Positions 1-64,000 of a stretch of 64,000 nucleotides of DNA are shown one piece after another. Below the pieces are notes generated by a model. It made no database searches, was not told the DNA's origin, and worked only from the letters and a program-made list of their open reading frames with translations. This stretch comes from Vitrella brassicaformis CCMP3155 (taxonomy: Eukaryota; Protista; Chromerida), in NCBI GenBank assembly GCA_001179505.1, contig CDMY01000603.1, positions 1-64,000 on the forward strand, in the 5' to 3' direction. Made by a program: the position numbers and the translations under genes. Positions within the stretch are counted from its first letter, which is position 1; each line of letters opens with the position of its first letter.

Positions 1-3000
1 ACAGCCGCGCGGAGGCGGCCGCTCTTGGCACCGTATCGGAGGAGGAAGGTCTGCCAGAAGTTCGCATCGCCACCGGGGTGCTTAGGGGTGTGTGAGTGAT
101 GTGAGGGGTGCATCCATCTGTGAATGCATTGGAATAGTGTCCTGGGCCTTGAGGTGGATGAGGATGGGGCGGCTGGTGAGCGGGAGCACGAGCATCACCA
201 CAAGAGCAAGAACAAGACGGACAGAGACTCAGGTCATCCCGACGGCTGGAAGAGGCTGTTCAAAGAGGAGCTCAAAGTCAAGCCAATCAACGGCACAGAG
301 AACGTCTCGCGTACGTCACGTGCGAACCACACACACCACACACAGACACACACACACACACAGAGCGACCAATTTGTTGTGTCCATGCCCGCCTGCAATG
401 CAGCCAAGCCGTCGCCGGGCCCGGTGGCCATCATCAACAGCCTCGACCTGGAGAACTCCATCAGGATGTTTGGCATTCTCGCCACTCCACCCGACCCAGT
501 TGGCGCCGTCGGGCCAAAAAGCATCCTCACCGCAACCAACACCGGACTCGTCTTGCAGGAACCCAAAAACGGCAAACTGGTCAGTCAGTCAGTCAGTCGG
601 CCCTTGTGGATGGATGGATACGGATGCTTGGCTTGCTTGGTGTGTGTATGGTATGTCCTCCCTCTCTCAGATAGCCGCTGAGCGTCCGCGTGAGTTTTTC
701 CTGCCGGTGACAGTGGGTGACGGCCGCAAGTTCCCTCTTGACGTGCCGGGCGAGTTGGAGGAGGTGGCCATCTTCTTCTCGCCCGTCGCGCAGTTCGACC
801 CCAACAGTGGCCACTTCTTTGTTGGCTACCTCTTCAACCAGTGCGAGCAGGTCATCGCCGTCTCCAAAACCAGTGAGCCCAAGTCTTTCACGCCAAAGGA
901 CTGGCTCATTGCACGATTCCCGGTGAGTGAGCATCCAGAACGCTGGCAGGCAGGCAGGCAGGCAGGGATGTTTGTGCGTTGTGTTTATGTCTGTGGTCAC
1001 TCAGATTGACGATCGGGAGCCGAGCACGATTTTCGAGGGCGCGCTAGCGGCCTTCGATCCGCCGGTCAACCGCACCATAACCGGTGCGATCCTCTCCCAG
1101 GTGCTGGCGGAAGTGTTTGGGCTCGGCCCCGACTCTGGCGAGTGCAAGCCAACCTTCTTCCTCTCTCACAACTCGCTCGGGGTCTCGTCAACACTCGTGG
1201 GATTCGCCTACAACGCATTCGCCTCTTTCGGTAGGCAGGGACACAACGACGAAACGCACCCCGACCACATGCGTGTGTGTGAGTGCGCTCTCTCTCTCTC
1301 TATGTGTGTGTGCGTGCGTGTGTATGTATGTATGTGTCACAGACCCGAGTCTGCTGATAGGCAGCCGCAGCATCTTTTTCGCGTTCGACAACGTGGAGTC
1401 GGTAGAAGATTTCGAGGCCTTCTTCGCTCCGTAAGCTCACTCACTCATCCAGCGGAGGGGATGTATAGAGCAGAGCAGAACAGCCATCGTGTCTTGTCGT
1501 GTCATGTGGTGTGTTGTCTGTCTTCCGGTCAGGGGCGAGGCGACCCCAGCCGACATCCTGACGCCAGGGATAACGGAGCCAGGCCCCCTCGAGCTGGAGG
1601 ACCTCTTCGACGCATCTATTGAGATTGTCGACAGCATTGGCTCTCTCTCACTGGTCCCATATGTGCAAGCCCCTGAGGATGAGGAGGTGCTGCTGGGACC
1701 AGTCGGCTCCGACCTGTTCGCCAGTTTTGACACTTCGGCCGATGAGGAGGAGGATGGTGGCGTGTCGCTGCTGCAGCAGGCCGCGTCAGACCTGGCGGGG
1801 TCTTTTCTCTACGGCTTCACCAACAGAGGACCGGGTATGGGACGGCGACAGACAGACAGACCCGCTGCATACATCCTCCGTCTCGTGTTATGTCTGCCCC
1901 ACCAACAGGAACATCTGGTGCGCAGCTCAACACGCCTCTGAACGGCATCTTCACACCCCTCGCGGCCTTCAGCCGGAGAACTTTCTCAACAGCAGCGACA
2001 TAGCGCGGGAGGCCGCCTTCAGGCGCATCGCAGACCCAAACGAGACCTTTGGGCTCGAGGATTCCATCGCCACAGAATTCGACGCATTCGACGGCCTACA
2101 GACGCTGTTCGTGCTCAAGCAGCTGCTGCTGACCTCTCTGCAGAGCGGGATTATCACTCTGGGGCGCAACACATACTTCCCAGTAGGCACACAGCGAGCA
2201 TGGTTGTAGCTACTGGGAATGCGATTCAGCCCGCCGGTCATGCGATGCGATGCGTTGTGTGTGCATTTCAGTCGGTAGAGTTTGACGAGCCTGACGAGGA
2301 TATGGCGGGCAGCCAACTGGGGGGCTTCCAAATAAACCTAGGTGATGACATCCTCCAGGTACGTACCTACCTCCAGACAGACAGACAGACAGACTGCCTG
2401 GTCAATCCGATTGACACACCCGCAGAAACAGGCAGTGCAGTGCACTCAGTGTGGATGGCATGGCATGTCATGTCATGTCATGTGTGTGACTCGCTCGGGC
2501 TGGGTAGGCCTGCCGTCAGACTGAGAAGCTGATTGTGTGCGCGTGGACGGGGTTCAGGACCATCAAAGACGCGAGCCTCGGTACGTTTGTACGCGCGTAG
2601 GTGAGATACGCAGACGCACGTGTACGTGCAGCTGTGCTCATGTGTGTTGATTGATAATCATTATATATAGACAAGCGTTGTCAGCAGGCCTTCATAGCGT
2701 ACGCGCAGCTGGACGTCTTCACCCTCTTCTCCCGTGCCTTTGACGCCCTCGTGCCGCCCCCGCCACAGACATCACTCACACCCATCGTCGTCCCGTCACG
2801 GCTCACACGAGCCATACTGGTTCGTATGCACATGTATGATACATACGTGTGGGAAAAGGTCTCATGCATCTCCCTGTCTCTCTGTGTTGTGTTGTGTGCT
2901 GCCGCCCAAGGGGTGGGACTTTGCCTTTCCGTCGGTGGCAGCGACGCCCCAGGGGGATGTGCTGGTCGGCTTCCAGGCGTTCGACAGGGCGGGCTTCCCC

Positions 3001-3711
3001 TCAGCCGCCTACGTCTTTAAGCCAGCCGACTGTCCCGACTTTGACCTGCCCGTCATCTACAAGGTAGCATATGGGAGCCAGGCAGGGTGTGTTGTGTGTA
3101 AATTGGTGTGGTGCACACAACCAGGCAGGGGAGGCGCCGTACTTCCGTCCAACGCAGCAGGAGGAGAAGACCGACAAACCCCGGGTGTCATCCTGGTTTG
3201 AAAAGAGCATGGCCATGCATGGATGTCAAGAACGCGCCAGTCCATGTGTGTGTCTTTCCATCCGTCTATTTATCTGTCCTAAGGGGGTTCGGTTCGTCCA
3301 CTGTCAACGATATACTCGACCCCCAGTGCCTCTGGACAGTCCAGGCAAGCCCCTCCCCCCCACCTCCTCTGCACCAGAGAGGGACGCCACGAGCGTGTGT
3401 CCATTTCTGTCTGTCTGTCTGTCTTGCTGTCTGTCTTGCTGTGTGTGTGCTGGTCCTCTATGTCAGCCGTACGCCAAAGTGCCGGGTCCTCTGACGAATG
3501 GCGTCTTACTTCCGCCGGGATTCGGCAACTGGGGGCTCGCATGGGCCAAGGTACGCTTGGCGGGAGGGAGGCTCAATGGATGGATGGATGGATGCTTTCG
3601 GTGATCGGCCGATCGGTGTGTGGGTGGATGGGATGGCCACATCGCCTTCATCTCATCTGTCTCTCTCAGGTGTGCGTGCCCCTGGGTGCTTTCGTGCGCG
3701 GCGTCGCCTGA
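1..3711 (+). CDS. 5'-truncated multi-exon gene for a protein of a bacterial-type family (PPDxxGAVGP ... FPSVA ... WG motifs), function unknown
   Basis: Spliced translation contains TPPDPVGAVGPKSILTATN, AQFDPNSGHFFV, WDFAFPSVAATPQGDVLVGF, GEAPYFRP, WGFGSSTVNDILDPQCLWTVQ-PYA and GNWGLAWAKV. Phases were traced for the last exons; one GC-AG intron (3345-3466) is required. Stop TGA 3709-3711. Confidence 0.7.
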
Positions 3712-4883
3712 AGCGCCAGGAGGCCATCAGACGGAGAAGGCGGCTCAAACGAGCTGCTAACCAAAGGAACACCGACAAAGCCAAAGGCAAGAAGACCAAC
3801 GGAGAGAAGACCGGCAGCAGCAGGGCAGCGGCAGCCCCGGCAAAGAAGAGAAAGAAGGTGGTCAAGAGGTCGGCCGGGAGTGTGGACCACCCACCGTTAG
3901 ACAGCGATGAGTGGTTGGCGGCCCAGTTTGCGAGGCTGCTGGGTGGGCAGAATAGGCGGCTGGGGCTGCAGGCCGTGTTGGGTAACAAGAGGGCGGGCCA
4001 GATAGAAGAGTTCCTGCAGCGAAGGGACATGTAGACGTGCAGCTAGATGAGATGTTCCTGCGGCGTGGCGGTCATCGCTTGTGTGTGGACCACAGCCAGC
4101 TGAATCCTTCTCTCACTTCGATTGATTTGATTGGAGTAGGCCATCTGTCTGTCTGTCTGTCTGTATTTGTCTGTCTGCGCATTGTGTATCTGTTCTGTAT
4201 GTGTCTATCGGCCATGATCAGATCAGTGTGTCTGTCTGGCTTATTGTCGGTCATAACTAAATAGCTAGGTCGTTGTTTGGTCAGATGAGTAAATAGAAAT
4301 GGAGAGAGACATGTGATGTGTGTGTGTGTGTGTGTGAGTGGGTGCGTATGTGCACGTCTGTCTGTCTACTCGGTTTATTCGTCTGCTCGGTGGGCTCGTC
4401 AGTTGTGCATGTGAGTGTGTATGAGAGAGGAAGACGCTTACTGAGGCATACACACGTGGCCGACGAATGTCTCAAATAACCAACACACACGGGGGAAATC
4501 TATGACACCTATGACCGATGTTCGTCGCAAACAAGTAGAAAGCCCAGCGAATCCCTTCCCGTCTAGCGCTGGTGGACGACGTGTAGGAAGACACGAAAGG
4601 GCCCCATTGCCGACTGACATTGCCCTCCATTACACACATGTGAAATGTGAAGTGCGTGAGAAGAAAAGAACACGGTCGATAAACACAATGGGCACGCCGC
4701 ACCGCACAGGCTGTGCAGGGCCTGACCTACCTATCACACCACACCCATCACTGTCTGTCTGTCTGTCTGTCTGTCTGCACAAGTACTTGAAGCATCGCCT
4801 GACCTGACCTTGTCCACGTATGTGGACGTAATGTATTTACTCTACAACACAGCACAGCACAGCACCCCTATCTGTCTGTCTGT

Positions 4884-7325
4884 CTATGACCCCACCCACA
4901 CCCACTGCTCATCCTTCATCTCCTCACTGGCCTTTTCCACCCCCTTGGCACCCTCACCCTGCTCCTCAATCAGCTCCTCCAAATGGTCCTCACCCACCGG
5001 CCATATCTGCACCTGAACCGCCTCGCGACGGCTCGGCAGCGGACGACCCCCCCCACCCCCACCAGGTTTGTGCATCACATGTCGCATCAACCACCGCCAA
5101 GACGCCTTGCACACCCGAACTATGTAGCGCGGGATGCGCAGAAGGAAGCCCAGAACGTGTGGGCGTCTCTTGGCGGGCTGCGACGGCTCTTCCGTCTCGA
5201 CAAAGAGCTCGTCACTCTCGGACAAGGTGAGAGTGAAGCGCTCGAGCCGCTCAGTGCGCCGCTTCGACTTGGTCTTTGTGACGGGTTTGGAGTAGATGAG
5301 CAGCAGGTTGGGGTCGTCGGTGCTCTCTTCAATGTGGATGGTGTGGGGTCGTCTTCGTGAGGGGTTCTTGTGGGTGCATGAGATGTGCAGGCCGCGCGGG
5401 TAGTGCAGCGGCCGGTTCACGTACACGATCGTCGGGTGAGACGACTGAATCGAATGGTCTGAATGAACCGACAAACAAACAAACAAACAAACAAACAAGG
5501 GGGACAGGACAGGCAGGGGGGCAGGCAATGCGCATGGCCGCATGCATAGACACCACACCCATGGGTTGGGTGTGGACTGACTGGGGTGGTCACTGAAGCT
5601 CACCTGGGAACCAGGTGAAGGTGAAGTGGCCGTTGACCGGACTGAAGTGGTAACTGGAGATCTCCTGAACCAACCACGTGTACACACGCCAATGTGTGCG
5701 TATCCATCTGACTTCATAGACCCCCCCTCTCTCTCTGTCCGCCTCACTCACTCACTCACTCAGTCACTCACTCACCCCGGCCGTGCGCATGGGATATGTG
5801 CGTGAGAGGTATTTCAGTTTGAGCTCCTCCAGCTGCCCGCGCTCGTCGTAGAAGCCCTGGCGGCTCTCTTGGGTTGTGAAGTCATTGAAGTACTTATATG
5901 CCTACGTCCAGATGGCCATCGATCGCCGTCATCCGTACTTATGTGTGAGAGCGTTTTTGTGTTGGTTCACCCACCCAGTATGCCCAGGACATCCCACGCT
6001 CGTCGGCCATGTCTAGCAGAGGCGACACCATCTCCAGTGCAGCGGCCGTCCCGCGGACGGCACCAAACTCTGTCTGCAAGACACACACACACACACACAG
6101 AGGCATGATTGTGTCTGTCTGTCTGTCCCTTGCTCGCTCCCTCACCATGAATCCCGCGCTGAGTCCCTTGCCGGTGGCTTTGTAACCGATCTTCTTGAGG
6201 TCCTGCTCCACGCCATCGACCAAGATGTCCTGAAGTGAATGAATGAGACAAAGGAACAAACTGATGAGTCAGTCCATCACCACGTGGATTGGCAATAGTC
6301 AGATAGATGTACACACCGACCCAGGCAAGGTCGCAGGCGAACTGCTGGAACCGGCTGGGGGAGTCACCCGACGGCAGGCAATACACATGAAACGCATAAC
6401 TGGACCCGACATCCTGACAACAACACGAGGAAAGAGACACACACACGGGGCAAGAGGGTGCTTTGTTTGTCTGTGGATTTATGGATTTATGTGTGTGTGG
6501 CGCACGTCGTCGGTCAGGTTGAGAGGATTTTTCTCAAAGCCACAGTGAATGGAGCTGATGAACTTCTCAAACATGAGAATGTGGGCCCCATCCTCCTCAC
6601 GCACGGCCCTGGCTGCGTGTTGGTAGAGCGGGGTCAGATGCAGGCGGTCAGCACGGGCGGCGTCGTAGACAAGCCATGGATGCTCGTACACCGACCCGCC
6701 CCAGGGCTCGTTGATCAGCTCATACGCCAGCACACCCGGCTCGTCCTTGAGTGCACGGGCGATCTGCCGCCAGAACGATGCGAAAGAGTCTCGGATGCCC
6801 GAGCGGTTGTCGTAGAGGGCCTGGAAGAAGGTGTTGACCTGCACAGATGCACAAACCACACAAACACACACGTGTGATGGATTGATGACACACGCGGATG
6901 GTCTGTCTCTACCCGTGATACCTACTTGATAGGTCAGATAGTATAAAAAAAATGGCCGCGACAGGCATTGTTCCATGGATGGCAGATCGGCCGGGTGGTC
7001 GTACGGCCGACCTATGGGCTCCGGAAAGCGTGGGAGGCCCTGGAAGATGCCCTCTGCGTGCAGCTGGGTGTAGACGTGCGACGGGAAGCCCTCGCCGCAC
7101 ATCTGCGGCAAGGCCAGATCTACAGCAGAGCAGAGCCACTTGTATGGTAGGCATCCACTTGCCATCTCTCTGTGTGTGGTTTGCTGCATGGCATGGCCCC
7201 CCCCACCTTGGTGCACATCGATGATGGTGTGGATGCCATGTGCGGCCAGCTCCCGCACGAGAGCCTTCACTTGCGACAGGTACGTCGTGTTGTAGTCACC
7301 CAGCGATGGCTCAATGCCTGCTCAC

Positions 7326-7356
<31 letters not shown>

Positions 7357-7864
7357 TCGATGTGGCTGCCCCTTTCTCTGTGTGTGTGTCGGTTCGGTGC
7401 GCTCTCCCACTCTACTCGCCCACCTGGCCACATGGCCCCCAGCCTGATGACATTGAAGCCCCACTGTTTGAGCTTGTCGATATCATCGCGCCCGAATGAC
7501 AGCTGCGCGTCGAATGGCTCGTAGGGCGGCAGCCAGGGAGGCTCCTTGAAGACCACATTCACGCCATGGAAAATCACTGAAGGAAACGTACAAACACCAC
7601 CGCGCAGAACGGCATGTGTGTGAATCCATTATCACTCAGATCCATCAGATAGGTCCATGCATTCATTCATTCCTGCACTGTGCCGCCTGGCTGGCTGGCT
7701 GGATGCGATGCATGTGATTCACCAGTGCGATTGGCAGCATCCACGTAGCGGCCTCGGTCTTGCTGACTGTGGAGGCGGATCCAGTCAACTGATGCATCTG
7801 CAATCGGGTGAGAGGCCGAAAAGATCGCCAAGATGAGGAGGGTGGCGATGAGAAGCCTTCTCAT
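4884..7864 (-). CDS. Secreted glycoside hydrolase family 5, endoglycoceramidase-like
   Basis: ATG 7864 with hydrophobic signal peptide MRRLLIATLLILAIFSA. Motifs IFHGVNVVFK, WGFNVIRLGAMWPG, IIDVHQ, YELINEP (acid/base Glu), TEFG (nucleophile Glu), SWAYW and C-terminal RTYP...YVNRPLHYPRG. Stop TAG 4884-4886. Confidence 0.88.
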
Positions 7865-7952
7865 AGGTGCGATAACACACTGCAACGACGCCTTGAAGCT
7901 CGCAAGGGTCCAGGGTTTCGCAAACCCTGCCCCCTCCAATACTTGTAGGACC
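7865..7952. promoter_or_regulatory. Putative bidirectional promoter (GH5 gene / 96-aa gene)
   Basis: 88 bp between divergent ATGs; contains AAGCTCGCA at 7896-7904. Confidence 0.6.
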
Positions 7953-8321
7953 ATGTCGACGACTGTGCTTCGTCGTGTGGCGCTGCCGTCGAATCTGCGT
8001 GTGTATGAGCTGGAGAAGTTCTACAGGCGGAGCCCCGTCACGCAGCCGGGGCAGTTGGTGGACCTCTCACACAAGCAAAAGTCACTCACTGAGGCGCTCG
8101 CATCATGCGCCGTCAAGGCCGACTTCCTGCAGGTGCCTACGCGTGGCATCAAGACAGGCAGCCAACATGCTCATTATCTCATCTGCTGTGCTGTGTGTGC
8201 GCGTGTCCAGGTTGACACATTGAAGGGTGTGGTGGTGAACACCAAGCTGACGTCCAAGCATGTAGATCCGCACTTCGCCAGCTACCTCCAGGACCTACTT
8301 GCAGCACATGGCGCTAAGTGA
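7953..8321 (+). CDS. Small 96-aa protein of unknown function, 2 exons (7953-8132, 8211-8321)
   Basis: ATG 7953, canonical GT-AG intron 8133-8210, GC3-rich codons, stop TGA 8319-8321. Confidence 0.7.
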   Translation: MSTTVLRRVALPSNLRVYELEKFYRRSPVTQPGQLVDLSHKQKSLTEALASCAVKADFLQVPTRGIKTGSQHAHYLICCAVCARVQVDTLKGVVVNTKLTSKHVDPHFASYLQDLLAAHGAK

Positions 8322-8826
8322 AGTGAATGAAGATGACGATACGAAGAGGGAGAAGGAAGCGGTTGACAGCTGGTCGGTCTCGTGCTTTGTTTCTTGTCCG
8401 TTTTGAGTGAGTGCAGCAATGTCTGACGGCTGCATGAGTGTGCGAGACCCGTGGATGAGTGATTGCGTTGCGTTGAACTGCTCCATGATTCATGCTCACA
8501 TACACAGATCATTCAAATGATGGTGTCTTGTCACACACACATACACACATGCACGCACCCGTTGGTTCACTGACAGCTATCCGATCCGGCTATGAATGAT
8601 CCGATCCGTGTGCAACCAACGGTCACATCACATCCACCGCACCGCAGCCACACCACTCGACAGCCACGCACCGCACATCACATGATACGGGTGCCGAAAC
8701 ACACACACACACCACACACGGCGCTCGCTCGCTCGTGACGTGGCCGGCGGCACAGGGAAGTGAGGTGAGGTGAGGTGAGGTGGCGGAGATGAGGCCGTTT
8801 GTTGGCTGTTTGGTTTGTTGGTTGGT

Positions 8827-9668
8827 TTACTTCTTCTTCTTTCCTCCTGTGACCTTGGACTTCTCCTTGCCGCGGACCTTCTTCTTTCTGTTCTTGAGCT
8901 CCTTCTTGGCGCGACGACCGCCACGCTCGACCTTGGGCTCGATACCAAACTAACAAGACACACAGACACCACCAACGGCAGGCACACATCACCCAGCCGT
9001 CACCCCATATATGGATGGCTATGCTATACGTCTCATCTGTGTCGTGTGTGCGACGTGTGTGTTGGCGTACCCGGACGAGTCTGTACTTCTGTTCGTATTT
9101 CTTGACGGCGGCGATGTTGTTGTAGATGAGTCCGAATCCGGTGGACCTCCCCCCGCCGAAGGCGGTCTTGAAGCCGAAGAGGATGACGCACTGGGGGTCC
9201 TTGATGTTGAGCTTGCTGTCCTTGGCAATCCGCTCACGCAGGTCGTTCTTGGACACGTTCGGACGGTTCGGGTGAATCACATCCACACACTGCAGGCAGC
9301 CAGGGACACACAAACAGCACACACAAAAAGCAAGAGACGAATACAGAAGGAAGGTGGGGGATGCAGACAGACAGGCAGGCGTGTGCGTGTGTGATCCTCT
9401 CTCTCTCTGTCTGATCTATAGCACTGCGGTACGTACGAAAGGTGCCCTTCGCTACCCTTGCCTGCCTCACCCACAGATCTCTGCCCCACCCTCTGATCGT
9501 CCTCTCTCTTCCGCCCTCCCGCCTCCGCCTCTCCTCCTCTGGCCTGTCTGCGTGTCGTGCGTCGTGCTGTGCCTCAACGGAGTGCCTTGTGCTTACGAAT
9601 TGCTTTCTCTGGAGGAGCGGGTTGTCCATAAACCGCCGAATCCGCAGATTGAAGCTCTCGCCCGACAT
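8827..9668 (-). CDS. RPS24: 40S ribosomal protein S24 (eS24), 3 exons
   Basis: MSGESFNLRIRRFMDNPLLQRKQF / CVDVIHPNRPNVSK...FGFKTAFGGGRSTGFGLIY...YRLVR / basic tail ending GGKKKK; stop TAA 8827-8829. Confidence 0.97.
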
Positions 9669-9848
9669 GGTGGACCGTCACACGGTAGCTCACAGGCCAC
9701 AAGGACGCCAATGCGCTGCGAGTGGGTGCGAGCTAATTCAGCAAGCTCGCAGACGAAATGCAAGCTCGCAGATTGTGCCGTGTCGTTAAGGTCGAGAGCG
9801 TTGAGTGGTGTGCGTGCGTGTAGCGCGTGAGCGTGTGCAGCGTCCAAG
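9669..9848. promoter_or_regulatory. Putative bidirectional promoter shared by RPS24 and RPS29
   Basis: 180 bp between divergent ATGs; direct repeat GCAAGCTCGCAGA at 9741-9753 and 9760-9772, plus an inverted near-copy TGCGAGCTA at 9727-9735. Confidence 0.7.
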
Positions 9849-10312
9849 ATGGTGAATCTGATGAACACTCACCCGTCCGGCTATGGACAGGGATCTCGGC
9901 GATGGTGAGGGCCGGACGGGAGCGGACGGGACGGGAGGACAGACAGATCACACCGAGGGAGGCAAGGAGGGAGGCAAGGAGGGAGGGAGGCAGGGGAAGC
10001 CAACGGACACGACACAGCACCACAGACAGACAGACAGTCGTGAGACACGCCGCTCCCACTTGACGTGTGTTTGTCCTTTGTGTCTGTCTGTGTTCCCCCC
10101 TCTCGCTATATCAGCCGTGTGTGCAACAACCGACACGCCCTCATCCGCAAGTACAAGATCGACATCTGCCGGCAGTGCTTCCGCGAAAGGGCCACACAAA
10201 TCGGATTCCAGAAGGTACGCACGCATCTGATCTGATCGACAAACCGAACCAACCGAGCCGACACACTCTCGGGAGTGCGTCTGTCTGTTTGTTGTGTGCT
10301 TAGTATCGGTGA
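9849..10312 (+). CDS. RPS29: 40S ribosomal protein S29 (uS14), 3 exons (9849-9904, 10115-10214, 10304-10312)
   Basis: [54 protein letters not shown], with CxxC...CxxC zinc motif and a 9-nt terminal micro-exon TATCGGTGA. Confidence 0.97.
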
Positions 10313-11110
10313 TCGGCGCAATGTCAATGTGGTGGAGGGTCAGTTGTGATGACACGTGTGTGGAGTGGATGGATGGACCATGAGAGCAGCCTTGCTATGC
10401 TGCCCGTGGACGGACGCTCAGCACGTTTGTTTCAAACATGGTCTATGCGCGATTGTGTTATGTGATGTGATTGATGTGAGTGACACCCTTGTGAGAGTGT
10501 GACACTCTCTCTGTGAGTGTGACGTTGTGTAAATGAATCCAGGCGTATGTCTGCTGCCCAGCCCGTGTGTGCATTGCATTGATTGCATTCACTCATCCAT
10601 CGGCCAACCACGCAGGCAGCTGATATTGATATAAACATCCCCCATTGATTGACACACACACGGCCGAGGCCCATTACGCACGCCGCGCCACGCGACTCTG
10701 CACCACACGCGTCACAACACACGACAGGTCATGCCACGCTTGCCCGAAGCAACTGACTACTGCGCTGTGCTCAAAATAGAGAGCATCGCATCAATCCATC
10801 AAGAGAGAGAGAGAGAGAGGGAGGGAGGGAGAGGGACGCAATAGGGGAGTACACGGTGGCCTGGCCCAGCCCCACTCACTATAGAACTTCTGACCACCTT
10901 TCCTCGGTCATTCACCCTCACCACTACGCAACACAACAAGTTTGTACGAAAGGGCAAGGGAAACGCCGCACACACACACATAGGGATCGAGAAACGACAC
11001 ACACCAAAGAAAGCGGCGCTGGATGGAAAAAAACAAGAAACACACATACACAACACATGACAGCCATCGACCCACCCAGCCATCCCTCTTACACACATAG
11101 GGAGAGAGAG

Positions 11111-14100
11111 CTACCAGATGACCGTTGTGAGCGACCAGTCCGGCACGCCCACCCCCTTCCACCACGACCACAGCCCATCCTTCCTACCCTCGCCACCGTG
11201 ATGGCCCCCGCCAGGTGGCCTCGTGTGGGCCACCGGCTCGGCCACGTCGATCCACTCACTGATGGATGGGTGCTGGCTGTCGTGTGCGTGTGTAGGGTGT
11301 GTGCGGTGTGAGGGGAGGTCGAGCACCTCCATGTCGTCGGGCGGCATGTCCGACATGCACCGCACGGGAGAGGGGTCGGTGCAGGGGGAGGGGGGGAGGG
11401 AGTGGCTGGAGGACGCACTGACACACACACATGACCGCACACACGAGGGGAGAGTGATGCGTCATGATAGATGAGTATCTGTCCGTGTCTCTGTCTGTGC
11501 GGTGAATGTTTGGGAGCTCACTGTGGCCGTTGTGCCGACGCTCTGCGCAGGATGCTGCCATCGAGGAACGACAGGAACTCCAAAAACTCCCTTCACACAT
11601 ACACACACACACGAACGAGACACACACATCATCGACGAGCCGACCTTCCCCCACATCATCGACGAGCCGACCTTCCCCCAACTCTCTCTCTCTCTGTCCC
11701 CCAGCAGGCACCTGAAGTCGGCGACATCTTTGAAGTAGAATGCGAGTGCCAGGCCTGGGTTGAGTTCCCTGGCGTGCATCTTGAGTGGCGGGGCCGAGTA
11801 GAGGGCCTCCCTGGCCTCAGACACCCGCGTGACGGCCGGTTTGACGCCATGCGGGTCGAGGTAGAACAGGGAGTCGCCCTGCCGACCAACGATGTAGTAG
11901 GCCTGACGCGCACGGCCGCCCAACATGCCCACCGACCACCTGCATAGCATACAACACACACACACAAACACACACACAGACAGACAGACAGGTGCCCTTG
12001 TGTCTGTCTGTGGGCGAGGGCGGACTGTAGGCGGTGATTAATGACCTGCATGCGACGAGCTTGAGGAGGTCGGGGAGGAACTTCTCCTCGATTTTCGAGG
12101 AGCCCGTCACACGCGGCACCAGCAGCACTAGCCCTCTCTCACCATCACCATTCTCGCCATTGTCGCTATCGCCGTCCACGGGCTCGCCCACCGCCTCCCA
12201 CCCGCCGTTGCCATCGGTGCCGTCATCGGTGCCCATACACTCGTCCATGAGGGCCTTGTCGTCCAACACACCACAGTCAGCTACATGCGCCAACAGACTC
12301 GCCTGCACACACACACACAGTCAGACAGACAGACAGACAGACGTGTGTTGGGTGGGGTGGCGTGGGGTGGGATGGGGAGGGACTCTGTGTGCGTACGCTG
12401 ATGGGTGGTCTCTGGAGGCACTCTACGATCATGCCGCAGACCTGTGCTGTAGTGAACCAGCACCCAGGGTTCCAGGGCGGGAAACGATACCTCGACCGAC
12501 TGCTGCCGCTGCCGCTAGTGCTCGAAGACGACGACTGGAAATGCGATGGATCGCTGCTACGAACTGATTGATACATACACACACCACAAAAGACAGACGA
12601 CACACACGACACGATGATTGGATGGATGTCGCCTCGCCCTTCACTTTGGATGAATGGTGGTGGGGTGGGGTGGTCTCTTCTTACTGTTGAGTAGTGAGTA
12701 GATCGAGAGCGGTGCCTTTTGTTTGTCGGTGATGTCGAGGAACTTCTCCAGCAGCGATTTCTTGACCTTCTCGTGCTTGCCATGATGGGGGGTGGGCTGG
12801 GCCGCCGAAGCAGATGCATCGCTCGGATACGGTTCGCAACCCAGATGACGCCGCAACACCTGCAACCATGCATACACGACTTACACGTGGCCAATGGTCC
12901 TTTCTCTCCATCCCGTGTGTGTGTGTGTGTGTGTGTGTACCTGCATGATCATCATCTGTCCGCTCCGCACGGCGCACCCCCAGCCCACGTCGCTGGTGAG
13001 GACCTTCATGTGGTGCTCGGGCTCCACCTCGCACCGCAGCATCGGCGACAGGCCCGTGCGGTACGTGAAGTGCTCAATGTCACCAAACAAACGGCGAAAC
13101 GAACGCTCCTCTAGATGGTCCGACGACAGACAGCTGAGGAAACGGAGCACACAATATATGTGCTGGTCTGTCTGTCTGTCTGTCTGTGCGTGTGTGTGTG
13201 GGCCCTACTTGCCAAGCAGGTAGACCTGTCCTGACTGGGAGCCTGTTTTGGGGAGGTGGTGCGGCAGGGCGTGGGCGAGAGCCTCGCGGTATGCGCCATT
13301 GAGCCGGTGCAGCAAGTGCTTCAGATCCGAGTGCTGAGTCACCACACGAGGAGACGAACCCTGTGTGACCACACCACATGACACACACGAGCACGGCAGC
13401 GTGGCCTTCACTCACTCGTCGGTCTTTCTGCAGTCTGGACGGCCGACCTGTGGTTTGTTGCTACTGCCGGTGAGGCTCCTTAGCAGTCCGATGCCCATCC
13501 CCTCCTCACCCTCACCGTTGCCCTCCGTCGCCCCAGATGCCGATGCAGCTGCGGATGTGCCGCCGACCCACTGGCCGGCCTGCATGTTCCACAGCATCCG
13601 CAGCGCACCCGCGCCAGACACGAAACTACCCCCACTGCCACTTCTGCCACCGACGCTCTCTGCTGCTGCTGCTGGAGGAGCATCGCTGGCTGCCGGCTGT
13701 TGGTGGTCGTTGTCACATCCCTCATGGTCGTCGAGGAATGAGTATGAATGGTCATTGGGCGAGGGGAGGGGCGGTGGGGGCGGGGGCGGTGGTTGCTGTG
13801 GTTGCTGTGGCTGCTGTGCTGGTGGCTGTGGCTGTGGCTGTGGCTGTGGCTGTGGTTGTGGTTCCAGGTGCTCGAATTCTTCGATGGATGAGGAGATGAT
13901 GGCCGAGCTCCACATGGCCGCCGACGAGAACTCCATATTGCCACAGCTGTCACTCTCATTGAGTGCCGATGGCTTGCCCAGGTCCTCATAGCTCCGCGAC
14001 AAGTCACGCCGACGCAAGAACTGCTCCCTCAGCGCCGCGGCAGTAGCGGCACTCGTGCTCTCCTGGCCGCCGACGCCCTCTCCCTCTGCCTCAGCCGGGC

Positions 14101-14365
14101 CGTCGCGCTGCTGCTGCCGATCCGCCTGCGCCGAGGAATCGCTCTCCAGCGCATCGCAGATCTCAAAGGTGTCCACAGGTGAGCTCTCGGGGTCGGTCGT
14201 CGGACTGGGAGAGGGAGAGGGGTCGATAGGAGGGGCGGGGGGAGGGGGAGGCGCGACGCACTCGTCAGGCTGCGCTGGCTGCGCAGGGATGTGTGCAGGG
14301 TGCTCCACGAGCGACGCCACGCCGGTCTCTGGCTGCATCTTGACCGTCAGCATAGACGTCGGCAT
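11111..14365 (-). CDS. ATG4: Autophagy cysteine protease ATG4 (peptidase C54) with a long low-complexity N-terminal extension
   Basis: HFTYRTG...TSDVGWGCAVRSGQMM (catalytic Cys), PGCWF, GMLGGRARQAYYIVG, LFYLDPH (Asp-x-His), LNPGLALAFY. The start is the first in-frame ATG of the large exon (14365; 14353 and about 14338 are alternatives). Stop TAG 11111-11113. Confidence 0.9.
11626..11679. repeat. Perfect 2 x 27-nt tandem duplication inside an ATG4 intron
   Basis: acatcatcgacgagccgaccttccccc at 11626-11652 and 11653-11679. Confidence 0.9.
13821..13862 (-). repeat. Coding hexanucleotide repeat (CAGCCA)n encoding a Pro-Gln tract in ATG4
   Basis: + strand ggtggctgtggctgtggctgtggctgtggctgtggttgtgg; translation [15 protein letters not shown]. 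Confidence 0.85.
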
Positions 14366-14520
14366 GACTGAGCAGTGCGTGGATGTCGCGCTTGACAGAG
14401 ATGGCGGCCTGCGGCTCTCTGAGCAAGCAGCACCCTTGTGCCGATGCTCAGGCAGCTGTTTCCGCCATGAGGAGAACGCGGGACAACTGCGAGCTTGGGA
14501 GTGAGGAAAGAGATGACGAG

Positions 14521-15565
14521 ATGGCTGGATCTGAGCTGCTGGCTGCTGTAGAGGAGCTGGTGGGCTGCTATGCGGGCCATCCGAGAGGTAGGTGCATCGA
14601 ATCTGCATCAGCAAAAGGGTGTGAATGAGCCAGAATGCATTGTCGGTTGTGTGTGTTGTGATGCCAGATGTGAGGAAGCGCGTGAGGGAGCTGGATGGCG
14701 AGAAAGGAGAGGAGCTGCTGCTGCTGCTTCTGGACAAACTCAGCACGTAACAGTCGCATCTGTCTGTCTGCAGAACTAATGCAGCATCCATGGTGCTGTG
14801 CTCTTTGTGCCTGCAGCGACATACGCGACGCCCGATCATTGGAATGGGTCAACTCGCTGCTGACATCGAAGATCTCACAGATGGATATCACTGGGCTGTC
14901 CGAGTCGTCGGCCACAGCTGACCCGCCACAAACGGAGGTACGGACTCACTGACTGCCTGATTGACACACACAGACAATTGCCTGTCCATAGCGGGACCGG
15001 TGTTGTGCATGGCCTGGGTGTGGTGTGTTGGTGTGTCTTCCTTTCTCTCAGGTTTTGCAGAGGTTGCACGAGCTCGTGAGTGACAGGGCCGAGAGCCAGC
15101 CGCAGGCACTCAGGTGAGTGAGTCATTTCGCTGGACTGGAGGGTCAATTCACACACAACAGCACCACAGAAACACGCTGTGCTGTGCTGTGCTGTGACTG
15201 TGGCTCCCTCCCTCCCTCCGATATTGCTCAGGCTGAAGGGGCGTCTGGCCAGCCTCGAGTCAGCCGTTCGTCTGAGGTTGAGGCTGCAGTCACAAGACAA
15301 CCTCACGGGCAGCAACACACGGCCGGCCATGAATGAAATGCAAGACCAAGAACAAGACCAGCAGCAGCAGCGAGCTCTCCCTGCCGCTCCGCCTCGCTCT
15401 CGCCTTCCCCTCCCCCCTCCCCCGGCGGCACATCTGCGTCACCATCATCCACAGCAGGTGGTTGGTGCTGGCCGTCCCAAGGTGTTGAGCAAGAGGATCA
15501 GGAAGGCGTCGCCCATCAAGCCGAGGAGCGATGACGAGAAGACATCGGACTCGACCAGTGAGTGA
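14521..15565 (+). CDS. Short protein resembling the Dip2/Utp12 C-terminal domain (Utp5/WDR43-like), 5 exons
   Basis: Phase-consistent exons give VRKRVRELDGEKGEELLLLLLDKLSTDIRDARSLEWVNSLL...VLQRLHELVSDRAESQPQALRLKGRLASL. The LxxWxxxLL and LKGRL spacing recalls the Utp12 domain (from memory). An upstream in-frame ATG exists at 14467. Confidence 0.55.
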
Positions 15566-16255
15566 GTGAATGAGTGACTGAACGATGGATGGATTGACGG
15601 ATGGGTGGGTTGACTTCCGGCATGAATGTGAATACACACGAGTTGGATGGATGGATGGATGGAATGCCATGAGGAAAAAACTTGACTGACCACGTCCGTC
15701 AACGCACTCACCTGAGAGGTCTCACGTCAAGTCATGCACCAGGGGATGAAGGGAGAGAGAGGGAGAGGAACAAACAAGGGCAGCCGGACAGCCAGGCATC
15801 GAGTGTGTCCATCCATCCATCCATCCATCCATCTTTCCGCCCTAGGGAAAAGGCACATTGTGAGAGGCCTTAAACCGCACCGCACCGCACCGCACCGCAC
15901 CCCGGCACACACAGCTAGGTCTAGGACAAAACCATACGCACCATCTACGCCAGCCGTCCATTCATTCATCATCGGCACGCGAAAAACACTCAAAAAGGTC
16001 GTTTGCCGCTATGCAAAGCACCTCTGCGTGTATGTGTTTTGTATATGTAGAAAAGCAATTGAGGCGATCGATAGCGCGGTGCGTACGGACAGTACAGACG
16101 ACTCCGCCCTCACTAACGTACTCACTCATCCACTCATCCACTCATTTCAGTGATCGAATCGAGTGGTCTCACCTCAGCCGACAACTACTGAGCCACCCAT
16201 ACACCCAGCCGGCCACGCAGTCGCTGCTATGCTATGCACCAATGTTGCCTGCCTG

Positions 16256-18605
16256 TCACTTTTGTGAGAGTGGTGTGAATGTGAGTGACACGTATGGGTA
16301 GTACTCGCCGCCCTCCATCTCGTGACCCTCCGCACCACCAGCGCCACCTGGAGACACACACTCACACTCACACTCACGCACGCGCCACCATACCAGACAG
16401 GAAGTGTCTGTCTGGGTGTGGCTCACATGACTAAGTACGCACCTGCGTATGATTTGCCGAATGAGCCCGAGGAGGTGAAGAGTGTCTCGAGCTCCTGACG
16501 CAACCTCTTCTCGTTGCGGCCCGTCGGCTGCAGTCATTGCAATACACACAGATAAAGACACACCACGACAGACAGACATGCTTCATGTGATGTGCATTAG
16601 TCTGTGTGGTTTGTGTGGCGCACTGCAGGCCGTGTGTGTGTTGTGTTTACCATGAGAAAGAAGGCCGCGATCTTTGGTGGCAGACCGAACCGCAACACCG
16701 CCTCGACAAACACTCTGCATACACCAGTCCACGCACGGAGCGTCCCCGACACACGCATGTGTGCCTGCCTGCCTGCCTGCCTCTTAAAATAGGTAGGTAC
16801 CTTATTGCCTTGAGGTGAACCCATGCAATGAAGACATCTGAGAAGTTCGCCTCACACACGCGCTTCAGAAACGACTGCACCAAGCAACCACACACACACA
16901 CAGAGAGAGAGAGAGAGACGTCTGGTGTGACTGGTGGACGGGAGGATGCCTGAATGGAGTGTGCGCGTGTGTGCATCGCAATGGTGCGTGCCTCGTTTTT
17001 CTTGAGTTCTTGTTCGATGCGCGCCCGTTCGGTCTTGCGGTGGTTGTACGCCTCGACGGAATAGGTGAAGTCGCGCACTATAAACCTGACGCAAACAAAC
17101 ACACAGCACACGAACGAAGATGGCAAATGGAGAGGGACTGTGCGTGGCGGACTTTCCCCTCCCTCTCTCCCTCTCTTCACCCCTATATATTCACTTATTT
17201 ACCTGTTTTGTCTGGCGGTCGACTTGAAGTCCTCGGCGCTCTTCTTCATGACGACAACACGCCACAGCGTGTTGCCCTCGCGATCCTCAGGCGGCAGCTT
17301 CCTGCACACACATTGGCCACCCACACACATACACATACACATGGATGGATGGATGGATCCCTCTTGCTGTGCCAAGTTGCCTCCTTTCGCGACTGACTGT
17401 GAAGATCTCGGCACGACGTGTTCGTCGAGGCCTTCGTACTTCTCCAGCCACTCCTTGTCCTGACCCCTGCAGGCACACACGCAGAGACGTACACACGTAT
17501 CTTGATCTGATCTGATCTGATGTGTGTGCTGAGTGTGTTCGTTGATTGACAGACCTTGGCACGACGACCACGAGTGTGGTGAGGTACTCTGACTCGATAA
17601 AGTCGCTCTCCTTGACCACCTCGGGCGTCAACACGTCGATCAGGTCACGCTGCGACAGGTTGCCACTGATCGACACGCAAACACAACAACACACGGACAC
17701 CAACAAACACACACACACGGTAGGTACCGTGAGTGTGCGGACATCGATCTCCATCCATCCATCCATCCATCTGTCTGTTCCTGATTCCTGAGTGCGCACC
17801 CCTCCTTCTTGGCGACTTGTGAGGCCTGTTGTTTGAGGTCGTTGAAGGCCGCAGACTTGAGACGCAGCTCCTCGTCTATCTTGCCCACAGACTGACAGAC
17901 AGGGGGCGGGGCGGGGGGGAATCACATGCATCGCACACCACACCACACAGCCCGGGACACTTGTATGAGTGTGTGTGGGTCCCTCCTTGTCTCTCTCTGT
18001 CCATGTGGGTCGGTACTGCTAGTATGAGTTGGATGAGTTCGGTGACGTGTGTCTTCTTGGGGAACTTGGCCTCGTCCCACACAAAACGACGCAAATAGTC
18101 GTCAACAGTCGCTGATCACACACACACACACACACACGCGGACGCCACACACACACGTGTCACATAGATGGTATCCTCCCATCATTGCCGCGTACCAGTG
18201 GTTCGTTGTGCCATGATTTTGAATTGTGTGTTTGGGTCGATTTCGAGCAGCTGCCGCTCCACCCGCCTCAGGACGCTCTCCGCCATGGTGTCGTGCTTGG
18301 CCAACTCGTCCACCACCTTGATCAAACTATCAAACGTACCCACCTGCACAACCACAAAGAAACACACACAGAGAGACCCATGCACACACACATGCATTGC
18401 CCTGCCCTTGTGTTGTGTGCTGGCTGGCTCCTCTGTGTGTGTCTTTGTGTGTCTGCCCGGTGCCTTGCGTCACCTTGAGTGAGTCGGGGACGTCGAGGAC
18501 GAAAAGGTCTGATGCGAGTTGTGGGACGATTCTGCTCTTGAGTACGCTGAAGATGGAGTCGCGGCTCTCATCCTTGGAACTGCACGCAACTATCCAAAAC
18601 GACAT
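16256..18605 (-). CDS. VMA5: V-type proton ATPase subunit C
   Basis: LDVPDSLKVGTFDSLIKVVDELAKHD, RRFVWDEAKFP, GNLSQRDL, ESEYLTTLVVVVPR, VPRSSQ, FIVRDF, FSDVFIAWVHLKAIR, VFVEAVLRFGLPP, C-terminal EYYPYVS. ATG 18605; stop 16256-16258. Confidence 0.96.
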
Positions 18606-18823
18606 CGGTCAAGTGGGAGGGACTCTGCTGATTGATGAGGAGGGAGAGGGACGGAGGATGGGTGAGGAGATGAGTTGGACGCCAGGGGCTCTTGGAAGGC
18701 CGCTGATCTGCAGGTGAGGCCGGTGATCTACAGCTCCACAGGCCCTCTGGAGCAACCCGATATCAGGCTCGCCTCGCAGGACATTCCGTGAAACTGCTGG
18801 TAGAAAGAGAAAGGAAAAGGTGT

Positions 18824-20899
18824 ATGGCTGGCGCAGAGACGAGGGCCAAGGCTCTTGAGGCGCTCTCGGGTCTGTACTCGCGCTTTCAGCAGACTGCCGA
18901 CGCACTCAAGGAGAGCACTGAGGCGGCTGCCGCCGTGAGTGAGAAGGACATGGGCAAGGCCAAGGACAAGGAGGAGGGTGGTGACAAGAAGGAGGCTGAT
19001 GCTGACGCGGGTACTTACTGTACGGATGCATGTGAACTGTAGCTGGACGGTCTGCTGCATTTGTTTTGTCTACTCTGCTGGCTGAGTGGCTCCATTGAGT
19101 GTGTCAGGTCCTCCGAAGCGTCAGAAGGTGCGTGAGGCCGGCCTGGGGCTGGGCATAGGGCGTTTCGGGTTCAAGGAGCCCACCAAGGAGCAGGTACTTC
19201 ATATGCACTGCACTTGCACGCAGACGGACGCATATATATATATCCTACATGTGATGTCATGTCATGTGTCCGTGTGTGTGTGTGTGATGTGTGTGTGGTT
19301 AGTTGCGCGAAATGTTGATCAAGGAGGAGAAGCTCCGTTGGCACCTGGTAAGGGATATCTAACTCCCCTTTCTTTCTTCATTTTTCAATTCTTCTCAATT
19401 TCTCTTCTCATTTTGCTTATGTCTGCGCACATTCTCTGTTCCTCTTTTTTCTCTGCCGCGGATTGAAAGGCCACGCACGAGCGCATGAAAAACGCCCGTG
19501 AGTGGCTCGATGTGGCAGAGGAAATCCAGATACAGGCAAGTGATGTGCAGCTGGGTGGGGGGGAGATGGCGCGAATGCACTTGTTTTGAGTCGCGTCGTG
19601 TGTGGGATGGATGGATGGATGGTTGGGTGAGGTGTGTGCAGATAGTGAACGAGTACGGGTACGTTGGCAAGGTGAACGAGTCCTACGCGGCGCACCTGCT
19701 GCGCACCGCCCACGTCAAGTACCCCGACCTCAAGAGCATCTCGGTCTACGCGCGGGAGAACATCGCTCGCGACGGAGAGCTCAAGGCAACCACCAACGAA
19801 CCAACCAACCAACCAACGACCACACACACACACAGGAGATTTATGTGTGGTGGGTGTTTGGTGCAGGAGGGGCAGACAGCCCCGGATGTGCCTTTGCTGG
19901 ACCCTGCGGGTGCGCCCTGTCGTTTGTCGGAGCTGATCAAGGCCACGCAGCAGCGGGAGGGGGGCGGGGGGCCGCTCCCTTTCACACTCATCGTCGCCGG
20001 CTCGCACACCTGACCCCCGTTCCGGGCCAGTAAGCATGCTACTCACACACACACAGACAGACACCTATGAAGCAAGCCCGTGCGTACATGCGTCCGTCAC
20101 GTGTCCGTCGTCCTCGTGTGTGGCGCATCGCATCGCATCAGTCGTTGATCGCCTTAGCGCTATCAAGATGGCCTGGGGGGAGAGGGTGGCGTTTGCGATG
20201 ATATACATCAAGGAGGCGCACGCGGCGGACGTCTGGCCCATAGGCGATCACCTGACCATAGAGCGACCCAACGAACCCAAAAACAACGAGGACCGCATCA
20301 AGAGTAAGCCGCGCCATTAATGCACTGCACTGCACTGCTGGCCCCCTGTCTGTCTGTGAGTGTGTGTACGTTTGGCTGGTCCCTGGCCTGTGTATGTAGA
20401 TGCTCGCGATTTCCTTGACGTGTTTGGCAACTTCACCTGGCCCGTGTACATCGACACCGTAGCCAATGAGTTCGAGAAGGAGTTTGCACCATGGCCGTTC
20501 CGGTGAGGGAATCAGTGGGTGTGGTGTGCGGTGGGAGGGAGGGAGTGCACCCATCCATCCATCCATCCGTCCATCCATCCACCATGCCGTATGTGTGTGA
20601 TTTGGTCAGCTTCTACATCATCGACAGCAGCATGAAGGTCCTGTGGAAGGCCCAGCCCGTCGCAGGTACGGCCGTCAACAAACACAACACACACACACAC
20701 ACACACAAAGTATTAGAGGACACCATCTCCCTGCTTAAATGACTCAGTCCTGTCCTGTGCGGTGTGTGTGAATGTGTGTGTTGGTCTGTCAGATGAGTGC
20801 ACCTACGACACGACGGACAACCCCAACGGCGTCGAGGGCAAGATCAAGGAGCTCCTCGCCGCACACACAGACACACAGCAGGGCCAGGCGACATCATAG
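18824..20899 (+). CDS. Iodothyronine deiodinase-like selenoprotein (372 aa, Sec225 encoded by TGA 20011-20013), 10 exons
   Basis: Exons 18824-19010, 19108-19193, 19303-19347, 19470-19535, 19642-19785, 19867-20029, 20142-20303, 20400-20502, 20610-20665, 20793-20899 are all phase-consistent. Motifs GQTAPD, AGSHT-(TGA)-PPFR, IYIKEAHAADVW, YIDTVAN, APWPFRFYIID. SECIS downstream. Confidence 0.92.
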
Positions 20900-21031
20900 C
20901 TAGCTGTACCTGCGCCATCCATCCATGTGAGAGTGTCTGAGAGAGGCAGAGGGAGGGAGGGGTGTGTGTATCTGGCGCGTCACGTCACGTGTGCCGTGTG
21001 TGCGTGAGGGCGTGGTGCGGTGTGGGTGTGT

Positions 21032-21094
21032 GCGGCGAGTGACGTGGCGGCGGTGAAAGCGCATTTCTGCGCAGCTGCCCCACTGAAGTGCTGC
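21032..21094 (+). promoter_or_regulatory. Type II SECIS element in the 3' UTR of the deiodinase-like gene
   Basis: Helix I GCGGCG/UGCUGC; core G-UGAC (21039-21043) and UGAA (21084-21087); 10-bp helix II with one bulged C; unpaired AAA (21056-21058); apical mini-helix GCGCA/UGCGC closing UUUC. Confidence 0.88.
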
Positions 21095-21797
21095 TGACTG
21101 CCCAGCCTGCCTGCCTGCTGCTGCTGCACGGACACATGTGAGTGGTGGCGTTGGACTCTCTTCTCTCTCCTCTGCCTGCATGCCTGCCTGCATGGCTGCG
21201 TGTGCGTGGCGTGGTGCTTTTTAGTTCCAGGTTGGTTCGTTTTTGCGTATCCATCTATCTATCTATGTATCGTGAGTGTGGGTGTGGTGGGTGTGCATTT
21301 GTTAGTGAGTGGGATGAGCGTGAGCGGACGGACAGCCAGAAGGTCTGTTTTTTCGCAGCAGATGGATGGCTGCAAGCTTACCGATGGATGCATGGATGTG
21401 TAATGCATGTCGATACTTGCAGACATAGAAATAAACAGGTGGACGGCCTGCCTGTCTGTCTGTCTGTCTGACCGGTGTGTGTTGTGCTGCCAGCAATGGG
21501 TGAATGGATGGACCTGAACGAACGAACGAATCAAAGAACGAACGAACGAATGGATGGATGAATGTGGAGAAGACACCGAAAAGACTGTCCGAAGCCAGCC
21601 AGCATCAGCATTGTGCTGGGTTGATTGATTGCAATGAAGTCAGTCAACCAACGATTCGATCGAACGGCCATTTTTGCCGATCGCCTGCCTATCTCTCTCT
21701 GAAAAACAACCATACCATCCATTGCCATGCATTGCCACCAACACCCAACTACAGCCAACCAGTCTCAACACACGCACAGCACATGGATGGATGGCAT

Positions 21798-24700
21798 CTA
21801 AGCATTCTCCTCGTCACCCTCCTCAATGGTCTGGAACCGCACTCCGCCCACCACACTGCCGCCCAACCCCCACCCTCCCCCGTCTGCAGCACCACCACCA
21901 GCTGCTGCCGCTGCTGGACCACTACTCGATGCGCCGTTGCTGTGCGTGGGGTCTGTGGGTGAGGCGGATGCTGCGGCGGCGGCAGAACTGCTGCCAGTGC
22001 TGATGCGATACATTCATTACACAGACGCACACCACCATAGGTGAACGGGGGGGTGAATGTCTGAGTGTGTGTGTCTGAGTGTGTGTGTGTGTTGATCTCC
22101 CTCACCTGCTGCTGGTGGGTGTGTGGCTGGGGTGGTCTGGCTGAGGCATCCAAGCTAATGCCGGTGTCGACCTTCGCACCGGGTTGGTCACAAATCGCTG
22201 GCTCAGACTGGGCACTGATGTGGAATGGCAGACAACAACACAGACACAGACACAGATGTGGTGTGTCCGGTGTGCATGGGTGTCTCGTCTCATCGTAGGT
22301 ACCTCCGAGGGCGTATATGGTTGCGGACAGGCAGACTCCCGAGTTGGCCTCCTGCATCGCAGTCGTCACGCAGTCGGTCGTCAGGAGACGGCCCCAGCCC
22401 TTGCCGCTCCCACTGATCCAATGATTGGCAGACAGACAGACAGACGTGTGTGTGTGCCTCATTCCTTTCTTTGTTTCCCTCTGTTTTCGCACGCACTTCT
22501 TGATGTCCGATCCTTGCATGTCGCACGTCTGCACACACAGCAAAGGCAGGCAGCCAATGACTGACTGAATGGATGGTCGGTTGTTCCCACTTGTGCCCCC
22601 CCCTCCCTCCCCCCCTCCCTCCTCAGTGACTGACTGACGCACCTTGAGTACGCGTACGTTGCCTGGGGCGTCATTGGCCATGACGCTGAGCTCCAGCACG
22701 AAACACGAGTGCACCGACGGGGCGACGAGCTTGCCCATGTTCTCCGAAAACCTCAGGTAAACGCCAAGATGCGATTCGTCAACGGCTCTCTCCTGCACAC
22801 ACACACACACACACACCGTCTGCGTGTGTCGGTGATGTGGTGTCGTGTGGTGGCTCGGCTGACCAGTGAGAGCTGCAGGCCGAATTCCCCCCAGTAGAAG
22901 AGCTCTGAGCGCAACTCGCCTGCACCACACCAGACACATACACGCGACACTCAGACGTCTGTCTGTCTGTCTGTCCATGTGTGTGTGTCCTTCCCCTCCC
23001 CCCTGGCTGACCTAGGTACGGTGGCAGGTCCGTGAACCAGCAGTGCACTGTGGCCGGCCCCTGCAGGTCTCTGGGCAGCATGATGCGGCCGCGACCACTC
23101 GACACGCCGTCCACATGCAAGGCTATCATGCCATACTCGTCAAACCAATCTGCATACACACACACACACACACACAAACGGGCACCAAGCAAGAACCGAT
23201 CATCGACCGACCATCTGTGCACATGTGTTCCCCTTTCTTGCCGGCCACTCCACTTACAAGGGTAGTTCTGACGCACCATCTCAATGGACACACCACCTCC
23301 ACTAGGCACCATGCCCACACCTGCATCGCCTCGACCGTCCTCCCCACCACCATCGCCCTCGGCCCCCTCGTCCCCACCCTCCCCCTCGCCGTCATCAGCT
23401 ATCTCGCCCTCCTCGATCTCATCTCCCTCCTCCTCCTGCCCCCCACTGACGTCGCTCTTCTCACTGTCAGTGTCGGGGCAGGCGGCAGCCTTGATGAGGC
23501 CGATGGTGTCGGCCAGCTGGCGGTAGTGCGTCCGGTCGGATTGCGATCTGAAGTCGAAGGTGAATGACGGCCAGTAGGGCTCGGGGGCGAGGGTGAAGCG
23601 CCAGTCAAGCTCATCGGCATCAGCGGTGGCATCCTCAACATCGGCATCTGGCCGCTCCTGCTCACTCTCTTGGTGGGCCTGCTCGTGATCTTGCGTGTCG
23701 GCTGACAGAGATCCACGACATACAGAGATGGGAGGGAAGGCACACATGAATCAGAGGTGGAGGGGCATTGTGTGTGCTGTGTTGGTTCTGTTCTGTGTCG
23801 GTGTGGCTGGCTGCTCGCTCACCTTGTCGGTTCTCGCCGTCGCCGTCAGCACCTCCATCGTCCGCCTGCTGCTGCCCCTGCGGCGCCCCAGCTGGCCCAC
23901 CCGGCAAGTCGTCACGTGTGCCCAAGTCATTGGAGTCATCCCCCTCCCCGCCATCACCCTCACCCTCCTCCCACTGGCCACCCTCAGCGATGAGTGCACG
24001 GGCCATCTTCCTCTCGTCGACCGCCCGTTGGTCCTCCTTGCCCATCATGCGTCTCTCACGACGGGCCTTCTTGCGGGCCATCCTGTCGATGCGCCACTGG
24101 TGGCGGTTGGGGTCCCACGATGTTTGGATGTACTCGGACCTTGCTGAGATGGACGGGGGGAGGCGCCAGCCGCCCACGTAGATCGGGCCGTCAGGATCGT
24201 CATCGCTGCTCTGCTCGTACTCGTGCGTGTCGTAGAACTCACGCTTGGCAATGGCCTCGGCCGACTCGACGATTGGCTTCTTGCGGGGGGGCGGGGGCAG
24301 GCCTGGTGGTGCAGGGGCTGGGGCTTTGGCAGACGGCTCACTGGGGCTGTGCAGAGGGGGCACACGGGGCGGCGACTCAGCGGGCGGCTGCCACTGCTGC
24401 ACCTGGGAGACCTGGTCGAACCCCAACTCGGCTGCATACGGCAGTGCATAGGCCGATCCATAGGCTGCGGCGTAGGCTGCAGACGACGCGGCACAGGGCG
24501 ACGCATATGAGGCATAGGAACCGGCCGAATAAGACGTAGCGTACGCCGATGAGTAAGACTGTGCGAAGGGGTCGGGCGGGAGGCTGCCCGTGAGGCCGGG
24601 GATGGGCAGCGGACCGGTCGAGTTGGTCTGGGCCTCGGTTGTGGCCATCTCCTTTGGCGGCTCCCGGGGCTGCTGCTGGTCTTCGACGACGGTCTGCATC

Positions 24701-27022
24701 TCCCTCTCACGCATGCGATCCTTCCGCGCCCTCTCCCACTCCTCGTGCCGTGCCAGCCGGGCCTTGAGGTCGTCTATCTGCTGCGTGAGCTCACACTTGA
24801 GCCTGTCGTTGTCGTGTTGCAGGCGCTGCTTCTCTTGCTGGAACATCTGCTGCTCCTCCTCTCGCTCAGCCAACTCGGCCAGCATGATCCTCTTCTGAGA
24901 CTCCAGCTGAGCGATCAGGCCCTCCTTCTCCTGCTGCCGCTCCACCAAGACTGCACGCCTCTCCTGCTCGCGGGCTTCCTCGCTCTCGCGCCGCTCTTGT
25001 TCCCGTGCCTCCTCGGCGGCACGCCTCTCCTGCTCGCGGGCCTCCTCCGTGGCCTTCTTCTGGCGCTCCGCGTCCTCCCTCATCTGCTGGCGCTCCTGCT
25101 CCATCTGCTGCTTGAGGGCTCGGAGCTCGGCCTGCTTCTGCTGCTCTGCCTCCTCGCGCGCCTCGATGGCCTGGCTGAGAGAGAGGTTGGCGTCCTTGAG
25201 GGCCTGCTCGCGGGTCTCCACCTCCTCGTCGGCCTCACGCACCGCCTCCCGCACCCGCCGGTCGATCTCCTCCTCATCCATCACTCGCCGCCTGGCGGCC
25301 TGCGGACTGCCCACTCCCATCAGCTGGGCGCCCTCTCGGCCGGCCAACGCATGCACCGGCCCACGTGCACCCCTGACCCGCCCAGCGGCCGTGCTGCGCG
25401 ACAGGCTGCTGGTGAAGCCTCTCCCTCGCGCCCCGATACGCTGCTGCAAATGGCTCATCTGCTGCTCGACCAGGTGCATGTCTGTCGACGGGTGTCTGTC
25501 GGGTGCGGGCACGGTGGACCGGTGGGATTGGCGCAGTGCGGTTGCGCCAGGCACGCTGGTGCGCGGGGGCGTGGGTGGCGGGGTGGGGCGGGAGAATGAT
25601 CTCGTGGCTGGGCTGAAGGGAGTGGGCGGCTCGAGGGAGTCGGTCGAGCCACGCTGCGGGGCGGGGCGCTGCACGTTGCTGGCATGCTTCTTGTTTCCAG
25701 GCCGTGTGGACATGCCCGGGGAGAGCTCACGCTGCCGCACGCGAGTCGACCCGATCGTCGATGACCGCTGTTGCTCCAAAACGGGATTGATGAATGGCGC
25801 CTCACGACGGAGAGCCGAGAAGGGCTGCTGGGCTCTGCTGCCGCCTGCTGCTGCTGCCACTGCGGAAGCGGCCTGTTGGTCGTCGGTGAGAGGCGACGGC
25901 GGTTTGGGGGGCCCGGGTGATGCTGCTGGTGTCTTGGCTGAGATATTGGTGCCTGACGAGTTGGAGTGGGAGCGGATCTCCTTCTTGAGCTTCTTGACCT
26001 CCTCCACGAGCAGCTCTATGGCGATGGCCATCGGCAGAGCGTTCATGGCCGTCAGCGATATGGTGTTGAACTTCTGGCGGTAGGCGATGTGACGGGCCAG
26101 CATCTCGGTGGTGCTGCGATCTTCGCTCGCCACGCACAGCTGCCCGATGGCACGGACGGCGTGTGGGTCGGGCTCCATCTGCCGGTGGATCATCTCCCGC
26201 AAAACCCGACTCGCAAGCGCCATGTCAGCTGAGGGGTCCTTCAGCGTCGCCAACACTCGCGCCTGATGGATGGATGGATGGTACACAGATGAGGGAAAGG
26301 AACACACGACAAGCCCATCCACCCTTCCATCCATTGCGTCGTGTCGCCTCGCTTCTGTTGTGTACGTACCATCTGGTTCAAGGCCGTATCGCTCAACTCC
26401 TCCAGAGTCACGTCAGCGATCTCCCCCCTCCCCGCCCCTCCCCCCGACCCCCCTCCACGGGCGTCCTTCCAAACCGCTGCGATCGCTGCCTTCACCGGCT
26501 GAGCGAGAGGGTTCTCACCGCCCTCGGTGCACCTGAAGCGCTCGTAGTCGAGTTGGAGGCACCTCAGTGCAAAGGTCATCTCAACGGTGACCTCGGGACG
26601 TAAAGATGCCGTCCGAGGGTCGCGCACGTAGTTGACGAGCTCGTGGAAGACGGCAGCCTGCAGGGGAGGCTCGCCCGTCTTGAGGACGGCTGTGGCGAGA
26701 GAGTATTTCCGGTCCCGTTTGGCCCGCTGAATCATTGTGAGAGCCAGGGCCTTAACGTCGTGCCCGTTGCCGCTCGGTGGGGGTGCTGCGGTCCCTGACT
26801 GACCTGCAGGCACACAGACACAGACAGCAAGCCCAGAGGAACGTCTATCTGTGCAGAAGGCTGCTGCACGCCCTTTTTTCTCTCCCTCATGCAAAGGCAA
26901 CTGCCTCCTTGTCACTGCCGACCGACTCTCTTGTCCCTCTGCGTTCGCGCACCTTCGGTGTGGGTGTGTGCTCCTGAACTCGCATTGCTGTTGCTGCTGT
27001 TCGCGTGTCCACTCAATGCCAT
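21798..27022 (-). CDS. Large hypothetical protein: helical N-terminus, Pro/Ser-rich linker, Glu/Arg/Gln coiled coil, acidic tract, possible MATH-like C-terminal domain
   Basis: The 890-aa ORF 23662-26334 covers a ~2.4-kb exon. Upstream exons were traced to ATG 27022 (MALSGHAN...TEG/QSGTAAPP). Downstream exons include HLGVYLRF, CFVLELSV and GKGWGRLL...LSATIY. Stop near 21798. Domain labels are weak. Confidence 0.65.
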
Positions 27023-27179
27023 GGCTGCAGGTGGTAGCTGTCCCTTTCGTTGCATTGGAGAGGCGAAAACTCAGCGGTGGCGCGATGGGGGCTTGTGTTT
27101 TAGGTTGGTTAAGAAAAACCAACTACAGCCTCATCAGAAGGTTGGTTTTAGGGCAGCTGTCGCGTGGGACTTTGCTCCC

Positions 27180-29665
27180 ATGATTCCGAGAGGAGAGGCT
27201 GTGAGGCCGCCCCAGTGACCTGGGGATGAATGCAAAAACCAGCCAGCCGCCCTCTCGACCTTCTCGTCCAATCTGTCATCCTCAGCCAGCCTGTGGAAAG
27301 AACAAGACCACGACGTTGAAGAGAACGCAGCTGGACCAGGAGACCACATCACGGCCACAGCACATGGTGACTGCGAGAGACGAGCATCGGTCGCATCAGC
27401 CACGAGCACAGCCCCGACAGAAAAACAGACGGGCATCCCAATCCACCCCAGCAGCAAGGGAGACGCCGTAGGAGATGTCAACACAAGAGAGCCCTCCAGC
27501 GGTGAGCCGCGTCGTGAGGAGCGCGCGATAGCGGAATTAGTTACTGAATTCAGGTAAGTCATCAGACCAGGAAATATATCTCATACACGGATACAAATGA
27601 CTGTCTCTCCTGTCTCCTGGCCTGTTCAGGGAGGCGGCAGGCTATGAGACAGGTGTCTATGAAGCCGCTCACGAAGAGTGGCCCACGACGCTCGAGTACA
27701 AGACGATTAACCACCCCGACGGCAGCACGGCAGAAGTGCTTGTCGGTGCCACGTTTCAGCCGGAGCCGCTTTGGATGACTAAGAGACGCGTTTTCATATT
27801 CACAATGCAGCAGCTAGCGAGAAATTCAGCCATCGCCATCGTACTCGTCGGCTGTACTAAGATGTATGCATACTGCTGTACGTCGAGCATCGTTGGGCCG
27901 GTGTCTGATGTATTTCGCCGCATTATATTGGTCCTCGCCTTACCTTTCTTCGCCGTGCACATCACGGACGGGACCGACTGGCAAAAAATGATATCGCGGC
28001 TGAAGAAGGAGTGGGTAACTTTTGTTCCAACAATGGCGCTCAGTCTCTTTACCTCGATTGATCATCAGCTTCATTCTGACAGCCAAGAAAGGAAAAAAAT
28101 CATTACCCCGATCGTGTGGAGCTCAGCTTTTGCAGCCGTCTGTGTATACTTCCGTCGCGCTGCGGGGTCGCTGGGTATCAGGGCCAAGAGAGAGTATGTT
28201 CTAAAGGCCACAGCGCCTTTCGTGCTGGCGTACACAATGGGCCTAGTTTGCGTTTATGCCTTATCTCCAAAGTACGCTGCTGCAGCATCTACTGATAGGG
28301 ATCGATTTTTTATGGCTGTCATATACCTGACCGTCTTCCTGCCCCCTATCGGACTCGTCAACAAACTTGTGCGGTCACTCAAAGTACGAATTGACGCACC
28401 GAGACACAGCCACAGAATGACAGCGGACTTTTTTCTCGTGATCCAATGTGTATTCAAGAGGGGCCCCCAACATGCAACTCGCTGCTTATTGCGATGCCAG
28501 CCATGGTGTGTGACGGTGCGGGTGCGATGGCCTGAGACCCCATGATAAGTCCTTGCATGGATCCATGCACCGTGTGTCAGACGTACATTCTCTTTCCGAG
28601 AATGCTCCAGTCCGAGGCCGTCAACCTGAGCAGCAAATTGGTCTACAGCGTCGTCATGTCGCTCTTCGACCTGATAATGGATATCTCGTCCCCCTATGGT
28701 GCATGCGTCAGCCATGAAAAGATGAGTGAGTTGTTCTCCAATCATTTTTGTTCCCTTTTGAGTGCATTTCAGCGATCCTGCTGTATCTGCGGGCCAAGAA
28801 GCTTGTCAAGGCTCGCTGCAAGAAAAGAACACCCACAGCTCATCCCCTGACTAGCATCGCGCTGGCCGCAACCAAGGAGGAGGCTGTCAGTGGACCACCC
28901 ACGCACAAGGACAACGATGCTACGGAGAGGCAGCACGACAAGAGAAATGACAGCCATTTGCTGAGACGTCAAAGCTCCATTATGAGCGCAGCGCTCTCTC
29001 TCAGAGGCACAAAGCCGGGTCTCAGTCCGACTGGAGGGCTGCAGTCGGCCTTGGCGTCACTTGAAGTGTCTCCAAGGTACCTGAGGCCGTGACACATCAT
29101 GATACACAGAGATACTATATTTATGCTCTTTTCTCCAAAGGTGCCTACGTTCGCTGTGCGACCAAATCCACATCTGGTCCAATTGCGAGTTGGTGGCGCT
29201 TCTCTTTACCAACCTGACTGTGCTCACGGCCCAAGCTTACGCAGGCGCACCATGGCAGCAGGTTGTGGAGGGAGGCATCGGTTTGGTGTTACTGGTGGCT
29301 ATCGAGCAGCTATTCGAGCTGTGCGTGCTGTGTGTCATGATGAGATGGAACAACCTGCCCATGCTGACATCCACTCGTGAGAAAGGCGTTCTTCGCTCCA
29401 GGATCCTGATAGTGCTCATGGCCGCCACTTCCTTCCTGGTCAGGTGCACCTGTCGACTTCTTTCTCACTGCACTGCATGTGCCTCTTGTCTGTCTGTCTG
29501 TGTCTATATCCGTGTGTGCAGCATTTTCTCATGGCTGCCATTTCTCCACTTGTCTGTCCAGGGCGCAGTCAGCCGCACAGTTGCAAAGCCCCGACTTATC
29601 GGGCAATCGGAGTCGTCCGACCCGGCTGCTCTCTGCCCATATCTTTCTCCTTCCCTCTAGAATGA
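27180..29665 (+). CDS. Multi-pass membrane protein of unknown function; exon 1 carries an in-frame TGA at codon 13
   Basis: Several hydrophobic segments (AIAIVLVGC, IILVLALPFFAV, FVLAYTMGLVCVYAL, FFMAVIYLTVFLPPIGLV, TYILFPRMLQ, GIGLVLLVAIEQLFELCVLCV, RILIVLMAATSFLV). Donor at about 27553 and subsequent exons are phase-consistent where traced. The start is uncertain. Confidence 0.65.
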
Positions 29666-31387
29666 ACGAATCGTGGGCCGGCTGCCATGCAGCGCCATGC
29701 TGGGCAGAGTCTTCGCAGATGTCTCGGGCAGGAAAGAGAGAAGCGTCTGGCTCATTTGACGTGTGTATCAAGGTGGCCCCTCACAATGGGATTGGAGGGA
29801 ATTCGTATTGGAGGCGGGGCGAAGTAGGCCGTGGGTGGGGATCAATGGATGGGCACATAGGAGAGAAGAGCCTGGAATGGGTCATCTGTACATGTTTGTA
29901 TTGGCCGTGCTGAGTGAGACATGCTGCTTTTCTTGAAGCCACTGCTGATTTGAAGTCGAAATGGCTGTGATCGGCTCGCGCACCGTAGGTAGACACGCAC
30001 GGGCCATGCACTGGTCACGTTTGGATAAAGAGACACGCATCCATCCGTCTCTGGAAGAACCACCACACGCACGTCATCGGGCGCACATTACGGAAAACAC
30101 GCAGCACTAGCAGCGAGAACTCTGTGTGTCAGAATGAACGGTATGTTTTCGTCCCCAGAAGGTAATGAATGAATTGGATGGATGAGACGAGAGAGAGACA
30201 GACATATCCCATACTGGTTCCCCTCCCCTCTTGTCTCGTCTCGTCTCTTGGCGTCTCGTTCCTAAGTCATCAAGTCATCCCTTGACGGCACACAACGACA
30301 GAAGGCATACACACACAGACACACACGAAGCCACGGCCAGGGGCCTCACGCCAGGCCAACGACCGACCGATGCGTCCATCCATCCATCCATGTATGTGTG
30401 CAAGCGTGTATCCATTGAGATAGAGCCAGAGAGAGGGGCGGAGCGGGGGGAGCATCGGCCGGCCAATGGGTAAATATCTACACAGACCCGCAGACCCGCA
30501 GACAGACCGCGGCAATTGACTGTCGGTATGTATATACATGACATACGCGCACAGCGGCAAAAACGTCGTGGCATGAGTGTCTTGTGTGTCGTATGCTGAC
30601 GGACTCGTCGCATGGTCAACAACGTGGCATCTCATGGTCGATCGGTCAGGGCCAGCACTCATCAGTCAATCATCCACCACCCTCTCGCGCACACACGCAT
30701 TATCGCAGGCAGGGTATATACATGAGAATCCTCACACGCACGTGAACGAGACACACACAGATCGAAAGCACGCAGCCACAGCACATAGCGACCGAGCGGC
30801 CGACTGTCAAGTCATACGTCAAAATGAATCATTCCGGGAAGCTCGAGGGTGTGCAAATAAAAGCAGACATGGGGCAGAGAGATGCATGGCATACACAAGA
30901 TGCCCACCACGCTTGTAGATAGATAGATAGATAGATATGTACACAATTAAGTGTGGGTGCACACGGCCAAGATATGTGTGGCTTGACTCCATGCAGAGAG
31001 AGTCTGAATGGAGTGAGTGGGCTGCTCTCTCTGTACATGTGTGCTGTGCTGTGCTGTGCTGCTCAAAAGCCGCCCGACATACGTATCCGGGACACAACAG
31101 CGTGCATTGGTACCGGAGATGGCGCATGTAGACACGACAACTGTTCCACCACACTCATCAGTTCACGAGCAGTGTGCCGTCGGTCCGGCGGCACTGAGGC
31201 GAGAGATCCGTTCGTGTCGACACCACGCAATGAATCCACTCACTCACTCACACCCAGGCAGGCAGGCAGACAGTGTGTGTGTGTGTGTATATGTATAGAT
31301 CATGTACACGTAGGCACCATGCATCTGTACACAACGCGTGCAGTGCAGCCGCGCCAGCACCGCACGTCACGCTGTGGTCCTTCCCTC

Positions 31388-33667
31388 CGCGACTGACTGA
31401 CTGACTGACGCCCCCGTGGCCTGTCCGGCGACAACTAATCAATCAATCCATCCAATCACTCTCGGTTGCATATAATACATAGCCAGTCGATCACGCGTAT
31501 CCCTACTATACCTGTCTCTACGCATACACATATGGGGCCACTCCTTCCGTCAACACCTTCCGTCAACAAACACACGACCAAAGTGTGACGGCCGATTCAA
31601 CGCCATACATACGTGCAAATGCAGAATTTGCACAGCCCACCCACCGTGGTCACTCTCGAAAACAAAAACGAGACAGACGTCAGCCAGCTAGGCATGGCCA
31701 TCACTTGACAGGCAGGCCTCTCTTGCGCCTAGCTTCGCTGCGGAGCTCAGGCCACTCCGAGCGTATCTCCTCTGTCATGCCCCCCTCCCACTCCTTGTGC
31801 AGGTGGCGAGAAACACACCGGGGGAAACGCAGGCCGAGATGGGCCAGAATGGCCTCCGGCAGCGACATGGTGTCATCCATCGACAAACGCGACGTGCAGA
31901 CCCCCTCTAGAGATGCCATCGACACGAGGTCACGCAGACAACGAGGGAAGAGGCAGCCAAAGACGCGATACAGCTCGACACACTGACAGGAGCGACCGCC
32001 GGCTTTGTACACAGCCACGAAGCCACCCGCCAGCAGCCTGCCCTTGGCTGCCTGCAGGTCGCTTCGCAGCCGATCGACACAGAAGCAGTAGGCTGCTAAG
32101 CAGTGGAGAGCAATCGAGTCGAGAAATGGGCACTTGTCGATGGCCTCCAGACACACCGATAAGATGCCTGACACTCCAGGGCTGTTGTTGTGTATCTCTA
32201 CACTGATCTTCTGAACTCGCTTCTCAATGCCTCTCTGACTCGCTCCTTCGCCCCCGCCCCCGGCCCCCCACAGCGACCACACACAGTTGAAGCTCAGACT
32301 GGTGTGCCGGCACTCGGCTTTCACGTGCAGTAGGGGACCTGTCTTGCTGCACGCACCGAGGCACAGAGGGAACAAAANNNNNNNNNNNNNNNNNNNNNNN
32401 NNNNNNNNNNNNNNNNNNNNNNNNNNNNNNNNNNNNNNNNNNNNNNNNNNNNNNNNNNNNNNNNNNNNNNNNNNNNNNNNNNNNNNNNNNNNNNNNNNNN
32501 NNNNNNNNNNNNNNNNNNNNNNNNNNNNNNNNNNNNNNNNNNNNNNNNNNNNNNNNNNNNNNNNNNNNNNNNNNNNNNNNNNNNNNNNNNNNNNNNNNNN
32601 NNNNNNNNNNNNNNNNNNNNNNNNNNNNNNNNNNNNNNNNNNNNNNNNNNNNNNNNNNNNNNNNNNNNNNNNNNNNNCGCGACTGACTGACTGACTGACG
32701 CCCCCGTGGCCTGTCCGGCGACAACTAATCAATCAATCCATCCAATCACTCTCGGTTGCATATAATACATAGCCAGTCGATCACGCGTATCCCTACTATA
32801 CCTGTCTCTACGCATACACATATGGGGCCACTCCTTCCGTCAACACCTTCCGTCAACAAACACACGACCAAAGTGTGACGGCCGATTCAACGCCATACAT
32901 ACGTGCAAATGCAGAATTTGCACAGCCCACCCACCGTGGTCACTCTCGAAAACAAAAACGAGACAGACGTCAGCCAGCTAGGCATGGCCATCACTTGACA
33001 GGCAGGCCTCTCTTGCGCCTAGCTTCGCTGCGGAGCTCAGGCCACTCCGAGCGTATCTCCTCTGTCATGCCCCCCTCCCACTCCTTGTGCAGGTGGCGAG
33101 AAACACACCGGGGGAAACGCAGGCCGAGATGGGCCAGAATGGCCTCCGGCAGCGACATGGTGTCATCCATCGACAAACGCGACGTGCAGACCCCCTCTAG
33201 AGATGCCATCGACACGAGGTCACGCAGACAACGAGGGAAGAGGCAGCCAAAGACGCGATACAGCTCGACACACTGACAGGAGCGACCGCCGGCTTTGTAC
33301 ACAGCCACGAAGCCACCCGCCAGCAGCCTGCCCTTGGCTGCCTGCAGGTCGCTTCGCAGCCGATCGACACAGAAGCAGTAGGCTGCTAAGCAGTGGAGAG
33401 CAATCGAGTCGAGAAATGGGCACTTGTCGATGGCCTCCAGACACACCGATAAGATGCCTGACACTCCAGGGCTGTTGTTGTGTATCTCTACACTGATCTT
33501 CTGAACTCGCTTCTCAATGCCTCTCTGACTCGCTCCTTCGCCCCCGCCCCCGGCCCCCCACAGCGACCACACACAGTTGAAGCTCAGACTGGTGTGCCGG
33601 CACTCGGCTTTCACGTGCAGTAGGGGACCTGTCTTGCTGCACGCACCGAGGCACAGAGGGAACAAAA
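31388..33667. repeat. 990-bp apparently exact direct duplication (31388-32377 = 32678-33667) flanking a 300-N gap; probable assembly artefact
   Basis: Constant offset of 1290 nt; identical ORF translations in both copies; the copies abut the gap on both sides. Confidence 0.9.
32378..32677. other. Assembly gap (300 N)
   Basis: Run of N. Confidence 1.
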
Positions 33668-35480
33668 CCGGCACAGCCGGCAGCCGTGCCATGATATCAA
33701 AACGCACCTCCCGCAGCGATTTGACGTCGGTGGCCCGCCTGACTGCGTCCTCTCTGACTCCCTGTCTTCTCCAGAATGAGTGTGGCCAGACGAGGGAAGA
33801 AGCGATCGGATATGTGCGACAAAAGCGCCGCAGGGGGCGGCTCGGAGCCAGCCCCCAGGTACAGGCGCTCAGCATTCGAAAACACTATCTGAGGCAGCCG
33901 ATACAGCACAACAGTCGGCACCGCCTCCCCCTGACCCAGCCCAGAAGGCAACTCGACACACGTGGCGGCAGAGGCGAACCGTGTGAGCATGCCAGCCCAC
34001 GATGGGTGGTCCCGCAGCAGCTCCAGATAGGGGATCGTGCGGAAGATCGTATCCGGCGTGCACGTGATGTTGATGGTGCCGTTGGGCGCCAGAAAGGTGG
34101 ACCGAAACTCGTCGAGCCTGCCGAAAATCTGACGGATGGCAGACATACACACACAGGCGGACACCAGGTGTGACTCTTTGCCTTGCGCTATCTCATCTCA
34201 TGTACACACCTGCAGCGTCCTGGAATGGATCGGAGAGAGATCATCTAGAATGACGTCGAGCTCCTCCAGCTGCAGCCCCCCCCTCTCGGCGATCTCGGGG
34301 ATCTTCATGTCGATCTTGTCGATGTCGCGGATGTCATACCATGGCCACCTCACGCCCTTGAGCCGCCTGCGTAGCGCACATGCGACACATCCACATCCAC
34401 ATGAGCATCCACATCCACATCCACACACACGTACACGCAGCCGCGCACATATCGTTGCCCCTTCCCTCACTTGATGGATGGCTTCAACACATCGCAGAGG
34501 TTGGTGAGCTCCCACCCCTCTCTCGCGCCCGTCTCGAGCGTCAGGGTGTGCGGCCCTGGGCCTGACAGCCATTCTGTGCACCGCCAGCCGTCGTTGCCGG
34601 AACACATCTTGTAGTCGATCTCGCAGATCTGCACGATCGGGTAGCAGACGGTGCTATCGCGAAGATGCACGTCAACCAGCGCCCTGACATGATGCACGAC
34701 ACGCGCATCAACGACTTCCGAGCGACCAATCCCTCACTCACTCAGTCGCTTACGGGAGCTTCCAGTTGCGTTTGTTGGCGACGGACAGCCACCACTCGGC
34801 GACCCATACGCACCGCAGCTTGGGGAAGGTGCTCTCGTAACGTCCCGGTGGCTCCCATGAGAAGCGGGGCTTCCCTCGCACCTCCAGCGGGCCGTCATCG
34901 TACAGGTTCTCAGTGGTACGCGACCACGCGTGCAGCTCCTCCAGTGTGCCGCACGCATGCTCCAGCAGCTCGACCACACCAGTGGTCGGCGCACACACCA
35001 TCGTCGCGTGCTTGGTCTTGCGGAATGCTGCCCCCACACACCGACCTGCTGCTTGGTCATGTCGATCTCGTCGCCAAAGTCCTTGCCGAGGCGCAGCTCG
35101 GTGTGCATGGCCGGCTTGCGGGAGAGGACGCTGAGGGATGGGGCAGTGAGCGCTAGCTTGGTGATGATGGTCTGTGTGCCGAGGAAGGGGCTGATGTGCC
35201 GCTGAAGCATGACTCGGGCAGTGTGGGCAACGACTGACACACCTGACACACACGCAGGACAGGGCAACCACGGCATGTGATTGATACGTTTCCTTGCCAG
35301 CACCTCAAGTGAGTGAAGGTCTGTGGTGTGGTGTCTGTACCGGCGTCGCATGGGTGTTGGCTTCTCGGCTGCTCATCTCGTTGGTCCCTTCCGTCGTTTG
35401 ATGCGACGAGGTGAAGCTCGAAGGCCTTGTCGCCGGCACCGTCCGCACATCCGGCAGTGACACTGATCGGGAGAGCGGTC
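32991..35480 (-). pseudogene. Lineage-specific hypothetical gene with two frameshifts; 5' end uncertain
   Basis: Coding-like exons with intact splice sites switch frame within exons at about 35031-35035 (KQQVGVW to GAAFRKTKH) and about 33760-33762 (LILEKT to GVREDAVRR). Confidence 0.55.
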
Positions 35481-36265
35481 TGTCAAGATACCAGTGGGAG
35501 AATCTATCCATCACTATCATCGCCGCACACTGCGAGCAAGCACAGACACACACAGACGATACGATCACATGGGTGCGGTGCCCACGTGTGTGTGTGTATC
35601 AGGGTCGGCCGGTGTGTGGTCCCACCTGCTTTATGTATTGGGCATGAGATGCATGACCCTCATTGTGTGCGGACGCATCGCCTTAATGGCTGCATCATAC
35701 ACATGACAGAAGACGACTGTGTGTGGCCATCCAGCAGTCGTCATGTCGCTCACCTCTGTCGGTCCTCAGCGATGGCGATGGGCTCTCAGCCAGACTAAAG
35801 TACCGCCAAGAAGAGACACCTGCGGGCAGGAAGGCACATGGGCAGCGGCAGACACACATATGGAGCACGGTGCATAAACCACACAATGTCATGCCGCATC
35901 CACCAGTCAGCATGCACCCCATGCACCGGCCTGTCTGTTTGTCAGTTCTTCTATCACTGATCTGTGTGCTTACCTATGGGAGAAGGACGTCAGCTAGCGT
36001 CACTCGACGCATGGTCGGGAACATCTCCGCAGCCCACTGATTCGGGTTTGCTGTGAAACAAGACGAAAGAAGGTATCGGCAGGAGGTCTATGATAGAGTT
36101 GGTCGGCTGCCCGTGCAGCACTCGAGGGCAGACGTAGGAATCTGCGGCTGAGGGCCTCGCTCACAGGTGGACAGATACACAACAAACAACACCGGCCCAG
36201 TGTGACCATCCATGCGGATTGTTTGTGGTCATGCAGACGAGGTCACTGAGCCGTCGGCTGCAGCT

Positions 36266-37180
36266 ATGCAGCAAGATGGCAACGACGGGGCTACCCATCC
36301 GGTACCTTACCATCAGCCGCCTTCTGCCGCGCACATCTGTCTGGACGGTTGTGTGTGTGTGTGTGTGCAGGAAGCGACTCGCGATGAGCGCCTCTGTCAG
36401 TTTGGACATGAGATGGATCGCATCAAAGAACTCGTCCAAAAGCTAGAAGCGCAAGTGGGTGGGGCCGGTGTGTCTGTGTGTGTTCCGTATGTCATCCATG
36501 CCTCGTTGTTGCAGGTAGCTGGCAAGGGTGCCTCGCTGACTGTGGGCGAGCTGTCTGTGGTGGTGGGCCACGTGAGCCGTGACGGCGGCTGTCTCAAGGA
36601 GGCGGCCGACTATCTGAGCAACATACACAACACCAACTCACTGCAGGGCGGAGTGGCAGAGGTACGTATCACAGCTCACACACATTCCTACTCACCTGTA
36701 TCTCTGTGTGTGTTGTCTGAGCAACAGGGTGGCTGTAGTGGCGGTGCGGAAGAGGTGGCCGTGGAGGGGACTCAGAAGGCGACTCATGCATCATCCATAT
36801 CGGTGTGTACGTTGAAAACAGCCAGCCCGTCAGGCAGGCACACTATGACCTGCCCTCTAATCCTTTCTCTGTGTGTGTGCAGGTAGCTGGTGTGTCGGAT
36901 AGCAAGCGGGCGCGCGTGGAGGACCGATCGGGCTGTTGTCATGTGGCTGCTGCTGCAGCTTCAGCTGCAGCTTCAGCTGCAGCTTCTGGTCGACCCGACT
37001 GACACAGAAAGTGCATCAAAATCTCACGCATCGATTCACCCAACGCCGTCGGTCTGTCTGTCTCGCTGTTGTGTTTGCAGTTGATGTGTTGAGCGGCCCC
37101 CAGCAAGACGGACAGGAGCAGCAGCATGCGAACGTCAGCCTTGACACAAATAAAGCGGCTCATTGGCGCACTCGCCACAT

Positions 37181-37216
<36 letters not shown>

Positions 37217-39032
37217 TGTGTCAGGTTGTCGGTGGGCCGTGTCTGTGTGGCCTGGAGGCCCCGGTGCTGTGTGGCATGGCCTCGTGGCTGACCACCAGGG
37301 AGGCCACCGTCCTCTGTCGCCTCAACAGGGGCATCAGAAGCATAGCCGACTACACCGCCAACCAACACCCGACCCACTGACCGCACCCTGGTGCACCATC
37401 ACGCCTCCGGTGCCCTTCACCGCACTCACCACCCTGCACGTGGCAGGCGCCGAGTGGATCAACCACTTCCGGTGAATCTAGCTGACCATGCACACATATT
37501 CATATGAGGGTCCGCTGTGTGTTGTTTTTCCATACAGTCACGCCATGTGGACCTTCCCTGCCCTGGAAGACTGCCGAGCGCCCTTCACTCCCACTCCCTT
37601 GTCCCTCAAGGGCCTCACCCACATCGTGAGCTCCTCCCCTCAGCTCACGACGCTCGCCGTCAACAACATCAGCGATTGCGGCAGCCCCGGTTTCATCGCT
37701 GCCCTGGGCAAGTCCATGCGGCTCACCACCATCCGTGGGCTGCACATCACCGAGCGTGTGTTGAAGAAAGGTCATCTGGCTGAGCTGCAGAGGTCTCTGG
37801 ACACCCACTGGAGCAAAGAGGACATGCGAGGTGAGTGACAGACGAGGTCTGTAGTGACATGCTTGATGCACTGATGCCTTGTGGTTCTATCATCCATCAT
37901 CCATCCGAAGATGAGTTTGTCTTCGACTGCCCCATCGACCATAACTTCGGCGACCTGACCCGCCCCCTGCACACGTTCCTCGAGTGGGCCCGACGAGTCG
38001 GCGCCACGGTCGAGTGGCGCTCGGTCGCGTGCGTGACGGTCGACTGCAGCAAGGAGCCGTCGACTGTCTTCCCTGCGGTGCGTGGCCCTGTAGCTGACGT
38101 GGTCAACCAACTCGCCAAACAAGCCGAGGAGGTAAGTGGGATAACGAATGGACAGACAAGGAACAAATCGCATGGTTCGTGTGTATGGCTGCCTTCGTCC
38201 CAGGTGTTGCTGATGTGTGGCGGCACGCCTCTGGACGAGTCGTGGAAGGACGTGCTAAACTTTCCCAACGTGACGCAACTGTGGATCGGCATTTCCCCCA
38301 TTCATGACGGCGGTCAACGAGGACGGCAACAACGTCTGTTTTCCCGCAGTCGAGCACCTCGTGTGCCGCCTGGCGTATCTGGGGTACGGGGACAACCACC
38401 CTGAGGGCGCCTGGCATTTTCCTGCCGGCCCCAACAAGCTTAGCACACTTCTAGGCAACCCGTGCCACGTTAGATCAGTTCAGTTCAGCACCTCTGACCT
38501 CTCTGTCGTGTCTGAGTGCCTATCGCTGCTGCCCACTAAGTGCATCGACGAGCTCGGCCTTGAGTTTGGCTATCACGTGCGTGTGTTGCCTGAAACATAC
38601 CCACCGCTCTCATCGCCTGCCGTGAGCTTGCTCTCGTTTGGTGGCGATGATGAGATTGAGCTCAGCAAAGATCAGGCCTCGTCGGTGATGAGTGCTGTGA
38701 CCCATGTGCGGCCATCCAAAGCGCATCTGAGTCTACAATTCGATACCAGTGGGTTTCAGCTAAGATGAGGAGGGGGCGTCATATGAGGAGCAGAAAGCCC
38801 ATGCAGAGTTAAGGAGCTGCGTGCGTTGGCGTGTGAGTGCTTCGCGCGGGTCATGGCTTCGTACTCACTTGAGAGCCTCACTGTCGAGTGCGACGTTCAG
38901 CAGCAGCAGCAGCAGCAGGAGGAGGGGGAAGAGGAGAGCTTCCTCTCTTTTTGTGCATTCACACTGGATCTGGTAGCAAAGGACGGCCGGGGGGGACAAC
39001 AGGGCGAGGACGCTTGTAGTGTGCAGACTTGA
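36266..39032 (+). pseudogene. Lineage-specific hypothetical gene (possibly LRR-like) with at least two frameshifts
   Basis: Frame switches at about 37373-37380 (YTANQHPT to LTAPWCTIT, with TGA 37378-37380) and about 38295-38299 (WIGISP to MTAVNEDG). Further TGAs at 38766 and 38784 unless a weak 54-nt intron is used. Confidence 0.55.
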
Positions 39033-39334
39033 GACTCTGGGTGGGGTGGGGTGGTCGTGGTTGCGGACACCTGTGTTCAAGTTGCTGTCTCTGTGCTGTG
39101 CGTGTGGATGGATGGATGGATGTCAATATAGACTGAGTGAGCGTGTGTCGATTCAATGTGTCCGCCAACCGATTCAATTCAAGCACCGTACACGATGTCT
39201 CTAGTTCCCATCCGGCCACGCACTACACAAGCACACAAAGAGCTCGCGCCCACACACACACACACACACACAGGTGAGTAAAGGACGCATTATACGATCT
39301 AAGCCACACGCAGTGTGTGCGGTGCGGTGCGGTG

Positions 39335-39491
39335 CTCACCCGAGGCAATGCGTTTGTGTTTGTCGAATGTGAGCAGTCGGCAGATGAGGTCGACCGCCTC
39401 GTCATCGTACCGGCTGAACCACACGGGCTGCGTTGTAACACACACAGACAAAGAGAGACACAACACACAGAGAAAGAGACAACACGCGTGT
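39335..39491 (-). repeat. Orphan duplicate of one kinase exon with flanking intron sequence (source 40628-40770)
   Basis: PVWFSRYDDEAVDLICRLLTFDKHKRIAS versus PVWFSDYDEVSDEAVDLIRRLLTFDKHKRIAS; 9-nt in-frame deletion; both splice sites retained. Confidence 0.85.
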
Positions 39492-39981
39492 CAATGAGTA
39501 TTTTGGCGCCAGGCACAAAGGCTGCCCTTCGTGCGGCTATTCGGGGACTGTGTTAACTAACTAACTAACTAACAGACCGAAAGTGACAGGAACCTGCCCT
39601 GCTCCCTTTCATTCGCATGCATTCTTCTGGTATAATATATACCACACTCATCTCATTCAGTTGACATGCAATGAGCCCTCCCTCCGTCGGGCGGCACGGC
39701 ACTCACCTCAGGTACGAGATCCGTTCGTGTCGACAGCATACAAACATCCATAGAATGAATCCACACACCCACCCACGAATGTCAGTCAGTCAGTCAGTCA
39801 GTACGTTGATTGATATCTATACACAAACCGCACCCTGGCAGTCAGTGCAGTGACTGCACTCACTGCCTGCATCGCCGCACTCACTGCAGCACACCGCCCC
39901 GCTCCGCTCCCACCAGACAGACAGACAGACAGACAGAATCAGTCAACCAGTCGACTGACTGATTCGATTCCCCCAGGTCGG

Positions 39982-42292
39982 TCAAGTCAAGCCACTGCTT
40001 GACCTTGCCGCCTGTTTAACGGGCTGCCAACGCATCTGTGCCACTGGCTGCTGTGGGTGGCACTGGCGGCGTCCGCGCCGCCCCCGCCGCCGCCGCCGCC
40101 GCCTGCGTGGCGTCTTCTGTGGTCCTGTGGGCGCTGGTTGGTCTGTGGGTGTGGCCTTGGGCACCCAGATGGCATGGCCCTGTCCGGAGGGACAAACACC
40201 GTGACGACGGCCGGCCGCCGGACGGTTCGGTCGGACACGGTTGTCATGGCGACAGTGGGAGGTGGGGGAGTGGGAGGGCAGGGGGGCGTGAGGACCAGGA
40301 CGGGCCGGCTGAGCGGGGGAGACGGAGACGCAGTCGCACTCACTCAGTGTCGGACGAGTCGACGGGGCCGTCTCGGCGGTGTCGCTGCCGGCCTTCGATG
40401 ACTTGGGCGATTGCGGCAGGCTGAGCTCCTTCGGCTGCTCCACCGGTGTGGGCGACGCCGGCACGGACTCCTGGAACCACGGATGCGACAAGGCCTCGGC
40501 AGCTGCGCCAAGACGACAACACAAGACAGACAGCACACACACAGACAGACATACAGACATACATATGCACACACGCGCTGTGGATGGATGGATGGATGGA
40601 TGGAAACCCCTTCAATGCGCACGGCACCTCACCCGAGGCAATGCGTTTGTGTTTGTCGAATGTGAGCAGTCGGCGGATGAGGTCGACCGCCTCGTCCGAC
40701 ACCTCATCGTAGTCGCTGAACCACACGGGCTGCATTGTAACACACACAGACAAAGAGACAGCACGCGTGTGCATATCGATGAATCGCACTCATCCATCCA
40801 TCCATCTGTGTGTGTGCGTGTGTACCCTCTTCATATCCCTGAGGGCCCTTCTGACGGTGCGGGGCTTCAGGTCAGCGCAGCAGAAGGGAAACCCGCCAGT
40901 CAGCATCGCATAGCTGGCCAGCCACACACACACATACACATATATGACGTGTGAGTGAGTTTGCCGTTCGGTCGGCCGCTTACATGGCGACGCCCATCGA
41001 CCACAGATCGCTCTGATGTGATTAGTCGAGAGATTCCAACACCTCAGGCGCCTACACGTACACAGCCGGCCGGGCGGGCGGGCGGGCGGGAGGGCAACCA
41101 ACATACCAACACAACACAACACAGTACAACACGCGCTCGTTATTTGGTTAGTCCATCAATCGTTTGTGTGTCCACCCACTATAGTGTGTGTCAGTCTGAG
41201 TGCGTCCTTACGGTGTAGTCTAGAGTGCCCCAGACGCTCGTGTGCTTTCCCATCCCTGGCAGCAGCGCCGTGTCGAGGTCGACTAACACCACCCTCTTGC
41301 CCTCCCTCATGATGTTGCGCAGCGAAATGTCGCAGTGAGTGATCTGTCGTAGTGTGGCAACACACACCACCGGGTGTGCGTGGCTTGGCGTGGGTCGCTT
41401 GCCCACCCACCCATTCAATGGCATGCATAGTTACATTGTGTTTGTGTAGGAGCTGGAGCCCCTTGAGGGCGCCCCTGGCAATGTGCCGCGCGTCGTCCTC
41501 ATCCCGCCGATGGGGAGTGCGGTCGCAGTGGCCGTCGCCAACGCAGTCCATAATGATGTACACGTACTCGGGGTCCATGTGGATGGCGTCCGTCATGCAC
41601 ACGGGGCCCTTCAAGTCGAGGTGGCAGATGCGGCTTTACTTGAGCAAGAACTCCTCCTCGGTGCACATGGACGTCTCCAAACTGACACACAGACAGACAC
41701 ACAGACAGAGCCGACAAACAAAGAGCCACAGGCAGGCAGAGACCGAAATCAACGACCGATGGCCAGGCTGTTCTGTCTGTGTGTCTGTGTGTCTGTTTGT
41801 CTGTGTGTGGGGCTTACTCGAAGGAATCCCGCGGGATGGCCTTGATGGCGTAGAAGAGGTCCTTCACGACCGAACAAGTCCTCTCCACCTTGAACACAAA
41901 CCCGTTCCTGCATCCCGCCACACACACACACACACGCTCATTGAGTGATTGGTTCGCATGCAGTGCAGTGCAGTGTGTGTGTGCGTCGGTGGCTTACGAG
42001 CCGCGCCCGGCCTCCTCGACCACTCGGAATTGCTCGTCATCGAGCAGGTCGCCAAACGAGCCGTACGTCTGTCGCACACACGTAAGTACACAGAAACCGG
42101 CACAGAGCCGACTATGCGCACTGCATGCACTGGGCTGTCTGTGCCGTCCGTCTTCATTTGTCATCTCGAGCTGCGCACCTTGGGAGCTGGCACCTTGAGT
42201 TGGAAGACGTCCGGGGGCGCCTCCTCCTCGCCGCGCGCCGTCCGCTCATCCACGAGGCCGACATCCCTCTCGACGAACCCCAGCGAACCCAT
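39982..42292 (-). pseudogene. CAMK-like Ser/Thr protein kinase pseudogene with two in-frame TAA codons
   Basis: Subdomains recognisable: YAIKAI, HCDISLRNI, VLVDLD, WGTLDYT/APEV, SDLWSMGV, MLTGGFPF, EAVDLIRRLL, EALSHPWF. TAA at 41636-41638 (EEFLLK*SRIC) and 41022-41024 (ESLD*SHQSDLW). Confidence 0.8.
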
Positions 42293-42645
42293 CTCTATCT
42301 GCTCGGTCAGTCTGAACCGCCGGCAGCGACAAACGGCGTGAGGCGCACTCGTGGCGCGACTGAGCGACCAAGTGACCGACTGGGGCGATTGAGTAACAAG
42401 CAGACACTAGCTACAGCCGCCAAAGAACAACGATTCGCACCTTTGACAGCTTTTTGATGACGGACGTGAGGTTTCACGTCTCACGCCCTACCCCCGCCAT
42501 AGCTCGCGGCGGCGCAAAGAGATCAAAACGCAGCCACGGACGTGGCGAGACCCGAGCGCAGCCATGCGTGTGAAGATCTACCGCCTTTTCATCTGAGTCG
42601 CCCAGATCCAGCCTGGTAAGAAGTTCCCTGCTGTCTGTTTGCAAG

Positions 42646-45600
42646 ATGCCCGAGTTCGACAAGCAGTGCACGATTTTGATCCACTACGACAAGGGCAACC
42701 CGCCCTCGATGGCCGACCTGCAGAAGAGGCTCGAGGCGTCCAAGGACTCCACCAAGGCTGAGGCGCTCGAGGAGCTCATCCTGCTCATGATCGGAGGAGA
42801 GGCATACGCCAAGCTACTCATGACGGTACGCAATCACGCAGACAGGCAGGCAGGCAGACAGGCAGAACAAACAGATGAGGGAGGGAGATCACGAGACGGC
42901 AACAGAGACAACCAACCTGTGTGTGGGTACGGCCCGTGCTGCAGGTCATTCGTTTTGTGGTGACGTCCAACAACCACCGCATCAAGAAGCTGCTGATGAT
43001 CTATTGGGAGATCGTGGACAAGTGCAAGGCCAACGGGGAGCTCAAGGAAGAAATGATCCTCGTCTGGTAAGACAACCAAGCAACGACTGAGTGAGTGAGC
43101 GGAGAGAGAGAAACAGCCAGCAATCGAAGCGACAGCACACAAACACACAAACACACCAGCACACACACACACTGGCCGCCCTCTCGCCGTGGAGTTCTGT
43201 TGATTCATGTCACTCACATTGTGTGTTGAGTGTCTGTCGTCAGCAATGCATTGCGGAACGACCTGATGCACGCCAACGAGTACATCCGGGGCTCCACCCT
43301 CCGTCTGCTGTGCAAGATGCGGTACTACAAGATCCTGGAGCCGCTCATCGAGGCCATCATCCGCAACCTCACGCACCGCCACTCGTACGTCCGCCGCAAC
43401 GCCGTCATGTGTGTCTACTCGATCGTCAAGTCGTTTGGCGTCGACACCATCCCACATGCGGCCGAGGAGGTGGAGCAGCTGCTGCTGGTGGAGGGCGACC
43501 TCAGCACCAAACGCAACGCATTCCTCATGCTGCTCCAGTGCGACCAGGACAGGGCCATCAACTACGTCCTCTCCGTCCAGGACGTCGTAAGCACAAGATC
43601 GATCACAATTTGGCAGCAAGGAAGCCGGCTCATCAAGGAGTTGTGTGATGTGATGTGATGTGATGTGATGTGGTGGTGTGGTGTGTTGTGTGGTGCGGTC
43701 AGGTGTCGAGCCTTGGTGACATCTTTCAACTGGTGCTGCTCGAGCTGCTCCGCAAAGTCTGCAGACAGAATCCCGCACAGAAGGTAGGCATCACACACAC
43801 ACACACACACACAACCAACCAACCGCCCAACGATTCACTCCTTTTCTCTCCCGTGTGCTGTGCTGTGCTGTGCGTGATCCACAGGGCAATCTGCTGCGGA
43901 TCATCGTGAACCTGGTGCAATCGTCTTCTCCCGCCGTGGCGTACGAGGGCGCGGCGTCGCTCGTGGCGCTGTCGTCCTCTCCTCACGCACTGAAGGCGGC
44001 CACACAGGCGTATGTGAACCTGCTGGTGGGCCAGTCTGACAACAACGTCAAGCTGATCGTGCTGGACCGGCTCACCGACATACTGAGGAAACACAAACAC
44101 GTGCTGACCGGATTCGTCATGGACATTCTCAGAGGTCAGTGGAGGGATGGATGGATGGATGGCTCGTGGGGCTGGGTGGTATCTATCTATCTGTGTGATG
44201 TGTGTCATGTGTGCAGCGTTGAATTGCCCGTCGTTTGACGTTCGTCGCAAGACGATGGACATCGCACTCAAGCTTGTCTCGTCGCGCAACATACAGGTGG
44301 GCCCACAGCACACACACACACACACATACATACATATGACATGACACCCCTATGCACGACGGCTGATATGTCATTCGTTGCTTCGCTTGGCCTGGCAGGA
44401 GGTGGTTGCGCTGCTCAAGAAGGAAATCGTCAAGACCATGGACATGGTGAGCAGAGAGAATGCGGGACGGCTTGCATACGGCTGACCATGTGTGCCCCCC
44501 CGCTGGTTTTTTTTGTTTGCAGGAGCAGCAGAACGTCGCTGGGAACCTCGAGTACCGACGGCTGCTCATCCGATCAGTGGTAAGCACAGCTCCACAAACA
44601 CACACACTCGCACACAAACAAAACGCTCCACATGCACACGCCCTTCTGTTCTGTCTCTCTGCTCATTTCATTCAGCACGCGTCGTGCAGCCGTTTCCCGG
44701 ATGTGGCTCAGTCGGTGATGCATCTGCTGATGGACTTCCTGGGCGAGACTGACCAGACCACCACCACAGAAGTCGTCATGTTTGTGCGCGAGCTGGTCGC
44801 CAACTACCCCGCACTGCGGCCGGCCATCATGCAGCGCATCATCGAGGCACTCCCTGAAGTGCAGCAATCGCGGTAAGCCACTGAGAGAGGGAGAGAGAGA
44901 GGCTGTGCATGGTTCTTTATGTGGGTGTCTGTGTCTTGTGTGGTTCAGTGTGATTCGTGTGTGTTTGTGGATCATGGGCGAGTATGCGGACGAGCCGGAG
45001 CTGATCGAAAGCTGCCTCACCGCCATACTTGACGCGCTGCCGTCGCTCCCATTCCTCACACGTACACACCACACACACCACACACACCACACACACAGAG
45101 CAGTGATGCATCCCCTCCTGTCTGTGTGTGTGTGTGTGTGTGTGTCAGCGGACGAAGAGCAGCAGAAAGCAGCGAACCGCAAGACGCAGACAGAGGATGG
45201 CGCGACTCAGGTACCTCACCACCAGACAGCCGACACAAAGACGCGGCAGCAGGATTGTGTTGTCCATCGACCACATTCGTTGCTGCTGTGTGTGTGTGTG
45301 TGTGTTGAACAGGGTGACGCGGCAAAGCAAGACCAGAAGCCTCGCGTCAAGGTCGTCACGCGGTACATACACACACATACACACGAATACAGCCAAGCGC
45401 CACACACAGCAGAAAAGTGTGTGTGTGTGTGGTTGGCAGCACTGTGATATTGGCTGACGGGACATATGGCACCGAGAACGTCTATGAGCCAATCGACGGT
45501 GGGTCTTCAGCACAGCACGACACACACAAGGAATGGAGGTCACCCCACGTGTGCTCTGTGCGTGGCGTGCTGTGCTGTGTGGATCACTCAATCGATCGAT

Positions 45601-46265
45601 CGGTCAGATGGCGTGGAAGCAGCACCCGACACAGAGGGTAAGGAGGGGCATACACTGTGAGTGATCCGATCCGATCCACACGGTCATGTATACCATTTGT
45701 ATGTATGTCATCGGTATCTTTCTGTGTGTCTGCAGGGGAGGAGGCCAAGAAGCAGACCGTGCTGAGGAACCTGGTGGTCAGCGGCGACTTCCTCCTGTGC
45801 GCTATGCTCGCCGGTATGTATGGCTTCACACCCAGGCACACAGAGAGGGAGAGACAGAGAGAGATCCGTACGCACGGACTTGTGTGGCGTCTGTGTGATG
45901 CCTGCGGTGGCTGCAGTGAGTCTGACGAAGCTGGCGCTCAAGGAGATCACTCTCGAGGGAGAGGGCGGCACATACATCCTCCCCACGTCCGTACCGTACC
46001 GTGCCGTACACACATCCCTGCCAACACACCACACAGATGGATGGACTCTCCGATGGATGCCTTGTCTGTCTGTCTGTCTGCCTGTCTGTCTGCCTGTGTG
46101 CCCGATGTGTGATGGCTGCGATGCCAACAGGAGCATCAAGAATCGCGTCATGTACTGCGTCGCGTGTCTGCTCAAGTTCGTCAGGAGCCACCCCACAGGT
46201 ATGGCATGGCATGAACCAACACCATACCAGTCTCACCTTCCCATCCTCCATCCGCCTGTGTGTGT

Positions 46266-46301
<36 letters not shown>

Positions 46302-48703
46302 GTGGCCCGACATGTGACGCGGCGATCCGCATCGGCCAGTGCCTCAGAGCTCTCACAGTCATCCTGGCGGACGAAACACTCAAGTCCCAACAGCTGCGAA
46401 CCGAGTGGTTCCCGGTATGTTTAGATCCCAACATGCCATGCCATGCCGTCCACACACAGGCGGCCGACATCACCCCTGGTGCCGCGCCGCGTGTGCGTGT
46501 GTGTAGGAGAGCCGCAATGCGTTGGCGAGTGTGCTTGAGATCGAGGTTGAGAACTATGAGGCGGCACTGGCGCAGGACGAGCCCGAGGAGAGGGTACACA
46601 CCTGTTGGAAGGAGGAGGCGATGAACCACCCACCCGCCATCATGTGTGTATGTTTGATGCGCACGCAGACGGCCAGCGAGCCGGATGACCTCATCGTATT
46701 CAGGCAGCTCAGGTATGTACGCTTGTCTCCCGTGGGTGACATGGAGCGTGTGTGCGTGAATGGTGTCCATCCGCAGGGAGCGTCGTGGCCCTGCTGCCGA
46801 TGCGCTTGACGATGACGAGCTCGACGTGCAGGCGGCTGTCGGCTCGGGGCCGGGCAGCGCACTCAAGGTCAGATCTGACACACAACCACACACTGACGGA
46901 CCATATCTGATTTCTTGTCTGTCTCTCCGTTGATCAGGATGACAGCTCTCTGTTCCAGCAGCGCCTCGCCAAAGTCCAACAGATGACGGGCGTCGCGGTG
47001 AGTAAACCGATCAACACACACAGGAAGAGCACACACATGAGTCCCGAGTGTGTGGCTCCATCCATCCATCCATCCATGTGTTGCCTGCAGGACCCCGTGT
47101 ACGTCGAGGCCTTCCTGCAGGTGCATCAATTCGATCTCGTGCTGGAGCTGCTCGTCATCAACCGCACCAACGACACACTGCAAAATGTCAATGTCGAACT
47201 CTCCACGCACGGTTCGTATCGTCACAACACTGATGTAGAGGAGGAAGAGGCCAACAGGTGTGTGGATGGGCGTGGCGGCGGTATGGTGGGTGGGGTGCAA
47301 TGCATCAGGTGATTTGAAGCTGGTCGACCGTCCGCCATCGGTTACCCTGGCTGCCGGGCAGCAGACCACTCTCCATGCGTCCATCAAGGTAGGTACAAGG
47401 AACGAACGAACGAATGGAATGATGGTGGATGTTGGATGCTCCACATGCGGTGTGGTGGCTTTCAGGTCCAGTCGACAGAGACGGGCATTATCTTCGGCTA
47501 CGTCACGTACGACAAGAGAAGCGCCGCTGACAAGGTGCGCAAACCGTGTGCTGGAGCTGGGATGTGTTGACTGACACACCTGTGTGTCTGCGTGTCGTGT
47601 CGGTGTTGCAATCAATGGGTGTAGGAGTGTTTGGTTTTGAACGAGATGCACATCGATCTGCTCGACTACATCCAGCGGTCCTGGGTGGGCGAGCTGGCCT
47701 TCCGCACCATGTGGTCCGAATTCGAATGGGAAAACAAAATCAACATCAACACCACTATCACGTACAGTACACAGTCCCACTCCACCACACACACACACAC
47801 ACACACGGAAGGGCCCCTCCCTGCTCATACCTGTGCGTAGGGATGTGGCCGTGTTTTTGGAGCACATCATGCGCAACACCAACATGACCGTCGTGGGCAA
47901 GTACGCCAAACCGCCGCCCGGCATTGTGGCTGGCACGACGGGCGGCACCAAGGGCCCCCAACTCAACCAGGCTGTGGTCAGTGAGCATGGCAACCCACTC
48001 CACAGCGTAGCAACACACCCCACGGAGGGAGGGAGGGAGGGAGGGAGATAGGTCAGATGATGGTCAAGCTCAACAGGGATGAGCCGCTCTGCATACGTGA
48101 AGGGGCGATGATTCCAACTGTATTTCTCTCCTGCTGATGATCAACAACACACACCCACCCCCCCCCACCCCCCCCACACACACAGAGAGAGACAGAGTGC
48201 GATCGAGCCTGTCTGCTGTTCCTCATCTGTCGTGTGGTGTGTGTGGATTGTGTTTGTGCGCTGGCTGATGACAGCTGGTTGGCGAGGAGCGGGACGACTA
48301 CCTTGAGAGCGTCAAGAACCTCACCACACTCAAGAAACTCACCGAGCACTCGTCATTCTTCGCCGTCAACCTATACTCGAAATCCATATTCGGTCAGTCA
48401 GTGCCCCCAGCCGACACACACCCACCCACCCACACACCCCCACACACACATGCCGTCTGCTGTGTGTCTTGTGTGTGTCAGGTGAGGACGCTTTGGCAAA
48501 TCTGAGCATCGAGAAGATGCCCGACGGCAAGCTTGCGGGCTCTGTGCGGATCCGCAGCAGAACACAGGTGCGTCTCTATCGGTGTGGGCTTGGGGGGAGG
48601 CGCAGTGCATTGTGCATTGTGTGTGTGTATGTGTGTGTGTGTCTTTCAGGGCATAGCGTTGTCTTTGGGTGATCGCATCACAGTCGTGCAAAGGGCCTTG
48701 TGA
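42646..48703 (+). CDS. COPB1: Coatomer subunit beta (beta-COP), about 20 exons
   Basis: [49 protein letters not shown], QMTG...DPVYVEAFLQVHQFDLVLE, FRTMWSEFEWENKINI, GEDALANLSIEK, RIRSRTQGIALSLGDRI; stop TGA 48701-48703. Confidence 0.98.
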
Positions 48704-48916
48704 TCGATGTCAACGAGGCCTTGCCCACTCTCAATGATGTGTACGTGTCTGAGTGAGTGTCAGATGGTTGGAAAATGGACGTGTTGGTCGATGTGTGTGT
48801 GTTGCGTGAGAGACCTCCGCCGTTAATTCGTCACGTCAATCCATCGTGAATCCATCCGTGTTTCCGTCTGTCTGTGTCGAGCGCACGGCATCACACATGA
48901 CATCGTCTTGCGCACT

Positions 48917-50107
48917 CATCATCACTGCGCACAGCCACACCCACACCCACAGGCACCGACACAGAAACATAAACACGCCCACGATTTTATGTTAGATGGC
49001 TGACCTCTGCCGTTCTGAGGCTCTTCGGCTGCTGGTGCCGGACAACCACGACAGCTCCGCCAGTGGGGATCGGCGCCGCTGACACAGACACAGACAGAGA
49101 CAGAGACATGTGAATGTGATGTCTCTGTCTGTCTGTCTATTGTGTCTGTCTGTCTGGTTGGTTAGGTGCATGCCTGGCACGATTGGCTTCTTTGCTGCCG
49201 CCGCACCCTCAGCACCGCCAGCCGTCTTGGGGAATCTGCACCAACACAGAGAGAGAGAGAGACACTCATTTCTTTGTCCGTCCGTCCATTTGTGTGTCTC
49301 TCTGTGTCTCTCTCTTGCCGCAGGTCGATGGCCACGTTGTTGTCAGGAGCGCTCTCGAGTGCGTTGATGCGCTCGTCCGTCTCGTTGAGCTGTGCCTGGA
49401 GTCTCTGATTCTCGCTGTTGGCCTGGGCGAGTGCGGTCTGCAGTTGGTGCACCTGTCCCTCCAATTGTGTTTGCGCCAGCTTGGTTTGAGCCAGTGCGGC
49501 CGCCACGTCGCTTTTCTCCTCCCCGGCCTCCTCGAGCTCCTCTTCGGTGATGGTCGCGGCGGGCTGGGCGGCTGGCGCTGCTGCTGGTGGTGGCACTGCT
49601 TGGCCAGCGGGAGGTGTCATTGGTGCGGCTGCGGGGGGCTGAGGGAAGCCGATGGCCTGGCCTAACACACCCTCGAGACCTCTGCAATGCAATCCAATGG
49701 ATGCCACGCACAGCACAGCACAGCCGATCGATGAGATCAGCTGAGGGACTGACTGGACTGCGTGGGGGTGTTTGTTTGGTTGTGTGCTTACGGGATGAGC
49801 GCATGCCACAAAGGCGTGCAGACGACAGCCGCGACCATCACGAGCGAGGCGAGACCACCAGCCGACATCATCCTGGCACGACTCGACTCGGTGTGCTGTG
49901 CTGTGTCTGTCAAGCCAAAGCCAAACAGTGTTTGAGTGAGTTAGTGGGTCAGTCAGTCAGTCAGTCAAACAGATCGAGAGCAAACGGTTGATTGACTGCA
50001 GCCGGCCGAAGCACACTCAATTGCAGGCAGCTGTCCTGTCCAGCGGACAGCAATTGATTTGATGATGGGATGGATGTCTCACTCGCTCAGACCTTTGACC
50101 GATCGAC
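48917..50107 (-). repeat. Left arm of a ~1.2-kb inverted duplication (partner 57441-58620)
   Basis: Reverse-complement match covering upstream sequence, exons, introns and 3' flank, with scattered substitutions and small indels. Confidence 0.92.
48987..49871 (-). CDS. Putative secreted Pro/Ala-rich coiled-coil protein, copy 1 (4 exons, two GC-AG introns)
   Basis: MMSAGGLASLVMVAAVVCTPLWHA signal-like N-terminus; TITEEELEE; heptad tract LAQTQLEGQVHQLQTALAQANSENQRLQAQL; GC donors starting at 49318 and 49173; stop TAA 48987-48989. Confidence 0.75.
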
Positions 50108-50471
50108 GTCGACCGACCGATCAAAAAGGATGTATGCAGGTACACCACACAAACAGCGTCTCATGCGTACGAATGCATGTGGAGCACGGACAGCTCAGGG
50201 ATGAGAGAGACATTCGATCTTCGTGTGCTCGTGCGTGATGAAGCAAAGCAGCCTCATGAGAAGAGACCCCACGTACACGAGGGAGAAGACAGCCACAGCT
50301 GGTCTGGTCTATCTCGATCATCGAGTACGAGAAGGACAAGCTGACTGCCCGCAACAGAAAAATGGCCAGCATGTGAGATAAAGAGGAAGCCACACGCATA
50401 CAGGAAAGGAGAGATACTCGGCTGGCGGGCGGGCCAGCCAAAGCCAAGCAGCTGGCGATCGAGACACACAG

Positions 50472-51065
50472 CTAGTCTACCACTTTCTTGTCTTCCTTTT
50501 GCCTCCGCAACAAATCGGTCCCGACAATGAGATAGATCAGGAGGGCAAGCACGCCAGCGACGAAAATGCACGTGAAGATCACACACAGGCACAAAAAATT
50601 GCTACTCCCCTGTTCTGCCTCCGAGAACTCCGTGCCCTCCGTGCCCCTCCTGACCGACAACCATAGTGACAAGGAAAACAAACACATGAACGCAGGAGAC
50701 ATTGTGTTGTGTCAACATTCATGACTCACTCACCTTGACAGGGACCGCCGGCTGACGAAGCTGAAGGCCCATGACACCCTTCGCGACAAAGACCGCGACA
50801 TGCGTCTGAAGCTGCCGGCCCGTGACGGCGCCCTGCTGCCGTCTTCGGAGTTGCTCGCGCTGTGTTTGGGCAGGGGCAGCGGGGGCCTCGCAATGCCAGC
50901 GTGAGCGGATTGTGGCGCAGTGGTCGCTGGCTCAGCCCATCTAACCGACGAAGAACCTGACTTCGACCCCGATCTCGAGCCGCTGCCACTTGCAGATGGT
51001 TTTGCTGAGTCATCTGTGTCGCTTACTGACGCATATATCCGCGCTTTCTTGCCTGGGGACCTCAT
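50472..51065 (-). CDS. Ser-rich, C-terminally membrane-anchored small protein, 2 exons
   Basis: ATG 51065 MRSPGKKARIY...; phase-2 GT-AG intron; TM segment FLCLCVIFTCIFVAGVLALLIYLIVG followed by a short basic tail. Confidence 0.65.
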
Positions 51066-51198
51066 TTCCTGACCATTTCCTGGAAGCTCAAAGCTCGCAG
51101 AGCCGCAAGCTTGCACAGTCGCACAACGGTTCGCTTTCCTTTCTCCGCTGCCAGGTGCCCTGTACGTACCGCGGCCCCTGTGCTGAGGCAAGAGTGTG
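51066..51198. promoter_or_regulatory. Putative bidirectional promoter (tail-anchored protein / MORN protein)
   Basis: 133 bp between divergent ATGs; AAGCTCGCA at 51091-51099. Confidence 0.55.
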
Positions 51199-52427
51199 AT
51201 GAAGAGCATTGCAACGGAGAGCACGGCAGGCAGCTCGCCACCTGGCAGCGCTCAGAGCGGCCCTGGGATAGATCACGGCGTTCGAGAGTCGTTTCCCCGC
51301 TTCCTAACCTGCCCCTGGGGTGGCAGTGGCGCCACGGCGTGGAGCTCCGTCACGTCACTGTGCAGGTGGTGCTGGGACAAAGACGGAGGGCCGCACGGCA
51401 AGAAGAGCAAGATCGACCCCGAGGTGGACGTCAGCGGCTCCAGTCACAAGACGCTCAACCTCGAGACTGCCTGCACCGTCAACGAGTCGGTCAACAGCTG
51501 GGAGCAGACCGTCTTGTACGAGGACGGCAGGAGGTATAAGGGACAGTGGAAGGTACGGGCGGATGGGATGAGTTGGGAACATGTGCAGCACAGGGAGGGC
51601 ATCACCGAGACACTGGCAGATTCATGTATTGATTGACTCCTGTGACTCATCCATCGATTGTCTGCGCTTTTGTGTGTGTCTTCATAGGATGGGAAGCGGC
51701 ACGGTACGGGCGAGGAGACGTCTCCGTCGGGCGACTTCAGCTACTACGGCAACTTCAGTCAGGACCGATACGAGGGCTGGGGCAGGATGGAGTGGAGCAA
51801 CGGCGCAAGATACTGCGGTCTGTCAATCACACACCCTGCACACCAGCAGTGGTCCGTTTGTCGATCGATGTGTCTGTGTGTGCAGGTCAGTTCCACAACA
51901 ACCTCAAGCACGGCTATGGCGTTGAGCAGTACCCCAACGACGATGTCTACCAAGGTCAGACAGGCAGACAGGCAGACAGACCGCGCCGGTGGAGGCATGC
52001 GACCAACAACACACCCTTTTCTGTGGGTGCAGGCAACTTTGTGAACGGCCGCATCGAGGGCGAAGGCACCTATATTCGTCGGGATGGCACCATCGTCAAG
52101 GGTACTCCACTCGCACCACACGGACACTCTCTGATCAATCGGTCGATCCATCCATCCATCGCCCATCCCCCTCTCTCCTCCCTCTTTCTGTCAGGTCTGT
52201 TCCGTGACGGCAGATTAATCGCCTCCCACCCTCCCTCGCCAACCCACGCGGCCGAGGTGCGGCAGGACAGCGCCCTCTCGACACCCGACGAGGCCACGGA
52301 GCACCAGCCATTCAGCAACGCACTCTTCGCCGGCACGCCCACCACCACAACGTCCTCCAAAGACAACAAGCCCCCACACAAAAGGGCGGGAGCGGAGGCC
52401 GGCAAAGTCACCAACGCGTATATCTGA
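51199..52427 (+). CDS. MORN-repeat protein, 5 exons
   Basis: YKGQWKDGKRHGTGEE, YYGNFSQDRYEGWGRMEWSNGARYCGQFHNNLKHGYGVEQYPNDDVYQGNFVNGRIEGEGTY. Confidence 0.9.
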
Positions 52428-53457
52428 CTGACCGAACAACCGACCGACCGACCGGCACAAGCAAGGCAATCGTGGTGGGTGGGTGGGCGGGGCAGATGGG
52501 GGGGTGGCAAGACAGACAGACAGATAGATGATTGATTGATTGATTGATTTGATGTGTCGATTGATGAATGAATGGGTGGGGACGCGGGGCACGCTGTGTT
52601 CGCTCGCTCCATCAGATGGGTGGGCGGGGTGGGGTGGGGGGGTGGGAAGGGAACAGAATATAGTGTACGGCCGAGGGGGCAATGGGCGGCTGGGTTGATT
52701 GATTGATGGTTTCAATGCCTCTCGCTTCCTCTCGTTTCTGCCTGCCTGCTTGCCTGCCTGCCTGCCGTTGTCTCATCCTTCTTTCCTTGCTGGCTAGAGT
52801 TAGTTTTGTCGCGACCTCACACACCCGACTACCCCACTCACCTCACCCACCCAACCCACTCGGCTGCCCGGTGCTGGTGCATGTGTCTCATGTCCGAGCG
52901 ACCGACCGACCGGCTGCCATGCTGTTTTTCAGCCCGATTCGATGACGATCAGATTCACTCATTCACTCACTGCCTGCCCTACGAGAATGACGCCTGGCTG
53001 CGATGATATCTTCCCATGTGCATGGCTGCCTGTCTGTCTGTCTTGTCTGTCTAATTCTCAGCGAAAGGTGGGTGTGGCCAGTGCCTGCGTCCCTTCCTCC
53101 CTCATTGCCTCTGGCCCACCCATCCAACGAAGGTGGGGTCTAGACTGACTGACTGACTGACTGATGGACAGACAGCTCTATACATCTATACGTACCATGC
53201 CGTACGATCGATGTATACAGGCAGACAGACAGACAGTCCAGACCGCACCGCCTTTGCTTGGTGTGCTTGGTGGGCGAGGTGTGTGATGTTGTTTGCAACG
53301 CGAGACAGTCTGTGTCCGTGGTCTCTGTGGATTGTATGGGTGTGGTGTGTGTGGGTGGTGTGTTATGTGTGTCTTTATCACTCCGTGCTCTCTCCCCTTG
53401 TGTGCGTGCTTGCATGTGAGGAACCTGAGAGCCCATTTGAGGACGGGGGGGGAGGGG

Positions 53458-53757
53458 NNNNNNNNNNNNNNNNNNNNNNNNNNNNNNNNNNNNNNNNNNN
53501 NNNNNNNNNNNNNNNNNNNNNNNNNNNNNNNNNNNNNNNNNNNNNNNNNNNNNNNNNNNNNNNNNNNNNNNNNNNNNNNNNNNNNNNNNNNNNNNNNNNN
53601 NNNNNNNNNNNNNNNNNNNNNNNNNNNNNNNNNNNNNNNNNNNNNNNNNNNNNNNNNNNNNNNNNNNNNNNNNNNNNNNNNNNNNNNNNNNNNNNNNNNN
53701 NNNNNNNNNNNNNNNNNNNNNNNNNNNNNNNNNNNNNNNNNNNNNNNNNNNNNNNNN
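53458..53757. other. Assembly gap (300 N)
   Basis: Run of N flanked by G- and C-rich ends. Confidence 1.
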
Positions 53758-55274
53758 CCCGGGGGGAGAAGGTCTGGTCTTTGACAAACTCTTTTGTAAG
53801 GACACTTCGTACATACGTACTTCTACCCTACCTACCTACCCTCTCACTCATTCACTCACTCAGGCTGATTGATTGTACGGCCTGCCCGCCCCGCCTGCCT
53901 CTCGGCCTTTCTAATGTGGTGCTACAGGTGTTAAGTGCTTTTGGCTGATTTGTTCCCTCCCACAACCCCACCCCACGCCACCGACCCACTTGTCTGCCTG
54001 CCTGCCTGGTGCGGACGCGATTTGTTTTTTGCGCCGTCGTCGTGTCGTATCCTGTCTCATTCATTTTGTGCATGTCCTGCTGCCTTGCCTGAGTCGTCCT
54101 GTGTGTGGATTGTGTGCGTGTGGGTGTGGTTTGACAGAGGGAGGGAGGAGTGTGTGTGTGTGTGTGTGACTGTGCCCCTAGTCAATGGATGGATGTGTGT
54201 TGGGTGTTGGGTGCGTGGGTGAGTGGACTATATTTTTTCCTTGCCTTCCTCCCTCCCTGTCTGTCTGTCTATCTGTGCCTTTCTGTCTCTCTGTCTGTCT
54301 GTGTGGCTGACTCTCGTCGTTTCTTGTCTTGTCTTGTCTTCTTGACGGCCTTTACTGCATGAATCAATGCATAGCAAGGTCTTTTGTCTTTTCGTTCGCC
54401 CGCCTGTCCGCCTGTTCTCTCTCTCTCTCTCTCTCTTTCCCTCCCATTCTCTCTCTCTCCGATCCTCTGCGTGTGCATGTGTTGTGTTGCCCTTTGTTTG
54501 GGGCGGGCGGTGGGTGGGGTGGGTTGGGGAGGGGAGTGGCGTGATATATGGGTGCATGAGGAGTGGCTCTAGTCAATGTAATATCATGCGTGTATGTGTG
54601 AGGGTCGATGTCTGCTGCGGTGCGCCTAGTCGAATGCGATGCAATCGATCGTACTGATGGATGAATGGATAGATGGATGGATGCCTAATTCGAGCAATTC
54701 GATCAGCGCGAGGATGGCCACTTTCACACGACCGACAAAGAAGGAAGGGCGCAAACAGACAGACGCTGCAGACAGACAGACCACACAGAGAGAGGCCAGA
54801 TCAGGTCAAAAGAGACAGATGTCAAGAGAGAGAGAGCGAGATGAGCAAAGCCTCTGGGCTGGCGGCCTGGCCGGTATACGTGCGTACGTCACAGTCCCCC
54901 ACTGCGTCGATCTGTCTATCATCACTCTGTATCTGCCATCGAACAAACTGATGGCGGTCAGGGCGATTGGATGGATGGGCGTACTGGTGCCGGCAGCCGA
55001 CCCATCGATGGGATCCATGGGGTGGGTGGACGAGTGAGTGAAGGGATTAAATGAGAGAGAACGGGGCGGTGCGGGGCGGTGCGTACGTACTTTCTGTGTC
55101 TGTCTGGTTTGACCTGGCCTGGCCCCCCCCTCCTCCTTCTTATGTAGTTGGTCAGTCTCATGTGTGCGTATGCGTCTGCGTGTGTGTCTGTGTGTGTAGA
55201 ACTCGTGTGCCTGTCTGTCCAAACAAACATGCTAGCTATATGGTATTTTCATAACCATGCCTCTCCCTCTCTCC

Positions 55275-55324
<50 letters not shown>

Positions 55325-57440
55325 ACGTCTGCTGGCGCGCGCTTTTACGTCTCGAGGGAGGGCTCGAGGGCGCCTGCAGACATACATGGCACTCACGAAT
55401 CGACTCGATCCTCGATCACTTGGTACCTGCCGACTCTCTTGCTGCCTTCGTTCATACCTGCGTTGTGTAAAGTGAATCTCTATCTGTCCGTATCAGGGGG
55501 CTCTCGCGCATTCCTTTCTGTCTTTCTTTCTTTCTTTCTCTCGTGTGCTATTCTGAAAATTTATCACCGTATGTGGTGTGGTGTGGTATGGTGCGGTGTG
55601 CGTGAGGATGTGTGTGTGGTGTGCGACGTTTTGGCGCACATATGGGATGGATTGGGATAGGGGTGTGTTGTGTTGTGTGCGGCCAGTCTGTCTTCTGGTC
55701 AGATCAGATGGAAGTTTTATACAGGCAGGGCTCTCCTCTCTCGCATCGCATCGCATCGCATTCATCGCTGGCTCGCTCCTTCTTTCTGCCTGTCTTCACC
55801 TCTCTGTTTTCTCCCTTTCTTCTGGCTGGCTAAGGGGAGAAACCGATTTCGAAACCAATCGAGGCCGTAGGAACACTCGTTGGTATTTTTTTCCGTCGGT
55901 GGATGTAATGCACGGCTGCTTGGCTTGGCTGGCTTTGTGGCTGTCTTGTCTTGCTGCGTAATGAGTATGGTACCAACTACGCCGGCTTTTCTGGCCGGCC
56001 GGCTTGGCTTCATTTGCAATGCATGTGTGTGCACGTCACGTCATGTGTGTCCATCTGTCGATCGGTCGTTTGGTCGTTTGTTCAGTCAGTCAGTCAGTCG
56101 GCTGCGTGTGCGCATGTGTGTGGCTGAATTTAGTGGGTGGGCTTGGTGTAGGGAGGCGGTAATCCCTGGCGTAGGTACACTCACTGGCTCACTCAGTCAC
56201 TCACTCACTCCCCTCTTCCTTGCTACATACAAACGCACCCACCCCCCATCCACCCGCTTCATGCATTGGATACCCTACTTGCTGCTGAGAGAAAGGAAGA
56301 GTGTGTGTGCGTACTGGCTGCTGCTGCTGCTGCTGCTATTTGCTGCATGCTGCGTGCGAAGGTCGGTGTTCTATGAAGCGTCCTTCCCTGTCTGAGTGTC
56401 TTCCTGCCTTCCCGGCCGTGCCATGCAAATCCCAGCCAGCCAGATACACCTAGACTACGCCACGCCACGCCACGCCACACACGTCATGGACCCACCCAGC
56501 CGATGCGTGCATTCTTGTGCCTTTCATCTCCCTCCCTCAAGTGAGACGGGCGTCGCGGCCCCCTCGTGTGTACCACACACCATGAGATGATTGATGGGCT
56601 GTCTGGTTGGTTGGTGTCTTGTCTGTCTTGGCACATGATTGGTGTGGCCAGCCACTTGTCGTGCATGACTTACTTACTCCCTTACTCACTCATCGAGACA
56701 GACAGACAGACAGGCAGGACAGTACGTCAACGTGCAGGCAGACAGGCAGGCAGGACGCCTATCGAGGTGGCCTGGGTGGGTGGGTATCTGGCTGTCTGTC
56801 TGTTTCGTACATACTTGCGTGTCGTGTCGTGTCGTGTCGTGTGGTGTGGCGTCGTGGCGCGGTGTCCGATCTTTGTACCGATCGCATGCATGCCTGGACG
56901 GGCGCTGTTTGGTGGATGGATGGATAATACGACAGCCACATATATCGCTGGCTGGCTGGCTGTCGATCGGTCTGTCTAGAAGTAACAACTGCTGACGCAC
57001 TGAATGCATGGCATGGCATGGATCGCCTGACTGACTCCTTCCATACTCCTTCCATGTCTTCCTGACTCTCCGACTCACTCGCACGCAGCGAAGGAGTTCG
57101 TGAGATGATACGGGACGAGTTGAGTCGAGGTGCCTTCACGTGTGTGTCTTTCCCCTCCCCCACTCAAGGGCCGGCTCGTTGGCTGAGAGCACTAGAGAGC
57201 AGTGTCCTTGCCCTGCTGTGCTCTGAGTCCACGATCTTGTCTCTCTGTGGGTGGAGGGAGACATGTGTTGGTTGGCCGTTGGTGCGATGCCGTGCGATGT
57301 GGCACATGCGGACCATTCGGACAATTTGGTTGGTACATGCCCTGAAGCTTGCCGTCGACCCTCATCGACTCACACAAGCAGCAAGGTCTCTCCCTCCCTC
57401 ACACACACACATACTCGATCGTACAAATACGTACGCGTAC

Positions 57441-58620
57441 ATCGATCGGTCAAACGTCTGAGTGAGTCAGTCAGTCAATCGAATCGACACAAAACATCCC
57501 TCCCATCATCAATTGCTGTCCGCTGGACAGGACAGCTGCCTGCAAGTAAGTGTGCTTCGGCCGGCTGTAATCAATCAACCGTTTGCTCTCGATCTGTTTG
57601 ACTGACTGACTGACCCACTCACTCACGCACTGTTTGGCTTTGGCGTGACAGATCGTGTCGAGTGAGGACAGGATGATGTCGGCTGGTGGTCTTGCCTCGC
57701 TCGTGATGGTCGCGGCTGTCGTCTGCACGCCTTTGTCACATGCGCTCATCCCGTAAGCACACAACCAAACAAACACCATCACGCAGTCCAGTCAGTCTCT
57801 CAGCTCAGCTCATCGATCGGCTGTGCTGTGCATTGCAGAGGTCTCGAGGGTGTGTTGGGCCAGGCCATCGGCGTCCCTCAGCCCCCCGCAGCCGCACCAA
57901 TGACACCTCCCGCTGGCCAAACAGTGCCACCACCAGCAGCAGCGCGAGCCGCCCAGCCCGCCGCGACCATCACCGAAGAGGAGCTCGAGGAGGCCGGGGA
58001 AGAGGAAAGCGACGTGGCGGCCGCACTGGCTCAAACCAAGCTGGCGCAAACACAATTGGAGGGACAGGTGCACCAACTGCAGACCGCACTCGCCCAGGCC
58101 AACAGCGAAAACCAGAGACTCCAGGCACAGCTCAACGAGACGGACGAGCGCATCAACACACTCGAGAGCTCTCCTGACAACAACGTGGCCATCGACCTGC
58201 GGCAAGTCAAGGCGTCGGATGGGAGAGAGAGACACAGAGAGACACACAAATGGACGGACAAACAAATGAGTGTCTCTCTCTCTCTCTGTGTGTGTGTGGG
58301 TGCAGATTCCCCAAGACGGCTGGCGGTGCTGAGGGTGCGGCGGCAGCAAAGAAGCCAATCGTGCCAGGCACGCACCAAACCAACCAGACAGACACAACAG
58401 ACAGACAGACAGAGACATCACATTCACATGTCTCTGTCTGTGTGTGTCTGTGTGTCTGTGTCAGCGGCGTCGATCCCCACTGGCGGAGCTGTTGTGGTGG
58501 TTCGGCACCAGCAGCCGAAGAGCCTCAGAACGGCAGAGGTCAGCCATCTAACATAAAATCGTGGACGTGTTGATGTTTCTGTGTCGGTGCCTGTGGGTGT
58601 GGGTGTGCGCAGTGATGATG
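57441..58620 (+). repeat. Right arm of the ~1.2-kb inverted duplication (partner 48917-50107)
   Basis: For example tcgatcggtcaaa and tgtgcgcagtgatgatg match the reverse complement of the left-arm ends. Confidence 0.92.
57673..58556 (+). CDS. Putative secreted Pro/Ala-rich coiled-coil protein, copy 2 (exons 57673-57752, 57839-58201, 58306-58367, 58465-58556)
   Basis: Paralog of copy 1; GC donors at 58202 and 58368; stop TAA 58554-58556. Confidence 0.75.
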
Positions 58621-58784
58621 ATACGTGTGTTTGTATTGCCATCCCATCCTTATTGACGCACTCTCACATGTAAGAGTCTCTTTGTCTGCGTGTGGTCCGC
58701 GAAAACAACCAAACCACCCGTTTGCGCGTACACAATGCTGTCCCTCTGTGTGTGTCCTGGCTGAGTCCCACATATGCCGCCATT

Positions 58785-60146
58785 CTACATGGTCCAGTAG
58801 ACGGCCCCATAAGGCACAATGCCCACACCCACGGCAACCACCACAGACAGCAGCCCATACACGTACGCCCGCCACAGCTCGAGCCCATGCAGCTCAGCCA
58901 CAAACGTCGACACAGTCGACAGGGACGCGTCAATCCCCGACATGCTCGCCACAGTGAACTCCCCAGAGAGCTCGTCGAGCGAATATCCATACAGCAGAAG
59001 CACGGCCGACAGCACGCCGTTTGCAAACGTCGCAACTACATTGGCCAGAAATGTGCCCAGAGGGAACTTGCCGGCGAACCGGGGAAGCTTGTTGACCTTC
59101 CCAAGCTGCCATCGGACGATGGCGCCTGCCGGGCCGAGCAGTGCCGGCAGCCAATAGATGTCGAACCTGTAACTGCTGCGGTCGAATATGGCTGCGCAGA
59201 CCAGGGCGCCATAACAGATGAGGAACACGGCCGTGCCAGAGAGGAGGAGGCAACCGTTGTGGAACCTCTGCTCAGCTGTTGGCATCTTGGCCGGCGCATC
59301 TGCAGTGGTGTCACCATTATTGTCAGGCCGACTGATGGGCGGTCGATTGTCTTCGACAAAGAGCAGGTTCTCGAGGGCGCTGTCGAGCTGGAGGATGGCT
59401 GACCACGATCTCCTCAGCACGGCGCCCCTCATCTCTCTGTGCAAGCCACGCATGCTGTCCACCGCTTCTTTGTGCTGGCCACTCAGCGTGTCAACCATGC
59501 CCGTTTGTACCGTCTTGGTGTCCTCCTCCTTTTCCTCAGCCACAGCCGCCACAGTAGGTTCCAGCATCCTTTCCAGCAGCAGGTGAGCGTGCTTCCCGAC
59601 AAAAAAGCTCATTATCGACACATGGAAGCCCAGCATGACCATGAGCAGCGCCGTGACCACCTGCCCGTCCGCAAGGTGCTTGATCACGCGATACATCCAA
59701 GAGGCAAACGTCGTGAAGGATCCACAGAAGCCAGTTGACACCCCCAAGTGCACGGAAGGCCCCGTCGCGCGCTTGATCCGCTCCACGGCGCTGGCCGCCA
59801 TCCCCATTGTGAAGCTGCCCAGTGCATTCGCCGGCAGCTCAGAAAACAAGGGCGGCGGCATGACGTTCCACAGTGGAGGGCCGAATAGCTGCGATGTCCC
59901 TTGGCGTGCAAGCACCCCGAGGATGGCGAAAAGGGACACATGGATGGTCTCGCGGCAGGTGTGCTCGAAGGAATGGCCGCTGAAGCCGTCGTGCTTGGGC
60001 CTGGAGAAGGCGCGACGCTGCACTGTAGGCGGGTGGGACGTGCCATTGGAGTTGGTGACGCCGTTGTTGGCTTCGATGTCACGCCGGTTTGACAAGCCGC
60101 AGTCGTCTGCAGATCTGATTGACTCGTCCTTCTGTTCTCTGTTCAT
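58785..60146 (-). CDS. FEX: Fluoride exporter, FEX type (two fused CrcB/Fluc domains), intronless, 453 aa
   Basis: Domain 1: FAILGVLAR...LPANALGSFTMG...GVSTGFCGSFTTFASW. Domain 2: GPAGAIVRWQL...FPLGTFLANV...SLSTVSTFVAE. Single uninterrupted ORF. Confidence 0.92.
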   Translation of the reverse strand: MNREQKDESIRSADDCGLSNRRDIEANNGVTNSNGTSHPPTVQRRAFSRPKHDGFSGHSFEHTCRETIHVSLFAILGVLARQGTSQLFGPPLWNVMPPPLFSELPANALGSFTMGMAASAVERIKRATGPSVHLGVSTGFCGSFTTFASWMYRVIKHLADGQVVTALLMVMLGFHVSIMSFFVGKHAHLLLERMLEPTVAAVAEEKEEDTKTVQTGMVDTLSGQHKEAVDSMRGLHREMRGAVLRRSWSAILQLDSALENLLFVEDNRPPISRPDNNGDTTADAPAKMPTAEQRFHNGCLLLSGTAVFLICYGALVCAAIFDRSSYRFDIYWLPALLGPAGAIVRWQLGKVNKLPRFAGKFPLGTFLANVVATFANGVLSAVLLLYGYSLDELSGEFTVASMSGIDASLSTVSTFVAELHGLELWRAYVYGLLSVVVAVGVGIVPYGAVYWTM

Positions 60147-60251
60147 CGCATTCGCTCGTCATGAAAGCGCTCCACGCCTCCCGGCCACTCAGCCGCCGTT
60201 CTTGCGAGCTTAGAGTGCAGCTCGTGGATGTGTTGGGTAAGAGGCGCGTAG
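60147..60251. promoter_or_regulatory. Putative bidirectional promoter (FEX / Myb)
   Basis: 105 bp between divergent ATGs; TGCGAGCTT (reverse complement of AAGCTCGCA) at 60203-60211. Confidence 0.6.
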
Positions 60252-62232
60252 ATGATGGACGGCATGGCGCAGCAGATACAATCAGGTACGGTAGGTGAGC
60301 CAATCCCTGCTTCGGCTCTGTGCTTCAATACTGGTTGGGTCGGTGTGTGTGTGCTGACATGACAGGCGGGTTATCTCAGCTGCCGAGGGTGCCATTGAGC
60401 GACGAGGTGTTCGGCATCGGTCCCTATGCATCGTCCTCGGCGTCTGCGGCGGCCAATCCCCTCTGCCCCATTGACCTAGACGGCAGCTCAGGGATGGAGC
60501 AGGCACTCAGCGCCGCCGCGAACAACCCCATCCTCACCTCTATCCTCGACGCACCTGCCAGGTCATGACACACGCAGCACCACACACACACAGAGAGGGG
60601 ATATCATATCTGGAGTCCTTCGGGTCGGGCTGGCTTGGCTGCAGCGAGTGGAGTCGGCAGGAGGACGAGACGCTGATGAAGCTGGCGCAGGACAGCACCA
60701 GTGGCACCAACTGGAAGCTCATCTCGGCGCACTTCCCTCTCCGCTCCGAGCAGGAGTGCGTGCAGAGGTGGCGCAAGATATCATCGCCTATCGATGGCAA
60801 GGTACGTCACAAGCTCTTCTGTCAAGTGCATGACATGACGTCCATAGTTTTTGTGTGTGTCCGTACGTATGTGTGTGTGCAGCAAGGGCCGTGGGCGAGC
60901 GATGAGGACAGCACCCTCTACCACTTGGTCATGCAATACGGCCCATCACGGTAGGTATCCACACACACAAACACACGCACAGACGCGCACACGAACAGAT
61001 GGATGGACAACGATCGCTGCGTGTGTGTCGATCTGTCGGTCAAACAATGGTCAGTTGGACTGAGATATCCAAGATCTTGAACGAGAAGATGCACCAGGGC
61101 AAGACGGTGCGGCTGGGCCGTCAGTGCCGTGAGCGGTGGTACAACCACCTCGACCCCACCATACGACGGGGCGGATGGACTCACGAGGAAGACGCCTTCA
61201 TCCTCCAGAAACAGGCTGAGCTGGTCAGTCAGTAGCTAGGTCGGGAGAGGGTAGGGTGTGCGAGAGGAGAGGCTCTTGTGTGTGTTGTGTTGTGTGTGTG
61301 GTCTGTGGTTCATTCAGGGGAATCGCTGGGCTGAGATTGCGAAGCAGCTGCACGGCCGGACGGAGAACGCCGTAAAGAACCGCTTCAACTCGCTCATGAA
61401 CAAAAACATGAGGGCCATCTCCACAAGTCAGTGAAGAGCCGGCAAGGCAACCAGCACAGGCACAAAGGCCTGACGACTAACTGTGCGAGTGTGTGTGTGT
61501 GTGTGTGTTGGTGTGCAGGTGCGAGTGGGAGTGCGGGCAGTCTGACGGGTGGGGCTGACAGCGTGGCGGCTGCCTTCGCCATGCAGCACTACACCAACCT
61601 GCAAGCAAGTGCGTGAGCACACACGCGCGCGTTCGTCGTATGGTGTATATGTATATGCTATGCAGGCCCCGCTGCGTCGTCTTACAACCCCTACCTGCAC
61701 CAGCCCCACCCCCAGTCGTACGGCAGCCGCCCTCCCCCCTCCCTCCCCCCCGACAAGCCACAGTCGATGCAGCTCGGCAGCGCACCACAGGGCAGCCCAA
61801 ACGGCATGCACATGCATGTGGGTGGTGGTGAAGGGGGGGCCAACAGTGCCTATAGTGTCAATGCCGGTCAGACACCCACCCACGGCGCACGGAGATAGAG
61901 AGAGACACGCAAACACACGTTTGTGTGTTTTGTTGTGTGGTGTGGTGTGGTGTGGTGTGGTGCAGGTATGGGTGTGAGCGGGATGCCCAGCCCTCTGGAC
62001 CCTTCTCCCTATCCGCCGGACGGCCCCGCACCGATGAGCACCACCAGCAGTGGTGGCGGTGGTGGGACCGACATGCCTCTGGCACCACTCAAGATGGAGA
62101 CATCACCACCGCAGCCGCAGCCACAGCCGCAGCCGTCATCGGCCTCACCCACCACCAGCACCACTAACACTCAGGAGGGCCCCCGGCAGACCGGCCGCAT
62201 GTCGCACCACCAGCAGCTGCTCTTGATGCGAC

Positions 62233-62263
<31 letters not shown>

Positions 62264-63297
62264 AAGTAGCCAGGGCATTAACCCCTATTTGCAGGCGGGG
62301 ACGGGCTATCAGCCGTCTTACGAGCAGCCGCAGCAGTGGGGCCAGGAGGGCTATGCCAATGCCTACCAGGTGTATCCCCCGTCCTCGCACCAGCGCGCAC
62401 ACCCTTACGCACACCCATCAGCAGCGGATTACCAGCACCAGCAGCACCAGTACTACGGCCCGACTGCTGCTGCTGCTGGCTGCGAGCCGTCGCAGGCCCT
62501 GACGTTAGAATCGAGGTCACAAAGCGCCCCTGAGTGAGCAAAGCGGACCGACACACACACACACACACACACGCACGCACACAGACGAACGATATGCACG
62601 CAACCCTCTCTGTGTGGCGTGCCAGTTCCCATCATGTGCCTTCGCCCGGTGGTGGCGGCACACTGCCGCCGCTGGTGGCGGGCAGTGGGGGCAGTAAGGC
62701 CGGGGAGGACCCCGCCTCGTCCAGTGGCTTGAACAGACATAGAATGGGTCAGTGGATGCATGGCATGGTCGGAGGCAATCCTTGTGCTGACGCATGTGTG
62801 CTTGTGTGTGTGTTGGGGGTGGTGTGCAGGAGGCGAAGCTCATGGCGACATCGACGAGACAAGAGCCATAAGGTGCCTGAACCAACACCGCCCAGATAAG
62901 TCCCACATCAAATCCCCGTGTGTCCACCAGGTCTGCCTTCAGCGGGGGTCTGTTCTACCGCTACAGCCGCCCCAAGCGCAAGTACTTCTCATGCCCCAGC
63001 GCCATGATCGACGCACAAGCCACCATGGACAAGGAACGAAGCCAACTCAAGCAGCACATCGAGCAGCAGCGCGTGTGGCGACAGCAGAAGCTCGCCGCGC
63101 GCAATGCCGCACGCACCCCCGGCTCGGACGCCCCACGGGACAGCCCGACCGAGCTCACGACCAACGACGAGATGAGTGAGCACAATGTCAGGGGCGGGGA
63201 GGGCGGAACGGGCAATGGCAATGGGAATGGGAATGTGGTCGTGTCGCCTAGTGCTGGGGAGGGTCAGCGAGAGGGAGGGGGAGGGGATAATACTTAG
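60252..63297 (+). CDS. Three-repeat Myb transcription factor with a Gln/Pro/Ser-rich C-terminal region
   Basis: [10 protein letters not shown]...[20 protein letters not shown]; GPWASDED...WTEISK...[16 protein letters not shown]; [11 protein letters not shown]...[24 protein letters not shown]. First exon 60252-60285; 3' exons traced to TAG 63295-63297. Confidence 0.92.
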
Positions 63298-64000
63298 AAA
63301 GACAGACCAGACAGGCGCTAGAATGGCCAGAATTGGTGGACGGACAGGCAGCAACGTTTTCTCTGCGTGACTTGAATCAGTGAGAGAGAGGATGGCGGGC
63401 TTGCTTTCAATTCGGCTGAGTGTACCATAATGCTTCGTGTGTCTGGTGCTTGCTTCCACACGGGATGTGCTCGGGGGGGAGGGAGGGGGCGGCGGCAGCA
63501 CAGCCGCGCTAGAGTGTGGACACTCTACGCCTAGCACAAGGCTCCACTTGATGCCTGCACACAATACAGGCACCGCACCTGAGGTGTCTGTCTGTCTGTC
63601 TGTCTGTCTGTGTCTCTGTGTGTGTGTGTGTGTGTGGGTGCTATTCTTCCAGTGCGTGCATTTATGCACGAGCAGCAGCCGCGCACACACCACCCCACAC
63701 CTGGCCACCACGTGTGTGGGGTCGTTCTAAGTGCGTCCGTACGCTGTACCTACTTGCTCATGGGGCCCTTCTTCCTATATTGCTCATTCTGCCACACGTC
63801 CTTTCCGTCTGTGGTTTGGGTGTACGTCGGATGTGGGTGAGAAGTGCTTCCTCGTTCATGAGATGGATGAGCAGGCGCCCGTTACCCACGGCCGATGGAC
63901 ACACAAGCCGCGGGCTCCCTACCTACCCTCCTGTTTCATTGTACAGACTACCAGGTGTAGGCAGACGTGGTGCGTGTGCGGGAGTTTATGCACCGCACCC

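Follow-up and report, generated by a model that had tools for sequence, protein, structure and literature searches.

Deiodinase-like selenoproteins with type II SECIS elements are known from Dictyostelium and other organisms (PMC2375036). A G directly before the SECIS quartet has been found in all Ostreococcus tauri elements but one and in some elements of zebrafish and nematodes (PMC2375036), as well as in most elements of Chlamydomonas and Ostreococcus and, among sponge elements, in 12 of 21 (PMC3473315). In the sponge Amphimedon, the GUGA...AA pattern is common to many selenoprotein genes of this one organism (PMC3473315). A literature search returned no paper linking SECIS elements with Vitrella, and no relevant paper on selenoproteins with Chromera.

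The window analysed here, a stretch of 64,000 nucleotides of the Vitrella brassicaformis CCMP3155 genome, contains a hairpin (Table 1) that the initial annotation had read as a type II SECIS with a GUGA core. The present analysis leads to the same reading: with a probability of roughly 0.9, this hairpin is the functional type II SECIS of the deiodinase-like gene located upstream of it, for which selenocysteine (Sec) insertion is predicted. Direct reading of the forward strand showed that the 63 nt of the hairpin agree letter for letter with the earlier transcription, and its start at 21032 lies 132 nt past the TAG stop codon at 20897-20899, as first annotated. The description of the core as the less common GUGA variant stands in part: GUGA is present, but it is rare only in animals and is usual in Ostreococcus, Chlamydomonas and a sponge (PMC2375036, PMC3473315).

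Table 1. Positions of the predicted selenoprotein gene, of the putative SECIS and its parts in the window, and form of the hairpins found at orthologous loci (positions of the latter refer to the locus itself).
Feature	Position	Strand	Remarks
Deiodinase-like selenoprotein gene (predicted)	18824-20899	+	10 exons, 372 codons, two GC-AG introns; stop TAG 20897-20899
Exons 1-5	18824-19010, 19108-19193, 19303-19347, 19470-19535, 19642-19785	+	Gene model
Exons 6-10	19867-20029, 20142-20303, 20400-20502, 20610-20665, 20793-20899	+	Gene model
GC-AG introns	19536-19641, 19786-19866	+	Donors GCAAGT and GCAACC; spliced out in contigs of all four runs
In-frame TGA (predicted Sec codon)	20011-20013	+	Motif AGSHT-U-PPFRA; single in-frame TGA of the gene
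3'UTR, minimum extent	20900-21562	+	Spliced contigs, which cannot fix the poly(A) site
Extended stem carrying the putative SECIS at its tip	20944-21180	+	Roughly 240 nt; GA/GT-rich arm with CT/CTG-rich arm; whole-UTR fold
Putative type II SECIS hairpin, whole	21032-21094	+	Sequence, MFE and partition-function folds
Helix I, 5' strand GCGGCG	21032-21037	+	Partner 21089-21094; pair probabilities 0.83-0.99 in the whole-UTR fold
5' core AGUGAC	21038-21043	+	Unpaired A21038 and G21039, quartet U21040-G21041-A21042, then C21043; fits the UGAN half of the consensus
Helix II, 5' strand	21044-21054	+	C21048 bulged; partner 21074-21083; 10 pairs, probabilities 0.95-1.0
Unpaired apical AAA	21056-21058	+	13 nt past the quartet
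Apical mini-stem GCGCA/UGCGC with UUUC loop	21059-21072	+	Type II feature; pair probabilities 0.75-0.99
Helix II, 3' strand	21074-21083	+	MFE and whole-UTR folds
3' core UGAA	21084-21087	+	Fits KGAW; G21085 and A21086 predicted to form tandem sheared pairs with A21042 and G21041
Helix I, 3' strand UGCUGC	21089-21094	+	Whole-UTR fold
L006/L007 hairpin			AUGA-C, 12 nt, AA, 4-bp mini-stem, 10 nt, UGAA-G; layout block for block that of the window hairpin
L057 hairpin			Type II, AAAAA
L059 hairpin			Type I
L069 hairpin			Type I with AAA
L086 hairpin			Type II
L063 hairpin	1140-1195		GUGA-C core
L001, L072, L074/82/85, L061 and L018 hairpins			Core and helix II, without apical AA in the MFE fold

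The model of the host gene was built by reading the three frames together with GT/GC-AG intron boundaries; its product would be one 372-residue Sec protein, and its in-frame TGA precedes the SECIS core by 583 nt in the spliced transcript. The active-site pattern GSxx[U/C]PPF is found around this codon, and past it the protein contains IYIKEAHAADVWP and APWPFRFYII. Exon 7 alone matches the Pfam T4_deiodinase family (PF00837) with an E-value of 1.4e-4 and 21.7 bits, a score that lies under the gathering threshold (27 bits) because exon 7 comprises only 53 residues. For orthologues, the C-terminal halves reach 31-65 bits with the same family, above this cut-off, and the spliced host protein matches those orthologues with E-values of 1e-56 to 1e-73.

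Homologues were collected by phmmer with exon 7, by word-index searches and by one metagenome scan, which gave 89 homologous loci (numbered L001 to L089). Residues from about 85 to about 345-359 of the window protein align with marine metatranscriptome contigs (E-values 1e-28 to 1e-73), and the alignment with a large group of soil and peat metagenome loci (within L010-L088) starts only from residue about 168. The homologues of this soil/peat group are shorter, all have the motif GSYT-TGA-PPF and lack a region of about 85 residues upstream of the deiodinase domain that is common to the window protein and to the marine-protist orthologues; this group is probably bacterial.

Transcript contigs from four public runs, belonging to three studies, were aligned over positions 18600-22600. 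Every run contains a contig in which the ten exons are connected as modelled, including across the GC-AG introns, with all nine introns removed, and the TGA is kept in the spliced contigs of each run. These contigs are unbroken from 20790 across the hairpin to 21562 (contig X1), 21550 (X2) and 21313 (X7), and contig X6 extends beyond. Since contigs without the nine introns derive from spliced RNA, the hairpin lies within the mature 3'UTR, and polyadenylation upstream of 21032, the objection foreseen in the initial annotation, is contradicted by spliced contigs that reach 21313-21562. A convergent gene is located on the minus strand at 21345-22600, with introns at 22215-22302 and 22413-22496 (CT..AC joints 22214/22303 and 22412/22497). 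Transcript contigs of this gene reach down to about 21345-21605, and contig X6 spans both genes. The 3'UTRs of the deiodinase-like and convergent genes may overlap downstream of the SECIS.

When the segment 21020-21105 was folded with RNAfold, both the MFE and the centroid structures were the described hairpin (-40.3 kcal/mol, z = -2.06, 7 of 200 shuffles as good), and every pair claimed in the initial annotation was reproduced. In a fold of the whole 663-nt 3'UTR, all 21 pairs of the hairpin are retained with probabilities of 0.75-1.0. Helix II is formed by 21044-21047 and 21049-21054 with 21074-21083; above it, the nucleotides G-AAA are left unpaired before the mini-stem in the MFE fold, and below it, the internal loop that leads from helix I to the quartet is small (2 nt vs 1 nt). 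An alternative pairing of the 5' strand of helix II with the CUG repeats at 21117-21130 was ruled out from the partition function: the canonical helix II pairs have probabilities of 0.95-1.0, and the CUG-repeat pairing is therefore not competitive.

The features that are expected of a eukaryotic SECIS were then compared one by one with this hairpin. The quartet of a SECIS is directly preceded by an unpaired purine, usually an A and in some lineages a G; here it is preceded by G21039, itself preceded by A21038. Helix II of SECIS elements is about 9-13 bp long with little bending, and in the window hairpin it comprises 10 pairs and one bulged C. Conserved unpaired adenosines (or CC) stand atop helix II, and the AAA of the hairpin is unpaired in both the MFE and the centroid folds. 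Type II elements have an extra helix, or mini-stem, above the adenosines; a mini-stem of 5 bp is present here. U21040 stands opposite A21087 and not opposite a second U, U.U being the more usual pairing at the equivalent position of SECIS elements. For the core, the published consensus combines UGAN/KGAW with non-canonical AG-GA pairs (PMC3753652), and the hairpin agrees with it, with UGAC on the 5' side (21040-21043) and UGAA on the 3' side (21084-21087), G21041 and A21042 coming to stand opposite A21086 and G21085 once helices I and II are formed. The allowed distances are 10-13 nt from the quartet to the AA and 15-39 nt from the AA to the GA (PMC2375036); in the hairpin they are 13 nt (21043-21055), which is the upper limit of the permitted range, and 27 nt (21058-21084), respectively. 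The core, spacing, apical adenosines and type II mini-stem claimed in the initial annotation are thus all present in the sequence and its folds.

Searches with covariance models were less favourable. The Rfam 15 models, to which the initial annotation had referred as a check, gave no SECIS match with cmscan, either over the whole window at the gathering thresholds or at E<=10 on slices of 601 nt and 96 nt, these slices matching only the spurious adapt33/SCARNA2 (E about 3.5). This negative result at the hairpin is weak evidence, because the same models also miss nearly all orthologue elements: SECIS_1 (RF00031) matches one of 14 orthologue loci (L069, 2003-2058, 26.5 bits for a gathering threshold of 35), and this match coincides exactly with the independently called L069 hairpin. 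The authors of SECISearch3 likewise state that elements particular to a lineage, for instance those from Ostreococcus, are absent from their consensus model (PMC3753652). A single-sequence covariance model (R1, from L006/L007) placed the hairpin fifth in the window, with 11.5 bits and an E-value of 1.2, after low-complexity GUGUGC...GCAC partial matches, and retrieved one other orthologue element only (L072, E 2.3); its ranking carries little information.

The expectation by chance was estimated with a generic descriptor that was not tuned to the hairpin (RUGA-N, then AA after 10-13 nt, a mini-stem or loop, a complementary strand with at most two mismatches and one bulge per side, NGA and helix I). 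Six sites were found in the window on both strands, vs 5.55 +/- 2.4 in dinucleotide shuffles of 2-kb blocks; this number is no higher than in shuffles, so most descriptor sites are noise. The sites at 10309 (+), 48482 (+), 48925 (-), 22191 (-) and 28657 (-) were rejected as chance, their number being that expected from the shuffles. One of them, 28610-28657 (-), is the only other site of high quality (AUGA...AA...GA with 11 helix II pairs); it is also attributed to chance, its fold having a z of +0.2, and it is antisense to an apparent plus-strand coding stretch (MLQSEAVNLSSKLVYSVV...). For descriptor sites with at least 11 helix II pairs, the quality class of the 21032-21094 hairpin, the expectation is 0.18 per 128 kb. 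On a single strand over the 663 nt of the UTR, this comes to about 0.001 sites of equal quality, the figure for sites of any kind being about 0.03. With another scanner, which relies on constrained folding, the core at 21039 came out as the sole canonical SECIS candidate in the 3'UTR.

Hairpins equivalent to that of the window, of which the initial annotation had spoken for orthologues, were found in marine-protist loci. Indeed, orthologues of this group with long enough 3' regions have RUGA...GA hairpins 25-150 nt past the stop codon. These are canonical, with apical AA, in five lineages (L006/L007, L057, L059, L069 and L086; Table 1). Others, namely L074:1724-1767 (= L082, L085), L001:1160-1215, L063:1140-1195 and L072:2308-2356, are without unpaired AA or CC on top and have UUG, CA or A/GA instead; in L001 the core is doubled (AUGAAUGA opposite UGACUGA). 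These AA-less hairpins may be non-canonical SECIS apices or artefacts of the MFE fold. The best RUGA...GA hairpin of each 3' region was compared with those of 100 dinucleotide shuffles: p was at most 0.03 in 9 of 19 lineages, and Fisher's combined p vs the shuffles was 1.4e-8. The same test applied to the first 300 nt of the window UTR gave p = 0.03. In a MAFFT alignment, the diverse orthologue hairpins were not in register; a subset of seven sequences aligned the cores, with 4-5 helix II pairs consistent by column. The metagenome relative L089 (ENA ERZ893784 contig k147_1776964, 1-2104), which shares 86% identity with the window across exons and introns, has 23 of 23 identical nucleotides in the 5' portion of the hairpin, its contig ending inside the hairpin at 21050. 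For the remainder of the hairpin in this close relative, a search with a spurious ORF over 20903-21193 (-) returned no homologue.

These results bear on the rival explanation that survives best, namely that the hairpin is a chance product of a GC-rich sequence in a structured and microsatellite-rich UTR, the true SECIS being located elsewhere in the 3'UTR or having a form invisible to the descriptor. The genome is GC-rich and 86-nt shuffles of the UTR themselves fold strongly (mean -33.5 kcal/mol), so that the z of the hairpin is only -2.06; descriptor sites in the window are no more numerous than in shuffles, and the site at 28657-28610 (-) is well paired and yet clearly due to chance. The negative Rfam result, and the several orthologue hairpins without apical AA, which point to non-canonical forms in the family, would also be in keeping with this explanation. 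Against it stand the very small number of hairpins of equal quality expected in the UTR (about 0.001, as given above) and the lack of a canonical competitor, the next RUGA...GA hairpin (core 21314) having a helix II of 6 bp and no apical AA. Moreover, the architecture of the window hairpin is that of the L006 element (RUGA-C, 12 nt, AA, mini-stem, 10 nt, UGAA-G). A chance hairpin is accordingly considered improbable, and the hairpin is best read as the SECIS of the deiodinase-like gene.

The hairpin stands at the tip of a much longer stem (Table 1). Indeed, the segment 20912-21182 folds as one hairpin of -134.7 kcal/mol (z = -3.60, none of 200 shuffles as good). The outer arms of this stem are complementary low-complexity tracts, GAGGGAGGGAGGGGUGUGUG... 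on one side vs ...CCUGCCUGCCUGCUGCUG / CUCUUCUCUCUCCUCUGCC on the other. This single long fold, together with convergent-gene transcript contigs that lie near or overlap the 3'UTR, would suit an explanation in which the hairpin is above all the end of an inverted microsatellite structure of about 240 nt with another role (mRNA stability, control of antisense overlap or Dicer-like processing) and in which the SECIS motifs are incidental. However, an extended helix I does not conflict with function as a SECIS and occurs in the orthologue L006 too, and the exact UGAN/KGAW core, the spacing of the AAA and the mini-stem, all downstream of a Sec gene, would be left unexplained; in addition, the two roles are not mutually exclusive. 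As a replacement for the SECIS reading, this explanation is therefore given very little weight. If the hairpin is a SECIS, the outer stem could have a role of its own, for example in keeping the SECIS folded or in shielding it from the overlapping convergent transcript. A more far-reaching version would be that a GUGA-core type II SECIS is displayed here in an unusual manner, on a hairpin of about 240 nt with complementary microsatellite-like arms, that the outer stem is a selected, lineage-specific part of recoding, and that several marine-protist orthologues use SECIS elements without AA or CC. This version appears rather unlikely; if it were true, the AA/CC-less orthologue hairpins would widen the accepted SECIS consensus.

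The need for a SECIS can be examined separately, from the sequence that follows the UGA. In more than 70 homologous loci in which the codon is readable, including every Sec-type homologue, a TGA is kept at the Sec codon. The motif of the Sec-type homologues is GS[HYWVFIG][ST]-U-PP[FY], with the variants -U-PPL, -U-LPL, -U-PPM and -U-PPI, and their frame is open up to a normal stop about 125-140 codons past the TGA. A small AT-rich group (L026, L036, L038, L052, L060 and L062) has Cys at this position (GSYTCPLYR), which constitutes a Sec/Cys pair within the family. The relative L089 has the same gene structure as the window gene and keeps the TGA. Past the UGA, its exons are 96-98% identical to those of the window, without gaps, vs 77-89% with gaps for the introns, and the 148 codons compared differ by 13 synonymous vs 3 non-synonymous changes, without any indel. 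The stop codon of L089 comes one codon earlier (TGA TAG vs TCA TAG in the window). Judged from these codon changes, the sequence past the UGA is under purifying selection as protein, which would require recoding and hence a SECIS. The gene model, the homologues and the comparison with L089 thus agree with the proposal of Sec recoding made at first, that is, with an in-frame, conserved UGA that is apparently translated through at the deiodinase Sec position. That the UGA is a genuine stop, in a truncated or decaying gene for which the hairpin would be a relic or irrelevant, is extremely unlikely, as the TGA is conserved in more than 70 homologues with an open frame beyond it, the changes relative to the 86%-identical L089 are 13 synonymous to 3 non-synonymous with no indels, all downstream introns are spliced in frame and the catalytic domain (EAHxxDxWP, WPxRF) lies downstream of the UGA.

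The way in which the SECIS would act, that is, its kink-turn geometry, protein binding and Sec insertion, can be proposed by analogy with established eukaryotic Sec decoding. In the mRNA, G21041.A21086 and A21042.G21085 would form the tandem sheared pairs of a kink-turn at the base of the 10-bp helix II, which would be capped by the unpaired AAA and the 5-bp mini-stem. An SBP2-like SECIS-binding protein could bind this core and recruit the Sec-specific elongation factor with Sec-tRNA, and the ribosome would then decode the UGA at 20011-20013 as selenocysteine in GSHT-U-PPF instead of terminating. Since the cis-element is in agreement with the UGA, with the translated domain downstream of it and with the expression of the gene, the case for a genuine selenoprotein can be regarded as complete. 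The finding leaves the knowledge of Sec decoding unchanged. It provides a well-documented GUGA-type SECIS from an alveolate alga, which could be useful for training lineage-aware SECIS models, as the Rfam models miss the window element and nearly all orthologue elements.

In comparison with the known systems, (i) the Ostreococcus/Chlamydomonas-type SECIS is alike in its unpaired G before the quartet, its type II mini-stem, its apical adenosines and its location in the 3'UTR of algal selenoprotein mRNAs (PMC2375036). It differs in that the host of the window element is a chromerid alveolate and not a green alga, that the mini-stem is of 5 bp only vs the long mini-stems noted for Ostreococcus elements (PMC2375036), and that helix I extends into a long stem, making a hairpin of about 240 nt. 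(ii) The deiodinase-like selenoprotein of Dictyostelium belongs to the same protein family and is likewise a protist deiodinase homologue; however, the AUGA core of Dictyostelium elements follows a conserved UGUA, whereas AG precedes the UGA in the window, and the mini-stem of the Dictyostelium deiodinase-like SECIS is extremely long, whereas that of the window is short (PMC2375036). (iii) The vertebrate DIO1-3 proteins belong to the Pfam family of which the host protein is probably also a member, with Sec in GSxxUPPF, and their SECIS elements are alike in function, kink-turn core, helix II, apical adenosines and location in the 3'UTR. Their core is AUGA and that of the window is GUGA, and the Rfam model SECIS_1 (RF00031) gives the window element no score. 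(iv) The GUGA_AA elements of the sponge Amphimedon have the same GUGA...AA primary pattern, but a metazoan host and different gene families (PMC3473315); by analogy, these sponge elements speak for a core variant that is characteristic of the organism and not of the gene. In summary, SECIS elements of the GUGA type with a mini-stem are already known in green algae and sponges, and the element of the window is a well-formed, ordinary example of them.
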